DNA of 64,000 nucleotides, taken from Ichthyobacteriaceae bacterium (lineage in GTDB: Bacteria > Bacteroidota > Bacteroidia > Flavobacteriales > JADGDT01). Both the position numbers and the translations under genes were made by a program. Shown in pieces: positions 1 to 64,000 of the stretch (positions are counted from its first letter, which is position 1; each line of letters opens with the position of its first letter). The notes under the pieces were generated by a model. It saw only the letters and a program-made list of their open reading frames with translations. It did no database searches and had not been told where the DNA came from. The stretch spans positions 3,617-67,616 of the forward strand of contig JADGDT010000004.1 in assembly GCA_016744755.1 (NCBI GenBank), read 5' to 3'.

Positions 1-52
1 TCAACTTTGTTTTGACTACAACTGTAATGACATTTAATAATACAATAGTTTC

Positions 53-1417
53 TTATATCCTAAACTGCATTTGCATAATAAACTGACCTTTGTACTCATC
101 AACTTCTTTTGTTGTTTTGCCATAAATTGGCCTTGTAGAGTACTGAGCTGTAAGCTTTACTTTGTTACCAACTATTAAGTAGTTTAAACCAAAATCATGC
201 TGAACAGAAGCTTGGTTTAACCCATCAAAATTTCGGTATTGAGCAGAATAATAAGGCATTAATCCATTTTTGCCTGGGATAATATTCTTAGGTAATAAAT
301 ACCCAATAGATGCATAGGCCATATCTCCTGTACCAAAATTAAACTCTGCAATACCAGGGCCGTTAAGTGACGTACCTCCTGATGCATAACCACCCATTAC
401 TGCTACTTTTTTCAAGTAATTAGGTCCATAGTTTGCATTGTAATAAACTCCGTAAAGTGTAAGTGAACTTTTATTTGCTAAAGGAGTTTCATAAAAAACA
501 TCGGCACTCCAAATAAACTGATCGTACTTTTTCACTTCCGTATCACCAGCATTATCAATTGCTCCTGATGCATCTGCTGCAAAATTAAATCCTGCTCCTA
601 TATTAAATATCTTACCTTTTTTTCCGTGATAGGTCATAAATTTAAAAGGAATGGATAACCTCTCTTTATTTAAGAAAGAATAAGAAACATATCCTTTGTA
701 AGTAAATCCGCTTAAACGACGGTTATAAGCTACATTAGGTTTATTTGCAGTTACAATTTCAGCATCAGTTTTAAGGAATTTAGAGGTAGTAGGCATCATC
801 ATCTGATTTACCGAAAATACATAATCAAAATTACTTACACGTCCTTGAAAAAACACTCCGTATTGTCTGTTTAGCTGATTGCTAACATTTACGTTTGGAA
901 ATTGTGTTACAGGAAAATCTAGTGACATTTGTATCAAACCACCTACCATGGTATAACGAGATAAACCACTCCACATGTGAAGACCTCCTCCTACATAAGT
1001 ATTCTTAGCAATTTTAAGCTTTCCCCAGAAATCATGGAAGAACATGCCTTTCTGTTGATCGTCATAACTAGCAGAGTTAGTTGCTCCGTAGTGAACCCAC
1101 AAATAGAACCTATCTTCAATATTGGTGTAAGATATTATTCTAGCTCTACGAGTAGCAAAGTCTTGATAGCTAGAAATAGACTCTCCAGTTTGCTTGTTAT
1201 TTGTACCTGGATTTAATTGTGCATTTCTGTACCAAAATTGCATTCCTACAATTACTTTAGAGAATGAAGATCCAGAATCATTGAGTTTTATTTTTATCCC
1301 TTTATTTACTGTTTCTCTAAACTTATCCTTTTTAGGTTTTACTATTGTTTCTTGAGCGTTTGCAGTAATTGCTAACAAGAAAAATGCACTAATAACTAAT
1401 TTGTAAAATATTTTCAT
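53..1417 (-). CDS. Outer-membrane beta-barrel porin-like protein
   Basis: 454-aa ORF with a signal peptide (MKIFYKLVISAFFLLAITANA/Q), beta-strand periodicity and an aromatic C-terminus (..MQMQFRI). The porin family assignment rests on resemblance only. Confidence 0.55.
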   Translation of the reverse strand: MKIFYKLVISAFFLLAITANAQETIVKPKKDKFRETVNKGIKIKLNDSGSSFSKVIVGMQFWYRNAQLNPGTNNKQTGESISSYQDFATRRARIISYTNIEDRFYLWVHYGATNSASYDDQQKGMFFHDFWGKLKIAKNTYVGGGLHMWSGLSRYTMVGGLIQMSLDFPVTQFPNVNVSNQLNRQYGVFFQGRVSNFDYVFSVNQMMMPTTSKFLKTDAEIVTANKPNVAYNRRLSGFTYKGYVSYSFLNKERLSIPFKFMTYHGKKGKIFNIGAGFNFAADASGAIDNAGDTEVKKYDQFIWSADVFYETPLANKSSLTLYGVYYNANYGPNYLKKVAVMGGYASGGTSLNGPGIAEFNFGTGDMAYASIGYLLPKNIIPGKNGLMPYYSAQYRNFDGLNQASVQHDFGLNYLIVGNKVKLTAQYSTRPIYGKTTKEVDEYKGQFIMQMQFRI

Positions 1418-1743
1418 ATACTTTTTTTTAGCAAGATGAAACTCAAATTATTATTTTACTAATACTGTAAACTTGAATCTCAAATTAAGGTTACAACTAT
1501 TTATTTTAATGTGTTTGGTATATCAAAAGTATATCAATAGGTTAGGTTGAAACATTTAATGCACCCCAAACATATCAAGTCTAGTTTTGATATAAATCAA
1601 CTATCTCAAGCAAAAATTAGAATTAGTGATTATAACTATTAAAAAACATATGCAAGATCATGGTTAATGCAAATTCATGGATTGGTACTAAATCAATTAA
1701 CTCATATTTCAATTCAAAAAAGTAAACTATATTTTCATTTTTA

Positions 1744-2044
1744 GGTTCTCCCTGAATGTTGTGGAAATATCGTCACCTTGTACGTGGTTGGTGAGTGTGT
1801 TTGGTGAGCGTGTTTGGTGAGTGTGTTTGGTGAGCGGAGCCGAACCAGATCCTAACCAGAGCGGAACCAGAGCCGAATGTGGTCTATTTTAATAGTTTAC
1901 ATTGTGTAATCACTATTGCTATAGATCTTTCTACAACATTTCCTTTTGTTCCCCATTCGGCTTCGCTCAGGGCAGGCAACAAAGGAAATTCTACTCAAGA
2001 CGACTATTCTAAATTACAACTTCCACACAAATAAAGGTAGAACC
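1744..2044 (+). mobile_element. MITE-like non-coding element, copy E1 (301 bp)
   Basis: Terminal inverted repeats: GGTTCTCCCTGAATGTTGTGGAA versus the reverse complement of the right end, GGTTCTACCTTTATTTGTGTGGAA. A perfect 8-bp direct repeat CATTTTTA flanks it at 1736-1743 and 2045-2052. No ORF. The ends are shared with four other copies in the window. Confidence 0.75.
1790..1836 (+). repeat. 13-bp tandem array GGTGAGYGTGTTT (about 3.5 units) inside E1
   Basis: Direct reading gives units at 1790, 1803, 1816 and 1829, alternating T/C at position 7. Confidence 0.9.
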
Positions 2045-2224
2045 CATTTTTAATGACAGACTTTATAAATTAAAATATATTTATTTCAACATTGTTAAAG
2101 CCTATACATTAAATCTAAAAAAAAGCAAGTAACATACAACATGTTCATTATCATGTTTTTACACTTGTAAAATTTGTATCTTAATGTCGTTTTTAACTAG
2201 ATAATTAATCAAAATACTTCCACA

Positions 2225-3682
2225 ATGAAAAACTTATACTTAATTCTAGCTATTTGCTTAATTTCAACATTTACATTTGGGCAAAAAAATCATTATCAAA
2301 ATAACTTAAATGACAACAATAGTATTCAACTCAATAATTTGAATAAATTAGAGATATTTGAGTTAAACGAAAATGCTATTCATAATGATATTATTTCACA
2401 AAAAAAGAAGTCCTACTCTAAAACTAACGAAAACAAACAGGGTGTTAGTGAATATATAAATACGGCAAAAAATTGGAATACTGGAACGGTTGAGAACTCT
2501 TCAAAAGTAGTTTTTAATTACAATTCTCAAGGTCAATTATATCTTAAAACATATTACTCATGGGATAACAACAGATGGAATTATTCCCTGAAATTTGAAT
2601 ATGTATATGCTTCTGGAAAACTAAGCATGTTGACTGACTATTGGTATGAGAATAACTCTTGGCAAAAAAACACCAAAACTACTTATAGCTACAATGCTGA
2701 AGGGAATGTAGTAATTGCTGTAAAACAATATCAGCATAATAGTGTATGGACAAATTATACTAAGATAGATTATACATACAATCAGTATCATCGTCTAGAT
2801 TATTTTATAGATTATAATTGGACAGCTGTAGTTTCTAATTGGACACAAATAAATAAGACATTATACGGTTACGGCAGTTCTAAAAAGAACACAAACTCTA
2901 ACCATAATATTTATTTTATAACGGTATATAAGTCTGATAATGGTTGGGTTAATTATCGCAGAACAGCTTATACTTATGATGATTATGATAATGTAATTAG
3001 TGAAGCAAGTGAGGGTTGGACAGCACCACCATCTAGTGTTGGCAAGACTTTAGATTGGAATACATTTTCTAAATTAGATTATACTTATGATGTTAGCAAT
3101 AGGTTGGTGGAATATATTACTTGGTATTCTGATGGAACAAATTTAATGGAATACTATAAGAATAATTATACTTATGACGAATATGACAATGTGGATCTAC
3201 AAATGGTATATAAGAGACAAGGAGGAGTGTGGAAAAATAATAATAGAGTAATAAACCTAGTGTATGATAATTCATTTTCTTCTGATGACTTAATTCTTCA
3301 TAATATTTTTGATGAAAAGATAGAAATCAAACATATGCTAAAAAGTATGGCAAATGAAGAGTGGACTAGCAGTAGTACATGGCAATCTACAGGAGGTATG
3401 AATATAGATTATGTAGAAGTACACACTTTGAATATAAATAGAGAAAAATTATTCTCAACAAAAGTTTACCCAAATCCATCAAATGGGTTCATTTCAATAG
3501 AGTTTGATAAAACTATGAGTAACCCTAGATTTGAAATATTTGAAAGTAACGGAAAAAGAATATTGCATAAAGAAATAAGCAACGGCGAAAAAATAAATAC
3601 TTCAAATTTTAAAAGTGGGCTTTATTTTTATAGATTATCGGATGGTTATAAAACTTCAAATGGTAAAATTTTGATAAAGTAA
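2225..3682 (+). CDS. Secreted T9SS cargo protein with YD-like repeats
   Basis: Signal peptide; degenerate repeats (YSYNAEGNVV, YTYDDYDNVISE, YTYDVSNRLVE, YTYDEYDNVDLQ); C-terminal ~80 aa fit the T9SS type-A sorting domain pattern (KVYPNPSNGFISIEF...GLYFYRL...ILIK). Confidence 0.7.
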   Translation: MKNLYLILAICLISTFTFGQKNHYQNNLNDNNSIQLNNLNKLEIFELNENAIHNDIISQKKKSYSKTNENKQGVSEYINTAKNWNTGTVENSSKVVFNYNSQGQLYLKTYYSWDNNRWNYSLKFEYVYASGKLSMLTDYWYENNSWQKNTKTTYSYNAEGNVVIAVKQYQHNSVWTNYTKIDYTYNQYHRLDYFIDYNWTAVVSNWTQINKTLYGYGSSKKNTNSNHNIYFITVYKSDNGWVNYRRTAYTYDDYDNVISEASEGWTAPPSSVGKTLDWNTFSKLDYTYDVSNRLVEYITWYSDGTNLMEYYKNNYTYDEYDNVDLQMVYKRQGGVWKNNNRVINLVYDNSFSSDDLILHNIFDEKIEIKHMLKSMANEEWTSSSTWQSTGGMNIDYVEVHTLNINREKLFSTKVYPNPSNGFISIEFDKTMSNPRFEIFESNGKRILHKEISNGEKINTSNFKSGLYFYRLSDGYKTSNGKILIK

Positions 3683-3693
3683 TATTTAGCAAA

Positions 3694-3725
3694 TAAAAAA
3701 GGAAGCCAATTGGCTTCCTTTTTTA
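3694..3725. terminator. Bidirectional rho-independent terminator
   Basis: Perfect palindrome GGAAGCCAATTGGCTTCC (3701-3718) with an A-run before and a T-run after. It lies between two convergent genes. Confidence 0.8.
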
Positions 3726-3746
3726 TTATTCAGTAAAATAGAATTA

Positions 3747-4313
3747 TTATTCTTTTACTCTCTCCATGTAAGCGCCTTTTGCAGTATCTATCTTAATTTT
3801 ATCATTCTCGTTGATAAATAAAGGAACATTTATGTTTGCTCCTGTTTCAAGTACAGCTGGCTTAGTTGCGTTTGTAGCTGTATTTCCTTTTACTCCTGGC
3901 TCTGTAGATGAAACTTCTAATATTACGTGTGCAGGTAAGTCGCAAGTTAATGGCGATTCATCTTCTGCATTAAAAACTATTGTTACACTTTGTCCTTCTT
4001 TCAATAAACCTGGAGAATCAATGATTGCTTCTTCTAGAAAAATTTGATTGTAATCATCAGTATTCATGAAATGAAAACCTTGATCGTCTTTATAAAGAAA
4101 CTGATATGATCTTGTTTCTACACGTACTGATTCAATTTTATGACCCGAAGGAATAGTATTGTCAAGTATTTTTCCTGTTGTTAAACTTTTCATTTTTGTA
4201 CGTACAAAAGCAGGACCTTTTCCTGGTTTTACGTGTTGAAATTCAATTACCTTGTATATGTTACCATTGTAAACCATACAAAAGCCATTTTTTATATCTG
4301 AAGTACTAGCCAT
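3747..4313 (-). CDS. efp: Elongation factor P
   Basis: 188 aa. N-terminus MASTSDIKNG..., KPGKGPAFVRTKMK loop, and typical length. Confidence 0.95.
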   Translation of the reverse strand: MASTSDIKNGFCMVYNGNIYKVIEFQHVKPGKGPAFVRTKMKSLTTGKILDNTIPSGHKIESVRVETRSYQFLYKDDQGFHFMNTDDYNQIFLEEAIIDSPGLLKEGQSVTIVFNAEDESPLTCDLPAHVILEVSSTEPGVKGNTATNATKPAVLETGANINVPLFINENDKIKIDTAKGAYMERVKE

Positions 4314-4337
4314 TTTGATTTAATTTTTAATTATTTT

Positions 4338-5120
4338 TTATGAATTGTTATACCCTTTCATTATTCCTCTTTGAGATTCTCTAATGAAAGTTACTATTTC
4401 GTCTCTTTCTGTTGAAGCTTCTAATTCAGCTTCAATTATTTGTAATGCTTGAGTGGTATTATTTTTCTTCTGAAAAAGAATTCTATAAATACTCTGAATC
4501 TCGTGTATTTTCTTTGAATCAAACCCTCTTCTACGCAAGCCTATAGAATTAATTCCTATAAAAGAAACTGGTTCTTTACCTGCTTTAGTAAATGGGGGAA
4601 TATCTTTTCTTACAAGTGTTCCTCCAGATATCATAGCATGTTCTCCAATATGTACAAACTGATGTATAGCCGATTGTCCTCCTACGATAGCAAACTCTCC
4701 AATAACAACATGACCAGCAAGAGCAACATTATTTACAAGTATAGAGTTATTTCCTAACACACAATCATGAGCAACGTGAACGTTAGCCATAATTAAACAA
4801 TTTTCTCCAATTACAGTTTCACCAGAAGCACTTGTACCTCTATTCACCGTTACATTTTCGCGTATGGTTGTATTGTCTCCAATTACAGCAAAAGAGTCTT
4901 CCCCTTCAAATTTTAAATCTTGAGGAATAGCTGAAATAACAGCACCTGGGAAAATTCTAACATTCTTTCCTATTCTGGCGCCTTCCATTATTGTTACGCT
5001 AGAACCTATCCATGTTCCTTCTCCAATTTCAACATTTTTATGAATAGTTGTAAATGGTTCTATTACTACATTTGAAGCTATTTTTGCTCCAGGATGTACA
5101 TATGCTAAAGGTTGATTCAT
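4338..5120 (-). CDS. lpxA: Acyl-ACP--UDP-N-acetylglucosamine O-acyltransferase
   Basis: 260 aa with hexapeptide-repeat left-handed beta-helix sequence, in lpx cluster context. Confidence 0.92.
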   Translation of the reverse strand: MNQPLAYVHPGAKIASNVVIEPFTTIHKNVEIGEGTWIGSSVTIMEGARIGKNVRIFPGAVISAIPQDLKFEGEDSFAVIGDNTTIRENVTVNRGTSASGETVIGENCLIMANVHVAHDCVLGNNSILVNNVALAGHVVIGEFAIVGGQSAIHQFVHIGEHAMISGGTLVRKDIPPFTKAGKEPVSFIGINSIGLRRRGFDSKKIHEIQSIYRILFQKKNNTTQALQIIEAELEASTERDEIVTFIRESQRGIMKGYNNS

Positions 5121-5135
5121 ATCTGAATATCTAGA

Positions 5136-6527
5136 TTAATTCTTTTTTGCTATCTGAGCCATTAATTCAGCTTCCATAACTAACTTATTGTTTGCATAAG
5201 CATAACCTTGCATATGACATATTCCACGACGTATAGGAGACATTAATTCCATTTTAAAAATTAAAGTATCACCTGGTTTAACCATACGCTTGAATTTAAC
5301 ATTATCCATTTTCATGAAATAAGTTAAATAATTTTCAGGATCTGGAACGGTGTTTAAAACTAATATTCCTCCAGCTTGAGCCATAGCTTCAACCTGTAGA
5401 ACTCCTGGCATAACAGGTGCTCCTGGGAAATGCCCCTCAAAGAAAGGTTCATTCATAGTTACGTTCTTAACTCCAACAACATGAGATTCTGATAACTCAA
5501 TTATCTTATCTACCAACAAGAATGGTGGTCTGTGAGGTAATTTTTTCATTATTGCTGTAACATCCATCAAAGGCTCAGCATTAAGATCGAATTTAGGAAC
5601 TTTGTTTCTCTTTTCAATTTTAATAATCTTAGATAATTTTTTAGCAAACTGAGTATTTACAAAATGACCTGGTTTGTTGGCGATAATTTTACCTTTGATT
5701 CTTGTACCTACTAAAGCTAAATCTCCAACTACATCAAGTAATTTATGACGAGCAGCTTCGTTTGGATGGTGCAATGTTAAATTGTCTAATATTCCATTAG
5801 GCTTAACTGTGATATTTTCTTTATTAAATACTTTTTTAAGTTTATTTAATCTTTCTTCTGATATTTCATTGTCAACATAAATAATGGCATTATTAAGGTC
5901 CCCACCTTTAATTAATCCACTATCTAGCAATAATTCCAACTCGTGTAGAAAAGAAAATGTTCTGGCATTTGCAAACTCTTCTTTAAAATCTGACATTTTA
6001 TTAAGAGTAGCATTCTGAGTACCTAAAATTTTCGTCCCAAAATCAACCATTGTAGTTATAGAAAATTCATCAGCAGGCATAGCTATAATTTCACTACCTG
6101 TAACTGGATCAGTATAAGAAACTATTTCTTTAATCTCGAAATATTCTACATCTGCTTCCTGCTCTACAGTTCCTACTTTCTCTATTGCTTTGATAAATTC
6201 TATAGATGAACCGTCTTTTATAGGAGGCTCTGGTCCGTTCATTTCTATAAGAACGTTATCTATATCTAAACCAACTAAAGCTGCTAAAGCGTGTTCTGTT
6301 GTAAATACTTTAACTCCTTTTTTCTCTAAAACTGTACCCCTTTGTGTGTTAGTTACATAATTTGCATCTGCTTCAACAATAGGATTACCTTCTAAATCGG
6401 TTCTCATAAATTTGAAACCGTGATTTTCGGCTGCAGGATGAAAAATCATATTAACCTCAACCCCTGTATGAAGACCAACACCCGATATTGAAACTGGCGC
6501 CTTTAAAGTCTTTTGTTTTTGATTCAT
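5136..6527 (-). CDS. lpxC/fabZ: Bifunctional UDP-3-O-acyl-GlcNAc deacetylase / 3-hydroxyacyl-ACP dehydratase
   Basis: 463 aa. N-terminal LpxC-like region (SGVGLHTG) and C-terminal FabZ hot-dog region ([16 protein letters not shown]). This fusion is typical of Bacteroidota. Confidence 0.93.
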
Positions 6528-6600
6528 AACAAATTGTTAATTACTATTTCCGACTAAACAATTATAGAAACACTGTGTTTCGAGATAATGATTCAATCTA

Positions 6601-7623
6601 TTATTTATTTTGCTTGTCTTCTATTTCTCTAATTGTTTCAATAACTTCAGGAAGTTTTCTGAAATAAACATACGATTTCAAGAAGTCTTTTATAGGTATA
6701 GCTGGAGAACCCTGAATTGTTAATCCTTCTTTAACACTTGACGAAATACCAGATTGAGCAGCAATCTTAACATCATCGCCAATAGTTATGTGCCCTACAA
6801 AACCAACCTGACCTCCAATCAAGCAATTCTTTCCTATTTTTGTTGTACCTGCTATTCCAGACTGAGCTGCTATAACAGTATTTTCTCCAATTTCTACATT
6901 ATGTGCTACTTGAATTTGATTATCAAGTTTTACTCCTTTTCTAATAATCGTAGATCCTAGTGTTGCTCTATCTATGGTTGTTCCAGAACCTATATCTACA
7001 TAATCTTCAATAATTACATTTCCTATCTGAGGAATTTTAGAATATTCATTTGTCGAGTTTGGGACAAAGCCAAAGCCATCTGAACCAATTACAGAATTAG
7101 AATGAATATTACATGAATTACCAATAATGGTTTCAGAGTATATTTTAACTCCAGAAAAAATTGATGAATTATTGCCAATAACAACATTATCGCCTATGTA
7201 GGAATGAGGGTAAATTTTTACATTATCACCAATAACAACATTTTCGCCAATGTAAGCAAAAGCTCCAATGTATGGCTCTACGCCGTACTTTGCGGTATCG
7301 GAAATAAAACTTGGTTGTTCTATACCTGACTTCTTCATTTTTACCTCGTTGTAAAATTCAAGAAGTGTTGAAAAAGCCATTCTAGAATCATCTACTCTTA
7401 TGAGAGTAGCTGTGTGGTCTTTCTCTACTACAAAAGTTTTATCAACAATAACAATTGAAGAATTTGTAGAGTATAAATATGGTATATATTTTGTGTTAGA
7501 TAAAAAAGTAAGAGTCCCTGGTTTGCCTTCTTCTATTTTAGCTAAGTTGCTCACTACCACGTCTGAGTCTCCTTCAATTTCCCCGTGAAGAATCCCTGCT
7601 ATGTCTGTTGCTGTAAAATTCAT
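6601..7623 (-). CDS. lpxD: UDP-3-O-acylglucosamine N-acyltransferase
   Basis: 340 aa with long hexapeptide repeats, in lpx cluster context. Confidence 0.92.
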
Positions 7624-7742
7624 TATCGCAAAAATAACATTTTTTTTCTCATGACTTCATTATTTACTAATTATCAATGAATAATTATCAATTGTTAATG
7701 AACAATTAGCAGTTTCTGTATAATTAATTACTGTTCACTGAT

Positions 7743-7788
7743 AATTGTACACTGCTAACTGAAATTGTACACTGCTAACTGCTAACTG
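7743..7788. repeat. Direct repeats of AATTGTACACTGCTAACTG (2 copies) plus an extra CTAACTG
   Basis: Read directly at 7743-7761 and 7763-7781, then CTAACTG at 7782-7788. It lies in the lpxD-mnmA spacer. Confidence 0.85.
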
Positions 7789-7789
7789 T

Positions 7790-8977
7790 TCACGAAATAA
7801 CACCCGAGCCTATCAATTCATCTCCTATATACCATGCAGCAAATTGCCCTTCTGAAATTGCAGATTGATATTTCTCAAATTCAATATAAAGTCCAGAGTT
7901 AACCTTGTGTATTTTTGCTTTTTGTAAAGGCTGACGGTATCTAATTCTAGCATCAACGTCTAGATTTTTTCCTACATCTAAAGCTAAATCTAACCTTACC
8001 CAATGCAGTTCTTCGTTAGATATAAACAAACCCTTTCTTAGTAATCCTGGGTGAGAATGTCCTTGACCAGTGTAAACTACATTTGCCTCTACATCGGTTT
8101 CTATAACAAACAAAGGTTCTAACTTACCTCCTACTCCAAGTCCTTTTCGCTGACCTTTGGTGTAAAAATGTGCCCCTTGGTGCTTACCTACCACATCTCC
8201 ATCAACTTTTTTATACTTGTATCTTGTAGAAAGAAACTTTAATTCTTCCTCCTTAGTTTTAAATTCTTTATCCGTTGATTTGTAAATATCACTTTCACGC
8301 AACATCTCTACAATATCGCCTTCCTTTGGTTTTAATTGCTGTTTTAAGAAATCTGGCAACTTCACTTTACCAACAAAGCAAATGCCTTGCGAATCTTTTT
8401 TATCTGCCGTAATTAAATCTAACTTCTTTGCTATTTCTCTAACTTCTGGCTTTGTCATTTCGCCAATAGGAAAAAGTGTTTTTTCTAATTGTTTCTGAGA
8501 TAACTGACACAAAAAATATGATTGATCTTTATTATTATCTTTACCTGCTAGTAACTTGTAAACTGTCTCACCTTTAACTACTTCTTCGCTTTTACGAGCA
8601 TAGTGTCCCGTTGCTACAAAATCAGCTCCTAGATCTAGAGCAACATTCATAAATTCGGCAAACTTTATTTCTCTGTTACAAAGCACATCAGGGTTTGGTG
8701 TTCTTCCTTTCTCGTATTCGCTAAACATGTAATCTACCACTTTGTCGTGATATTTTTCGCTGAGATCAACTACCTGATATGGAATGCCTAATTTATCGGC
8801 AACCATCATAGCGTCGTTAGAATCTTCTAACCACGGACATTCATCGGAAATTGTTACGGATGTATCATGCCAATTAATCATAAAAACTCCAACAACATCA
8901 TATCCTTGCTCTTTAAGAACATATGCTGCAACGCTAGAATCAACACCTCCCGAAAGCCCTACTACTACTTTTTTCAT
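7790..8977 (-). CDS. mnmA: tRNA 2-thiouridine(34) synthase
   Basis: 395 aa with PP-loop [15 protein letters not shown] and conserved length. Confidence 0.95.
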
Positions 8978-9034
8978 TTATTTTCAGCTTGTATCCAATA
9001 GCTTATAGCTTTTGGAATAAGTTTTTTTTATAAA

Positions 9035-9724
9035 TTATCTTTTTTGATTTGGACGAGTACTCCTATCATAATCTTCTACTTTAACAACTTTTCCTTTAGA
9101 AAAATGTTGCCATCTGCCAACACGTTCTCCTTTTTTATACTGTCCTCTAACTACTACAATTCCAGATGCATCGCTATATTCTACCTTACCATCTAACTTT
9201 CCATCTTTGTAAGTTTGGCTCGATATTTTATTTCCTTTATCTGTGTATCTAATAGAAAGTCCATTCATTTTATCATTCTTGTAATAAACCTCTTCAGTGG
9301 GCTTACCATTTTTATAATAAGTTATCTTCTCTCCTTCTAGCTTGCCAATTACGTATGTCTCTGTCATTATCAAATATTTGTTAGCACTAAAGTATTTCCA
9401 AAGTCCATTCTTGTTCTTACCCACAAAATCTCCTTCTGCAACTAAATTGTGCTTAGAGTTGTAAAGCTTTGCATGGCATATATTCGAATTAGAAAGATAT
9501 TTTTTTTCGGCAACTAAGCTTCCCGTAACATCGTAAAATTTAAATATACCTACTTCTTTTCCATGATTAAATTCTCCAGAGAACCTTATCTTTTTTGTTT
9601 CATTGTAATTCTTAGACCATAGTCCATGCCTCAAGCCATCAGAGTCAAGTCCATTGATGTTTTCTTGAGAAAAACCGAAAATTTGAAACGAAAATATGGC
9701 AATAAATAATAAAAAAACCTTCAT
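9035..9724 (-). CDS. Secreted MORN-variant (YwqK-like) repeat protein
   Basis: Signal peptide; repeated G.W..Y..NGK... / YK.GKL.G units. Confidence 0.6.
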   Translation of the reverse strand: MKVFLLFIAIFSFQIFGFSQENINGLDSDGLRHGLWSKNYNETKKIRFSGEFNHGKEVGIFKFYDVTGSLVAEKKYLSNSNICHAKLYNSKHNLVAEGDFVGKNKNGLWKYFSANKYLIMTETYVIGKLEGEKITYYKNGKPTEEVYYKNDKMNGLSIRYTDKGNKISSQTYKDGKLDGKVEYSDASGIVVVRGQYKKGERVGRWQHFSKGKVVKVEDYDRSTRPNQKR

Positions 9725-9805
9725 GAATGTTTATTTAAAAAAGAATGCAAATATACAACAAATCACGATAATGATTTATTTAATATTCTTGCAAAATTTT
9801 GGGAC

Positions 9806-12229
9806 TTAAAATATCTTAGAAATGTTGTTGTAATCGATGTAATAAGATAATTTTATTGATAACATATTCTGCATAGGATTCTCAAACATGTTATTAATAT
9901 TTTCGAAATAACTTAGGCCAGAACCACTAAAACTAGATAACAATGAATTCCTGTAAAGAACTGATAATTGGCTACCTGGGGCAAACCACCACGAATAACT
10001 CAAATCTAGATTCCACGAGTTAAAAGTAATGTCATTATCTTGAGAATAACTAACATCTTCTAGATTGCCATCTAAAGATAATTTCTTGTAATCAGAGTAT
10101 TCTATATCAGCCCAATAATGTCTAAATTTCAACTCCATAGACATCTTGTTATTGAAAGCAAAAGATGAATTTAATGAAGACGTTATTCTTTTATTATCCC
10201 TAAATCCCATAATTATGTCTCCTTCACTCTCATCAACCCAGCCTACCTGATTTTCAGCCAAAAGTCTACTAAGCTCTACAGATAATACAAACTTATCATT
10301 AACACGGTACCTTGGAGAAAAATTAATGAAAAAATAATTGTTATCCCATTCTGGGGTACTTCCTATTTCTGAATAAATATCTATAGCAAACTTTTTCCTG
10401 TAATCTGTCGAAATCCATCCACTAACCTCTGCATTTGGAGGAACTAATAAGAATCGACCTTCTACTCTAGGCTCGTAAAAATCAAACTTATTTATAGGTG
10501 AAACCCTTATCCCTCCACCAAAAGAGAAAAACTCTTTAGTTGTAGCATTTCCCCTCAAGGCTAAATCTAGTTTAATAAAATGATCTGGTTCGAACTGTCT
10601 ATCATGATAAGCTCCAAATGAAATTCTATAAGAATTAAAATTACCTACTGGTTCAAATATTCGATATGAGATTTCCGAATCTATTTCCCAAATATTACTA
10701 TATCTCATATAGCCTAGATCTGTATTATCGTAATTTTTACTAGTTAATTTATTTTCGTTCTCAAATCTGAATTTGCCTTTTGTTTTAGCAAAGCCAACCA
10801 TAGTTTGTGTTCCATATTTAGCACTATCTAGTTCTTGAAACACTTGACTTACTTTTGCTTCTCCAAAAACCTTATATGAATTTGATTTATTGGAAATATC
10901 AAACAAACCACCTGTTACATTAGCATCTCTAAAATCGCCACTCCTAATGACATTTGTATTAATTAGAGTTACAGAAGAGTTTCCATTAAAACGCTGATCT
11001 AGTACTAAAACATTGTAATTAGCTAGGGGCTCTGTTACTATTTTTGAAATTTCACCAGATTCAATATCTTTTACCTCAGCTACAGTTTTATTAGTTATCG
11101 CATTAAATATTCCTATCCCCAATCCGCCTCTAGTCCTACCCGAAACCTTTGTAGCATTAATCATTGGAGTTTTAGAAGGGTTACTAATAATTGATTTTGT
11201 AGTATCTTCATCCGGTATACCCTCTACATCGTAATACTTAGTTGGAACACCTCCAATTCTTCTAGAATAGAATAGACCTCCTTTTCCAAACATTTCTGTG
11301 CCTTCGGTAAAAAATTGTCTGTTTTCGTTATACCTAACTTCAAAAGGACTAAGATTCAACACCTGTTCATCGTAAGAAGCTTGATTAAAATCTGGGATTA
11401 AGGTCATATCAAGTGTAAAACTCTCATTGATACCATATTTTAAATCCATCCCTCCATTATATTTAAAGTTAGTTTGATTTTCGTAACTCTCAACTAAACT
11501 AGAAACATAGGGCATAAAACTCAATCTCACTGGTGGTTTAATATTTTTAATTCCATCTAATTCACCATAATGTTGAGAGAATTCCCCAACTTTTTTATCT
11601 ATATAATTCCAAGTATACTCTTCGTTTGTCCTTCTAATTCTCCTAAGGAAATTAAGGCCCCAGATCTGTTTTTCTTTTTCAGGAAAACGTAATTCGGAAT
11701 AAGGAATTTTCATTTCTACCACCCATCCTTTATCATCAATATTTACCTCGCTATCCCAAACAGCATTCCAATTATCATCTTCATTGCCATCGGCATATTT
11801 AGTATCTATTTGTACCCCTGCAGCAGTAACCATAAAATTGAAAACTTGCTGACCATCGTTGTAAGGATTTATAGAAAATATAAATAAGTCTGTGTTTTTA
11901 CTTCCATCATCTCTCGGCCCTAATTCTTTCAAAATTCTACTTGGCTCATTATCGTACATACGAGCTCCTACATACATAGCATCATCATCGTATAAAATAT
12001 ACACCAAAGTCTTTTGATTTTCGGGTTCAGGTGTTCCATCCCCTGGTTCCATCATTACAAATTCTGCACCTGGTGTAGCCTGTTCCCAAATAGTTTCATC
12101 TAATTTTCCGTCAATAGTAGGAGGAGTAACTACTCTAACAGCTGATAGGTTTTTTTTGTTGTTTTGAGAAAAAACACTTCCGTAAGAAACTAAAAATAAA
12201 ATAGAGAAGAATAGTCTAAGGAAGTGCAT
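9806..12229 (-). CDS. Large secreted protein with a CBM9-like N-terminal domain and a beta-rich C-terminal region (DUF5916-like)
   Basis: 807 aa with a signal peptide and an N-terminal PPTIDGKLDETIWEQA motif typical of family-9 carbohydrate-binding-like modules. Assignment is from memory. Confidence 0.5.
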   Translation of the reverse strand: MHFLRLFFSILFLVSYGSVFSQNNKKNLSAVRVVTPPTIDGKLDETIWEQATPGAEFVMMEPGDGTPEPENQKTLVYILYDDDAMYVGARMYDNEPSRILKELGPRDDGSKNTDLFIFSINPYNDGQQVFNFMVTAAGVQIDTKYADGNEDDNWNAVWDSEVNIDDKGWVVEMKIPYSELRFPEKEKQIWGLNFLRRIRRTNEEYTWNYIDKKVGEFSQHYGELDGIKNIKPPVRLSFMPYVSSLVESYENQTNFKYNGGMDLKYGINESFTLDMTLIPDFNQASYDEQVLNLSPFEVRYNENRQFFTEGTEMFGKGGLFYSRRIGGVPTKYYDVEGIPDEDTTKSIISNPSKTPMINATKVSGRTRGGLGIGIFNAITNKTVAEVKDIESGEISKIVTEPLANYNVLVLDQRFNGNSSVTLINTNVIRSGDFRDANVTGGLFDISNKSNSYKVFGEAKVSQVFQELDSAKYGTQTMVGFAKTKGKFRFENENKLTSKNYDNTDLGYMRYSNIWEIDSEISYRIFEPVGNFNSYRISFGAYHDRQFEPDHFIKLDLALRGNATTKEFFSFGGGIRVSPINKFDFYEPRVEGRFLLVPPNAEVSGWISTDYRKKFAIDIYSEIGSTPEWDNNYFFINFSPRYRVNDKFVLSVELSRLLAENQVGWVDESEGDIIMGFRDNKRITSSLNSSFAFNNKMSMELKFRHYWADIEYSDYKKLSLDGNLEDVSYSQDNDITFNSWNLDLSYSWWFAPGSQLSVLYRNSLLSSFSGSGLSYFENINNMFENPMQNMLSIKLSYYIDYNNISKIF

Positions 12230-12494
12230 AGTTTAATGATACTTTTTTGGTTTATGAATGTTGCTAAACTAATAAAATGAAAAATCGACCTAACACAAAA
12301 AAATGTTAAATATATACAAGTGAAAATGGGAAGAAATGGATAAAAACCATCAAACCCACTACTTAAATAAAACAATAATAGGCTTTGTGTAACACAAACA
12401 TGGCTGTATAAAACCACTAAAGAGTTTGATTTCACTACATTATAAAAGCAATATAATCCATACTAAATATCACACAAAAAAAAATATTATTTAT

Positions 12495-12525
12495 TTGGCA
12501 AAACGCGGTGATTAACTTACATTTG
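12495..12525 (+). promoter_or_regulatory. Bacteroidota-type promoter (-33 TTG, -7 TACATTTG) for the tRNA-His pair
   Basis: TTG at 12495-12497 and TACATTTG at 12518-12525, which matches TAnnTTTG. Spacing is 20 nt, and the box ends 17 nt before the tRNA 5' end. Confidence 0.5.
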
Positions 12526-12542
12526 CAACCGCTAAATTAAAT

Positions 12543-12617
12543 GGTGGTTGTAGCTCAGTTGGTTAGAGCATCGGTTTGTGGTACCGAGGGTCGCCGGTTC
12601 GAATCCGGTCTTCCACC
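12543..12617 (+). tRNA. tRNA-His (anticodon GTG), copy 1
   Basis: Manual cloverleaf: G-1 opposite C73, U8, A14, G18G19, anticodon loop TTGTGGT, T-loop GGTTCGAATCC. No encoded CCA. Positions 5-68 and 6-67 are T-T mismatches. Confidence 0.85.
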
Positions 12618-12650
12618 CTAAGTTATTTAAAAAAGCAAAAAGTATTAAAT

Positions 12651-12725
12651 GGTGGTTGTAGCTCAGTTGGTTAGAGCATCGGTTTGTGGTACCGAGGGTC
12701 GCCGGTTCGAATCCGGTCTTCCACC
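12651..12725 (+). tRNA. tRNA-His (anticodon GTG), copy 2
   Basis: 75/75 identical to copy 1, with a 108-bp period. Confidence 0.85.
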
Positions 12726-12740
12726 CATTTTACTCTAAAA

Positions 12741-12768
12741 GTCAACAAGTTAATTGTTGACTTTTTTT
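12741..12768 (+). terminator. Rho-independent terminator after the tRNA pair
   Basis: Stem GTCAACA/TGTTGAC with a 7-nt loop, followed by TTTTTTT. Confidence 0.7.
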
Positions 12769-12884
12769 GTTTTATAGCGAAGAATGAACATTATAATATT
12801 CATCAAAAAAAATCACTCAATATTACAACTGCTTTATTAAATTTGAATTTTAATACCAAAATTAAAATGGTATAATTTCATAAT

Positions 12885-13916
12885 ATGATTTCAAAAAAAT
12901 TCATCGATATAAAAATCATCATCCTTCTAATAGTACTTCTATTATTCATTGTTCTAGATGTTTTTTTGGGTAGTGTAAATTTTAGCGTCAATGAATTTTC
13001 TAATATCATCGCTGAACTTGGTAATTCTACATCTCCAAAATCAATAATTATTTGGAATTATCGCATACCAAAAATGCTAACTTCTTTAGTTGCAGGAATG
13101 GCTTTACCCTTGAGTGGACTACTAATGCAAACAATTTTCAAAAACCCTTTATCTGGTCCATTTGTACTAGGCATTAGCTCTGGAGCAGGACTTGGAGTTG
13201 CTTTCACAATAATGATGAGTTCAATTGCTGGACTTAGCTTACCATTATTTTTTTCGGAAATTAATAGTGTTTTTGCAGGAACATTGGGTGCAGGTGCTGT
13301 AATGATATTAATTTTATACGTATCAGAAAGAGTTCAAAATTTAAGCACTTTACTTATTGTAGGGGTAATGGTTGGTAGTTTTTCTTCTGCAATAATTGGT
13401 GTATTACAATACTTTAGTTCAGAGCAAGAATTAAGAAATTTTATTATTTGGACTATGGGTAGTTTAGGAAGCTCGGAGTGGTCGGAAATTATTGTGCTCT
13501 ACTCAATTTTAGGATTAAGTCTATTTGCAACATTACGTATTTCTAAAGGGCTTAACGCTATAACAATTGGTGAAAACTACGCACATACTCTAGGTATTGA
13601 TGTTAAAACAGTAAGGCGTGGAACTTTAATAATCGCTAGTGTTTTGGCTGGTGGAATTACTTCTATAGTTGGCCCAATTGCCTTTATAGGACTTGCAGTA
13701 CCACACATTGCAAAAAGTATGTTAAATACAATGGATCACAACAAACTTATCCCTTTCACACTTTTGCTTGGCGGAATTCTGATGTTGTTTTTCGATATAA
13801 TTTCTCAGTTTATTGTAACCGATCAGGTAATTCCAATAAATGTAATCACTTCTCTATTTGGCGCTCCGTTTGTAATTGCTGTAGTTATGAGAAGAAGTGT
13901 TAAAATCTCATTTTAA
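12885..13916 (+). CDS. ABC transporter permease, FecCD/BtuC family (iron-chelate or B12 type)
   Basis: 343 aa, about 9-10 predicted TM segments, family-typical glycine-rich helices. Confidence 0.85.
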   Translation: MISKKFIDIKIIILLIVLLLFIVLDVFLGSVNFSVNEFSNIIAELGNSTSPKSIIIWNYRIPKMLTSLVAGMALPLSGLLMQTIFKNPLSGPFVLGISSGAGLGVAFTIMMSSIAGLSLPLFFSEINSVFAGTLGAGAVMILILYVSERVQNLSTLLIVGVMVGSFSSAIIGVLQYFSSEQELRNFIIWTMGSLGSSEWSEIIVLYSILGLSLFATLRISKGLNAITIGENYAHTLGIDVKTVRRGTLIIASVLAGGITSIVGPIAFIGLAVPHIAKSMLNTMDHNKLIPFTLLLGGILMLFFDIISQFIVTDQVIPINVITSLFGAPFVIAVVMRRSVKISF

Positions 13917-13918
13917 TT

Positions 13919-14923
13919 ATGGTAGAGCTAAGAGAACTAAATGTTGGGTATGCTACTAAGAATGAGAAAAATATTATTCTTAAAGGAATAAATGCTAGAT
14001 TAGAAAAAGGTAAACTAACTTGTTTTCTGGGTAGAAATGGTGCTGGAAAATCTACGTTGCTAAAAACAATTTTGGGAGTACTTGAACCTTTGGAAGGAAG
14101 TATAAATATATCTGGCAAAACACTGAATGAAATTTCAGCAAACGAAAGATCCAAAAAAATATCTGCTGTACTTACCGATGTAGTTAGAATAGAACATATT
14201 AGTGTAGAAGAATTTGTATCGCTCGGAAGAATTCCTCACACTAATTGGCGAGGAAGTTTAGAAAAAATAGATAAGCAACATATTGAAAATGCAATTTCTA
14301 TTTGTGAAATTGAAGATATAAGAAGTAAAATAATTTCGGAATTGAGTGATGGCCAATTGCAAAAAGTAAATATAGCTAGAGCTATTTGCCAAGACACAGA
14401 TTTGATTTTATTAGACGAACCTACGGCTCACCTTGATGTTTCCAATAAATTTAAGGTCTTCGAGATTTTACGTAAGCTAGCTATAGATTACAAAAAAGCA
14501 ATTTTCATAATCACTCACGATTTGGAATTAGCTTTCCAAAATGCCGACATGCTTTGGGTTATCGACAAAAATGGAGATATGCAAAGCGATGTTACCGAAG
14601 ATTTATTACTCGATAAAAAAATTATCGACAGCTTCCTTACTTCAAATTTCGAGTTTGATTACGTCAGTGGTAAATTTCTTTACAAAAGAGAAAGCAGAGT
14701 TTCTTTCCAACTTATTGGCGATAATGAAAGTACATATTGGACAAAGCAAGCGCTATACAAAAATGGCTACGGGGTAGATAAAAAGTCTAACTACACCCTT
14801 AAAATTGATAGCAAATCAAAAAGATGGGATCTATTTAACGATGAAAAAGAATTAAATAATTTCTCCTCCATAAAAGAATTAATATTAGAATTAAATAAGC
14901 TGTTCTTTCCTGAATTTATTTAA
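13919..14923 (+). CDS. ABC transporter ATP-binding protein with a C-terminal extension of about 100 aa
   Basis: Walker A GRNGAGKST, signature LSDGQLQK, Walker B LILLDEP. An extra tail follows the ATPase core. Confidence 0.85.
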   Translation: MVELRELNVGYATKNEKNIILKGINARLEKGKLTCFLGRNGAGKSTLLKTILGVLEPLEGSINISGKTLNEISANERSKKISAVLTDVVRIEHISVEEFVSLGRIPHTNWRGSLEKIDKQHIENAISICEIEDIRSKIISELSDGQLQKVNIARAICQDTDLILLDEPTAHLDVSNKFKVFEILRKLAIDYKKAIFIITHDLELAFQNADMLWVIDKNGDMQSDVTEDLLLDKKIIDSFLTSNFEFDYVSGKFLYKRESRVSFQLIGDNESTYWTKQALYKNGYGVDKKSNYTLKIDSKSKRWDLFNDEKELNNFSSIKELILELNKLFFPEFI

Positions 14924-15654
14924 TCTCTCCAAACTAACTCTGCAGCAAAGCAAGCCTTATCATAATTCTTATCCATTTTAATAATCTGAACATTATCATC
15001 AGTGTTTGATGATACTTTTACATCGTCATCTAGGTTGAGTTCCTTGATATAGTTAACAGTTAATTTCTTCAATTTACTTTTAAGCACTTTTTCGTGATCT
15101 ACATTGTCGAAAGTCCAATCTAAATATTTTAAATTTGAAACGTGCTGAACCATATCTAAAGCAGAAAATCTAACTTTCAAGGAGAACACATTTTCAAATT
15201 TCTTATCTAAATGAATTCTATTAGCTGTATTCTCAACAGCAATTTCATTTTTAAATTTAAAACCTGAAGTATCTATTTTCAGATGCTCTACTTGTCTTTT
15301 TACAAAATTTATAACCGTCCAACTCGATGTAGCTCTCACAATTTGCTTATCTCCAATAAAAACTTCATACTCTCTATTAGAAAAAGCCCCTTTCACAAAA
15401 CTAATCCACGATTTTATAGTAACAACATCTCCTAACTTAGGAAGTTTATCTACCTCCATTGCAAACCTTGTTAGTACCCACGATTGATTATTAGAAACCA
15501 TGTGATGAATACCAAAACCACCTTCCTCAGCATGATAACCAGCAGTATCTTGTAAATAACGACTTAGCGTAACATAGCTAATTCTACCATTTGAGTAACA
15601 ATCGTTAAATTCTACTTTCCAATTTTTGGTATATATGTCGTTTATCTTTTTCAT
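14920..15654 (-). CDS. Acyl-ACP thioesterase family protein
   Basis: 244 aa with two hot-dog halves and an N-terminal pattern like FatA/B-type bacterial thioesterases. Confidence 0.75.
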   Translation of the reverse strand: MKKINDIYTKNWKVEFNDCYSNGRISYVTLSRYLQDTAGYHAEEGGFGIHHMVSNNQSWVLTRFAMEVDKLPKLGDVVTIKSWISFVKGAFSNREYEVFIGDKQIVRATSSWTVINFVKRQVEHLKIDTSGFKFKNEIAVENTANRIHLDKKFENVFSLKVRFSALDMVQHVSNLKYLDWTFDNVDHEKVLKSKLKKLTVNYIKELNLDDDVKVSSNTDDNVQIIKMDKNYDKACFAAELVWRD

Positions 15655-15668
15655 GTTTCTATATTTAA

Positions 15669-16571
15669 CTACTTAAGTTTTGAGCCAATATACTCTATGA
15701 TTTCATTTTCATTAGAAGGATCAAACCATTTTATTTCTTTATCCTTACGAAACCAAGTTAGTTGTCTTTTGGCAAATCGTCTCGTATTTTTCTTGATTTC
15801 AGAAATGGCAAAATCTAAGGTAAACTCGCCATCAAAATACCTGAATAATTCTCTATAGCCTACAGTTTGTAAACTATTAATATGTTTGTGAGGATACATC
15901 TTTTCAGCTTCGTCAAGTAATCCTGCATCCATCATTAAATCTACCCTGAGATTAATTCTCTCGTAAAGCTTTTCTCTATCAATATTAAGTCCAATTTTTA
16001 TTGGCGAAAAGTTCCTTTCCTTAACCTCTCTAACTCTAAATTCGGTAAAAGTTTTTCCAGTGCCAATACAAACTTCTAAAGCTCTAATTACACGCTGAGG
16101 GTTTTTAATATCTACAATTTTAGAATACTCGATATCCAATTCTATCAATTTTTCCTGAATAAATTCTAGCCCTTTTTCTTCTAATTCTTGTTGAAGGTGA
16201 ATACGTATTTTGGGATCTATCTCTGGAAATTCATCAAACCCTTTCAATACAGCATCAACGTACAATCCAGAACCTCCTATAAGTATAGCCTTATCATTAT
16301 CCTGATACAAACTGTCTAAAAGTGCAATTGCATCATTCTCGTAATCTCCAACGGTATAATCGTCGAAAATAGATCTGTCGTGAATAAAATGATGCTTAAC
16401 TTGAGTTTGTTCTTCTGCCGATGGTGGTGCTGTACCTATTAGCAATTCTTTGTAAAACTGGCGAGAATCGCAAGAAAGAATATCGCAAGCAAAATGATTT
16501 GCAATATCAATACTTAAAGATGTTTTACCAATTGCAGTAGGACCAATAATTGTAATTAATGAATTTGACAT
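15669..16571 (-). CDS. miaA: tRNA dimethylallyltransferase
   Basis: P-loop GPTAIGKTS. I place the start at the internal Met (MSNSLITIIGPTA...), 15 codons inside the tracked ORF, which ends at 16616. Confidence 0.92.
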   Translation of the reverse strand: MSNSLITIIGPTAIGKTSLSIDIANHFACDILSCDSRQFYKELLIGTAPPSAEEQTQVKHHFIHDRSIFDDYTVGDYENDAIALLDSLYQDNDKAILIGGSGLYVDAVLKGFDEFPEIDPKIRIHLQQELEEKGLEFIQEKLIELDIEYSKIVDIKNPQRVIRALEVCIGTGKTFTEFRVREVKERNFSPIKIGLNIDREKLYERINLRVDLMMDAGLLDEAEKMYPHKHINSLQTVGYRELFRYFDGEFTLDFAISEIKKNTRRFAKRQLTWFRKDKEIKWFDPSNENEIIEYIGSKLK

Positions 16572-16691
16572 TTTATGAAATTGGATATTTAAATTGAAGA
16601 CTGCAAAAGTAAACATGATATTTTGCAGGACTTAGAACAAAACAATAAAAGAGTAGTACTTATTTTAGTCTTTTAATAATTCCCTTTAAAT

Positions 16692-17408
16692 TTAGAAATT
16701 TCTAACATCGATAATCACTTCTGGAAATTCATCAGGATTATCAATCACTTTTTTAAATTTTAAGGCTACCTCTTTAGGACTAGTTAATTTATTATTATCA
16801 AAATAATCTTTAAACTTATCTACATTACTGAAATTTGCAGAATTACTCTTTCGTATTTCGTTTTGCATAGCTGTGTCTACTATACCTGGTGCAATAGAAT
16901 GAATGTAGATATTATTATTCTTATCTAATTTCAATTCTTCATTAAGAGCAAGGCTAACCATATCTAATCCAGCTTTTGACGCACTATATGTACTCCATCC
17001 ATCAATAGGATATTTACCTGCTCCAGAGCTAACATTAATTATATGCAATGGCTTGCCTTTTGCAGAAAACTGACGCATAAAAAGGTTAATTAAGATAGAT
17101 GGAGAAATTAAATTTACATTGTAATTATTTGTTATATCTGTAGAAAATTCGTGTCCAAGATGAGCTATAGGTTCAATGACTCCAGCATTATTTATCAAAA
17201 TACATTTATCGAATTCTTTTTCTGGAAACCTGAATTTCTCAACTATTTCAATATCAGAAAAATCTAAAATAATGTGATTGTAATTAGGATGCTCAATACT
17301 TTGCTTTCTAGAAATTCCAATTACTCTTATATTTTTGTCCTTCAGTAGTAATTGGGCGATAGCTTTTCCAAGTCCCCTACTCGTTCCTGTAATAAATGCA
17401 ATAGTCAT
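16692..17408 (-). CDS. Short-chain dehydrogenase/reductase (SDR)
   Basis: TGTSRGLG cofactor motif and YSASK catalytic motif. Confidence 0.85.
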   Translation of the reverse strand: MTIAFITGTSRGLGKAIAQLLLKDKNIRVIGISRKQSIEHPNYNHIILDFSDIEIVEKFRFPEKEFDKCILINNAGVIEPIAHLGHEFSTDITNNYNVNLISPSILINLFMRQFSAKGKPLHIINVSSGAGKYPIDGWSTYSASKAGLDMVSLALNEELKLDKNNNIYIHSIAPGIVDTAMQNEIRKSNSANFSNVDKFKDYFDNNKLTSPKEVALKFKKVIDNPDEFPEVIIDVRNF

Positions 17409-17422
17409 ATATTCTTCTATTT

Positions 17423-18124
17423 CTACTGATTAATATCTATAAATCTATCTATATCCTTAGAAGATCCAAAGAATAAAATTAAATCATCTTCTTCAATTAT
17501 AGTATCTCCTTTTGGCACTCCAACAATATGATGTTCACCACCTTTTAAACGTAGAAGAGTAATTAAATTTAATTTATACTTTATTCTTAATCCAATATCT
17601 AGCAAAGTCCTATTCACTACTCCTTTTGGAGCTTTTATTTCAATAATTTCATATTCATCGGGAAGTGGAACATACAACAAAACACTTGGATTCATAAGCT
17701 GTTCGGTCACATTATTACTAACCTCTTCTTCTGTAGATAGAATTTCATCTATCCCCATCCTGGAAAGAATTTTTTTCTGAGCCTCGCCCTGTGCCCTTAC
17801 CATTATTCTTTTTACACCCAACTCCTGTAAAGCAAATGTTGTTAGAAGCAAGCTCTGAAAATCCTCGCCAATAGATACAACAACGGCTTCCATCTCTTGT
17901 ATGTTCTGAGATTTCAAAGCATTAATATCGGTAGAATCTAATACTACAGAATAGGTTACATCATCTTTAATACTGTTAATTCTATCTTTATTAGAATCAA
18001 TGGCAATTACTTCTGCCCCTTTCATAGAAAGCTTAGTAGCAATGGCAGAGCCAAACCTTCCTATCCCAATTACTGCAAAACGTAGCTTATCAGCCATAAG
18101 TGTGTTTTTAACTATTTTCGTCAA
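17423..18124 (-). CDS. TrkA/KtrA-type K+ transport NAD-binding protein
   Basis: GIGRFG Rossmann motif plus a C-terminal TrkA-C-like region. The true start may be Met10 (18097). Confidence 0.8.
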   Translation of the reverse strand: MTKIVKNTLMADKLRFAVIGIGRFGSAIATKLSMKGAEVIAIDSNKDRINSIKDDVTYSVVLDSTDINALKSQNIQEMEAVVVSIGEDFQSLLLTTFALQELGVKRIMVRAQGEAQKKILSRMGIDEILSTEEEVSNNVTEQLMNPSVLLYVPLPDEYEIIEIKAPKGVVNRTLLDIGLRIKYKLNLITLLRLKGGEHHIVGVPKGDTIIEEDDLILFFGSSKDIDRFIDINQ

Positions 18125-18228
18125 ATATACTGCTTTATAGAAAATCTATTACACTTGAATTTAATAAATACATAATTGGATTAATCAGAGTTAAAGTATT
18201 AATATTGTAATGAAAATAAGTTTTTATT

Positions 18229-19041
18229 ATGAATAGAATTTCAGCATCATTAGTATTATACAATACAGAAGCTAAAATTGTAGAAGAAAGCATCAACAGT
18301 TATTTTAGCTCATCAGTTAATGGTGACCTATGGATTATAGACAACTCAGAAAATGCTAAATATAAATATCTGAAAAGTTTTGACTCTAATATCACTTACA
18401 TTAATAGTGGCGACAATTTAGGTTATGGAAAAGCTCACAACATAGCTTTAAGAAATTTTATTGACAAAAGTGAATATCACATAATCTTAAATCCTGATAT
18501 TTCTTTTAATATTGATGTAATAAAAGATCTAACTAATTTTTTAGATTTAAATACAAATGTTGGATTGGTAGCTCCTAGAGCTATTTACCCTAATGGCACT
18601 CCCCAAAGCAACGGTAGACTTATACCGAGTCCTATACATCTTATTTTAAGGAGGTTTTTTTCTATATCTAAATTAAATCTTAAAATAAATAATGAGTATG
18701 AGCTAAAACAACCGAAAGATTCTAATTATCTTACCCCAGTAATACTTGGTAGTTTTATGATGTTTAGAAATTCATCTCTCAAAAAAATAGGTTTTTTTGA
18801 TGAACGTTTTTTCCTCTATCCCGAAGATATTGATATCTCAAGGAGAATGTTTGATAAATACGATAATGTAATCTTTGTTAAACAACATTTCATCCATCAC
18901 CATTATCAGGAATCTTACAAAAGTTTCAAACTTCTCTTTACACATATCAAAGAAATGATAAAATACTTCAACAAATGGGGCTGGATATTAGATAGTTCGA
19001 GAAAAAGACTTAATCGAAAAGCTCTAAATCTAGAAAAATAA
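18229..19041 (+). CDS. Family 2 glycosyltransferase
   Basis: N-terminal GT-A pattern (SLVLYNT..., DNS, NLGYG...). Confidence 0.8.
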   Translation: MNRISASLVLYNTEAKIVEESINSYFSSSVNGDLWIIDNSENAKYKYLKSFDSNITYINSGDNLGYGKAHNIALRNFIDKSEYHIILNPDISFNIDVIKDLTNFLDLNTNVGLVAPRAIYPNGTPQSNGRLIPSPIHLILRRFFSISKLNLKINNEYELKQPKDSNYLTPVILGSFMMFRNSSLKKIGFFDERFFLYPEDIDISRRMFDKYDNVIFVKQHFIHHHYQESYKSFKLLFTHIKEMIKYFNKWGWILDSSRKRLNRKALNLEK

Positions 19042-19141
19042 AACAATGGGAGAGTAAATGTTGCTTTTGGTCTAATTTGCTATAAATCATAGTACATTAT
19101 TAGATAAAATTTTTAATTTAGCCATTCTTATATATTATATA

Positions 19142-19837
19142 TTGCAAGAATTAAAACAACATAAAGACCTCAAATCCAAGTACAAAAGTTTAAAAGTAGT
19201 TTTTAAGCAGAATAAATCTAACCCAGATTTATTGCTCGAAATAAATTCCTACTCATACTTTTTTAAGAGATTATTTGATTTCTCTATTGCATCAATTGCG
19301 TTAGTAATATTTTCTCCATTATTATTCATATTATATTTTATTACTAAATATACTTCAAAAGGTCCTGGTTTTTACTATCAGAAGAGGATAGGATATAATG
19401 GAAAAGAATTCTACATTTTCAAATTCAGGTCTATGTTAATAAATTCTGAAGGTAGCACACCACAATTAGTTTCAAACACTGGCAATGATATTAGAGTTAC
19501 TAAATGGGGGAACTTTATGAGAAAGCATTATTTAGACGAATTACCTCAATTACTAAACGTTATGCGTGGCGACATGTCTATTGTTGGTCCTCGTCCTGAA
19601 AGACAATATTTTATAGATCAAATAATTGATAGAGGTGGTGACTTCACTTCCTTACTTCAAGTAAAACCTGGAATTACTTCTCTAGGGCAAATTAGATATG
19701 GATACGCACACTCTGTAGATCAAATGCTTCAGCGTCTAAAATACGAACAGCTTTACCTTAAGCGTGTTTCTTTTTGGACAGATATAAAAATAATCGCAAA
19801 TACCTCTGCTTCTGTCTTGAAAGCTAAAGGTAAATAG
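19142..19837 (+). CDS. Undecaprenyl-phosphate sugar phosphotransferase (bacterial sugar transferase family)
   Basis: One TM segment followed by a conserved C-terminal domain (KFRSM..., PGITSLGQ). Uses a TTG start. Confidence 0.85.
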   Translation: MQELKQHKDLKSKYKSLKVVFKQNKSNPDLLLEINSYSYFFKRLFDFSIASIALVIFSPLLFILYFITKYTSKGPGFYYQKRIGYNGKEFYIFKFRSMLINSEGSTPQLVSNTGNDIRVTKWGNFMRKHYLDELPQLLNVMRGDMSIVGPRPERQYFIDQIIDRGGDFTSLLQVKPGITSLGQIRYGYAHSVDQMLQRLKYEQLYLKRVSFWTDIKIIANTSASVLKAKGK

Positions 19838-19989
19838 TCTTCTTTTGCAATAAGTGTAAATATTTCAATTAATACACTATATTTCTTTAATCATTACAAA
19901 TAACAATTTATATTTGCCACTCGTTGAAAAAATAGGTGTATACACTCTTATTTAATAACAATTTATATACAGATAAAAAACACATTCCG

Positions 19990-21261
19990 ATGAACATTCT
20001 TATATTAGGATCAGGAGGTAGAGAGCATGCTATTGGCTGGAAATTATCTCAAAGCCCAAAAGTCTCCAAACTATTTATAGCTCCTGGCAATGCAGGAACA
20101 AAAAGTATTGGAGAAAATATTGACGTTTCTGTTAATGATTTTGAATCTATTTCTGAAGTTGTATTAAAAAACAATATAGAAATGGTAATTGTAGGGCCTG
20201 AAGATCCCCTTGTAAAAGGTGTTTATGATTATTTTGCAAATGATGAAAAGCTGAAACACGTTGCTGTAATTGGTCCATCTAAAGCTGCCGCCGAACTAGA
20301 AGGCAGTAAGGAGTTTGCAAAAGAATTCATGATGCGTCATAATATTCCAACTGCAGCATACAAAAGCTTTACTGTTGATACTCTTGAGGATGGCTATAGT
20401 TTTCTTGAAACCCTAACACCTCCATTTGTATTGAAAGCTGATGGTCTTGCCGCAGGTAAAGGAGTATTAATTTTAGAAGACATAAACGAGGCTAAATTAG
20501 AATTAAAAGCCATGCTTGCTGATTCTAAATTTGGAGCGGCTTCACAAAAAGTAGTAATAGAAGAATTTTTAGACGGTATAGAACTTTCTGTTTTTGTACT
20601 AACTGATGGTACTAACTACAAAATTCTACCAAATGCAAAAGACTACAAACGTATTGGCGAAGGCGACAAAGGATTAAATACTGGAGGAATGGGAGCAGTA
20701 TCGCCTGTGCCGTTTGCAGATGAGGTTTTACTTAAGAAGGTAGAAGAAAGAATAGTTAAGCCAACCATAAATGGTTTTACCAAAGATGGACTTATTTACA
20801 AAGGATTTGTTTTTATTGGCTTAATAATGGTTAATAACGAACCACTCGTAATAGAGTATAACGTTCGTATGGGTGATCCTGAAACTGAAGTTGTTATCCC
20901 TAGAATAAAATCAGATCTTTTTGACCTTTTCGAAGGAGTAGCAAATGAGAACTTAGACACAAAAGAAATTGAAATAGACCAAAGGTCTGCTTGTACTGTG
21001 ATGATGGTTTCTGGTGGTTACCCCAAAGCTTACGAGAAAGGTAAAGTAATACTTGGACTTAATAATGTTGACGACTCCATAGTTTTTCATGCAGGAACAA
21101 AATCAGAAGGAGATAAAATTATTACAGCTGGCGGTAGAGTTTTAGCTGTTACTTCGTATGCTGATAGTTTTAAAGAAGCATTAAAAGAGTCTTACAAGAG
21201 CATTGACAAAATTAGATTCGACAAACATAATTATCGCACCGATATAGGTTTCGATTTATAG
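19990..21261 (+). CDS. purD: Phosphoribosylamine--glycine ligase
   Basis: MNILILGSGGREHA start and ATP-grasp motifs. The start is moved to an internal ATG 18 codons inside the tracked ORF. Confidence 0.95.
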   Translation: MNILILGSGGREHAIGWKLSQSPKVSKLFIAPGNAGTKSIGENIDVSVNDFESISEVVLKNNIEMVIVGPEDPLVKGVYDYFANDEKLKHVAVIGPSKAAAELEGSKEFAKEFMMRHNIPTAAYKSFTVDTLEDGYSFLETLTPPFVLKADGLAAGKGVLILEDINEAKLELKAMLADSKFGAASQKVVIEEFLDGIELSVFVLTDGTNYKILPNAKDYKRIGEGDKGLNTGGMGAVSPVPFADEVLLKKVEERIVKPTINGFTKDGLIYKGFVFIGLIMVNNEPLVIEYNVRMGDPETEVVIPRIKSDLFDLFEGVANENLDTKEIEIDQRSACTVMMVSGGYPKAYEKGKVILGLNNVDDSIVFHAGTKSEGDKIITAGGRVLAVTSYADSFKEALKESYKSIDKIRFDKHNYRTDIGFDL

Positions 21262-21283
21262 AAGACAGTACATAAAAGCAAAA

Positions 21284-21318
21284 AAAAGGGTTATCTAAAA
21301 TTTTAGATAACCCTTTTT
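21284..21318. terminator. Bidirectional rho-independent terminator
   Basis: AAAAGGGTTATCTAAAA/TTTTAGATAACCCTTTTT palindrome. Confidence 0.8.
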
Positions 21319-21340
21319 CAATATCAAAAAAAATAGATGT

Positions 21341-21508
21341 TTATTCGATAATATCGTTTTGCTTATACTTATAAAGTTCTATCATCCAATACACGAAAAG
21401 TATTATTCCGATTACTACAAATGAGTAGTTAGGAATATTTTCTACTGCCGTCAATAAATTGAATGAGTATTTAATGATATCTGCAAGCCAAAGCCAAAAT
21501 TCAGTCAT
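21341..21508 (-). CDS. Small hypothetical membrane protein (55 aa), absent from the ORF track
   Basis: ATG...TAA ORF encoding MTEFWLWLADIIKYSFNLLTAVENIPNYSFVVIGIILFVYWMIELYKYKQNDIIE, with one clear TM helix. It ends 23 nt before the 21284-21318 terminator. Confidence 0.35.
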   Translation of the reverse strand: MTEFWLWLADIIKYSFNLLTAVENIPNYSFVVIGIILFVYWMIELYKYKQNDIIE

Positions 21509-21646
21509 AGTAGTTTAGTTTTAATGATGATAATCACAAAAGAACAAAATTAAATTCATGTTGACAAGGTTTTATTTAGTACAATTAATTTTATTTTGTA
21601 GTGACTCAATACATCATTAAAGAATACTATTAATCTAAAAAAAATG

Positions 21647-21654
21647 TATTTTTG
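21647..21654 (+). promoter_or_regulatory. Candidate -7 box TATTTTTG
   Basis: Matches TAnnTTTG and lies 50 nt upstream of the HMG-CoA reductase ATG. No clear -33 TTG. Confidence 0.3.
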
Positions 21655-21703
21655 CGTTCACCTAAAGATATTATCTTAAAGTGAAAATATTAAAGAAATA
21701 AAT

Positions 21704-23065
21704 ATGTCAGAAAAAATAAAAGGTTTTTCGAAACTGTCAAAATTGGGAAAAATAGAATGGATTGCAAACAAACACTTCAGCAACCCAACTAAAGCAATAG
21801 ATGTTTTAGAACAGTATTGGAATGAGGATGAAAAATTACAAAAGCTTCACGATGAATTTTCTGAAAATACAATTTCAAATTTTTACATGCCTTTTGGTAT
21901 TGCTCCAAATTTCCTCATAAATGGAAAAATGTATGCCGTACCTATGGCGATAGAAGAGAGCTCTGTTGTTGCTGCTTCTGCTAAGTCAGCATCATTTTGG
22001 TTGGAAAGAGGTGGTTTTAAGTCCGAAGTACTTTCTATGAAAAAAGTAGGACATGTTCATTTTATCTACAATGGAGAGGAAGAAAAACTAATGAATTTCT
22101 TCGCGAAAAATAAAACTAAATTCTTCGAAGACACCGAAGATATTACCAAAAATATGAGAGTTCGTGGAGGGGGAATCCTCGACTTGAGAATAAAGAATAA
22201 ATCTTCTATAGAAGATGGATATTATCAGCTTGAAGCCAATTTTGACACTAGAGATTCAATGGGGGCAAATTTCATTAATTCTTGTTTAGAGGTTTTTGCT
22301 CAAACTTTGGAAAGAGAAATTGCAATTGATTCTAGTTTCTCACAATCAGAAAAAGATATTCAAATTGTAATGAGTATTCTTTCTAACTACACTCCCGAAT
22401 GTGTTGTTCGTTCGGAAGTTAGTTGTACTGTTGAAGAATTAGTAGATGGAAGTGGAATTACCGCAGAAGAATTTACTACAAAATTTTCGAGAGCTGTACA
22501 CATTGCAGAGAAAGAACCTTATAGAGCGACTACTCACAACAAAGGAATAATGAATGGCGTTGACGCTGTAGTTATTGCAACAGGTAACGATTTTAGAGCA
22601 GTGGAAGCTGCTGCACACACCTACGCAGCAAAAGACGGTAGTTATGGTAGTTTATCGCATGTTGAAGTAAAAGATGGAATATTCCGTTTTTGGATAGAAT
22701 TGCCATTAGCATTGGGAACAGTTGGGGGGCTTACTGCTTTACATCCTCTTGTAAAACTAGCTTACGATTTGCTTGGAAATCCTGATGCTGAAGAATTAAT
22801 GATGATAGCCGCTACTGTGGGTCTAGCTCAGAATTTTGGGGCTTTACGTTCGCTTACAACTACAGGTATTCAGAAAGGGCATATGAAAATGCACCTTCTA
22901 AATATTTTAAATCAACTTGATGCTAGCGACAATGAAAAAAGGTATTTTGTAGAGTTTTTTAAAAATAAGACTGCTACTCACAGTAATGTTGTAAATGAGT
23001 TTTACAAATATAGAGGACTTCCAATACCAAAGGATTCTGATATCAAAGAAAACGGTGCAAAGTAA
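21704..23065 (+). CDS. Hydroxymethylglutaryl-CoA reductase (class II type)
   Basis: 453 aa with EESSVVAA and DSMGANFIN motifs and a C-terminal GHMKMH motif. Confidence 0.9.
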   Translation: MSEKIKGFSKLSKLGKIEWIANKHFSNPTKAIDVLEQYWNEDEKLQKLHDEFSENTISNFYMPFGIAPNFLINGKMYAVPMAIEESSVVAASAKSASFWLERGGFKSEVLSMKKVGHVHFIYNGEEEKLMNFFAKNKTKFFEDTEDITKNMRVRGGGILDLRIKNKSSIEDGYYQLEANFDTRDSMGANFINSCLEVFAQTLEREIAIDSSFSQSEKDIQIVMSILSNYTPECVVRSEVSCTVEELVDGSGITAEEFTTKFSRAVHIAEKEPYRATTHNKGIMNGVDAVVIATGNDFRAVEAAAHTYAAKDGSYGSLSHVEVKDGIFRFWIELPLALGTVGGLTALHPLVKLAYDLLGNPDAEELMMIAATVGLAQNFGALRSLTTTGIQKGHMKMHLLNILNQLDASDNEKRYFVEFFKNKTATHSNVVNEFYKYRGLPIPKDSDIKENGAK

Positions 23066-23979
23066 TGCTAGAAGGAGAAAAGCTACATTTTAGAAGCAAT
23101 GGAAAACTTCTTATAACTTCAGAGTACCTTGTACTAGATGGAGCAGAAGCTTTAGCTTTGCCAACAAAAAAAGGTCAAACGCTAACTGTTAACAAAGTTA
23201 GACTAAACAATATTTACTGGAAGAGTTTTACTGTTGATAATAAAATTTGGTTTGAGTGCGAACTAGATAACAATTTTGATATCGTCACTTCTTCTAATTT
23301 AGAGATAGCAAACACATTAACTATTTTCTTAAAAGTTGCTGCGATGATGAATCCAGATTTCATATCTGAATCTATTGGAACAGAAGTTGAAACACATTTA
23401 GAATTCAATCAATCTTGGGGGCTTGGAAGTAGTTCTACTCTTATTAGCAACATTGCCAAATGGGCTAATGTAGATCCATTTTTACTACAACAAGAAACTT
23501 TCCCTGGTTCTGGTTACGATATAGCATGTGCTTTTAGCAACAGCCCAATTATTTATAGAATATTAGATAAAGAAGTTAGCTATTTAACCACAAACTTCTC
23601 ACCTCATTTTTCTGATGAGATATTTTTTGTACACCTCAACAAGAAACAAAATTCGAGAGATGGAATAAATAAATATAAAGAGTCGAAGTCTGATATCTCA
23701 ACTTCAGCAAAAATAGGATCTAGTTTTACTGATAAATTTGTTAACTGTACCGATGTTGATGGTTATAGAAAACTAATGGCTCAGCACGAATTATTAATTT
23801 CAGAAATTATTGGAGAAATTCCTGTTAAACAAAAATTATTTCCCGATTACAAAGGAAGCATTAAAAGCTTAGGTGCTTGGGGTGGTGATTTTGTGATGGC
23901 TGTTGGATCTAACACCAAAAATTATTTCAAGAGTAAAGGGTATGAAACTATTATTCCATTTAAAGATATGATTCTATAG
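23065..23979 (+). CDS. GYDIA-type GHMP-family kinase (mevalonate-pathway associated)
   Basis: GHMP motif SWGLGSSS and the GYDIA motif. Its start overlaps the HMGR stop (TAATG). Confidence 0.7.
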   Translation: MLEGEKLHFRSNGKLLITSEYLVLDGAEALALPTKKGQTLTVNKVRLNNIYWKSFTVDNKIWFECELDNNFDIVTSSNLEIANTLTIFLKVAAMMNPDFISESIGTEVETHLEFNQSWGLGSSSTLISNIAKWANVDPFLLQQETFPGSGYDIACAFSNSPIIYRILDKEVSYLTTNFSPHFSDEIFFVHLNKKQNSRDGINKYKESKSDISTSAKIGSSFTDKFVNCTDVDGYRKLMAQHELLISEIIGEIPVKQKLFPDYKGSIKSLGAWGGDFVMAVGSNTKNYFKSKGYETIIPFKDMIL

Positions 23980-24008
23980 TATCTTAATCAATCCTAAAAT
24001 CATTCATT

Positions 24009-25775
24009 CTAGTTTTTTCTCAAAGATTGAAACCCTGGTATTTCAGTATCAGAATACAACCATTTATTTACAATATCGTCAATCTCTCCATTAGTACTTT
24101 TATTAAGTTCGGCTACAAAAAACTCAGTAGACAAAGATGCGCCTAAATACATGGAAGCAAAATCCAAAACTTTCTGAAAGAACAACTCATCACCAAAATA
24201 CAACCTTAACGAATGTATAAATAGAGCCCCTCTTATATCAATAGTCATATCGTTAATGTATTCTTCCCCAGGATTAGCTAACTTAAAAGCATGTGTTTTA
24301 AACTCATGGTCTTGCATAGATTTTAAAGTATAAAAACCATCAACTGAAATTTTAAAACTTCCTTTCTTCTGCTCTTTTGCCCACTCCATCAACTCGTAGT
24401 ACGAATGACCATTTTCACATGCATAATCTAAACTATGCCCAAATTTTAGTTTAAAATTATTTTTTATCGTATCTGATACAGTTTCTGTATCAAGTGAAAT
24501 AACTTTAAACAGAAACGAAATTTCATCACCCTTTACCATTTTACTCTTAGATAATTCGCCAAAATTATAAACAACATTACTTATGTCATAGGTATATATT
24601 GGATACGTGTTCATCTGATGCCAATCTATAATCCCCATATATTTACGAGCTTCAACCAGTTTAAAATTCATCATTTTATTAAAATGTACCTTACCAATCT
24701 CTTGCTCAACAATAAGCCATTCCATATATTTCGAGAAGCCTTTTGTTATCCATAAATCTTTATTTTCCTTTACATTAATTTTATTTCCAAACCATTGTTT
24801 TACTAATCCATTGAGTATTTTATTATTAACTTCAGTAGCATCTATAGTAAAATCGTGAGGAATAATTACAGTATTCCTACTGTTGTAAACACCCTTCTTT
24901 ATTATGTCTTTTGTTATTAAAATATTGAAATTCCTATATGGATAATATCCCAAAATGGAATCTAGATAATCCATCTGATTAGGTACATTTTTAATTATAT
25001 CCTTAAAAACTACTGAAGAATCAATAGGTGTGAATTGATTTATTGTTACTCTGGGTGCTAATGCTCCAAAGCCTATTCTAGGGCCAGCTATACTAAATGA
25101 AGTATAATCTTTTAATAGATTTAATGTGAAATTATTAATGCTTAATGTTGATTTTGTACTAATAGAATAATTGTTTTTTCCTTTTTTTGTACTCTTCCCA
25201 AATGAGACTAATTTATAATCGTCAGGAATAGAAATATTAAAGTTGTAATAAGCTCTATCACTCAATATTTCATTTGAAGGGAATAAAAAATAATTTGGAA
25301 GTTCAGCAAAGATAAAATTACCCTCAAAAATAGAATTATCCCATAAATCGGAAATAAGCTCGGTGTTGAAGTATTCTATTTCAACTGTAAAAGCAATGTT
25401 CTTAAGAATTGAAACTTTAGGTTTTATGTATAAATTATGTCCATGTTCAAATTTCCAATCAGCAGACATACCATTAACTTTCAAACTTTGAATTATAAAT
25501 GAATTATGAAAATCTAAATAAAAACTATTAAGATTCTTATGAGATTTAATTTTTATTTTAGTGCTTGCACGTATTAATTTTTTCTCAGGGATAATTTGTA
25601 AATAATCAATATTGTAAGAAAACACATTTATAAATTGATTTCCTTTATCATCTACCGAAGCATCGGATAGTCTGTAAGAAGCATCATAAAACAAACTATC
25701 GTCTACTGACTGTGCAAAAACCAATGAGTTAGTAATAATTATGAGTGCTATAATTAGTAGTTTCTGAATTTTCAT
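24009..25775 (-). CDS. Secreted M1-peptidase-like protein lacking all catalytic and zinc residues
   Basis: Signal peptide. GVYNS sits where GAMEN is expected. NGLVK-QWFGN (aa 322-331) sits where HEXXH-xWFGN is expected. WITKGFSKYME has K345 exactly 18 residues after the second His position. Confidence 0.6.
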   Translation of the reverse strand: MKIQKLLIIALIIITNSLVFAQSVDDSLFYDASYRLSDASVDDKGNQFINVFSYNIDYLQIIPEKKLIRASTKIKIKSHKNLNSFYLDFHNSFIIQSLKVNGMSADWKFEHGHNLYIKPKVSILKNIAFTVEIEYFNTELISDLWDNSIFEGNFIFAELPNYFLFPSNEILSDRAYYNFNISIPDDYKLVSFGKSTKKGKNNYSISTKSTLSINNFTLNLLKDYTSFSIAGPRIGFGALAPRVTINQFTPIDSSVVFKDIIKNVPNQMDYLDSILGYYPYRNFNILITKDIIKKGVYNSRNTVIIPHDFTIDATEVNNKILNGLVKQWFGNKINVKENKDLWITKGFSKYMEWLIVEQEIGKVHFNKMMNFKLVEARKYMGIIDWHQMNTYPIYTYDISNVVYNFGELSKSKMVKGDEISFLFKVISLDTETVSDTIKNNFKLKFGHSLDYACENGHSYYELMEWAKEQKKGSFKISVDGFYTLKSMQDHEFKTHAFKLANPGEEYINDMTIDIRGALFIHSLRLYFGDELFFQKVLDFASMYLGASLSTEFFVAELNKSTNGEIDDIVNKWLYSDTEIPGFQSLRKN

Positions 25776-25884
25776 TTCCTTGGGTTAATTATACTTTACT
25801 AAATCTAAGATAGTAAAAAAAATTAGAAAGTAATATAAGTTTAAAGATCGTCAACCATTTTAAAAAACGGTGACAATTAAACGC

Positions 25885-25914
25885 AAAAAAGGAGCCTACA
25901 ACAGCTCCTTTTTA
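25885..25914. terminator. Orphan hairpin terminator in a 500-bp spacer
   Basis: AAAAAAGGAGCC-TACAAC-(A)GCTCCTTTTT. No tracked ORF reads into it. Confidence 0.45.
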
Positions 25915-26241
25915 TTAACCCTAAAATTACAATGAAAAAACTACAACTCCCTTTCGGGATGAATACAAATGTTACATTTTTTATTTAGACATGCAATTAT
26001 TATTAATTAAAAAACATGATTAATTCAAATACATACAAACGATTGCCTACTAACTATCAACTAGTTACGATTTAAGTGTTATGTCAAAATACAACCTACA
26101 ACATATTGAATCAATATTAGTCGTATTATTCTTACAACAAATAGATTTCAGACTTAATTAACTCTCAAGTAACAATTTAATAACATTGATGAGTAAACAA
26201 ATACCTCAATTAATAAATTAATATTATTAACTGAAAATATA

Positions 26242-26249
26242 TACTTTTG
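26242..26249 (+). promoter_or_regulatory. Candidate -7 box TACTTTTG
   Basis: Matches TAnnTTTG and lies 28 nt upstream of the aat ATG. Confidence 0.3.
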
Positions 26250-26276
26250 GAGAAATAAAAATAAGTAATTCTCTTC

Positions 26277-26948
26277 ATGTATTTATTAGATGACAATTTA
26301 ACTTTTCCACACCCATCTCTCGCAAACGAAGATGGATCTTTGGCAATAGGTGGTAATTTGAATATTGAGAGATTGATACTTGCGTATAGCAATGGAATTT
26401 TTCCATGGTTTGAAGAAGGAGAAGTAATAGCTTGGTGGAGCCCAAACCCAAGAATGGTTCTTTACCCTAACAAGCTCAGAGTTTCTAAAAGCATGAAAAA
26501 AATTATTAAACAAAACTTATATGAAGTTACTTTCGATAAAGCTTTTGTAGAAGTAATGGAAAACTGCAAAGCAATATTTCGAATAGGACAAGAAGGCACT
26601 TGGATAACATCGGATATGAAAAAAGCATATTTAGAATTATACAACAAGGGTATTGCTCATTCTGTAGAAGTATGGGAAGGAGACAAACTAGTTGGCGGAT
26701 TGTATGGAGTAAACATAGGTAAAGTATTTTGTGGAGAATCAATGTTTAGTAAAAAAAGTAATACTTCAAAGCTTGCATTTATTACTTTGGTTAGAAAATT
26801 ATCAGAACAAGATTATCACATGATTGATTGCCAAATGTACACAGATCATTTAGCTAGTTTAGGAGCAGAAGAAATTTATAGAGAACAATTTTTGTCAGAA
26901 TTAAATAAGCATAGAGATTCTAATCCATGGAATTTCAAAGTGGTGTAA
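26277..26948 (+). CDS. aat: Leucyl/phenylalanyl-tRNA--protein transferase
   Basis: 223 aa with FPHPSLANEDGSLAIGGNL and GIFPW motifs. Confidence 0.92.
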   Translation: MYLLDDNLTFPHPSLANEDGSLAIGGNLNIERLILAYSNGIFPWFEEGEVIAWWSPNPRMVLYPNKLRVSKSMKKIIKQNLYEVTFDKAFVEVMENCKAIFRIGQEGTWITSDMKKAYLELYNKGIAHSVEVWEGDKLVGGLYGVNIGKVFCGESMFSKKSNTSKLAFITLVRKLSEQDYHMIDCQMYTDHLASLGAEEIYREQFLSELNKHRDSNPWNFKVV

Positions 26949-26955
26949 GGTAGGG

Positions 26956-27507
26956 TTACCTAAAATCGCAATCTACAAGATGGTCGTTAACCATACCCGT
27001 TGCTTGCATATGAGCATAAACTACCGTAGAACCAACAAACTTAAAACCTCTATTCTTTAAGTCCTTTGATAGTTTATCAGAGATAACTGTGTTAGCAGGA
27101 ATTTCCTCCATTTTCTTCCAATTATTAATTATTGGTTGATGATTTACAAAGCCCCAAATATATTTATCGAAACTCCCAAATTCTTTCCTCACTTCAATAA
27201 ACGCATTTGCATTACTTATGGCTGCTTTAATTTTAAGCTTATTTCTTATTATTCCTGCGTTATTTATAAGTTCGTCAAATTTTGCATCGTCAAATTTTGC
27301 TACTTTTTCGAAATCAAATTGATCGAAAGCTAGCCTGAAATTTTCTCTTTTTTTTAGAATTGTCAACCAACTTAGTCCTGCTTGGAAAGTTTCGAGTATT
27401 AAAAACTCAAAAAGTTTATTATCATCATGAACAGGTTTCCCCCATTCTTTATCGTGATAATTTGTGTATATTTCAGTATTTCCTGCCCAAGCACATCTAG
27501 TAATCAT
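26956..27507 (-). CDS. tag: DNA-3-methyladenine glycosylase I
   Basis: 183 aa with RCAWAG...YHDKEWG and a C-terminal HxxxC zinc motif (DHLVDC). Confidence 0.92.
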   Translation of the reverse strand: MITRCAWAGNTEIYTNYHDKEWGKPVHDDNKLFEFLILETFQAGLSWLTILKKRENFRLAFDQFDFEKVAKFDDAKFDELINNAGIIRNKLKIKAAISNANAFIEVRKEFGSFDKYIWGFVNHQPIINNWKKMEEIPANTVISDKLSKDLKNRGFKFVGSTVVYAHMQATGMVNDHLVDCDFR

Positions 27508-27520
27508 CTTTTAGAAATAA

Positions 27521-27553
27521 AAAATCCTTATAGCTAAATTCTATAAGGATTTT
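27521..27553 (-). terminator. Rho-independent terminator (minus strand)
   Basis: AAAATCCTTATAG/CTATAAGGATTTT 13-bp stem with a T-run on the minus strand. Confidence 0.55.
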
Positions 27554-27556
27554 TAG

Positions 27557-27691
27557 TTAATAATTTATGGTTCTAATTCCACAAGCTAGAAAAAAGTTCT
27601 TAAAGCTTTCTTTATGGTTATTGTTAGCTTCTTTTAGATCCTCCTTTTTGTCTTTTAATTTTTCCTTAATTTTTTCTATTTTATTTTTCAT
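27557..27691 (-). CDS. Possible 44-aa lysine-rich small ORF
   Basis: ATG...TAA encoding MKNKIEKIKEKLKDKKEDLKEANNNHKESFKNFFLACGIRTINY. It ends 3 nt before the terminator. There is no other support. Confidence 0.2.
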   Translation of the reverse strand: MKNKIEKIKEKLKDKKEDLKEANNNHKESFKNFFLACGIRTINY

Positions 27692-27872
27692 GCCTCAATA
27701 TTTTTTTTGGTTGTTAGACTGTTGTTTATTAAAAAAATATTAAAGTTTAGATTAGCATTTTGTACTAATAAAGTATTCATCAATAATGCTATCTGAAACG
27801 TAATGCAAAATAATAAATATAAATAAATTTATTCTAGTGTAAGGTCTATTTTTTTTACAATCATTAATGATT

Positions 27873-28056
27873 CTAAATATGACTAAGAATTAATTGCACA
27901 ACATATACAATGATCTCAACTATTTTTGTATTTGATATTCTGGTGCTCCTATGAGAAAATAGCTTAATACATACATAACTATCATCTGATAATAATTTTT
28001 GTAAAAGTAGACTTCCAGTTAAGCCAGTAGATCCAATTATTATTGCTGTTTTTCAT
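27873..28056 (-). pseudogene. N-terminal remnant of an NAD(P)-binding Rossmann (atypical SDR / NmrA-like) gene
   Basis: The frame from 28052 reads KTAIIIGSTGLTGSLLLQKLLSDDSYVCIKLFSHRSTRISNTKIVEIIV... and stops after 59 codons. The only ATG (28054-28056) is out of frame by +1 across an A5 run. Confidence 0.5.
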
Positions 28057-28096
28057 TCTTTCGAGATTTTAAAAGTTACTTTAATCTAAAATTTAT

Positions 28097-28274
28097 GGTT
28101 CCCTGATTTGTGTGAAAAACAAAAGAGTAGTAGAGTGAAAATTAGATTATAAGATTAGAGTATTACATAGTAAATACAATAGGTACAGTAATCATATAAT
28201 CCTTTAAACCCTTAATGTTTTATTTTCTTAAGGATATAATTTATTCAAATTCCCACAACATTAGTGGTAGTACC
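28097..28274 (-). mobile_element. MITE-like element, copy E2 (178 bp)
   Basis: Ends are GGTTCCCTGATTTGTGTGAAAA (left) and TTCCCACAACATTAGTGGTAGTACC (right). A perfect 8-bp direct repeat AAATTTAT flanks it at 28089-28096 and 28275-28282. Confidence 0.75.
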
Positions 28275-28278
28275 AAAT

Positions 28279-29283
28279 TTATAACTTATTAGCATAAATT
28301 ATCAAGTCAGCAAGTCTATTTGAATATCCCATTTCGTTGTCGTACCAACCAACTACTTTTACAAATTTATTGTCGATAACAGATGTTAGTAACGAATCGA
28401 ATGTACAAGAATATGGATTTCCAATAATATCAGTAGAAACAATTGGATCTTCAATGTATTTCAATATTCCTTTAAGCGAATTTTCTGAAGCATTTTTGAA
28501 AGCACTATTTATCTCTTCGATATTGGCATCTTTTTCTACATTGAAAGTAATATCGGTTAAAGAGCCATCTGGGACAGGTACTCTAATTCCACAACCTCCG
28601 ATATGAGTATCTAAGTGAGGAAAAATTTTAGTTATTGCTTTAGCTGCTCCTGTTGTTGTAGGCACAATAGATTGCGCTCCTGCTCTTGCTCTTCGCAAAT
28701 CTTTATGGGCTACATCGTGAAGTTTCTGATCTGTAGTATAAGAGTGAACTGTTGTGATGTAAGCAGTGTCTATCCCATACAAATCATCGATTACTTTAAC
28801 CATAGGAGCCGCATTGTTAGTTGTACATGAGGCATTCGAAATAATTGTGTCGTCAGAATTTAGAATCGTCTCATTTATCCCTAAAACTATTGTTTTAATA
28901 TCGTCGTCTTCAGGTGGAGCAGAAATAATTACTTTTTTTGCACCATTATCAATATGTATTCCTGCGAGTTCTTTCGTTTTGAATAATCCTGTTGCTTCAA
29001 CAACAAAATCAACATCTAAACCTCTCCAATTTAATTTATTAATATCTTTTTGATTAAATACTTTTACTGTATTCCCATCTACAATTATTGAATTTTCTTC
29101 AGAAGAAATTTCTGCATCAAATATTCTGTGAATTGAATCGTATTTCAGAAGATGGGCAAGTGTTTTAACATCAGCGAGATCGTTAATTGCAACAATTTCA
29201 AAATCCTTTCTCTTGTGCAAAACCCTAAAGAGGACTCTTCCTATTCTTCCAAATCCATTTATTGCTACACGTATTTTTTTCAT
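28279..29283 (-). CDS. gap: Glyceraldehyde-3-phosphate dehydrogenase, type I
   Basis: INGFGRIGR and active-site SNASCTTN motifs, 334 aa. Confidence 0.95.
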   Translation of the reverse strand: MKKIRVAINGFGRIGRVLFRVLHKRKDFEIVAINDLADVKTLAHLLKYDSIHRIFDAEISSEENSIIVDGNTVKVFNQKDINKLNWRGLDVDFVVEATGLFKTKELAGIHIDNGAKKVIISAPPEDDDIKTIVLGINETILNSDDTIISNASCTTNNAAPMVKVIDDLYGIDTAYITTVHSYTTDQKLHDVAHKDLRRARAGAQSIVPTTTGAAKAITKIFPHLDTHIGGCGIRVPVPDGSLTDITFNVEKDANIEEINSAFKNASENSLKGILKYIEDPIVSTDIIGNPYSCTFDSLLTSVIDNKFVKVVGWYDNEMGYSNRLADLIIYANKL

Positions 29284-29439
29284 TATGTTTTGCTTATGTG
29301 ATTATCATTGCAATATTAGCCAATACATTTTAATTACAAGTGTTATACTTATAGTATAAATTTATGAAATTTGACAGCTTATTTATATTTGGTTGGCTTT
29401 AAATAATTAATTTCGCAAATATTATTTTAATACAAAAAT

Positions 29440-29799
29440 ATGTCAGAATTAACAAAACAAGACCTACATAACTTGGGTATGAACATTGTTGGTAAAGATC
29501 TCGAAAAAAATAAATTTGAGTTTCTTGCAGTAAATAGCGACCTTAAGAAGAATCCTCAGTTTATTGTTAAGAATGCCATTGGCGAACTTACATTTATTGT
29601 TGTAAAAACTGTTGTCTATCCCGAAGACCCTGATAGTTATGAAGCAATTTGGATGGAAACTTTTAAAGTACATGCAAAATCTAAAGAGGCAAAGTTGTTT
29701 TATGCAGGTGTAGGATTGGCTAACAGCGACGATATGGTTAAACCATTGAGTAGAGAAAGTGGATTTATTGTGAAATATAACGGTTTAAAAAAAGTTTAA
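29440..29799 (+). CDS. Hypothetical 119-aa protein, translationally coupled to apbE
   Basis: Clean ORF whose stop lies 1 nt before the apbE ATG. No family recognised. Confidence 0.55.
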   Translation: MSELTKQDLHNLGMNIVGKDLEKNKFEFLAVNSDLKKNPQFIVKNAIGELTFIVVKTVVYPEDPDSYEAIWMETFKVHAKSKEAKLFYAGVGLANSDDMVKPLSRESGFIVKYNGLKKV

Positions 29800-29800
29800 T

Positions 29801-30811
29801 ATGTTGAAAAAAACATTAGCTCCCATATTATTTTTAAGTGTATTATTCTCTTCGTGCTATAATGAGCCTAGGCTTGTTGAAAATTCATTAGCAGGATATG
29901 TAATAGGAACTACCTACCATATAAAATACCTTTCGGAAGATGGAAAAAATTATCAGCAACAAATAGATAGTATTTACGATGTTATTGTAAAGTCTATGTC
30001 AACGTACGATCCTAGCTCCGATATTTCTAAAATTAACAAGGGAGATACTACAATTATTGTAGACCACATGTTTATAGATGTTTACAAAACATCAGAAAAA
30101 ATTTGGAAGGAAACAGATGGTATTTTCGATCCTACAATCGGGATAATGGTTAATGCATGGGGATTTGGACCTACAGGTCAGCTAAACAATCTTGATAAAG
30201 TGAAGGTTAATGAGTTGATGAAAACCGTTGGATTTGATAAAACAAGGATTCTACCAAGTGGTATTTTTCAGAAAGACTACCTAGGAACACAGATAGATTT
30301 TAACGCAATAGCTAAAGGATATACTTTAGATAGAGTTGCCGTATTTTTCAATCAGAATGGAATTAACAATTACTTGATAGAAATTGGAGGAGAAATAGTT
30401 GCAAAAGGGATTAAGATAGATGGTAGCAAATGGCGTATAGGAATTGATGACCCTAATCAGAGTGAAGATAGACCTCTAACAGCAATTGTAGATATTACAG
30501 ATAAAGCGATGGCTACTTCTGGAAATTACCGTAGGTTTAGAATAGATTCTCTAACAGGCGAGAAATACGTACACACAATAAATACTAAAACTGGTTTCAC
30601 AAGTAGGAGTAACATATTAAGTGCATCGGTAATGGCCGAAAACTGTGCTCTTGCCGATGGTTATGCTACTACTTTTATGGCGATGGGACTAGAAAACACT
30701 AAGATATTTTTAGACAAACATCCCGAATTAGAAGCTTATCTAATTTATACTGATGAAGATGGTAACTGGAAAAAATATATGACTAAAGAGTTTTCATTGA
30801 GTCTGGAATAA
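29801..30811 (+). CDS. apbE: FAD:protein FMN transferase (ApbE family lipoprotein)
   Basis: Lipobox LFSSC, then GTTYHIKY..., FDPT and AKGY motifs. Confidence 0.88.
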   Translation: MLKKTLAPILFLSVLFSSCYNEPRLVENSLAGYVIGTTYHIKYLSEDGKNYQQQIDSIYDVIVKSMSTYDPSSDISKINKGDTTIIVDHMFIDVYKTSEKIWKETDGIFDPTIGIMVNAWGFGPTGQLNNLDKVKVNELMKTVGFDKTRILPSGIFQKDYLGTQIDFNAIAKGYTLDRVAVFFNQNGINNYLIEIGGEIVAKGIKIDGSKWRIGIDDPNQSEDRPLTAIVDITDKAMATSGNYRRFRIDSLTGEKYVHTINTKTGFTSRSNILSASVMAENCALADGYATTFMAMGLENTKIFLDKHPELEAYLIYTDEDGNWKKYMTKEFSLSLE

Positions 30812-30852
30812 GTGTTGACGATATAAAGATTAAGAATCATTATTAAAAAAAC

Positions 30853-30886
30853 AAATAGCCCCGTTATAAATGACGGGGCTATTTTT
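30853..30886. terminator. Bidirectional rho-independent terminator
   Basis: AAATAGCCCCGT/ACGGGGCTATTT stem with flanking A and T runs, between convergent apbE and galE. Confidence 0.8.
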
Positions 30887-30919
30887 ATATGGGCTTTTAC
30901 CCCAATATTTTAAAGGAAA

Positions 30920-31942
30920 TTATTTCTTAGACTCTAAGTATTTTTCCCATTTCCAAGCAGAAAGTGTCATCTCATCAAGAGATTTTTCGGCTTTCCAATC
31001 TAGTACTTTATTTGCTTTAGCTGTAGATGCATAAATTTGCTCAACATCTCCTCTTCTTCTTGGAGCAATAGAATAGTTAAGTTTTACACCTGTAGTTTTC
31101 TCAAAAGAATCAATTACTTGTTTTACTGAAAAACCTTTACCTGTACCAAGATTAAATATCTCGAACTGGCTTTCGCTTTTACCATCTATCATTCTTTCGA
31201 TAGCTTTTACGTGTGCTTTAGCAATATCTACTACATGTATGTAATCTCTAACAGCTGTTCCATCAGGAGTATTGTAATCATCCCCAAAAACTTTCAACTC
31301 ATCTCTTAATCCTATGGCAGTTTGAGTTATAAATGGCATTAAATTATTAGGAGTTCCTAAAGGCAATTCTCCATTTTCGCCACTTTCGTGAGCTCCTATA
31401 GGATTGAAATACCTCAATGCAATTGAATTGAATTTGCTACTTGCTTTTGTTTGATCTATTAGCATTTGCTCTCCTATCTGCTTAGTGTTGCCATAAGGAG
31501 ATTCTGCTGGCACAACTGGTGTTTCTTCTGTAGCAGGCAATACTTCTGGTTGACCGTAAACAGTTGCCGAAGATGAAAATACAATATTTCTAATATCATT
31601 ACTTGTCATTGCATCTACAACATTTGCTAGAGAAACTAAGTTATTTTTGTAATATTTCATTGGATGAGCAACAGATTCGCCTACAGCTTTAAAAGCTGCA
31701 AAATGAATAATAGCATCAATATCATACTCTTCAAAAAAATCATCAACCTTAGCACTATCTCTAAGTTTGAACTGCTCAAAAATAGGACGCTTACCAGATA
31801 GCTTTTCTATTCTATCAAGGGAGTCAATAGTAGAGTTAGACAAATCGTCTATTATTAAAACTTCATGACCTGATTTTATTAACTCTATTGCAGTGTGAGA
31901 ACCAATATATCCAGTTCCTCCTGTTACAAGTATGTTACTCAT
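30920..31942 (-). CDS. galE: UDP-glucose 4-epimerase
   Basis: GGTGYIGSH motif and the YGNTK catalytic motif, 340 aa. Confidence 0.93.
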   Translation of the reverse strand: MSNILVTGGTGYIGSHTAIELIKSGHEVLIIDDLSNSTIDSLDRIEKLSGKRPIFEQFKLRDSAKVDDFFEEYDIDAIIHFAAFKAVGESVAHPMKYYKNNLVSLANVVDAMTSNDIRNIVFSSSATVYGQPEVLPATEETPVVPAESPYGNTKQIGEQMLIDQTKASSKFNSIALRYFNPIGAHESGENGELPLGTPNNLMPFITQTAIGLRDELKVFGDDYNTPDGTAVRDYIHVVDIAKAHVKAIERMIDGKSESQFEIFNLGTGKGFSVKQVIDSFEKTTGVKLNYSIAPRRRGDVEQIYASTAKANKVLDWKAEKSLDEMTLSAWKWEKYLESKK

Positions 31943-32013
31943 TTTGTTATGTTTATTTATGGAATGCTAAAATAGTATTTCTTACAGAAAAAAGTAAGTA
32001 AAATAAGAATAGA

Positions 32014-32709
32014 TTATCTTGTTAATGCAAAAGTAGCACCTCCGCCTATATAGCCTTGAAGTGTGGTAGAGCTAACACTTGCTCCAGATCCTCCTGTGCC
32101 TATATACAAACCACCGTAAGCAATAGGTACCATCATTCTCCCTTCTATTTTTAAACCAATATTTTTAGTGAAATAATACTTTAAACCTCCCCCAAGTGTC
32201 ATAGCAAACTTCCAAGCATCACTATAGTTGTTCTCCTTCGGATTAAGTTCTACCGCTCCCATAGAAAAAGTTCCATAAGGAATCATATTACCTTTTGGCA
32301 TTTCCTTTACTATACCTATTTGGTAGTACCTTATTGCAACATCTTCCCTTCCATATCTTCCGCCAGAGATTGTTGTTTCTTGGTTAAAAAAGCCTAGCTC
32401 TACACGAGTATTATATTTAGAAGGAAAACTTACAGTAATCCCATAAGAATCGGAATCGCTAACTTTTACTTCTTTATAGCTACCAAAATCATACGCATAA
32501 AATCTACCCCCAAATTGGTAATTATATGTTGCTCCAATTTCAATTAATCGTTCGGGGTTATCTTTTCTAGCATAAGCGTCTTTCATCACTTCCTTTTCGC
32601 TCTTACCAGAATCTTTAAATCTAACTTGCGATCCTCTTCTGTGTTGAGAGAACATTGATGTAGAAATACTTAAAAGTATAACTGTTACAAATAATAGTTT
32701 TGTTTTCAT
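32014..32709 (-). CDS. Small outer-membrane beta-barrel protein
   Basis: Signal peptide from the internal Met (MKTKLLFVTVILLSISTSMFSQ) and glycine/aromatic-rich beta strands. The start is moved 8 codons inside the tracked ORF. Confidence 0.6.
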   Translation of the reverse strand: MKTKLLFVTVILLSISTSMFSQHRRGSQVRFKDSGKSEKEVMKDAYARKDNPERLIEIGATYNYQFGGRFYAYDFGSYKEVKVSDSDSYGITVSFPSKYNTRVELGFFNQETTISGGRYGREDVAIRYYQIGIVKEMPKGNMIPYGTFSMGAVELNPKENNYSDAWKFAMTLGGGLKYYFTKNIGLKIEGRMMVPIAYGGLYIGTGGSGASVSSTTLQGYIGGGATFALTR

Positions 32710-32711
32710 AT

Positions 32712-33254
32712 TTACTGTGTGTTTAATTTCCATTTATTATTATTGATTTCAATCATTGAATCAACTTCTTTTTTATCGTTTAAATAATCTTCAATAAATA
32801 AATCTGCTTTATTTAAAATATATTTATTTTCACCTAACTCTTCATTAACATTTTTTACCAAAGCTAAAAAAATCTCAGGAATAAGAAACTTTCTCAACGA
32901 AGCAGTTTCACAAATTATTAAATAACTATTTCCTATTAAATCTGAAAGAAAAGAAAATGCCTCACCAATAAATTCATCTTTTGCCTGAATGAAATATACA
33001 TCTTTTGCTCCAGCTTCTAGCATCCTAGCACTATCTTTCCCTGTGTTAGTAACTGTTTCCTTTACAATTGTATATTTTTCGTTATTGACCACAATTATGT
33101 CAGTATCCTTAATACCATGAAAATGACACGAAGTTTTTATTGCGATAATACTATTTAATTCTGATATTTTTTTCAGCAAATCTATAACCAAAGTAGTTTT
33201 ACCTACATTCTGTTTACTACCTCCAATTAAAAGTAAGTTAGAATATTTTTTCAT
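32712..33254 (-). CDS. P-loop NTPase-like protein of unknown function (MobB-like size)
   Basis: N-terminal LLIGGSKQNVGKTT Walker-A-like motif. Its start overlaps the upstream stop (TAATG). Confidence 0.5.
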   Translation of the reverse strand: MKKYSNLLLIGGSKQNVGKTTLVIDLLKKISELNSIIAIKTSCHFHGIKDTDIIVVNNEKYTIVKETVTNTGKDSARMLEAGAKDVYFIQAKDEFIGEAFSFLSDLIGNSYLIICETASLRKFLIPEIFLALVKNVNEELGENKYILNKADLFIEDYLNDKKEVDSMIEINNNKWKLNTQ

Positions 33255-34810
33255 TAACTATAGAGTTTTACAAAAGCTTCGGCACATCTTTCGCCATCAA
33301 TTGCTGCAGAGATAATACCTCCAGCATACCCTGCTCCTTCTCCTGCAGGAAACAATCCTTTTATCTGTGGATGCTCTAGAGTTTCTTTTTCACGAGGAAT
33401 TCTAACGGGTGAAGATGTTCTGGATTCTACACCTAAAATTTGAGCTTCGTTAGTTAAAAAACCTTTCATTTTCTTTCCAAAATCTCTAAATCCATTTTGT
33501 AGCTGCTTACCTATAATATCTGGCAATAAATCATGTAATGGAGCAGAATTTAAACCGGGAATATAAGATGTTCCATTTAGTCCATTTGAAAGTTTACCAT
33601 TTACGAAATCCATCATTTTCTGAGCTGGTGCAGCTTGTGTCTTACCTCCTGCAATAAATGCCATTTGCTCTAATGTTTTCTGATAGTACATTCCTGCTAA
33701 TGGACCAAACTTTTGATATTCTATTAAATCTTGAGGTTCAATAGAAACAACCATTCCCGAATTAGCATAATCATTACTTCTTGTAGATGGCGACATACCG
33801 TTTACAACAACTTCGTCGGGAGAAGTAGCGGATGGAACTATAAAACCACCTGGACACATACAGAAAGAATACACCCCTCTGTTGTTAGACTGCGACACTA
33901 GTTTGTATGCAGCAGCAGGTAAATGCGGACCTCTCAAATCGCAATGATACTGAATAGAATCTATAAGTTTCTGGGGATGCTCAATTCGCACACCCATTGC
34001 AAAAGATTTAGATTCTAGTAAAATATTATTTGCATGAAGGGTTTCGTAAATATCTCTAGCAGAATGACCTGTAGCCAAAATAACTCCTTCTCCTAAAAAA
34101 GTATCTCCATTGGTAGTTTTAACACCTTTAACTTTATCCCCATCAATAATAAAATCATTTACCTTTTGATCGAATAAATACTCTCCACCAGCATTAATTA
34201 TGCTTTCCCTAATAGCTTTAACTATGTGAGGTAGCTTATTTGTGCCTATGTGAGGTTGAGAATTTACTTTAATATCCTCAATGGCTCCATGAGCAATAAG
34301 AATATCAAGTATCCTATTTATATTTCCTCGTTTTTTTGATCTAGTGTAGAGTTTCCCATCAGAATATGTACCAGCTCCACCTTCTCCAAAACAGTAGTTG
34401 GATTCTGGATTTACAATATGATCTTGATTAATTTTTTTGAGATCCTTTCTTCTAGTCTGAACGTCTTTACCTCTTTCTAGCACTATTGGTTTATAACCCA
34501 ACTCTATCAATCGTAAAGCGGCAAACATTCCTGCAGGACCACTACCAACAACTACTACAGGTTTACCGTTGGCTACGTTAGGATAATTTAATTCTGGAAT
34601 GTTACTCTCTGGCTCTTCGTTGTCGAGGTAAACCTCAACAAGCATATTTACCTTTATATTTTTTTTCCTTGCATCTATAGACCTACGAACCTGTCTAACG
34701 TGATTTACTCTCTCGAAAGGAACTCCTAATTTGTAAGCTACTTCTTTTTTTATTAACGCCTCATCGCTAGCTACTTTTGGACTTACAGTTAGTTGAAGTT
34801 CTTTTTGCAT
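33254..34810 (-). CDS. FAD-dependent oxidoreductase of unknown function (COG2509-like)
   Basis: 518 aa with dinucleotide motif VVVGSGPAGMFAA and a C-terminal GEGAGYAGGI motif. Confidence 0.75.
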   Translation of the reverse strand: MQKELQLTVSPKVASDEALIKKEVAYKLGVPFERVNHVRQVRRSIDARKKNIKVNMLVEVYLDNEEPESNIPELNYPNVANGKPVVVVGSGPAGMFAALRLIELGYKPIVLERGKDVQTRRKDLKKINQDHIVNPESNYCFGEGGAGTYSDGKLYTRSKKRGNINRILDILIAHGAIEDIKVNSQPHIGTNKLPHIVKAIRESIINAGGEYLFDQKVNDFIIDGDKVKGVKTTNGDTFLGEGVILATGHSARDIYETLHANNILLESKSFAMGVRIEHPQKLIDSIQYHCDLRGPHLPAAAYKLVSQSNNRGVYSFCMCPGGFIVPSATSPDEVVVNGMSPSTRSNDYANSGMVVSIEPQDLIEYQKFGPLAGMYYQKTLEQMAFIAGGKTQAAPAQKMMDFVNGKLSNGLNGTSYIPGLNSAPLHDLLPDIIGKQLQNGFRDFGKKMKGFLTNEAQILGVESRTSSPVRIPREKETLEHPQIKGLFPAGEGAGYAGGIISAAIDGERCAEAFVKLYS

Positions 34811-34821
34811 TTTATGTTTTT

Positions 34822-35580
34822 TTATTCAAACTTTAAAACAAAAAAGACTGCTCTAGTTTGAAGTTTGTCTATTGGATCTGTCCAAGGTGTTACTGTAGCT
34901 CCAGGAGGAGTACCATCTTTTACTAATTCATTATTTACACCAAAAGAACCTCTTACCTCTGTTGTGAATTTAAAATAAGGAAGATACCAATCTATTCCTG
35001 CTCCTGCCTGCCATGATATATTCATGGTTGTCATCCTGAACCCTTCTTCTCCTGAAGTATTATCTGTAGAACTATTCTCGTTTGAAGCTAAATCTAATCC
35101 TAAATTAACTCCTCCAATTAAATATGGTCTTATGTTGTGACTTCTTTTTCCTCCGAATTTCAATAAAAAAGGAAGATTTACATATGTTGAGTTTATTTTT
35201 CTAATAGTATCTGATAAATAATTTGGATCCGGAATATGTGGATATTTCTCAAGTATTTCCTTATCATAAACTAATTCTCTCTTAGAAATATCTAAACCTG
35301 GCTCAAACCTAAAATTGAAATAGTCATTAAGCTTTATATCTCCAATTAGACCTACCGTAAAACCAAGAGATGTATTTGTATTTACTCCTAGTCTACCATC
35401 ATCAGTCATTCCTTTACTATTGGGAGTAAGTTTAAAATCATAATGATTGATTCCTAAATAATACCCCCAATGCCAACGTTGAGAATCAAAATTTGGGATA
35501 TTTTCTACATCCTTTTGGGCAAAAGCCGAAGATATAAAAGTTAGAGGTAGTACTAATATTAAAAATATTCTTTTATTCAT
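34822..35580 (-). CDS. PorT/SprT-like outer-membrane beta-barrel protein (T9SS associated)
   Basis: 252 aa with a signal peptide and NFDSQRWHWGYYLGIN motif. It lies immediately downstream of ubiE, as I recall for flavobacterial porT. Confidence 0.5.
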   Translation of the reverse strand: MNKRIFLILVLPLTFISSAFAQKDVENIPNFDSQRWHWGYYLGINHYDFKLTPNSKGMTDDGRLGVNTNTSLGFTVGLIGDIKLNDYFNFRFEPGLDISKRELVYDKEILEKYPHIPDPNYLSDTIRKINSTYVNLPFLLKFGGKRSHNIRPYLIGGVNLGLDLASNENSSTDNTSGEEGFRMTTMNISWQAGAGIDWYLPYFKFTTEVRGSFGVNNELVKDGTPPGATVTPWTDPIDKLQTRAVFFVLKFE

Positions 35581-35617
35581 AATTTGATATTGAACAAATA
35601 ATTATCGTTACAAACTT

Positions 35618-36346
35618 CTACTTATGAGAATGATAGATAGTAGAAATTCCAAAAGTTAATTCTTTTGCAGTTTCATTAATAAAACCTGTGTTTTTCAAAA
35701 TATCTAAAAGCTTTTGACCGTAAGGAAATACCTCTACAGATTCTGGTAAATAGGTATAAGCAGAACTATCGCTAGAAATCATTTTTCCTAAAGTTGGCAA
35801 AATATATTTCGAATAAAAGCCATACAGTTGTTTCATTGGAAACTTATGAGGCTGAGAAAACTCTAAAATAACAAATGTTCCTCCAGGTTTTAAAACTCTG
35901 TGAATTTCAGACAAGCCTTTTCCTAGATTTTCAAAATTTCTTACACCAAATGAAACGGTAATAGCATCGAAAGTATTGTCTTGAAAAGGTAAATTTTCTG
36001 AATCGCCTTGAACCATCTCTATTAATGAGTCTAGGTTGCGCTCTTTAATCTTTTCTTTTCCAACTTTAAGCATTCCTTCAGATAGATCTAAACCTATAAT
36101 CTTTTCAGGATTTATTTTGCTCATAGCAATAGCTAGATCTCCTGTACCTGTAGCAATATCAAGTATGTTTTTTGCTCCTGATTTCGCAATCAGTTTAACT
36201 ACTCTTTTTCTCCACTGTATATCAATACCCATTGATAAAAAATGGTTTAGAAAATCGTATTTTGGAGAAATATTATCAAACATTTCGGCAACTTGCTCTT
36301 TCTTACCTAGGTCTGATTCTTTATATGGTTTTATTGGTGTACCCAT
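35618..36346 (-). CDS. ubiE: Demethylmenaquinone / ubiquinone methyltransferase
   Basis: [13 protein letters not shown] motif and SAM motif LDIATGTGD. Confidence 0.92.
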
Positions 36347-36486
36347 TAATTTATGTCTATAAAATGCAATGGCAAATGTAATTTAAGAATACCCAAATAG
36401 CAAATGATATTTTTATTTACCATTGATCAAAAAAAAAGCCCCTAGGAATAAATCTAAGGGTCTAATAATTTAACGATTAATATTGC

Positions 36487-37227
36487 TTAAAGCGATATCT
36501 TCTTGTAAATAAACAAATGATTATCAGCTTGTGTAGTTACCTGTGCAAGTATATCGTAAGATCTGTTTATAGAATTTAAAACAACATTTGCTTTACTTCT
36601 TTCTTGAGTTTCTATCATAGAAACTAAAGACTTATTGAAATACTTATCTCCCTTAAGTTTTCCGTTAAAATATTTTACTCTTTTATAATTTCCATTAACA
36701 GTAATAATAGCCTTAACAGAACCATCTTTCATATAAGTTTTATTAACTACTAACTCAGGAATAGATTTTAACTTTCCACTTTCGGTATATTCCTTTAAGT
36801 TATTCTCTGGCATACCTCTTTGATAATTCTGAGTAGACCAAACCTTACCATCTTTTCTATACTTTTTTCTTTCTCCATCAATTACACCATTAACATAAGG
36901 TGTTATTCTATATTTACTCCCATTATCAAAATAAATTATAGACTCTCCATGCTGAATACCATTTAAGTATGTCATTGTATTCTGAAGTTTTCCTTTTGTA
37001 TTGTATAATTCTTGGACTCCAGATAGTTTATCTCTTTCATATCTAGCAACTTTATGAACCACACCATTGTCGTACCTTTCAATTTTCTCGTTAACAGAGC
37101 TTCCCTTTGCTACAACATTATTAGAATCTACACTATCGCACGAAAACATCAATAAACCTAAAGATGCTACTACAATCAACATTAAACTTCTCATTCTTAA
37201 TTTTATTTTACTCATAATATTATTCAC
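36487..37227 (-). CDS. MORN-variant (YwqK-like) repeat lipoprotein, paralogue A
   Basis: Lipobox LMFSC. About 50% identical by eye to the next gene across the repeat core. Confidence 0.6.
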   Translation of the reverse strand: MNNIMSKIKLRMRSLMLIVVASLGLLMFSCDSVDSNNVVAKGSSVNEKIERYDNGVVHKVARYERDKLSGVQELYNTKGKLQNTMTYLNGIQHGESIIYFDNGSKYRITPYVNGVIDGERKKYRKDGKVWSTQNYQRGMPENNLKEYTESGKLKSIPELVVNKTYMKDGSVKAIITVNGNYKRVKYFNGKLKGDKYFNKSLVSMIETQERSKANVVLNSINRSYDILAQVTTQADNHLFIYKKISL

Positions 37228-37280
37228 ATAAAAACTCCACTGATATAATCAATGGAGTATAGTGTTTTTTTGATAATAAA

Positions 37281-37976
37281 TTATTTCAATTGTTTATAAA
37301 CAAACATGCTGTTATTAGCATACGTAGATATTTTTGCAACAAAAGAATAAGGTGTTGCACCTCTATCTAAAACAATCTCAGCTTTTTTCTTATTACTTGA
37401 TGATATCTTTTCAACTTTTTCCTTATCGAAAAATTTACCATCAACTAAACTTCCTCTAAAATACTCTACTTTTTTACACTGTCCTTTTACCGAAAACGAG
37501 ACATCTAGCATATTCCCTTTTACTTTTTTTGACACTACTATAAACTCAAAAGGATTCATTAATTTTCCGTTCTCGTCATACTCCTTTAAGTCATTAGAAG
37601 GCAATCCTTCGTGATAAGTCTGTTTAGACCATAAAGCTCCATCTTTATAATATTTCTTTCTTTCGCCACTAATTTTATTTCTAACGTAATTTGTTATTCT
37701 ATATGGCTTACCATTATCGTGATACATTATAGCTTCTCCATCTCTTAACCCATTTAGGTAGGTAATTGTACTTTGAAGTTTCCCATTACTTTTATATTCT
37801 TCCTGTACTCCGTAAAGTTTATTCCCCTTCTTTCTTGCAACTTTATACAAACTTCCATTTGCATGTTTTGTTATCTCCTTTGTTACGCCTTCTTCTTCTG
37901 AATTGCCTCCAGCAGAAGAACATGATACCATCGATAAACTTATAAATAAGGAAAGAATAGCTATTAATTTGTTCAT
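37281..37976 (-). CDS. MORN-variant (YwqK-like) repeat lipoprotein, paralogue B
   Basis: Lipobox SMVSC. Shares blocks with paralogue A, for example Y.VAR...KL.GVQE.Y...GKLQ.T.TYLNG and YRIT.YV...I.GERKKY.KDG. Confidence 0.6.
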   Translation of the reverse strand: MNKLIAILSLFISLSMVSCSSAGGNSEEEGVTKEITKHANGSLYKVARKKGNKLYGVQEEYKSNGKLQSTITYLNGLRDGEAIMYHDNGKPYRITNYVRNKISGERKKYYKDGALWSKQTYHEGLPSNDLKEYDENGKLMNPFEFIVVSKKVKGNMLDVSFSVKGQCKKVEYFRGSLVDGKFFDKEKVEKISSSNKKKAEIVLDRGATPYSFVAKISTYANNSMFVYKQLK

Positions 37977-38253
37977 AGTTTTAGATTTTTGATTGGGGGC
38001 TCAATATAGATAAATTATGTAGCTGAATTTAAAAAAAACATCAAAAAAGCTCTTATAAATACAAAATCCCCACCTATTTCTCAACTAGCTGACTACTCGT
38101 TAATTACATTCAGGAAAATATTAAATATATTTATGTTTTTTCTTTATTTTTTTCTACAATCACATTTTCACATGACATTAATTATGTTTTTTCTGACAAT
38201 AAATCCTCAATTTTATATCCAACAAACAACAAACTTTATAAAAAAATTTGAAA

Positions 38254-38985
38254 ATGACTGAGAACAATTCATTAAATTCAAAAAAAACATACAAACATGG
38301 TATTTTTCAATATTGCGATAGGTGGTGTGAAAAATGTGAACACATAGATGAATGTCTTTACTATGATGTAAATAAAAAGTTCTTCCTTTCAGGAAATAAA
38401 GAGTTTAGTTTTTGGGATAAAATAGAGGATATTGTCAATCTTACAATAGACGATCTAGGACTTGTTTCTAAGTCTATGGGAGTAAATTTAGATAGTTTTT
38501 CTAAAAGATTCTCTAAAACTAATAGCGAAGAAACTTTTTCTGAAGGATATTTCCTATTTGAGAAAACAGAAGAATACAGTAAAATAGTAAACGAATGGTT
38601 CAACAACTTTGCAAAAGAACCACTTCCTATAGATAAAGGAGATATCAAGCACAAAGTATCTACTAAAGAACTTGCAGAGAGTATGCAACGCCTAACTAAA
38701 GCAATTGAATACATTAGATGGTATCAAGATTTTATTTCTAAAAAACTAAAAAAAGCTCTTAATAGCAAGCACGAATTTAAAGATGGATTCCACAAAGGTT
38801 TTGCTAAAGTTGTACTAATTGCTTTAGACAGATCTATAGAGTCATGGGGAAGCATAACAGATCACATCCCAGGAACATCAGAAAAAATATCTAACCAGCT
38901 GTTGCTACTGAAAAAAATAAGAGAAGAGGTAGAAAAAGAATTCCCCTTTGCTAGATCTTACAATAGAGATGGCTTAGACGGTTAG
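38254..38985 (+). CDS. Hypothetical helical protein with an N-terminal C-x3-C-x2-C-x5-C motif
   Basis: Start taken at the ATG 2 codons inside the tracked TTG ORF. Cys21, Cys25, Cys28 and Cys34. No family recognised. Confidence 0.55.
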   Translation: MTENNSLNSKKTYKHGIFQYCDRWCEKCEHIDECLYYDVNKKFFLSGNKEFSFWDKIEDIVNLTIDDLGLVSKSMGVNLDSFSKRFSKTNSEETFSEGYFLFEKTEEYSKIVNEWFNNFAKEPLPIDKGDIKHKVSTKELAESMQRLTKAIEYIRWYQDFISKKLKKALNSKHEFKDGFHKGFAKVVLIALDRSIESWGSITDHIPGTSEKISNQLLLLKKIREEVEKEFPFARSYNRDGLDG

Positions 38986-39130
38986 ACTAACCCTTAGTCT
39001 GTAGCAGCAGTTAAATTAATTTAATTGCTGTTTTTTTTTGAAAAAATCTAACAATAAATACAATGTCATTTTAATTAATAAATCTTCAAAAGATTCGTTA
39101 TTTTGCAACATTATACTTTAACATCAATTT

Positions 39131-40750
39131 ATGTACAAAATATTTAGAAGATTACTTGTTGCAATTTTTACAATTATTATTGCTGTTCAGTGTGCCAATC
39201 CAGGTAGTCCCTCTGGTGGGCCTAAAGATGAGCTTCCTCCAGTGATGCTTTCTTCTACACCCGAGAATTCGAGCACAAATTTTAATAGCGATAAAATTAC
39301 AATGGAATTTGATGAACTTATAAAATTTAAGGATCTGAAAAAACAATTGGTTATTTCTCCTCCAATGAAATACGAACCAATAATTAAACCTTCTGGTACT
39401 GCAATGGACAAGGTGAAAGTTCAAATCTTAGATACTCTTGCCGAAAACACCACCTACACTATTAATTTCGGAAATGCTCTGCAAGACAATAACGAGGGGA
39501 ATATCTATAACAACTTCAGATATATTTTTTCTACAGGTGATTATATTGATTCTCTTTCTATAAAAGGTAAGATATCGAATGCATTTATGGATTCTTTTGA
39601 GAAAAATACAATGGTAATGCTTTATCTAATTGATACTGCTTTTAATGATTCTACTATTTTCAATAGCATACCTACTTACGTTACAAACACAATTGAAAGT
39701 GATACTTTTAAAATTGATAATGCTAAAGCAGGAACATACCTAATGGTAGCTATTGAAGAAAAAACTAGAAACTTAAAATTCAATCCTAGTCAAGATAAAA
39801 TTGCTTTCTATCCTGAATACATAACTCTACCTGATACTAATAAATATGAATTAAAGCTTTACAAACAGAATTCAGATTTTAGTATAAAAAGGCCTATACA
39901 TTCTGGTAAAGGTAAAGTTTCGTTTACTTTCGAAGGCAAACCCGAAGACATAAAAATTTCTAGATTATTACCTATTAAAAGCGATACGGTTATGGATATG
40001 CTTTATTTCTCGAAATATAACGACTCCGCTAGCTATTGGTATAGTGCTAGAGAGGCCGATTCAATTCAGTTTCTAATACAATCTGAAAAGTTTAAAGTTA
40101 ACGATACTGTAACAGTTACTCTAAAAAAACAAAAGAAGATTGATGCTAGCTTTGAGCCTACTAACAGAAGTGGATTAACTCCAAATAAAAGGTTGAAAAT
40201 AACTTCTAACTCTCCGATAACATCATTTATTAGTGATTCTATTTCGGTAATGAATTTAGCAGATTCTACAATTGTTAATTTTAATGCTTCCATTAAAGAT
40301 AGAAATAAACTACTACTAGATTTCGAACCGCAGTACAAACATAAATATGCTGTAGAGTTGTTGCCAGGAGCAATTACAAATTTCTTTGGAGAAGTAAATG
40401 ATACTATAATTTTCCGTTCATCAGTAAAAGCAAAAACTGAATTTGGCGAAATTATTTTAACAATAAAAAACGTAGCAACATATCCTATTATTCTTGATTT
40501 AATAAACGAGAAAGGAGATAAAATCTTTGAAAGAATACACGCAAAAGAGGATCAAGCATTTACCTTTTCAAACTTAAACCCAGGTAAATATAAATTGCGT
40601 TTAATATACGACGACAACGGTAACGAATATTGGGATCCAGGACATTTTTTAAAAAAACAAATGCCCGAAGAGGTTAAATATTTCCCTGAAGTAATTGACC
40701 TTAAAGCCAATTGGGATGTTCAACAAGAATGGATACTGCTAAAAGAATAG
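39131..40750 (+). CDS. Ig-like (SbsA/Big_5-like) domain lipoprotein
   Basis: Lipobox AVQC followed by ANPGSPSGGPKDELPP, typical of this family's N-terminus. Assignment is from memory. Confidence 0.55.
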   Translation: MYKIFRRLLVAIFTIIIAVQCANPGSPSGGPKDELPPVMLSSTPENSSTNFNSDKITMEFDELIKFKDLKKQLVISPPMKYEPIIKPSGTAMDKVKVQILDTLAENTTYTINFGNALQDNNEGNIYNNFRYIFSTGDYIDSLSIKGKISNAFMDSFEKNTMVMLYLIDTAFNDSTIFNSIPTYVTNTIESDTFKIDNAKAGTYLMVAIEEKTRNLKFNPSQDKIAFYPEYITLPDTNKYELKLYKQNSDFSIKRPIHSGKGKVSFTFEGKPEDIKISRLLPIKSDTVMDMLYFSKYNDSASYWYSAREADSIQFLIQSEKFKVNDTVTVTLKKQKKIDASFEPTNRSGLTPNKRLKITSNSPITSFISDSISVMNLADSTIVNFNASIKDRNKLLLDFEPQYKHKYAVELLPGAITNFFGEVNDTIIFRSSVKAKTEFGEIILTIKNVATYPIILDLINEKGDKIFERIHAKEDQAFTFSNLNPGKYKLRLIYDDNGNEYWDPGHFLKKQMPEEVKYFPEVIDLKANWDVQQEWILLKE

Positions 40751-40766
40751 TGAGGTTTAAATTACT

Positions 40767-40804
40767 AAAAAGACCTTTAAGAGATTATCTTAAAGGTCTT
40801 TTAT
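40767..40804. terminator. Bidirectional rho-independent terminator
   Basis: AAAAGACCTTTAAGA/TCTTAAAGGTCTTTT stem between convergent genes. Confidence 0.8.
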
Positions 40805-40839
40805 AATAACTAATTTTTATTAAGCATATACCATTATTG

Positions 40840-42903
40840 TTAATAATTCAATATTTCTTCAATTTTCACTCTTACCTTATCAGCATTCGGAAGCATTATT
40901 TTCTCGTAAACTTCATTCAACGGAATTGCAGGAATATTTACCGACCCAATAATATCAACAGGTGCATCAAGATACTTGAAACACTCTTTTTGTATCCACC
41001 CAACTAAGGCTATTCCAAAAGAATTTCTTTGGGCTTCTTCTACTACTACCAAAATTCTACCGTGTTGTTTAGCTTTGCTCAAAATCAAATCTTCCTCTAG
41101 TGGTACAATTGTTCTTAGGTCGATAATCTCTACTTGACCTTTATATTTTTTCGAAGCATTAACAGACCAGTGTACTCCCATACCGTAAGTAACAATCAGC
41201 ATAGAGTTTCCTTTGTCTATCTCTTCTTGTTTTGCCTCTTGCTCTATCCTAGCCTTCCCTATTGGGATAAAATAATCATCCGCAGGTTCAATAGTTTTAG
41301 CTTTTTCTGTACCCTTCATTTTGCTCCAGTACAAACCTTTGTGCTCAAGCATAATTACAGGATTAGGATCTAAAATTGCCGCTTTCATCAACCCCTTCAT
41401 ATCCGCTGCATTTGATGGGTAAACAATCTTAACCCCAATAATATTGGTGAGGATAGTCTCTATGCTAGATGAGTGATAAGGCCCTCCGTTGCCATAAGCT
41501 CCTATTGGCACACGTATCAACGATTGTACTGGCCATTGTCCGTTAGATAAATAACTAGACCTACTAAGCTCAGTAAATAATTGGTTTAATCCTGGCCAAA
41601 TATAATCGGCGAATTGAACTTCTACAATAGGCTTAAGACCTACAGCACTCATACCTACTGTACTACCAATAATAAATGCCTCTTGAATTGGAGTATTAAA
41701 AACCCTGTCTTTACCAAATTTTTCGGCAAGAGTAAAAGCCTCTCTAAAAACTCCTCCCAATCTTCTTCCAACGTCTTGCCCGTATAAAAGCGACTCAGGA
41801 TATTTACGCATAGTTTCTTCAACTGCATGCAAAGCAGCATCAACCATCATCACTACTTCTCCATTCTCTGGAACCCTAGTACCAACTTCTTCTTTTATTA
41901 CTGTTTCTTCCCAAACATGAGTTTGAAAATCTTCAGGATCTGGCTCATCCTCTAAAATTACTTTCTGCCAAAGTGAATGTAAATCATCTTTTATCTCTGT
42001 TTCTACTTTTACAATTTCCTCTTCACTGAAATTATTATCGAGAAGAACTCTACGAATTTTTGGTAGAGGATCCCTTGCTTCATGCTCTTCTAGGTCGTCT
42101 CTATACCATTGTTTTTGTACACCAGATGTGTGATGACCCAACAACGGAACCGATGCTCTTATTAAAAAAGGTCTTCTTTCTTTTCTTACAATTTCTATGA
42201 CCTCTTGTATTGTTTCAAAGGATTCTACGAAATCACTACCGTCAATATTCCTAGTTTCTAAACCTTCAAATCCAGATGCAAATTTAATAGAATCATTAGA
42301 TCTAACCTCCTCTGCTTTTGCCGAAATATCCCAACCATTATCCTGTACCAAATAAATAATTGGTAACTGTTTAAGAACTGCCATGTGCAATGCTTCAGAA
42401 ACTTCACCTTCAGTCATGGCAGCATCGCCAATAGAACAAACTACTATTGGTTTCTTCTCCAAATCATCAGCAATACCAATAGTTTCTTTGTGTTTAATTC
42501 CCATTGCAGCACCAGTAATTGGGATTGCTTGCATACCAGTAGCGGAAGATTGAAATGGAATTTTAGGAAAATCAGGATGTTTTAGCGATGGATGACAATA
42601 GTAATGTCTACCACCCGAAAATGCATCATTTTTTTTAGCCAGTAAATTCAACATTAATTGATACGACGAAATATTCATTCCCAGAAGCATGGCATCATCT
42701 CGATAGTAAGGAGCTACAAAATCTTGAGTGAGAAGTTGCATTCCCATTGCAACCTGCACAGCTTCGTGCCCTCGCGAAGTAGAATGTACATACTTGTATG
42801 CAATCTTTTCGTTTTCGGCATATAGATCGTTATGACTTTTAGCTCGAAACATTTTTTTGTATCCTTCTAAAAGTATCTCTTTATTGATAGTTTGTAAAGT
42901 CAT
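40840..42903 (-). CDS. Fused alpha/beta E1 component of a 2-oxoacid dehydrogenase (TPP-dependent)
   Basis: 687 aa. N-terminal E1-alpha TPP motif (GDAAMTEGE...N) and C-terminal E1-beta transketolase-like half. Confidence 0.85.
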   Translation of the reverse strand: MTLQTINKEILLEGYKKMFRAKSHNDLYAENEKIAYKYVHSTSRGHEAVQVAMGMQLLTQDFVAPYYRDDAMLLGMNISSYQLMLNLLAKKNDAFSGGRHYYCHPSLKHPDFPKIPFQSSATGMQAIPITGAAMGIKHKETIGIADDLEKKPIVVCSIGDAAMTEGEVSEALHMAVLKQLPIIYLVQDNGWDISAKAEEVRSNDSIKFASGFEGLETRNIDGSDFVESFETIQEVIEIVRKERRPFLIRASVPLLGHHTSGVQKQWYRDDLEEHEARDPLPKIRRVLLDNNFSEEEIVKVETEIKDDLHSLWQKVILEDEPDPEDFQTHVWEETVIKEEVGTRVPENGEVVMMVDAALHAVEETMRKYPESLLYGQDVGRRLGGVFREAFTLAEKFGKDRVFNTPIQEAFIIGSTVGMSAVGLKPIVEVQFADYIWPGLNQLFTELSRSSYLSNGQWPVQSLIRVPIGAYGNGGPYHSSSIETILTNIIGVKIVYPSNAADMKGLMKAAILDPNPVIMLEHKGLYWSKMKGTEKAKTIEPADDYFIPIGKARIEQEAKQEEIDKGNSMLIVTYGMGVHWSVNASKKYKGQVEIIDLRTIVPLEEDLILSKAKQHGRILVVVEEAQRNSFGIALVGWIQKECFKYLDAPVDIIGSVNIPAIPLNEVYEKIMLPNADKVRVKIEEILNY

Positions 42904-43044
42904 TTATTTAAAGTGTATGTGTAAAGTGATGTAAATTTAACAAAATCTTTCTACCTCCATTAGATGTATCCAAATAATAACACATAGTATTTTTTACTTA
43001 GTTATGTTTGTAAATTATGATGGGAGATTTCCGAATTTTTGAGT

Positions 43045-43052
43045 TAATTTTG
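43045..43052 (+). promoter_or_regulatory. Candidate -7 box TAATTTTG
   Basis: Matches TAnnTTTG and lies 19 nt upstream of the rnpA ATG. Confidence 0.3.
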
Positions 43053-43070
43053 TATCATCAATAATAAGAT

Positions 43071-43460
43071 ATGTCTGAAATAAAAAAATATACTTACGGG
43101 AAAGAAGAGAAGCTAAAACGACGAAAGTTGATAGATGAAATCTTCACAACAGGAGATACATTCTCAAGTTATCCTTTCAGAGTATTTTATAAAAAGATGG
43201 GATTTGATGCTAATGTAAAAGCTCAAGTAGGAGTATCGGTTTCGAAAAGAAATTTCAAACACGCTGTAGATAGAAATAGATTAAAAAGATTGATGCGTGA
43301 AGCGTATCGTTTGAACAAGTATACTCTTCTTGAGAATCTAGATCAACAAATTGTAGTGATGATAATTTATACTCAACGTAAAGAACTTCCTTTTGATCTA
43401 ATAAAATCTAAAATGAACTCAACACTTAAAAAGCTTTGTGCAGAAATAGAAAAAGCTTAG
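43071..43460 (+). CDS. rnpA: Ribonuclease P protein component
   Basis: 129 aa, basic, with the KLKRRKLIDEIF...FRVFY pattern and the RNR-like motif NRLKRLMRE. Confidence 0.85.
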   Translation: MSEIKKYTYGKEEKLKRRKLIDEIFTTGDTFSSYPFRVFYKKMGFDANVKAQVGVSVSKRNFKHAVDRNRLKRLMREAYRLNKYTLLENLDQQIVVMIIYTQRKELPFDLIKSKMNSTLKKLCAEIEKA

Positions 43461-43487
43461 TTTAGATTATTCAAACTAATCACTTTC

Positions 43488-44267
43488 ATGGAATATACTA
43501 ATTACAAAATACATCACCTAAAAGGTTACATACAAAGCTTGTATTTAGTAGAATATCCCGATAAGTTACTTTTGCTTGACGGTGGCAGTAGAGGAGATGT
43601 AAAACGAATTGAAAATTTCATCACCGAAACTTTAAATAGAAAAATTAGTGACTTAAAATTAATAGTAGTTACTCACCTTCACCCCGACCATGCAGGTGCA
43701 GCACCTCATCTTCGCAAGAAACACAATATCCCAATTGCAGGGCATCCCGAACTTGATTATTGGTACAATGGTTTCTGGGGAATTATCCAGCACTTTATAG
43801 ATACACTTTTAGCGTGGTATGTTGCTACAAAATCTAGAAATAACTACAAACGGATGTGGTATCAACGCTCGTTAAAACCTGATTTTGAATTATGCGATGG
43901 TCAACATTTACCTGAGTTTTACGATTGGGAAGTAATTTGTACTCCCGGACATACAACTCACGATATTTCTATTTACAACAGAAAGGATAAAATTATTTAC
44001 ATTGGCGATTTAGCAATAAAACTTGGCGGTAAATTTAACCTACCTTTTCCTGTAGCTTTACCCGATGTAATGGAAAAATCTCTAGAAAAAGTAATGAATC
44101 TAGAAATTGACAAAATACTTTTTGCCCACGGAGGAGTTGTTGACGAAGACTACATAGAAGTTTTTACCGCTGTTAAATCTAATTTAAAAAATTACCCTCC
44201 AAAAAAGCTTAATAAAATGAAATGGTTTACAAATTTGAACGGAGTTATCAAAAAGCACAAGAAGTAA
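43488..44267 (+). CDS. MBL-fold metallo-hydrolase
   Basis: THLHPDHAG metal-binding motif. Confidence 0.85.
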   Translation: MEYTNYKIHHLKGYIQSLYLVEYPDKLLLLDGGSRGDVKRIENFITETLNRKISDLKLIVVTHLHPDHAGAAPHLRKKHNIPIAGHPELDYWYNGFWGIIQHFIDTLLAWYVATKSRNNYKRMWYQRSLKPDFELCDGQHLPEFYDWEVICTPGHTTHDISIYNRKDKIIYIGDLAIKLGGKFNLPFPVALPDVMEKSLEKVMNLEIDKILFAHGGVVDEDYIEVFTAVKSNLKNYPPKKLNKMKWFTNLNGVIKKHKK

Positions 44268-44283
44268 AAAATCTAATAAAACT

Positions 44284-44682
44284 GGTTCTACCACTAATTC
44301 AGTGTAACAATTATCACCCTGAGACTTAAGCTTTTTTCAAAAAAACTCCAATGGGTTAATGACGATTTAAACCTCGCAAAGTCGCAAATACACTAAGGAA
44401 ATTAGCTTTGTGACTCTGCCACTTTGTGAGATAAACACAAAGTCGTAATGGGTAGCGAGCCTGCTTGCAGTAGGCAAGTCCAAAGAAAGCCTACCTAACG
44501 ATAGGTTGAGTTGAAAAGTCTGTACTGAACGTAGTCAAATGTAGTCTATCCCAAAATAGATTACATTATGTTCTAACTGTTTCTATATATTTCAGATACA
44601 TTCCCTTAATTTCATTAAGTGAATCTCGTTCAATATGACGGTTTTTCTAAATTTGAAAATCCATTAAAATAACAGTAAAACC
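44284..44682 (+). mobile_element. MITE-like element, copy E3 (399 bp, longest)
   Basis: Left end GGTTCTACCACTAATTCAGTGTAACAATTATCACCCTGAG. The right end TCAATATGACGGTTTTTCTAAATTTGAAAATCCATTAAAATAACAGTAAAACC aligns with the right ends of E1 and E5. An internal block is shared with E1. Flanks match only 5/8. Confidence 0.6.
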
Positions 44683-44694
44683 AATAAATTTTTA

Positions 44695-45315
44695 TCACAG
44701 ATTAAAAGCCAATTTCAGCCCCGATATAAACATGTCAATACCAATCACACCAATTATTAAACCCATAATTTTTGCAATAACTTGAATTACGTTATCTCCT
44801 ATTTTTTCAACAATAAAATCGCTAGATCTGAAAGCTAAATAAGTAAGTATAGACACTAATGCAAATGAAGATATTGTGGTAACTACAGAAATAGGTTCAT
44901 TGGGATTCACATAATTCATTGCAGTTACAATTGTACCTGGACCTGCTAGAATAGGTGTTGCAAGTGGAGAAATTGCTTGTCCTAAATCAAAATCTTTTAG
45001 AGCAACTTTAGTGTTTTTTGTCGACGGCTTTTTTGATTGCACCATTTCTAGTCCAACCATAGAAATTAATAAACCTCCAAATATTTTAAATCCTGGAATT
45101 GTTATTCCGAAGAATGTGAATAGGTAAGATCCTAAAGCAACAAAAACTGCAACTACTATAAATGCAACTAATGTAGATTTAAAAGCCACCTCTTTTTTAG
45201 TCTCATTATCAGCTTCCTTGGTTATGGTTATAAAAAAAGGAGTCATTGCAATAGGATTCATTATTGCGAATAGTCCTGAAAAAGATGCTATAAAAAAAGC
45301 CAATGTCTGATCCAT
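44695..45315 (-). CDS. MarC family (UPF0056) membrane protein
   Basis: 206 aa, 6 TM segments, N-terminal FAIMNPI..PFF pattern. Confidence 0.85.
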   Translation of the reverse strand: MDQTLAFFIASFSGLFAIMNPIAMTPFFITITKEADNETKKEVAFKSTLVAFIVVAVFVALGSYLFTFFGITIPGFKIFGGLLISMVGLEMVQSKKPSTKNTKVALKDFDLGQAISPLATPILAGPGTIVTAMNYVNPNEPISVVTTISSFALVSILTYLAFRSSDFIVEKIGDNVIQVIAKIMGLIIGVIGIDMFISGLKLAFNL

Positions 45316-45340
45316 CTTTGTATTGTATTAAATCTTTAAA

Positions 45341-45386
45341 ATAAAAAAGTTCCACAATGTTTGCAATAAACAGAATGGAACTTTTA
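45341..45386 (-). terminator. Rho-independent terminator (minus strand)
   Basis: AAAAGTTCCA/TGGAACTTTT stem with a T-run on the minus strand, downstream of 45407..45985. Confidence 0.65.
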
Positions 45387-45406
45387 AAAGTAGATAGATG
45401 CTAAAA

Positions 45407-45985
45407 TTAGCGTCTTCTTCCTCCACCACCCATTCTGAAGTGGTCCATGTTTTTTTGAACAGGCATTTTAATTTGCGACTGTAGTTGTTTAATCTGATCT
45501 GTCAACATCTTAGACTTATCAAGTTTCTTTGCTGCTGTTAAGTATCTTTGAGCTTCCTGCTTTCTAGCTTTAGCCATTACCAATGCCGATAATTGTAGAT
45601 TTGCCATTGCTTTGTCATGATCCATATTCAAACCAATTTCCAATGCTTTCTTAAAATTCTTTTCTGCACTACCCATTGCTTTCCCTGATTGTTCTTGAGA
45701 ATCAATCAAACCACTTAAGTAATAATAATATGCTTGTTGAGATTTCACCAAACTAGTATCAGGATGTTTTATATATCCTAAAAATTTTGCTGCTTTTTCG
45801 AAATTTTGTTTTCTAAGGAACCAAAAAGTCAAAAGTATCATTTCGTTCTTGAAATAAGTAAAAAGTATAACTCCGCCCAACAATATTACTGCTATACCAT
45901 TTCCAATATATGAATCTGTGATAAGGAATATACCGTAAGTAAATGCGGCTACTGATAATAAAATTCTAATTATTTTTGATAACAT
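45407..45985 (-). CDS. Hypothetical membrane protein with a TPR-like soluble domain
   Basis: Two N-terminal TM helices, a helical repeat region and a GGGGRRR tail. Confidence 0.5.
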   Translation of the reverse strand: MLSKIIRILLSVAAFTYGIFLITDSYIGNGIAVILLGGVILFTYFKNEMILLTFWFLRKQNFEKAAKFLGYIKHPDTSLVKSQQAYYYYLSGLIDSQEQSGKAMGSAEKNFKKALEIGLNMDHDKAMANLQLSALVMAKARKQEAQRYLTAAKKLDKSKMLTDQIKQLQSQIKMPVQKNMDHFRMGGGGRRR

Positions 45986-46080
45986 ATGTTCCTAAAGTTT
46001 AAATCTTTCCCTAAATAAAATAAAAGGGAGTAAGTAATTAAGGGCGCAAAAGTAATGAATTTTAGAAAATACATTGATAT

Positions 46081-46719
46081 TTATTTATGACTTTTGTTCT
46101 TTAAGTTTTTATACGCCATTACACCTGCTTCAATTCTAGTATTAAGAGAGTTTTCACTAGGAGGAATAGGGCACGAATACTTGTGATTATATGCACAATA
46201 TGGGTTATATGATTTATTAAAATCAATTACTAGCACTTTGCCTTCAGGTATTTTTAAGTCGATATATTTACCTCCAGAATAAGAACTATTACCAGATGTT
46301 AGATCAGTATAAGGAATAAACAAGTGATCTTCGTAGCCTTCTATATTCATTGCTTTTTGATTCTGATAAACATTTAGTTGGTATATTTTTCCATCAATCT
46401 CAAAAGTAGCAACTCCATATTTTTTATACTCGGGTAATCTATCTGTTGTTGTTGGCATTCCAAAAACTGGCTCGTAAGGTGTTCTTTCTAAATTTGCTTC
46501 TACTCTAAATTTAGAGTCTATCGTGTAAAAATCTAAACCTTTAAAAACAGAAAGACCTTCTTTAGTTAGAGGAGATTCTAGTGGTTTTTCAAACTCTGAA
46601 TTTTGTTCCTTCTGCCAGGTTTGTACTTCTATCTTAAATCCTGTGTTTTGTTCTTGAGCAGAGACACCTATACTTATTGATAAAAATAGAGATAATCGGA
46701 GTAATTGTAATATTTTCAT
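46081..46719 (-). CDS. DUF1684 family protein
   Basis: Signal peptide and a C-terminal pattern YNPYCAYN..YSCPIPP typical of DUF1684. Confidence 0.75.
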   Translation of the reverse strand: MKILQLLRLSLFLSISIGVSAQEQNTGFKIEVQTWQKEQNSEFEKPLESPLTKEGLSVFKGLDFYTIDSKFRVEANLERTPYEPVFGMPTTTDRLPEYKKYGVATFEIDGKIYQLNVYQNQKAMNIEGYEDHLFIPYTDLTSGNSSYSGGKYIDLKIPEGKVLVIDFNKSYNPYCAYNHKYSCPIPPSENSLNTRIEAGVMAYKNLKNKSHK

Positions 46720-46782
46720 TTTTATTAAGTTTTATTTTGTGAAAATAGTAATTTCGCGCTTTGTAAACATAAAAAAATCAAT

Positions 46783-47964
46783 TTGAAAAAATATATATTC
46801 TTTATTCTCTTTTTATTAGGAACAAACTATTCCTGTAATACAGACACCCCAACTGTAAAAAAGGTTAAAATTAAAGAAATAGAGAAATTTAAAGAAGAAG
46901 AAATTATTTTAGAATTTAACGATGAGGTTGTTTCTAAAATTGATAAATATTTTGATTACAGAAGAAGAATTGGAAGATTTAATGGAGTAGTACTTTTTGC
47001 AGATGGAAACACCGTTTTTCAAAAAGCTTATGGGTTTTCAAATTTCAGAGAGAAAGATTCGCTCACAATCAACACTAGTTTTCAACTAGCCTCGGTTTCT
47101 AAAACAGTTACAGGAACAGCAATACTAATACTTAAGGATGAAGGCAAAATATCTCTTTCAGATTCTATTCAAAGATTTTTACCAAATTTCCCATATAAAG
47201 GAATTACAATAGAGCAACTACTTTCTCATAGAAGTGGATTAGGTAACTATGTTTATTGGACAGAAAAGTATTGGCTAAATCAAGACTCACTGATGAGTAA
47301 TGATGATGTTCAGAAAATGATGTCAGAACATAAGCCTGCAGTTTATTACAGACCTAATAGAAAATATAATTACAACAATACAAATTTTGAGCTCTTAGCT
47401 ACTATAGTTGAGAAAGTATCGGGCTTAAGTTTTGAAGAGTATTTGAAACAAAATATTTTCACTCCTCTAAAAATGGAAGATTCATTTCTATTTTCTAGGT
47501 CAAGCATAAAAACACACGAATCAGCTACAGGATATAAAAATAAATGGAGACCGTATTCATATTTTTTCTTGGATGGAGTACATGGAGATAAAGGTCTGTA
47601 TTCTACTGTTGGAGATTTATACAAGTTTGATAGAGCAATGCGTAAAGGGTTTCTACTATCCGATTCTACCAAAACAGATGCATATACAAATAGATCTAAA
47701 TACTATAGAAAACCCTACGGTCTAGGCTGGAGGCTTGACACCTACAAAGGCAATAAGGTAATTTACCACCACGGTTGGTGGCGAGGATTCAAAACATATT
47801 TCATAAGAAACATTGAGGATGATAAGACTATAATTATTCTTTCAAATACTGTTAATGGTAGTAAATTCAATAATAAATTGTTATTGAAATTATTTGATGA
47901 TGCCCTTAAATCATCTATTGTAAAAATAGAAAACAAGTCTTCTGAGAGTAAAACAAAAGTATAG
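46783..47964 (+). CDS. Serine hydrolase / beta-lactamase family lipoprotein
   Basis: SVSK (SxxK) motif and a YSN-type region. Uses a TTG start. Confidence 0.8.
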   Translation: MKKYIFFILFLLGTNYSCNTDTPTVKKVKIKEIEKFKEEEIILEFNDEVVSKIDKYFDYRRRIGRFNGVVLFADGNTVFQKAYGFSNFREKDSLTINTSFQLASVSKTVTGTAILILKDEGKISLSDSIQRFLPNFPYKGITIEQLLSHRSGLGNYVYWTEKYWLNQDSLMSNDDVQKMMSEHKPAVYYRPNRKYNYNNTNFELLATIVEKVSGLSFEEYLKQNIFTPLKMEDSFLFSRSSIKTHESATGYKNKWRPYSYFFLDGVHGDKGLYSTVGDLYKFDRAMRKGFLLSDSTKTDAYTNRSKYYRKPYGLGWRLDTYKGNKVIYHHGWWRGFKTYFIRNIEDDKTIIILSNTVNGSKFNNKLLLKLFDDALKSSIVKIENKSSESKTKV

Positions 47965-48081
47965 TTGGCAGTAATTAAGATACATTATATATAAAGACAT
48001 ATCTATCCTTATATTTTGAATGCATTTGATTAAAAGTTACATTTGATACTGAGTTTAATTATCAACTTAAAATCAATACAA

Positions 48082-48645
48082 ATGAAATTTATTAATTACG
48101 TGCTTATTTCATCGGCGTTTATGTTTGCGACTAGTTGCTCTGATGGAAATGCAGGAAAAGAACCTGTAAAAGCTAAAACAGAATCCGTACAAGAAAAAGG
48201 TCAATCTTCTGTACAAGATGAAGTTTCGGATCCTAACATTATTCAACTTGCTATAGCTACTAAAGATTTATCTACTTTAGTTGCGGGAATTCAGGCAGCT
48301 GAACTAGAAGATGTTTTGGCAAATGCTGGCCCTCTTACAGTTTTTGCACCTACAAATGCAGCTTTCGATAAACTTCCAGAGGGAGTACTAGCTGATCTTC
48401 TTAAACCTAAAAACAAAGATAAATTAGCTGCAATAATTAAATATCATGCAGCACCAGGTAATTACGATGCCGATCACATTAAAGGTGTTATGGGGATTGG
48501 ACAGGCAACAGGAGAAAAAGTTGTTGTAGAAGTTAAAGATGGCGTTACTTACGTAAATGGTGCAAAGGTTTTAGCATCAGTAAAAGCTACTAATGGGTAT
48601 GTACACGTTATAGATGGAGTACTTTTACCTCCTCCTGCAAAATAA
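48082..48645 (+). CDS. Fasciclin (FAS1) domain lipoprotein
   Basis: Lipobox ATSC from the internal Met, then TVFAPTNAAF and GYVHVIDGVLLPP motifs. Confidence 0.85.
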   Translation: MKFINYVLISSAFMFATSCSDGNAGKEPVKAKTESVQEKGQSSVQDEVSDPNIIQLAIATKDLSTLVAGIQAAELEDVLANAGPLTVFAPTNAAFDKLPEGVLADLLKPKNKDKLAAIIKYHAAPGNYDADHIKGVMGIGQATGEKVVVEVKDGVTYVNGAKVLASVKATNGYVHVIDGVLLPPPAK

Positions 48646-48668
48646 GAATATAGAATATTTTTTTTATA

Positions 48669-48705
48669 AAAAGAGCCTTCGCATAATTTGTGAAGGCTTT
48701 TTTAT
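48669..48705 (+). terminator. Rho-independent terminator
   Basis: AGCCTTC/GAAGGCT stem followed by TTTTTT. Confidence 0.7.
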
Positions 48706-48945
48706 AGATATAATTTTGTGCCAGAGATAGAAGCGATAGCTTGTTTGTACCAAAAATTGTGAAGCTGTTATTTGTATAGCGACAATAGGAGCTCCTACAA
48801 ATAATGTTTAGCTGAACATATTTTGGTATAAATAACTTTAGCGTATAGCTCGATACCCATTTTTCATGGGTAGGCAGTATTAAAAACACTAGCATTACTT
48901 GATTCTTTACAAATAACTTTTAAATTTGTTGCAATTGAACTGAGC

Positions 48946-50124
48946 ATGAATATTTATAGGACGAAAAGTGTAAGTAAATGGGTGGGGTTGATTTTTGCAT
49001 TTACCATAGTTGCTTTGATATTATTTTTTACTAATAAATTTGTTGGTAAATTTAAAGAAGAGGAACAGCGTAAAATGGAAATCTGGGCTGCAGCAATGAA
49101 ACAGGTAACTATTCTTAGTGATCTGGATGTTGATATGTCTTTTCCTTTAGAAGTGATTACTAAAAATGTGACAATTCCAATTATTAATACCGATGAAGAT
49201 GGAATCATTAAAACATACAGGAATATAGGAGATAATTTTAAAGGAGATTCGTTGACTTTGTACGCTATTCTTGTGGAGATGAAAGAGGAACATGAACCTA
49301 TTATTATTGATTATCCGGATATGCGTAGGGAGTATGTTTTTTACAGGAACTCCGATATTCTAAACCAACTAGAGTATTATCCTATTGGAATGTTATTGAT
49401 GCTTAGCTTTTTTGGAGGACTAACTCTTTGGGCATTTAAATCTACAAAAAATTCGGAACAAAGCTTATTGTGGGCTGCCATGGCAAAAGAAACAGCTCAC
49501 CAAATAGGCACTCCATTATCATCGCTAATGGGGTGGACAGAATTATTGAAATTTGAGGATATTGATCAAACTCCCATCAACGAAATAGAACGTGACATTG
49601 ATAGACTAAAGACTATAGCTGAGCGTTTTTCTAAAATTGGTTCTGTACCAGAATTGGAATTTGGTAAAATTGTTGGCGTAACCAAAGTATCATACCTATA
49701 CTTAAAATCTCGTTCATCGAAGTACACACATTTTACTTTTGAATCTGATATTAAAAGGGATTTAGAAATTCCTTTTAATGAACAGCTTTTAAGTTGGGTT
49801 TTAGAAAATCTTATAAAAAATTCTATTGATGCAATGCAGGGAAAAGGAAACATATCTGTGAGACTTATTGAAACAAAAAGTCATGTACAAATAGAAGTTG
49901 AAGATACAGGTAAAGGTATTGCCAAATCTGAATTTAACACAGTTTTCGAGCCAGGTTTTACTACTAAAAAACGCGGTTGGGGCTTAGGACTTTCTCTTGC
50001 CAAAAGGATAATAGAACAATATCATTACGGTAAAATATTCGTTCTTCAATCTGAAATAGGAAAGGGTACAACTATTGCTCTTAGACTTAGAAAAAAAATG
50101 ACTAATAAACCAAGTAAAGCTTAA
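48946..50124 (+). CDS. Sensor histidine kinase (orphan)
   Basis: Two TM segments, H-box ETAHQIGTPLSSL, and HATPase N, G1 and G2 boxes (NLIKNSIDA, DTGKGI, GWGLGL). No response regulator is adjacent. Confidence 0.88.
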   Translation: MNIYRTKSVSKWVGLIFAFTIVALILFFTNKFVGKFKEEEQRKMEIWAAAMKQVTILSDLDVDMSFPLEVITKNVTIPIINTDEDGIIKTYRNIGDNFKGDSLTLYAILVEMKEEHEPIIIDYPDMRREYVFYRNSDILNQLEYYPIGMLLMLSFFGGLTLWAFKSTKNSEQSLLWAAMAKETAHQIGTPLSSLMGWTELLKFEDIDQTPINEIERDIDRLKTIAERFSKIGSVPELEFGKIVGVTKVSYLYLKSRSSKYTHFTFESDIKRDLEIPFNEQLLSWVLENLIKNSIDAMQGKGNISVRLIETKSHVQIEVEDTGKGIAKSEFNTVFEPGFTTKKRGWGLGLSLAKRIIEQYHYGKIFVLQSEIGKGTTIALRLRKKMTNKPSKA

Positions 50125-50513
50125 ATATTTGAAGATATTTCTCCTGCGATTTGTTTAAATTCTTCTTCTGTAAATTTTAGTTTTTCTTTCTCGAAACTAA
50201 TATCTGATAGTTTATTGATTGGAATCAAGTGTATATGAGCATGAGGTACATCTAATCCTACAACTGCTACTCCTACTCTATTACATGGAATAGTTTTCTC
50301 TATTCCCTTAGCTACTTTTCGTGCAAACTTTTGCAAATCTAAATACTTGTCTTCTGGCAAATCAAAAAGGTTATCAACCTCGTGTTTTGGAACAACTAAG
50401 GCGTGACCTTTTGCCGTAGGAAATATATCTAAGAAAGCATAGTTATTCGCATCTTCTGCTATCTTGTAAGAAGGTATTTCGCCGTTTATTATTTTTGTGA
50501 ATATTGATGCCAT
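50121..50513 (-). CDS. HIT family (Hint-like) protein
   Basis: HAHIHLIP histidine triad, 130 aa. Confidence 0.9.
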   Translation of the reverse strand: MASIFTKIINGEIPSYKIAEDANNYAFLDIFPTAKGHALVVPKHEVDNLFDLPEDKYLDLQKFARKVAKGIEKTIPCNRVGVAVVGLDVPHAHIHLIPINKLSDISFEKEKLKFTEEEFKQIAGEISSNI

Positions 50514-50540
50514 AACTCTAAATTTTAAGGTTTAAGTAAA

Positions 50541-50574
50541 AATAAAAAAAACTCCCCAATAATGGAGAGTTTTA
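50541..50574 (-). terminator. Rho-independent terminator of greA (minus strand)
   Basis: AAACTCTCC/GGGGAGTTT stem with one mismatch, then a T-run on the minus strand. Confidence 0.6.
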
Positions 50575-50594
50575 GAATTTTGATATAATCTATT

Positions 50595-51068
50595 TTATCT
50601 CGAAATATCTACAATTTCAAATTCCATAGTTCCATTAGGAACTTCAATTTCTGCCTTATCTCCTACTTTTTTCCCTAGTAAACCTTTAGCTATAGGTGAA
50701 TTTACCGAAATTTTACCAGCTTTTAAATCTGCTTCGTTCTCTGCAACAAGAGTGTAGACCATTGTGGCTCCATTTGCAATATTCTTAATTTTAACGATAG
50801 ATAAAACAAGAACTTTAGATGTGTCTAATTGAGACTCATCAATAATTCTTGCATTAGAAAGTCTATCTTCTAATTTAGAAATATGCATTTCCAACATTCC
50901 CTGAGCTTCCTTTGCTGCATCGTATTCTGCATTCTCCGATAAATCTCCTTTATCTCTAGCTTCTGCAATTTGACCTGTAACTCTTGGTCTTTCAATAGAT
51001 TTTAATTGATGTAATTCATCTTTTAAATCCTTTAATCCTTGTTCTGAATAATATGATATTTGTGACAT
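50595..51068 (-). CDS. greA: Transcription elongation factor GreA
   Basis: 157 aa from the internal Met (MSQISYYSEQGL...) with GDLSENAEYDAAKE. Confidence 0.93.
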   Translation of the reverse strand: MSQISYYSEQGLKDLKDELHQLKSIERPRVTGQIAEARDKGDLSENAEYDAAKEAQGMLEMHISKLEDRLSNARIIDESQLDTSKVLVLSIVKIKNIANGATMVYTLVAENEADLKAGKISVNSPIAKGLLGKKVGDKAEIEVPNGTMEFEIVDISR

Positions 51069-51272
51069 AATGCACTTGATTTTAAATAACAAAATAGTCG
51101 GAAAAAAATCCCTCTTAAAAATAGGGATTGCATCTTTCCGACCTTATAAATACAAATATATGCTTTTTTTATTTTTGAGCCAAAACTGTGATGGTTTAAT
51201 GTTCGTTTTCAAGTTATTATTTGACTTTTATTGTGTTATATTTAAAATCTTAAACATAACTAATACAATAAC

Positions 51273-54056
51273 ATGCAAACGTTTATTTCTCAAGTAGTAA
51301 AGAGTCTTCTCAATTCTGAAACCGAAATAGAAAATCAGATAATTATACTTCCATCTAAAAGAGCAGGAGTGTTTTTTAGAGATGAACTTTTACGTCAGAT
51401 TACACATTCTACTTGGGGACCAAAAATATACACAATAGAAGATTTGGTTACCGAAATAAGCTCTTTGAAAATTGTCGATAACATTCAACTTCTATTTAAT
51501 TTTTACGAGGTTTACCTCAAAAATAGTATTGATAAAAATCACGATACATTCGACCAATTTAGTAAGTGGGCAACAATGGCTCTTTACGATTTTAACGAAA
51601 TTGACAGGTATTTAGTCGATTCTAAAAAGTTATTCTCTAATCTTAGAGATGCAAAGAAAATAGAGAGTTGGACACCCGAAGAACCTACAAAATTGATGAA
51701 ACAATTTTTGAGGTTTTGGGATAGGTTAGAAATTTACTACAACGAATTTAGGACAAAATTAACCGCCGAGGGTTTGGCTTACCAAGGAATGGCTTTTAGA
51801 GTAGCTAGCGAAAAAATAAATAACTTTTTAAATGATCTACCAATAGATAAAAAATTCCATTTAGTAGGATTCAATGCAATAAACAAAGCAGAAGAAAGTT
51901 TGATTAACAAATTGCTAGAAAGCGGTAAGGCTCATATTTATTGGGATGCAGACAAGTACTACGTTGAAAACAAAATACAAGAAGCTGGTTCGTTTTTAAG
52001 ACAACACCGAAAGAACTGGAAACACTTTGAAACAAATAGTTTTAATTGGATTCAGGATAACTTCTCTAAAGCAAAGAGGGTGAAAATTATTGGTGTTCCT
52101 AAAATGGTTGGGCAAGCAAAGGTAGCAGGGCAAATTTTAGATGATATTTCTAAAAAAGGAAATATTGATGATAAATTTAAATCGACAGCACTAGTTTTAG
52201 CTGATGAGAATTTACTTTTGCCAACTCTAAATTCACTTTCTGATGTGGTTGACAACATAAACATAACCATGGGTTACCCAATTAGGAATACTCCCATGGC
52301 AGGTTTATTTGAGTTAATTTTTAAGCTTCACGAAAAAGTTGTAAAACTCGGGAGGATAGAAGATGCCAAACCATTCTACTACCAAGATTTAGTAGCCATA
52401 CTAAAACATCCGATTGTGAAATCGTACTTGATAGAAATTGGTAAAAGCTCTGACGAAATCATAAATGAGATAAATAGTAAAAATTTAGTATTTGTTGGTT
52501 ATGACAATATGGAAATAATAAAGGATAACGAACTGCTAAAATTTGTTTTGCTTCCTTGGAAAAATAATAGTTCAATTGCTATTAAATCTTGCACTAGTAT
52601 AGTTTCTGTACTTAAAGATTTCTACTCCAAAGATTACAATTCACATCAAATAGATTTAGAGTATTTATTTAGATTCTCACAAATTTTCAACCAGCTATCG
52701 GGATTAGAAGTTAAATATACTTACATCTCGGAACTGAAAGTATTAAGTTCTTTTTTTAATCAAATACTCAATAGTGAAACACTTTCATTTAGGGGCGAGC
52801 CTTTGTTAGGATTGCAATTAATGGGAATGTTAGAAACAAGAGTTCTCGATTTTGAAACCGTGATTCTAACATCTGTAAACGAAGGAATATTACCAGCAGG
52901 GAGCTCTCAAAATTCATTTATCCCCTACGATATAAAAATAGATTCCGGATTACCAACCTATCAAGAAAAAGATGCTATTTACGCCTATCACTTCTACAGA
53001 TTAATTCAGCGTGCAAAGAATGTTTACTTGCTTTATAATACCGAAGCTGATGATTTTGGCTCTGGTGAAAAGAGTAGATTCATCACTCAGTTAATCAACG
53101 AAGCTGGTAAAAATATTGAGATTGAAGAATACATCCTCTCAGGGAAACCTTCTAAACCTGAAAATAGAAGTATAAGCATAAAAAAGAATGATAAGGTTTT
53201 AGACAGATTAAATGAACTGGGTGAAAAAGGATTTTCGCCATCGGCATTAGCAATGTACATGCGTAATCCTTTAGACTTTTATTACCAGAAAGTTTTGAGG
53301 TTGAAAGAACAAGACGATGTAGAAGAAATTGCAGGTTACAACACTTTAGGAAATGTTGTTCACGAAGTTTTGGAAGAATTGTACAAACCTTTTATCGGTA
53401 AATTTATTGAGGAAGAAGATGTAAAAAATATGATTCCTAAGGTTATTGATTTAACCAAACAAAAATTTGAAAAGCTATACCTCAATGGAGATATTAATCA
53501 CGGTAAAAACTTATTGATAAGTAAGGTTGCCGAAGAATTTGTAAATAATTTTCTCAATTCCGAAATTCAACTTTTGGCAAAAGGACATCAGCTAAAGATT
53601 ATAGGTTTAGAAAAAAAGATGACCGCCAAAGTTTATGTAAAAGAGCTAGATAAAACTGTTAATATTTTTGGATTTATTGATAGAGTAGATCAACTTGATG
53701 GAGTGATTAGAGTTTTAGATTACAAAACAGGAAAGGCTGAAAAGAAAGATTTAAAAATATTGTCATTTTCAAGTATAACTCAAGATGATGGAATGCCAAA
53801 AGCCTTACAAGTAATGGCTTATGCACTAATGATTCAGCAAGAGATGGAAGAAAAGTCATTGTCAAATCAAGAGATAAATGCAGGAATAATAGCATTGAAA
53901 AACATGAAAGACAATCTATTGATGTTGAGCGATACCAAAGGAAAAACTCTAAACATCACGAAAAAAGAACTCGATGACTACAAAGAATCTATGGCTAGTT
54001 TATTTGTAGAAATTTTCAGTGAAAAAATTCCTTTTGAAGAGAAAGTTTTGGTTTGA
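51273..54056 (+). CDS. AddB-like PD-(D/E)XK nuclease family protein
   Basis: 927 aa with a degenerate N-terminal helicase-like region and a C-terminal RecB-type nuclease motif (GFIDRVD...VLDYKTGK). No Cys cluster. Confidence 0.7.
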   Translation: MQTFISQVVKSLLNSETEIENQIIILPSKRAGVFFRDELLRQITHSTWGPKIYTIEDLVTEISSLKIVDNIQLLFNFYEVYLKNSIDKNHDTFDQFSKWATMALYDFNEIDRYLVDSKKLFSNLRDAKKIESWTPEEPTKLMKQFLRFWDRLEIYYNEFRTKLTAEGLAYQGMAFRVASEKINNFLNDLPIDKKFHLVGFNAINKAEESLINKLLESGKAHIYWDADKYYVENKIQEAGSFLRQHRKNWKHFETNSFNWIQDNFSKAKRVKIIGVPKMVGQAKVAGQILDDISKKGNIDDKFKSTALVLADENLLLPTLNSLSDVVDNINITMGYPIRNTPMAGLFELIFKLHEKVVKLGRIEDAKPFYYQDLVAILKHPIVKSYLIEIGKSSDEIINEINSKNLVFVGYDNMEIIKDNELLKFVLLPWKNNSSIAIKSCTSIVSVLKDFYSKDYNSHQIDLEYLFRFSQIFNQLSGLEVKYTYISELKVLSSFFNQILNSETLSFRGEPLLGLQLMGMLETRVLDFETVILTSVNEGILPAGSSQNSFIPYDIKIDSGLPTYQEKDAIYAYHFYRLIQRAKNVYLLYNTEADDFGSGEKSRFITQLINEAGKNIEIEEYILSGKPSKPENRSISIKKNDKVLDRLNELGEKGFSPSALAMYMRNPLDFYYQKVLRLKEQDDVEEIAGYNTLGNVVHEVLEELYKPFIGKFIEEEDVKNMIPKVIDLTKQKFEKLYLNGDINHGKNLLISKVAEEFVNNFLNSEIQLLAKGHQLKIIGLEKKMTAKVYVKELDKTVNIFGFIDRVDQLDGVIRVLDYKTGKAEKKDLKILSFSSITQDDGMPKALQVMAYALMIQQEMEEKSLSNQEINAGIIALKNMKDNLLMLSDTKGKTLNITKKELDDYKESMASLFVEIFSEKIPFEEKVLV

Positions 54057-54062
54057 ATCAAA

Positions 54063-54207
54063 GGTACGGCCACAAATGTTGTGGAAATATAAATAATTTA
54101 GCAATTATGTTATCACGACCGATGATAGGTAGATCCGCAAGCTCCAGTCGAAATTACGGCAATTACAAAGTTGTTAAACTTTACACAATGAAATAGGTTA
54201 GAGTACC
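54063..54207 (+). mobile_element. MITE-like element, copy E4 (145 bp, shortest)
   Basis: Left end GGTACGGCCACAAATGTTGTGGAAATAT, whose 17-mer AATGTTGTGGAAATAT is identical to E1. Right end TTACACAATGAAATAGGTTAGAGTACC. No flanking duplication found. Confidence 0.55.
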
Positions 54208-55103
54208 TACCTTAACTTCATAATCTCAAGAATTGACCACAAACTAGGATTTGTATTCTCTTTATTCCACACTGCTCTGAGTATAGTTCGTTGAGGTATT
54301 TTCTTTAATTCTATAAATTTAATACCCATATCGTAACCAAGTTTAAGAGTGGTTGGCACAATTGAAATTCCCATATTATTTTCTACTAGCCTGAAAATAG
54401 AACCTGCATTAACCGTGTAGTGAGATATTTGAGGAACAAAGCCAAAATCGTCAAATATTTGCATTATTACTTCGTGATAAGATTCGCTGTACGAAGTATC
54501 GAAAAGTATAAAAGGCTCATCTTCTAGCTGAGATAAATCTTTAAAATTAGTTTCATCTAACTTGTGCGATTTAGGTAAAACCAAAGAAAAAGTATCTTCA
54601 AAAACTGGCGATATCTCTAATACTTTTGGAACTCTATTAGTTCTTACAAATCCTAGATCTATGTCTTGTTCCATAAGAGATTGTATTTGCCTATTGTTAT
54701 CCATCTCATTTAAGCTAAAAATAACATTTGGCTTAACTTCGCTAAATTCCAATAAAAGCTTAGGTATAACTTCCTGCATTGCCGAACCTACATATCCTAA
54801 TTTCAGACTACCCTCTACTCCATCTTCCAATAACTTGGCATGGGCAAAAATGGAATCTAAACTTTTTAAATTTTTAGAAACAGCTTCCTTCAAGTACTGA
54901 CCTGTCTTCGTAAGTTCAACTTTCCTGTTGTGCCTCTCAAATAACTTTATCCCCAAATCATCTTCCAACTGCTTTATCTGCTTACTCAATCCTGGCTGAG
55001 AAATATATAATTTATCGGCTGCTTTACGGAAATGTAAATCCTCTGCTACTGCCAAAAAATACCTGAGATGTCTAAACTCTATTCTATTACTCATAGTTAT
55101 CAA
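54207..55103 (-). CDS. LysR family transcriptional regulator
   Basis: N-terminal wHTH (FRHLRYFLAVAEDLHFRKAADKLYISQPGLSKQIKQLE) plus a substrate-binding domain. It is divergent from hutH. Confidence 0.9.
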   Translation of the reverse strand: MITMSNRIEFRHLRYFLAVAEDLHFRKAADKLYISQPGLSKQIKQLEDDLGIKLFERHNRKVELTKTGQYLKEAVSKNLKSLDSIFAHAKLLEDGVEGSLKLGYVGSAMQEVIPKLLLEFSEVKPNVIFSLNEMDNNRQIQSLMEQDIDLGFVRTNRVPKVLEISPVFEDTFSLVLPKSHKLDETNFKDLSQLEDEPFILFDTSYSESYHEVIMQIFDDFGFVPQISHYTVNAGSIFRLVENNMGISIVPTTLKLGYDMGIKFIELKKIPQRTILRAVWNKENTNPSLWSILEIMKLR

Positions 55104-55173
55104 TTACTATAAAACATAGTCTTGTTAGTTATCAAAAGTAATTATAATTTTGTGTGAAACAAAAATAAAAGAC

Positions 55174-56664
55174 ATGTTTAAATACGGAATAGATCAATTA
55201 TCGGTAGATAAAGTTATGGCAATAGCTAAAGGAGAATTAAAAGCTTCTTTAACAGAAAAAACAATATCAAAAGTTAAAGAGTGTAGACGCAAAGTTGAAG
55301 TAATGGCAAACGGCTTTGATGCAATTTATGGTGTCAATACAGGTTTTGGACCTTTGTGCGATGTGCAGATTACACCCGATGAAACTAGCAAGCTTCAAGA
55401 AAACTTGCTGATAACCCATGCTGTTGGTGTTGGAAATCCTATTGACAAAGAACTGTCTAAAATAATGATGATTACAAAAGTTCATGCTTTGTGTCAAGGT
55501 TTTTCTGGCGTACGTCTCGAACTAATTGAACGTATAATATATTTTATTGAAAACAATCTTTTACCAGTTGTACCAGAACAAGGATCGGTAGGTGCATCAG
55601 GAGATTTAGCTCCCCTTTCACACTTATTCTTACCAATACTTGGTGAAGGGGAATTTTGGAATGGAGATAAAATTGTAGATGCAAAAAGTGTTTTAGCAGA
55701 TCATAATTTAACTCCTCTAAAACTTGAAGCAAAAGAAGGCTTAGGTTTAATTAATGGTACTCAATTTATTTTGGCTCATACTATAGTTGGACTTAAAAAG
55801 ATGGATTACTTGTTAGATTTAGCAGATCTTGCTGGTGCTATGAGTTTAGAAGGATATAAAGGAAGTGAATCGCCATTTAAAGCCGAACTTCACAGTATTC
55901 GACCTTTTAAAGGAACACAACACGTTGCAGAGCGTATGAGAATGTTAGTAGCTGGATCAGAAAATATTGCATCTCACTTAACTTGCGAAAGAGTTCAAGA
56001 TCCATACTCTCTCCGTTGTATCCCTCAAGTCCATGGTGCATCACGAAATGCTTATTATCACCTTGAAGAATTAGCAACTGTAGAGATGAATTCTGTTACC
56101 GACAATCCAATTATTCTTAGTGAAACCGAAGCTATTTCTGGCGGGAATTTTCACGGTCAGCCACTTGCTATGGCAATTGATTACGGAGCATTAGCATCTT
56201 CGGAATTAGGAAATATTTCTGATAGAAGGTGTTATTTACTTCTTGAAGGAAAATATGGATTACCACGTTTACTTACTGCTAGTGGCGGTTTAAACTCTGG
56301 ATTCATGATTCCTCAGTACACAACTGCTGCTTTAGTTACAGAAAACAAATCGTTGTGTTTCCCTCCTTCTGCCGATAGTGTTCCTACATCACTAGGTCAG
56401 GAAGACCACGTTTCTATGGGGAGTATTTCTGGACGTAAGTTCAATCAAATATTAGGAAATATTGAGAAAATACTAGCTATAGAATTAATGTATGCAGCAC
56501 AAGCTTTAGAGTTCCGTAGACCAAGTAAATTTTCACCTATTGTAGAAGATACTTTTGCAGTTATCCGTAAAAAAGTTGACAAACTAGAAGATGATAGAGT
56601 TCTAAGATATGATATCAACAACATGGTTGAGATGGTGAAAAATCAAGTGTTTAGAGTGAAATAA
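55174..56664 (+). CDS. hutH: Histidine ammonia-lyase
   Basis: MIO-forming GSVGASGDLAPLSH motif. The start is moved to an internal ATG (MFKYGIDQLS). Confidence 0.95.
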   Translation: MFKYGIDQLSVDKVMAIAKGELKASLTEKTISKVKECRRKVEVMANGFDAIYGVNTGFGPLCDVQITPDETSKLQENLLITHAVGVGNPIDKELSKIMMITKVHALCQGFSGVRLELIERIIYFIENNLLPVVPEQGSVGASGDLAPLSHLFLPILGEGEFWNGDKIVDAKSVLADHNLTPLKLEAKEGLGLINGTQFILAHTIVGLKKMDYLLDLADLAGAMSLEGYKGSESPFKAELHSIRPFKGTQHVAERMRMLVAGSENIASHLTCERVQDPYSLRCIPQVHGASRNAYYHLEELATVEMNSVTDNPIILSETEAISGGNFHGQPLAMAIDYGALASSELGNISDRRCYLLLEGKYGLPRLLTASGGLNSGFMIPQYTTAALVTENKSLCFPPSADSVPTSLGQEDHVSMGSISGRKFNQILGNIEKILAIELMYAAQALEFRRPSKFSPIVEDTFAVIRKKVDKLEDDRVLRYDINNMVEMVKNQVFRVK

Positions 56665-56670
56665 TACTAG

Positions 56671-56760
56671 TTTCGGGTTGCATGTTACAAGTTAGCTTGT
56701 TTGTGAATATAAAAATATTTGTGATTCTTAGTGTAGCCCTTTGTCTACTTAGTGGTTAAA
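56671..56760. repeat. Word-repeat spacer (TTGTGA / CTTAGTG words) between hutH and hutU
   Basis: Sequence is TTTCGGGTTGCATGTTACAAGTTAGCTTGTTTGTGAATATAAAAATATTTGTGATTCTTAGTGTAGCCCTTTGTCTACTTAGTGGTTAAA. The vocabulary resembles the interior of E3 (CAAAGTCGCAAATACACTAAGG). Confidence 0.5.
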
Positions 56761-56825
56761 TTATTAACACATCAGTACCATATCAACTCAATAGTTAAAC
56801 GGCTCAATAATCAAATAAAAACAAA

Positions 56826-58829
56826 ATGAATTTTAAAGAAGAAATACTACAAGGGATACCTTCAGAACTTCCTGTGCCACACATATATCCAGAAGGAATA
56901 AATAGAGCTCCAAAGAGAAAAGACATCCTTTCTGTTGAAGAAAAACAGTTAGCCATTCGCAATGCTCTACGATATTTTCCAAAAGAGTGGCACGAGGAAT
57001 TATCTGTTGAGTTTGCTCAGGAATTGAAGGATTTAGGTAGAATTTACATGTACCGTTTCAAGCCAACTTACAAAATATATGCAAGGGCAATTTCAGAATA
57101 TCCATCGCTATCTACACAGGCAGCTGCTATAATGTTGATGATTCACAACAATTTGGATCCTGCAGTAGCACAACATCCCGAAGAGTTAATTACTTATGGT
57201 GGCAATGGTGCTGTGTTCCAAAACTGGGCTCAGTATTTATTAACACTACAGTACTTAGCAACAATGACTGATGAGCAAACTCTACACATGTATTCTGGTC
57301 ATCCTATGGGATTATTCCCATCGTCAAAAGAATCGCCTAGAGTAATTGTTACAAACGGAATGATGGTTCCTAACCATTCTAGTCCTGATGATTGGGAAAA
57401 ATTCAATGCACTTGGAGTTACTCAATACGGACAAATGACAGCGGGATCTTTTATGTACATTGGGCCACAAGGAATTGTTCACGGTACTACAATTACGCTG
57501 ATGAATGCTTTCCGTAAAATTTTACAGAAAGATGAAACTCCAAACGGTAAGATATTTTTAACTGCTGGTTTAGGAGGGATGAGTGGTGCTCAACCAAAAG
57601 CTGGAAATATTGCAAATTGTATTACTGTTGCTGCCGAAGTAAATCCTAAAGCTGCTACAAAACGTTACGAGCAAGGTTGGGTAGATGAACTTATCGACAA
57701 TATGGATGAGTTAATATCGAGAGTTAAATCCGCTCAGGAAAACAATGAAATAGTTTCTATAGCGTACATTGGAAATGTGGTTAATGTTTGGGAAAAATTC
57801 TATGAAGAAGAAATTTATATTCACCTTGGTTCCGACCAAACTTCGCTTCACATTCCCTGGACAGGTGGATACTACCCTGTTGATATTTCTTATGAAGAGT
57901 CAAACAGGCTAATAAGAGAAGAACCAGAATTATTTAAAGAAAAGGTGCAAGAGACATTACGCCGTCATGCCGATGCTATAAATAAACACACTGCAAAAGG
58001 CACTTATTTTTTCGATTACGGAAATGCTTTCTTACTTGAAGCATCGAGAGCTGGAGGTGATGTAATGGCTGAAAATAATATTGATTTCAAATATCCATCT
58101 TATGTACAAGACATACTCGGACCTATGTGTTTCGATTATGGTTTCGGGCCTTTCCGTTGGGTATGTGCCTCTGGCAAACCCGCAGATTTAGATAAGACAG
58201 ACCAAATTGCGATGGAAGTACTACAGGAAATTATGGAAAATTCTCCTGAAGAAATCCAATTGCAAATGCAAGACAATATTACTTGGATAAGAGATGCTAA
58301 GAAGAATAAAATGGTTGTAGGCTCGCAAGCACGAATTCTTTATGCAGATGCCGAAGGTCGTGCAAAAATAGCAGAAGCTTTCAACAATGCTATAGATAAA
58401 GGGGAAATTGGATCTGTAGTTTTGGGTAGAGATCACCACGATGTAAGTGGAACAGATTCTCCTTATCGTGAAACTTCAAATATTTATGACGGGTCTAAAT
58501 TTACTGCCGATATGGCAATACACAATGTTATTGGCGATAGTTTCCGTGGTGCTACATGGGTATCAATACACAACGGAGGAGGTGTTGGCTGGGGCGAAGT
58601 TATGAACGGGGGATTTGGTATGCTACTAGATGGATCAAGAGAAGCAGATGCAAGATTAAAGAAAATGCTTTTCTTTGATGTAAACAATGGAATTGCTCGT
58701 AGAAGTTGGGCTAGAAATGACGAAGCTTTATTCGCCATAAAAAGAGAAATGGATAGAACTCCAAATCTTAAAGTTACTATTGCTAATTTGGTTGATGATG
58801 AACTAATTGGCGGCCTATTTTCAGAGTAA
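56826..58829 (+). CDS. hutU: Urocanate hydratase
   Basis: 667 aa with conserved blocks (ELITYGGNG, GLGGMSGAQ). Confidence 0.95.
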   Translation: MNFKEEILQGIPSELPVPHIYPEGINRAPKRKDILSVEEKQLAIRNALRYFPKEWHEELSVEFAQELKDLGRIYMYRFKPTYKIYARAISEYPSLSTQAAAIMLMIHNNLDPAVAQHPEELITYGGNGAVFQNWAQYLLTLQYLATMTDEQTLHMYSGHPMGLFPSSKESPRVIVTNGMMVPNHSSPDDWEKFNALGVTQYGQMTAGSFMYIGPQGIVHGTTITLMNAFRKILQKDETPNGKIFLTAGLGGMSGAQPKAGNIANCITVAAEVNPKAATKRYEQGWVDELIDNMDELISRVKSAQENNEIVSIAYIGNVVNVWEKFYEEEIYIHLGSDQTSLHIPWTGGYYPVDISYEESNRLIREEPELFKEKVQETLRRHADAINKHTAKGTYFFDYGNAFLLEASRAGGDVMAENNIDFKYPSYVQDILGPMCFDYGFGPFRWVCASGKPADLDKTDQIAMEVLQEIMENSPEEIQLQMQDNITWIRDAKKNKMVVGSQARILYADAEGRAKIAEAFNNAIDKGEIGSVVLGRDHHDVSGTDSPYRETSNIYDGSKFTADMAIHNVIGDSFRGATWVSIHNGGGVGWGEVMNGGFGMLLDGSREADARLKKMLFFDVNNGIARRSWARNDEALFAIKREMDRTPNLKVTIANLVDDELIGGLFSE

Positions 58830-58857
58830 ACATAATTTAAAATTTAGAAAAAAACAT

Positions 58858-58899
58858 GAAGCTAGTTCTCATATTAAAATTGAGAATTAGCTTCTTTTA
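58858..58899 (+). terminator. Rho-independent terminator of hutU
   Basis: GAAGCTAGTTCTCA/TGAGAATTAGCTTC 14-bp stem with one G-T pair, then TTTT. Confidence 0.75.
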
Positions 58900-58989
58900 T
58901 TAAGAGGATAATTATTTAACCATTCAGTTTAACACAATTTTAACTTCATCTACAAACTATATAAAACACTGTTATTGAAGACTAAATAT

Positions 58990-59201
58990 CAGAAGTGTCC
59001 ACTAAAAATTTAACGATCAAAAAAGTGAATACTTTAATTTTTTGAAGTCACTCACTGTCAACTATTTATGCTTGAGTAAAAATAATTTTAAATGAATTTA
59101 TATTATAATCAATTTCAAATCGTCACGTAGTTAAAACGCTCGCGAAGTATTGTAATAATAATACTTATTTGAAACTCAATTTGTTTTAAGTGGACGCTAG
59201 T
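58990..59201. other. Candidate 212-bp IR-bounded segment flanked by a 10-bp direct repeat
   Basis: GACTAAATAT occurs at 58980-58989 and 59202-59211. Inner inverted repeats are GTGTCCACT (58995-59003) and AGTGGACGC (59189-59197). Confidence 0.3.
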
Positions 59202-59312
59202 GACTAAATATATGTTATAATTAAATTAATTTGATGATATTAGCACCTACGTCTAATAATATTTGAAACTTTATTAAATATATTGCGTCATATACCCAAA
59301 CTAAAGATACAG

Positions 59313-61679
59313 ATGACAAAATTTTTACTATCGATAATCCTGTTACTTATAGCTACATTATCATTTTCGCAAAACAACGTTCAAATTTCTGGGCAAGTAA
59401 GAGACAAATATTCTAAAGAAGGATTAAACTATTGCTCAGTTTTAATACTAGACAGTAAAGACAGTATAATTTCTGGTGCAGTAACTGATGACAAAGGTTA
59501 TTTTAATATTCCCGTGAAACCAGATAAATACAAACTTACATTTAGTTTTATTGGTTACAGAAATGACACTTTAAATACCGAATATATCAATTATGATAAA
59601 TTCCTAGGAACATTTGATCTATCTCCAGATTCTAAAATGATGGATGGTGTAGTGGTAAAATCTAATTCTAGAGAAAATACTATAGATAAGGAAGTGCAGA
59701 TTGTAACTCAAGAAATGAGAATTGGAGCAACAGATACTAAAGATCTACTAGCAAAAGTAACTGGCGTAAGTTACGACAGGTATAATAGCTCAATAAAAGT
59801 AGACAATAGTAGCAACATAATTATTCTTGCTGATGGAGTTGAAAAAAATCAAGATTATATTCAGAATTTAAACCCTGAACGAATTAAAAGAATAGAAGTA
59901 ATTAGAGACCCAGGTGGAAGATATGGACTAGAAGGATACTCTGCAATTATAAACGTAATTCTAAACAAAAACTATGTTGGATCTGAGCTCTATATTTTCG
60001 ACCAATTAATGGTAGACCTAACACCTCTTGAAAACAAATACTATTTACCGGTAAATAGATTTAATGCAAGTTACAACTACACCTACAACAAAATAAATAT
60101 TTATGGTTCTGTTGGAGGACGTCAAAACACACTTGGTTTAATAACTGAATCAAAAACCATGTACGATAATGATTCTGTTGTTTACGAAAAGTCACCATCA
60201 TCTAAGCCTAACCTTTTAATTACAAGCAGAAGTATAAACTACACTGTTGGAGCAGATTATTACATTAATCCAAAACATACTGTGAGCTTTGAAACTAGCA
60301 TTAAAAACCTTCCTAAATCAACTGACGATATTCAACAATCATACTTAACATCGGTAGAAAAAGATGGAATTGAGATTGATTCTTATGGCTTCACTTCAAA
60401 CAACTACGAAAAATCTAACAGTTCCAATAGTTCTCTTTTTTACATAGGAAAACTAAGTAATACCGATAGATTGGAATCAAGCTTTACTTTTTCTACTTAC
60501 GATAATAATTACACTAACAGTTTTACCCAAGATCCAGATTTAGCAAGGATAGAAAATGGGAGTAACAACTCTAAAATAACAAAATTAAACATTGAATACT
60601 CTAAGGACTTTAGTTCTAAATTTAGTACCCAAATTGGTTATGGAAATTACTGGAAACATTTAGATAACAACTATACGGTAACTAGTGATAACCCTAGTAA
60701 TGAAACTTATTCTCAAACAAACACAAGACATAAATTCTACGGATACGCATCTTATACCTTCAATAAGAAATTAAGTGCAAAAATTGGAATTGCTGGAGAG
60801 ACAAGTAAATTTGTAGATGATAATCAAGACAATAGCTACTTTATATTTCAGCCCTTACTAGATTTTAAATACAAGTTTAATAAAAATTTAAGTTTAAAAC
60901 TAAAATATAGATCTAGTAGTGATTATCCTTCTGTTAATGAAACTAACCCTTTCGAAAAAGTTATTAATCCACGTACAGTTTCTATCGGTAATCCTAACCT
61001 AACTCCATCGGTAACACATAAAATATCGTTGCGAGCAAGTGTTTTACAAGGATTAGTTTCCATTGAGCCATACTACCATATCTCTAACAACTACATAGGT
61101 CAAACAGGACATCTACGACAAGATGGCATTTTCGAATTTACCTATAATAATGTAGGTTTTTATCAAGAAAAGGGAATTGAAACTAACTTCACCATACCTT
61201 TTAGCAAAAAATGGATATGGCAAAATAGTTTTGTTTTCTACAACAGTAGCATAGAAAATAATGGAGAAACAAATAGTGTTAAAGATTGGAAAGCAGATTC
61301 TAACATAATATTTACAGGAATAAAAAATGATGGAGTTATTATTCTTAACTATCACAGATCTATGAGTAAAGAAATATCATCGCTAGGATACGATAGAAAT
61401 GAAAATGATTATTGGTTATTTCTTTATCAACAACCATTTCTTAAGAAAAAACTAACTGTAATGGTTGGGTATTTTCTTCCTATTGATTTTGGGGCAAACT
61501 TCAATCAAGACTCATACACAAAAACAAATGGATATGAACAAATCAACAATACAGATATTAGTCTTCTAAAAAATATGCTACTGATTAAAGCTACTTACCG
61601 CTTTAGCAAAGGGAAAATAAAGAAAACTGAAAAAGATATTGAGCTTGAAGATGAGGGTGGAAGTGGTGGTCTTTTATAA
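59313..61679 (+). CDS. Outer-membrane beta-barrel receptor-like protein with an N-terminal carboxypeptidase-regulatory-like domain
   Basis: Signal peptide from the internal Met (MTKFLLSIILLLIATLSFSQ), a CarbopepD_reg-like ~80 aa region (GQVRD...GYFNIPV...FSFIGY), a plug-like region and a long beta-rich region. The C-terminus is atypical (..EDEGGSGGLL). Confidence 0.65.
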   Translation: MTKFLLSIILLLIATLSFSQNNVQISGQVRDKYSKEGLNYCSVLILDSKDSIISGAVTDDKGYFNIPVKPDKYKLTFSFIGYRNDTLNTEYINYDKFLGTFDLSPDSKMMDGVVVKSNSRENTIDKEVQIVTQEMRIGATDTKDLLAKVTGVSYDRYNSSIKVDNSSNIIILADGVEKNQDYIQNLNPERIKRIEVIRDPGGRYGLEGYSAIINVILNKNYVGSELYIFDQLMVDLTPLENKYYLPVNRFNASYNYTYNKINIYGSVGGRQNTLGLITESKTMYDNDSVVYEKSPSSKPNLLITSRSINYTVGADYYINPKHTVSFETSIKNLPKSTDDIQQSYLTSVEKDGIEIDSYGFTSNNYEKSNSSNSSLFYIGKLSNTDRLESSFTFSTYDNNYTNSFTQDPDLARIENGSNNSKITKLNIEYSKDFSSKFSTQIGYGNYWKHLDNNYTVTSDNPSNETYSQTNTRHKFYGYASYTFNKKLSAKIGIAGETSKFVDDNQDNSYFIFQPLLDFKYKFNKNLSLKLKYRSSSDYPSVNETNPFEKVINPRTVSIGNPNLTPSVTHKISLRASVLQGLVSIEPYYHISNNYIGQTGHLRQDGIFEFTYNNVGFYQEKGIETNFTIPFSKKWIWQNSFVFYNSSIENNGETNSVKDWKADSNIIFTGIKNDGVIILNYHRSMSKEISSLGYDRNENDYWLFLYQQPFLKKKLTVMVGYFLPIDFGANFNQDSYTKTNGYEQINNTDISLLKNMLLIKATYRFSKGKIKKTEKDIELEDEGGSGGLL

Positions 61680-61740
61680 TCTTAGAATGTAAAAAAAGTT
61701 TTAGCTTTGAATTCTTAATTTCCTAATTATTGAATGCATT

Positions 61741-62853
61741 ATGAGCACTAAACAAAGGTTCCTTTCCGTAGATATTTTCAGGGGCATTACCATTGCTGCT
61801 ATGATTATGGTTAATAATCCTGGTACTTGGGGTGCAATGTATTCTCCATTAGAACACTCGGCTTGGCATGGTGTAACACCTACAGATTTAATATTTCCTT
61901 TCTTTTTGTTTATTGTTGGTATGTCTATCAGTTTTGCCTACTCGGGTAAGAAAAAGTATTCAATTACTACAGAGGTATATTCCAAAATAATATCTAGATC
62001 AATTAAACTAATTGGATTAGGATTAATTTTGGCAGGATTCACTTTACAATTTCCTTTCTTTAAAGATTTATCAACTCTAAGATTGCCTGGTGTTTTACAG
62101 AGAATAGGTATTGTATTTTTCTTTTCTGCAATAATGTTCTTACATCTAAATTGGAAAGCTTTATTGGCTGTTTTTGTTACTATTTTGATTTCGTATTGGG
62201 CTTTGTTAACTCAAATTCCAATTGATGGAGCAACACCTCTACTAACTAAAAGCTCTAACCTTGCTTCTGTAGTAGATTTGAAAATATTAACTGTAGATCA
62301 CATGTGGAAAACTAACTATGACCCTGAGGGCATTTTCAGTACAATTCCTTCAATCGCCACTACTATATCTGGAATGCTTGTAGGTTTGGTAGTTGTTGCT
62401 AAGGAAAAATCACACTTTCAAAAAATAACCTACTTTATTTCTATTGGTGTAATTGCCTTAATTATTGGATACGCATGGAATATGACTTTTCCTGCAAACA
62501 AGACTTTATGGACTAGTAGTTATGTACTTATATCTGGTGGATGGGCAACTATAATTTTTGCAATAATTTATTATTTATCTGATGTAAAAGGACTCTCAAA
62601 TTGGGGGAAGCCAGCTATTATTTTTGGTTCTAATGCAATCACAGTTTTCTTTCTATCAGGAATTATCACTCGTTTATTCGGTATGATTAAACTAGGGAAT
62701 GGTGCTTCCATACATGGCAACTTATATAGTTTACTGGCATCAATAATAACTATTCCCGAATTAAGTTCTATGGTATATTCGTTGTTCGTTATAACTTTTT
62801 ACTTTCTAGTAGCATTGTACATGTATAAAAAAGAAATATTTATAAAAGTGTAA
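61741..62853 (+). CDS. Membrane acyltransferase, heparan-alpha-glucosaminide N-acetyltransferase-like (DUF5009/DUF1624)
   Basis: N-terminal RFLSVDIFRGITIAAMIMVN motif and about 10 TM segments. Confidence 0.7.
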   Translation: MSTKQRFLSVDIFRGITIAAMIMVNNPGTWGAMYSPLEHSAWHGVTPTDLIFPFFLFIVGMSISFAYSGKKKYSITTEVYSKIISRSIKLIGLGLILAGFTLQFPFFKDLSTLRLPGVLQRIGIVFFFSAIMFLHLNWKALLAVFVTILISYWALLTQIPIDGATPLLTKSSNLASVVDLKILTVDHMWKTNYDPEGIFSTIPSIATTISGMLVGLVVVAKEKSHFQKITYFISIGVIALIIGYAWNMTFPANKTLWTSSYVLISGGWATIIFAIIYYLSDVKGLSNWGKPAIIFGSNAITVFFLSGIITRLFGMIKLGNGASIHGNLYSLLASIITIPELSSMVYSLFVITFYFLVALYMYKKEIFIKV

Positions 62854-62925
62854 TGTTACTGTTTTTTGAAGTAAAAAAAATTAAGATAGCATAAGGTTTT
62901 TATGCTTATACTCCCTTAACTTTTT

Positions 62926-63097
62926 GGTTCTACGCTTATTTGTATGGAGCTTCTAATTTAGAATACTCGTCATATTGAGCGTGGTTGGTGAGCATGGTTC
63001 GGCTATGGTTCGGCTCCGCTCACCGACCATGCTCACCAACCATGCTCACCAACCATGCTCAGGGTGACGATTATTCCACAATATTCATGGTAGTACC
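62926..63097 (-). mobile_element. MITE-like element, copy E5 (172 bp)
   Basis: Ends are GGTTCTACGCTTATTTGTATGGA (left) and TTCCACAATATTCATGGTAGTACC (right). Flanks AACTTTTT and AATTTTTT match 7/8. The interior is collinear with E1. Confidence 0.75.
63021..63060. repeat. 13-bp tandem array CACCRACCATGCT (3 units) forming one arm of a long hairpin in E5
   Basis: Read directly. The left arm 62977-62998 pairs with 63026-47 at 21 of 22 positions. Confidence 0.85.
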
Positions 63098-63120
63098 AAT
63101 TTTTTAAACCATATTATTTT

Positions 63121-63885
63121 CTACTTCTTGAATTTTGTACAATGACTTTTCCCCGAAAGAGCATCGATAAGAAAATTATTCCCTTTTCCGTTAACAATGT
63201 ACATCTCTACATCATTATCAAAACACATTTGAGCTGCCTCTAATTTTGTTGTCATTCCTCCTGTTCCAAGATCGCTTTCTCTTTCTTCTACAAAGTGAGA
63301 TACCTTCTTCAAATCATTTACCTCAACAATCAACTTAGCATCCTTATGAAGGTGAGGGTTTTTTGTGTAAATTCCATTTATATCGGAAACAAGAACAAGT
63401 AAATCTGCTCCAAGTAACGAGGCCACGTATGCCGATAATTTATCGTTATCACCAACTTCTATCTCTTTAACAGAAACAGTATCGTTCTCATTAACTATAG
63501 GTATATATCCCATATTCAACAATTCGTTGATTGTGTTTCTTGTATTCTTACGAGAGGTCAATCTTTCGAAATCGTTATAAGTAAGCAAACATTGAGCTGT
63601 TCTTATTTCGAAATCACGGAAAATTTCGTTGTAAATCTGAAGTAATATTGGCTGACCAATAGCTGCCTTTGCTTGCTTAGATTTAACATCCTTTTCCCAA
63701 CGGTGAATATTAATGATTTGATTAGCCGCTGCTACAGCTCCAGACGAAACTAATACTATATCATACTCCTTGCGAAGCTCTAATACTTGACGGGCAATAT
63801 CTTCTATCTTACCCCTAGAGATTCTGTCTGTCTCGGCAGTTAGTGTTGAACTCCCTATTTTTATTACTAATTTTTTCTTTTTCAT
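63121..63885 (-). CDS. proB: Glutamate 5-kinase (short form without PUA domain)
   Basis: 254 aa with the VIKIGSSTLT and amino-acid kinase fold motifs. Confidence 0.9.
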   Translation of the reverse strand: MKKKKLVIKIGSSTLTAETDRISRGKIEDIARQVLELRKEYDIVLVSSGAVAAANQIINIHRWEKDVKSKQAKAAIGQPILLQIYNEIFRDFEIRTAQCLLTYNDFERLTSRKNTRNTINELLNMGYIPIVNENDTVSVKEIEVGDNDKLSAYVASLLGADLLVLVSDINGIYTKNPHLHKDAKLIVEVNDLKKVSHFVEERESDLGTGGMTTKLEAAQMCFDNDVEMYIVNGKGNNFLIDALSGKSHCTKFKK

Positions 63886-63913
63886 AATTTTTGGCTGTTA
63901 GCCTTTGGCAATT

Positions 63914-63954
63914 GGCCATTAGCTTAATAATTTACAATGCCAAGAGCTAATGGC
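63914..63954. repeat. Intercistronic hairpin GCCATTAGCT / AGCTAATGGC
   Basis: Perfect 10-bp inverted repeat (63915-63924 and 63945-63954) in a TTAGC-word spacer upstream of proB. Confidence 0.7.
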
Positions 63955-63966
63955 TAAAATCTAATT

Positions 63967-64000
63967 CTACCTTATTTGTCCTGTTCCCGAAATAAACCAC
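63967..64000 (-). CDS. proA: Possible 3' end of gamma-glutamyl phosphate reductase (partial, runs off the window)
   Basis: The last 10 codons read WFISGTGQIR-stop, which resembles the ProA C-terminus. It is adjacent to proB. Very little sequence is available. Confidence 0.35.
   Translation of the reverse strand, partial: WFISGTGQIR

Follow-up and report, generated by a model that had tools for sequence, protein, structure and literature searches.

Five intergenic segments of 145–399 bp, all lying within 64 kb of the chromosome of an uncultured flavobacterial lineage, share related ends and lack a transposase gene. They raise the question of what kind of element they are, which enzyme moved them and how their sites relate to changes in the surrounding genome. 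[quoted passage not shown]

The window, meaning the whole 64,000 nt stretch that was analysed, has a G+C content of about 32 % and is part of a 110,890 bp scaffold of a metagenome-assembled genome (MAG; ENA ERZ28566751, BORC21-1_SAMN14087007_METAG-scaffold_33). The scaffold sequence examined comes to 77.7 kb, made up of the window, 3.7 kb before it and 10 kb after it. Proteins with the Por_Secre_tail domain of the T9SS are encoded in the window and place the genome in the Bacteroidota; the nearest named relatives of its gapA product (GAPDH) are those of Aquimarina and Kordia, at about 70 % identity.

Ends and flanks of the five copies

The 5′ terminus of E1 reads GGTTCTCCCTGAATGTTGTGGAA, and its right end, when reverse-complemented, reads GGTTCTACCTTTATTTGTGTGGAA. 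The imperfect terminal inverted repeats of about 24 bp and the perfect 8 bp flanking repeat that the original prediction ascribed to E1 can both be read directly from the sequence. Across the family the terminal inverted repeats, about 24 nt long, have the consensus GGTWCTACCnnnAWTnnTGTGGAA and come in two versions, an IRL-type end (..AATGTTGTGGAA) and an IRR-type end (..ATTTGTGTGGA). Each copy in the window pairs one end of each type, in the orientations given in Table 1.

Scored with a weight matrix derived exclusively from the ends in other genomes, seven of the ten ends in the window reach 12.8–32.7 bits; no score above 10.5 bits arose in 20 shuffles of the window. The scoring ends are the right ends of E1 (32.7 bits) and E2 (31.1 bits), both ends of E3 (19.2 and 12.8 bits) and of E5 (23.1 and 30.9 bits), and the left end of E4 (24.2 bits). 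The other three are the left end of E1, which equals the consensus minus one base, the left end of E2, which equals the consensus with a 3 nt deletion, and the right end of E4, which is badly degraded and recognisable only when indels are allowed. The consensus pattern itself has four matches in the window where 0.00 are expected. A fuzzy-regex scan overlooked ends that the weight matrix detected and was not relied on. No further family ends were found with the weight matrix, either in the window or in the additional 13.7 kb of scaffold. One match of 11.7 bits at 1021–1044 was rejected as an element because it lies within a porin gene and is kept as coding sequence in a related genome (L110).

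That four other segments carry the same ends as E1 is borne out for E2, E3 and E5, and for E4 in part: its left end is good, its right end barely recognisable and its right boundary uncertain. E4 is a weak member of the family. The last base of E4 overlaps the stop codon of a LysR gene. The '17-mer' AATGTTGTGGAAATAT that E1 and E4 have in common is in fact 16 nt long.

Perfect flanking duplications (8/8) are found at E1 and at E2, the latter having gone unremarked in the original prediction, and E5 has a 7/8 match. When flanks are compared at random positions in the window, the chance of an 8/8 match is 5.5 × 10−5 per element and that of a match of at least 7/8 is 1.4 × 10−3 per element. At E3 and E4 the flanks match at only 5–6/8 and 4/8, respectively, which is not convincing as a repeat. 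One Logan contig from this genome terminates within E5.

Table 1. Positions of the element copies, their flanks and associated features (window coordinates)
Feature	Position	Strand	Sequence or description
E1	1744–2044	+	301 bp MITE; IRL-type end left, IRR-type end right
E1 target duplication, left copy	1736–1743		CATTTTTA; read directly
E1 target duplication, right copy	2045–2052		CATTTTTA; read directly; perfect, 8/8
E1 internal tandem repeats	1783–1877	+	13 nt unit GTGTTTGGTGAGT × 3.9, then 11 nt unit GAGCCGAACCA × 3.7 (Tandem Repeats Finder)
NAD_binding_10 remnant	27891–28056	−	Immediately downstream of E2; located by tblastn with the intact L119 and L120 orthologues
E2	28097–28274	−	178 bp MITE; IRL-type end right; abuts the gapA stop codon
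E2 target duplication, left copy	28089–28096		AAATTTAT
E2 target duplication, right copy	28275–28282		AAATTTAT; includes the gapA stop codon, 28279–28281
E3	44284–44682	+	399 bp decayed MITE; IRL-type end left; at the left inversion breakpoint
Inverted block	44683–54062		MarC to 927 aa PD-(D/E)XK gene (44695–54056); blastn and tblastn against L099 and L116/L117
E4	54063–54207	+	145 bp degraded copy; IRL-type end left; at the right inversion breakpoint
E5	62926–63097	−	172 bp MITE; IRL-type end right; core forms a long hairpin
E5 left flank	62918–62925		AACTTTTT; 7/8 match to the right flank
E5 right flank	63098–63105		AATTTTTT

The ISL3 parent family

One genome per species was scanned for the end pattern GGTWCTACCNNNAWTDKTGTGGAA. 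At least 96 stretches matched, where about six chance matches would be expected as estimated from the information content of the pattern. Among the matches listed, all are in Flavobacteriaceae, Prevotellaceae, other Bacteroidales, Cytophagales, Sphingobacteriales, Rhodothermales or Ignavibacteriales, and many of them adjoin contig ends. Elements with two ends in these other genomes are either short (81–988 bp) or long (1268–1282 bp). The long ones, found in three Flavobacteriaceae MAGs (L010, L052 and L054) and in a member of the Rhodothermales (L030), each enclose a single ORF of 405 aa. Two of the 405 aa proteins were compared with profiles: both match Pfam DDE_Tnp_ISL3 (PF01610; 1e-67 and 1.5e-60, 228 and 205 bits against a cut-off of 23) and NCBIfam transpos_ISL3 (NF033550; 285 and 288 bits against a cut-off of 180), and both contain Zn_ribbon_ISL3, with HTH_Tnp_ISL3 present in the L030 protein only.

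Members of the ISL3 family are about 1.2–1.5 kb long, carry one ORF, have inverted repeats beginning with GG and generate an 8 bp duplication. The long elements agree with this in size, single ORF, GG ends and 8 bp duplication, and their profile scores lie above the cut-offs. The original reader did not recognise the ends as those of any named IS family; the full-length elements that carry the same 24 nt ends identify it as ISL3. Ends in this FCB clade begin with GGTTCTACC, whereas those of well-known ISL3 members begin with GGCTCTTCG.

The eight Rhodothermales copies have the same sequence throughout (100 % identity), and perfect 8 bp duplications flank seven of them. Perfect duplications also flank the full-length copy in L052 and short derivatives of 203, 227, 691 and 988 bp. 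Taken together, 14 perfect duplications are 86 % A+T despite a G+C content of 47 % at the Rhodothermales loci, which points to a preference for AT-rich targets. One Rhodothermales chromosomal copy (L030, 5282–6676) abuts or overlaps the 3′ end of a 464 aa ORF. Additionally, the IS copies of L010 and L052 are 97.6 % identical, although the G+C contents of the two MAGs are 35.5 and 29.3 %, which suggests recent horizontal spread. In a tblastn search of PLSDB the best plasmid-borne ISL3 transposase reached 35 % identity, with nothing closer; on this comparison, the parent clade is distant from plasmid-borne ISL3 elements.

The flavobacterial IS has a left end reading ..ACGAATGTTGTGGAA and a right end reading ..ACGATTTGTGTGGG. 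The likeness of the window copies to the FCB elements extends to the 24 nt ends, including the difference between IRL and IRR, to the AT-rich 8 bp duplication, and to the left sub-terminal region of E3, which is homologous to the 5′ UTR and start codon region of the IS: the left side of E3 aligns with the 5′ end of the L010 IS over about 65 nt, across the transposase start codon. Similarity to the IS 5′ end extends for about 38 nt in E2, and on the left of E4 it also continues past the repeat. In contrast to the full-length elements, the window copies are only 145–399 bp long, contain no transposase and have interiors unrelated to the IS. A tblastn search of the window with two ISL3 transposases as queries found no ISL3 transposase, and no full-length ISL3 copy is present in the 77.7 kb of scaffold.

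The five segments thus have the hallmarks of MITEs: each is shorter than 500 bp and without a transposase, the ends match those of an IS and the sites are several and unrelated; duplications of 8 bp accompany E1, E2 and, in near-perfect form, E5. In the proposed mechanism the window copies would have lost the transposase gene and kept the terminal inverted repeats of about 24 nt to which a transposase binds. An ISL3-type DDE transposase, supplied by a complete element at another place in the genome or by a former or transient resident, would bind both ends and insert the element at an AT-rich target with a staggered cut of 8 bp, the repair of which would yield the 8 bp duplication. We infer that mobilisation in this genome was in trans. 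The original prediction of MITEs moved in trans by an 8 bp-duplicating transposase encoded outside the window gains support from the ISL3 ends, the duplications and the empty spacers described below.

Interiors, age and other possible origins

The interiors of the copies are heterogeneous. E1 and E5, which lie in opposite orientation, are 82–87 % identical over most of E5, and E5 (62994–63061) carries the same 13 nt and 11 nt tandem units as E1 in other copy numbers. The 13 nt units of both copies are of the GGTGAGCRTGKTT type and the 11 nt units of the GAGCCGAACCA type; the IS contains neither. These repeats are G+C-rich, and in E5 they make up a stem of about 24 bp in the hairpin. They were found neither in the other loci compared nor in viral contigs. 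Elsewhere in the window, AT-rich tandem repeats with units of 14, 20 and 21 nt are clustered at 7664–7793, in the spacer between an lpxD-like gene and the next gene.

Two sub-terminal blocks are shared by E1, E3 and E5, as had been predicted. Block A (AATCGTCACCYTGAG) is present on the left of E1 and the right of E5, with a variant on the left of E3; block B (AATTTAGAAnAnnCGTC) is present on the right of E1, the left of E5 and the right of E3. E2 and E4 have little in common with the other copies past the ends. The idea that the copies are deletion derivatives of one another is therefore right in part, for the blocks of E1, E3 and E5 and for the interior of E1 and E5; E2 and E4 share mainly the ends. 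The prediction that none of the copies has an ORF stands as far as transposase-like ORFs are concerned; E1 does have mechanical ORFs of up to 51 aa (the largest with a GTG start), and no small ORF of E1 resembles a transposase by tblastn. None of the copies contains anything longer than such mechanical ORFs of 51 aa or less.

Outside the window, another Flavobacteriales MAG (L074) has, where one of its contigs stops, a copy with an intact element end that matches bases 1–160 of E3 at 82 % identity. The non-IS repeats shared by E1 and E5 and the 82 % identical relative of E3 in another MAG favour propagation of the elements as short forms. The copies in the window include no near-identical pairs and are at most about 87 % identical. 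Given this mutual divergence, the family looks old and not recently amplified, and its activity is probably not recent.

The same observations bear on the strongest competing explanation, in which each copy is the in-situ wreck of a separate full-length ISL3 insertion and none ever moved in its short form. The heterogeneous interiors would fit such an origin, as would the absence of near-identical pairs and the fact that E2 and E4 share only the ends and some 15–40 nt resembling the IS 5′ end. It does not, however, account for the non-IS interior repeats and both sub-terminal blocks shared by E1 and E5, for the 82 % identical short relative of E3 in another genome, or for the existence elsewhere of copies of 203–227 bp with perfect duplications, and as an account of the whole family it is considered unlikely. 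For E2 and E4 individually it is plausible; these two could equally be single in-situ deletion derivatives.

A second alternative is that the segments are not derived from a transposon at all, and instead represent a structured non-coding RNA or a host palindrome of the REP/BIME type. The core of E5 is a very stable hairpin (−41.8 kcal/mol, z = −8.45), and three of the five copies sit between convergent genes, where terminators are expected. However, E1 folds only marginally better than shuffled sequences (z = −2.4), the interior sequence is not kept from one copy to the next, the termini are identical to those of an IS, and there are target duplications. Rfam searches at the gathering scores, and with E-values of up to 5 admitted, yield a single match overlapping an element, RUF6-5, whose 26.5 bits compare with a gathering score of 70; this match is at chance level and a known RNA family was rejected, so that the check proposed originally, a scan to exclude a known structured RNA, finds no family on the elements. 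An RNA or host palindrome is accordingly held to be very improbable. The only Rfam matches above the gathering score in the window are two tandem tRNA-His(GTG) genes (12544–12618 and 12652–12726), which lie 33 bp apart and have identical scores. In the spacer upstream of a 392 aa gene, positions 48715–48859 resemble the Flavo-1 RNA motif below threshold (30.3 bits, gathering score 42, E = 0.021).

It could also be asked whether the mobiliser belonged to another family. IS6, IS1595 and IS256 likewise produce 8 bp duplications and have ends beginning with GG, and Gram-positive members of the IS6/IS26 group begin with GGTTCTG; the first six bases of the elements, GGTTCT, resemble such ends, and the duplication length agrees. 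The likeness to IS6-type ends nevertheless stops after 6 nt, all full-length elements carrying the 24 nt end encode ISL3 transposases and none an IS6-type enzyme, and the NCBIfam IS256 and IS481 matches of the 405 aa ORF fall far below the cut-offs. With ISL3 transposases in the full-length elements, IS6, IS1595 and IS256 were ruled out as parents, and a mobiliser from these families is scarcely credible. Chance similarity between ends in AT-rich intergenic DNA, for which only the low G+C content speaks, can be dismissed in view of four pattern matches against 0.00 expected, an end of 32.7 bits against the shuffle maximum of 10.5 and two perfect flank repeats.

Viral origin or carriage was also considered and rejected: in scans of IMG/VR, neither the end pattern nor the interior repeat of E1 and E5 nor block A had any match.

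Insertion sites and local genome change

The original prediction had proposed a search for orthologous sites that lack the element. Such spacers are found for E2 and E5, by spacer length and gene context rather than base for base, in relatives of other species with 80–93 % protein identity. The GAPDH of L119 is 93 % identical, and those of L120 and L121 90 % identical, to the gapA product of the window. In L119 a spacer of 35 bp separates gapA from an intact NAD_binding_10 gene, and in L120 and L121 the spacer is 33 bp (the gene being 217–220 aa); the window spacer, once E2 and one copy of the duplication are subtracted, is 36 bp. At the E5 site, between a 370 aa gene and an amino-acid-kinase gene, the window has 267 bp, equal to 172 + 8 + 87, and the orthologous spacer measures 85 bp in L114 (an 86 % relative), 63 bp in L115 and 129 bp in L116. 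E2 and E5 are thus missing from the corresponding spacers of related genomes, which is the insertion polymorphism characteristic of MITEs. No family ends were found in about 140 kb of syntenic fragments from relatives.

The 129 bp spacer of L116 (11114–11242; a 76 % relative) is palindromic. It was examined as a possible remnant of the family and set aside, the evidence being a single 16/17 nt match (AGTATTCTAGATTAGAA) to a sub-terminal block of E5 (z = 5.5), which is too little.

The target of E2 spanned the gapA stop codon, and the duplication left that codon intact. On the other side of E2, the NAD_binding_10 gene, which is intact in L119 and L120 and missing from L122, is reduced to a remnant that keeps only residues 3–56 of 217–220 (28052–27891); its start codon is out of frame owing to an A-run of five A's, compared with seven in the relatives. 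A conserved 44 aa ORF (27557–27691) survives in the region downstream of gapA and E2 (27508–28096).

A clean empty site for E1 was sought and not obtained, since the element lies in a 2 kb indel: relatives of the neighbouring porin (87–88 % identity) either have other neighbours or miss the 2 kb block. In L110 the porin is followed after 62 bp by EF-P, where the window has 2030 bp (1650–3679). This block holds E1 and a 485 aa Por_Secre_tail gene, whose product is a T9SS cargo protein. In L106–L109 the upstream neighbour of the porin differs, being a MoxR AAA ATPase.

E3 and E4 lie at the two breakpoints of an inversion of about 9.8 kb (44284–54207). In L099 the 927 aa gene converges on an MBL gene 44 bp away, and in L116 and L117 MarC converges on LysR at a distance of 3 bp; a single inversion accounts for both new junctions in the window, and E3 and E4 fill these junctions almost entirely. 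They are also the two copies without duplications. By rough estimate, the chance of E3 and E4 coinciding with the breakpoints is about 0.6 % if any spacer is allowed and about 5 % if only convergent spacers are considered. The link between the copies and the inversion is suggestive but unproven, and the missing duplication of E3 can also be explained by age.

Two routes could connect the elements to the inversion: a transposase may have acted on the ends of two different copies, or recombination between copies may have been followed by decay. An exchange of duplications between E3 and E4, as a recombination origin would leave, was looked for and rejected, the best flank pairing being 6–7/8 at shifted offsets. 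Simple homologous recombination between inverted copies does not agree with the shared orientation of E3 and E4, both of which have the IRL-type end on the left. That the ISL3-type ends themselves caused the 9.8 kb inversion is possible, though on the doubtful side; if they did, the MITE family would act to rearrange the chromosome of an uncultured flavobacterial lineage.

MITEs derived from ISL3 have been described before. Microcystis aeruginosa PCC 7806 carries a 187 nt ISL3-associated MITE with 8 nt direct repeats (PMC11448079). Like the window copies, it is short and non-coding, has inverted repeats matching ISL3, 8 nt repeats and stem-loop potential, and is presumably mobilised in trans; it differs in belonging to the Cyanobacteria, in having ends that begin with GGCTCTTCG, and in having been seen to move between laboratory strains (PMC11448079), whereas mobility of the window family is deduced from sequence comparison. 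Within the Bacteroidota, MITECca01 and MITECca02 of Cardinium derive from ISCca4, an element of the IS982 family (PMC9769881). These too are IS-derived, consist of the IS ends with a few sub-terminal bases and are mostly intergenic. In contrast, their parent is an IS982 element, and their 169 near-identical copies are kept by resident, intact copies of the IS (PMC9769881), whereas the window family comprises few, divergent copies and no parent is seen in the 77.7 kb of scaffold. For Bacteroidota genomes, MITEs have been reported in the tens of thousands by a large survey (bioRxiv 10.1101/2024.01.18.576219). Neither ISL3 nor Bacteroidetes is mentioned in a 2024 review of prokaryotic MITEs.

The window family is, in this light, ordinary mobile DNA, and nothing here alters the known working of MITEs or of ISL3 elements. 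Its value lies first in annotation: the 24 nt motif GGTWCTACCnnnAWTnnTGTGGAA flags an ISL3 clade and its miniature derivatives in Bacteroidota, Rhodothermales and Ignavibacteriales. The family also breaks short-read assemblies, as is apparent from the many matches at contig ends and the one contig that ends inside E5. Finally, it marks places of local genome change, being found at both breakpoints of the inversion, at the gapA stop codon immediately upstream of a gene that later decayed, and within a 2 kb indel.
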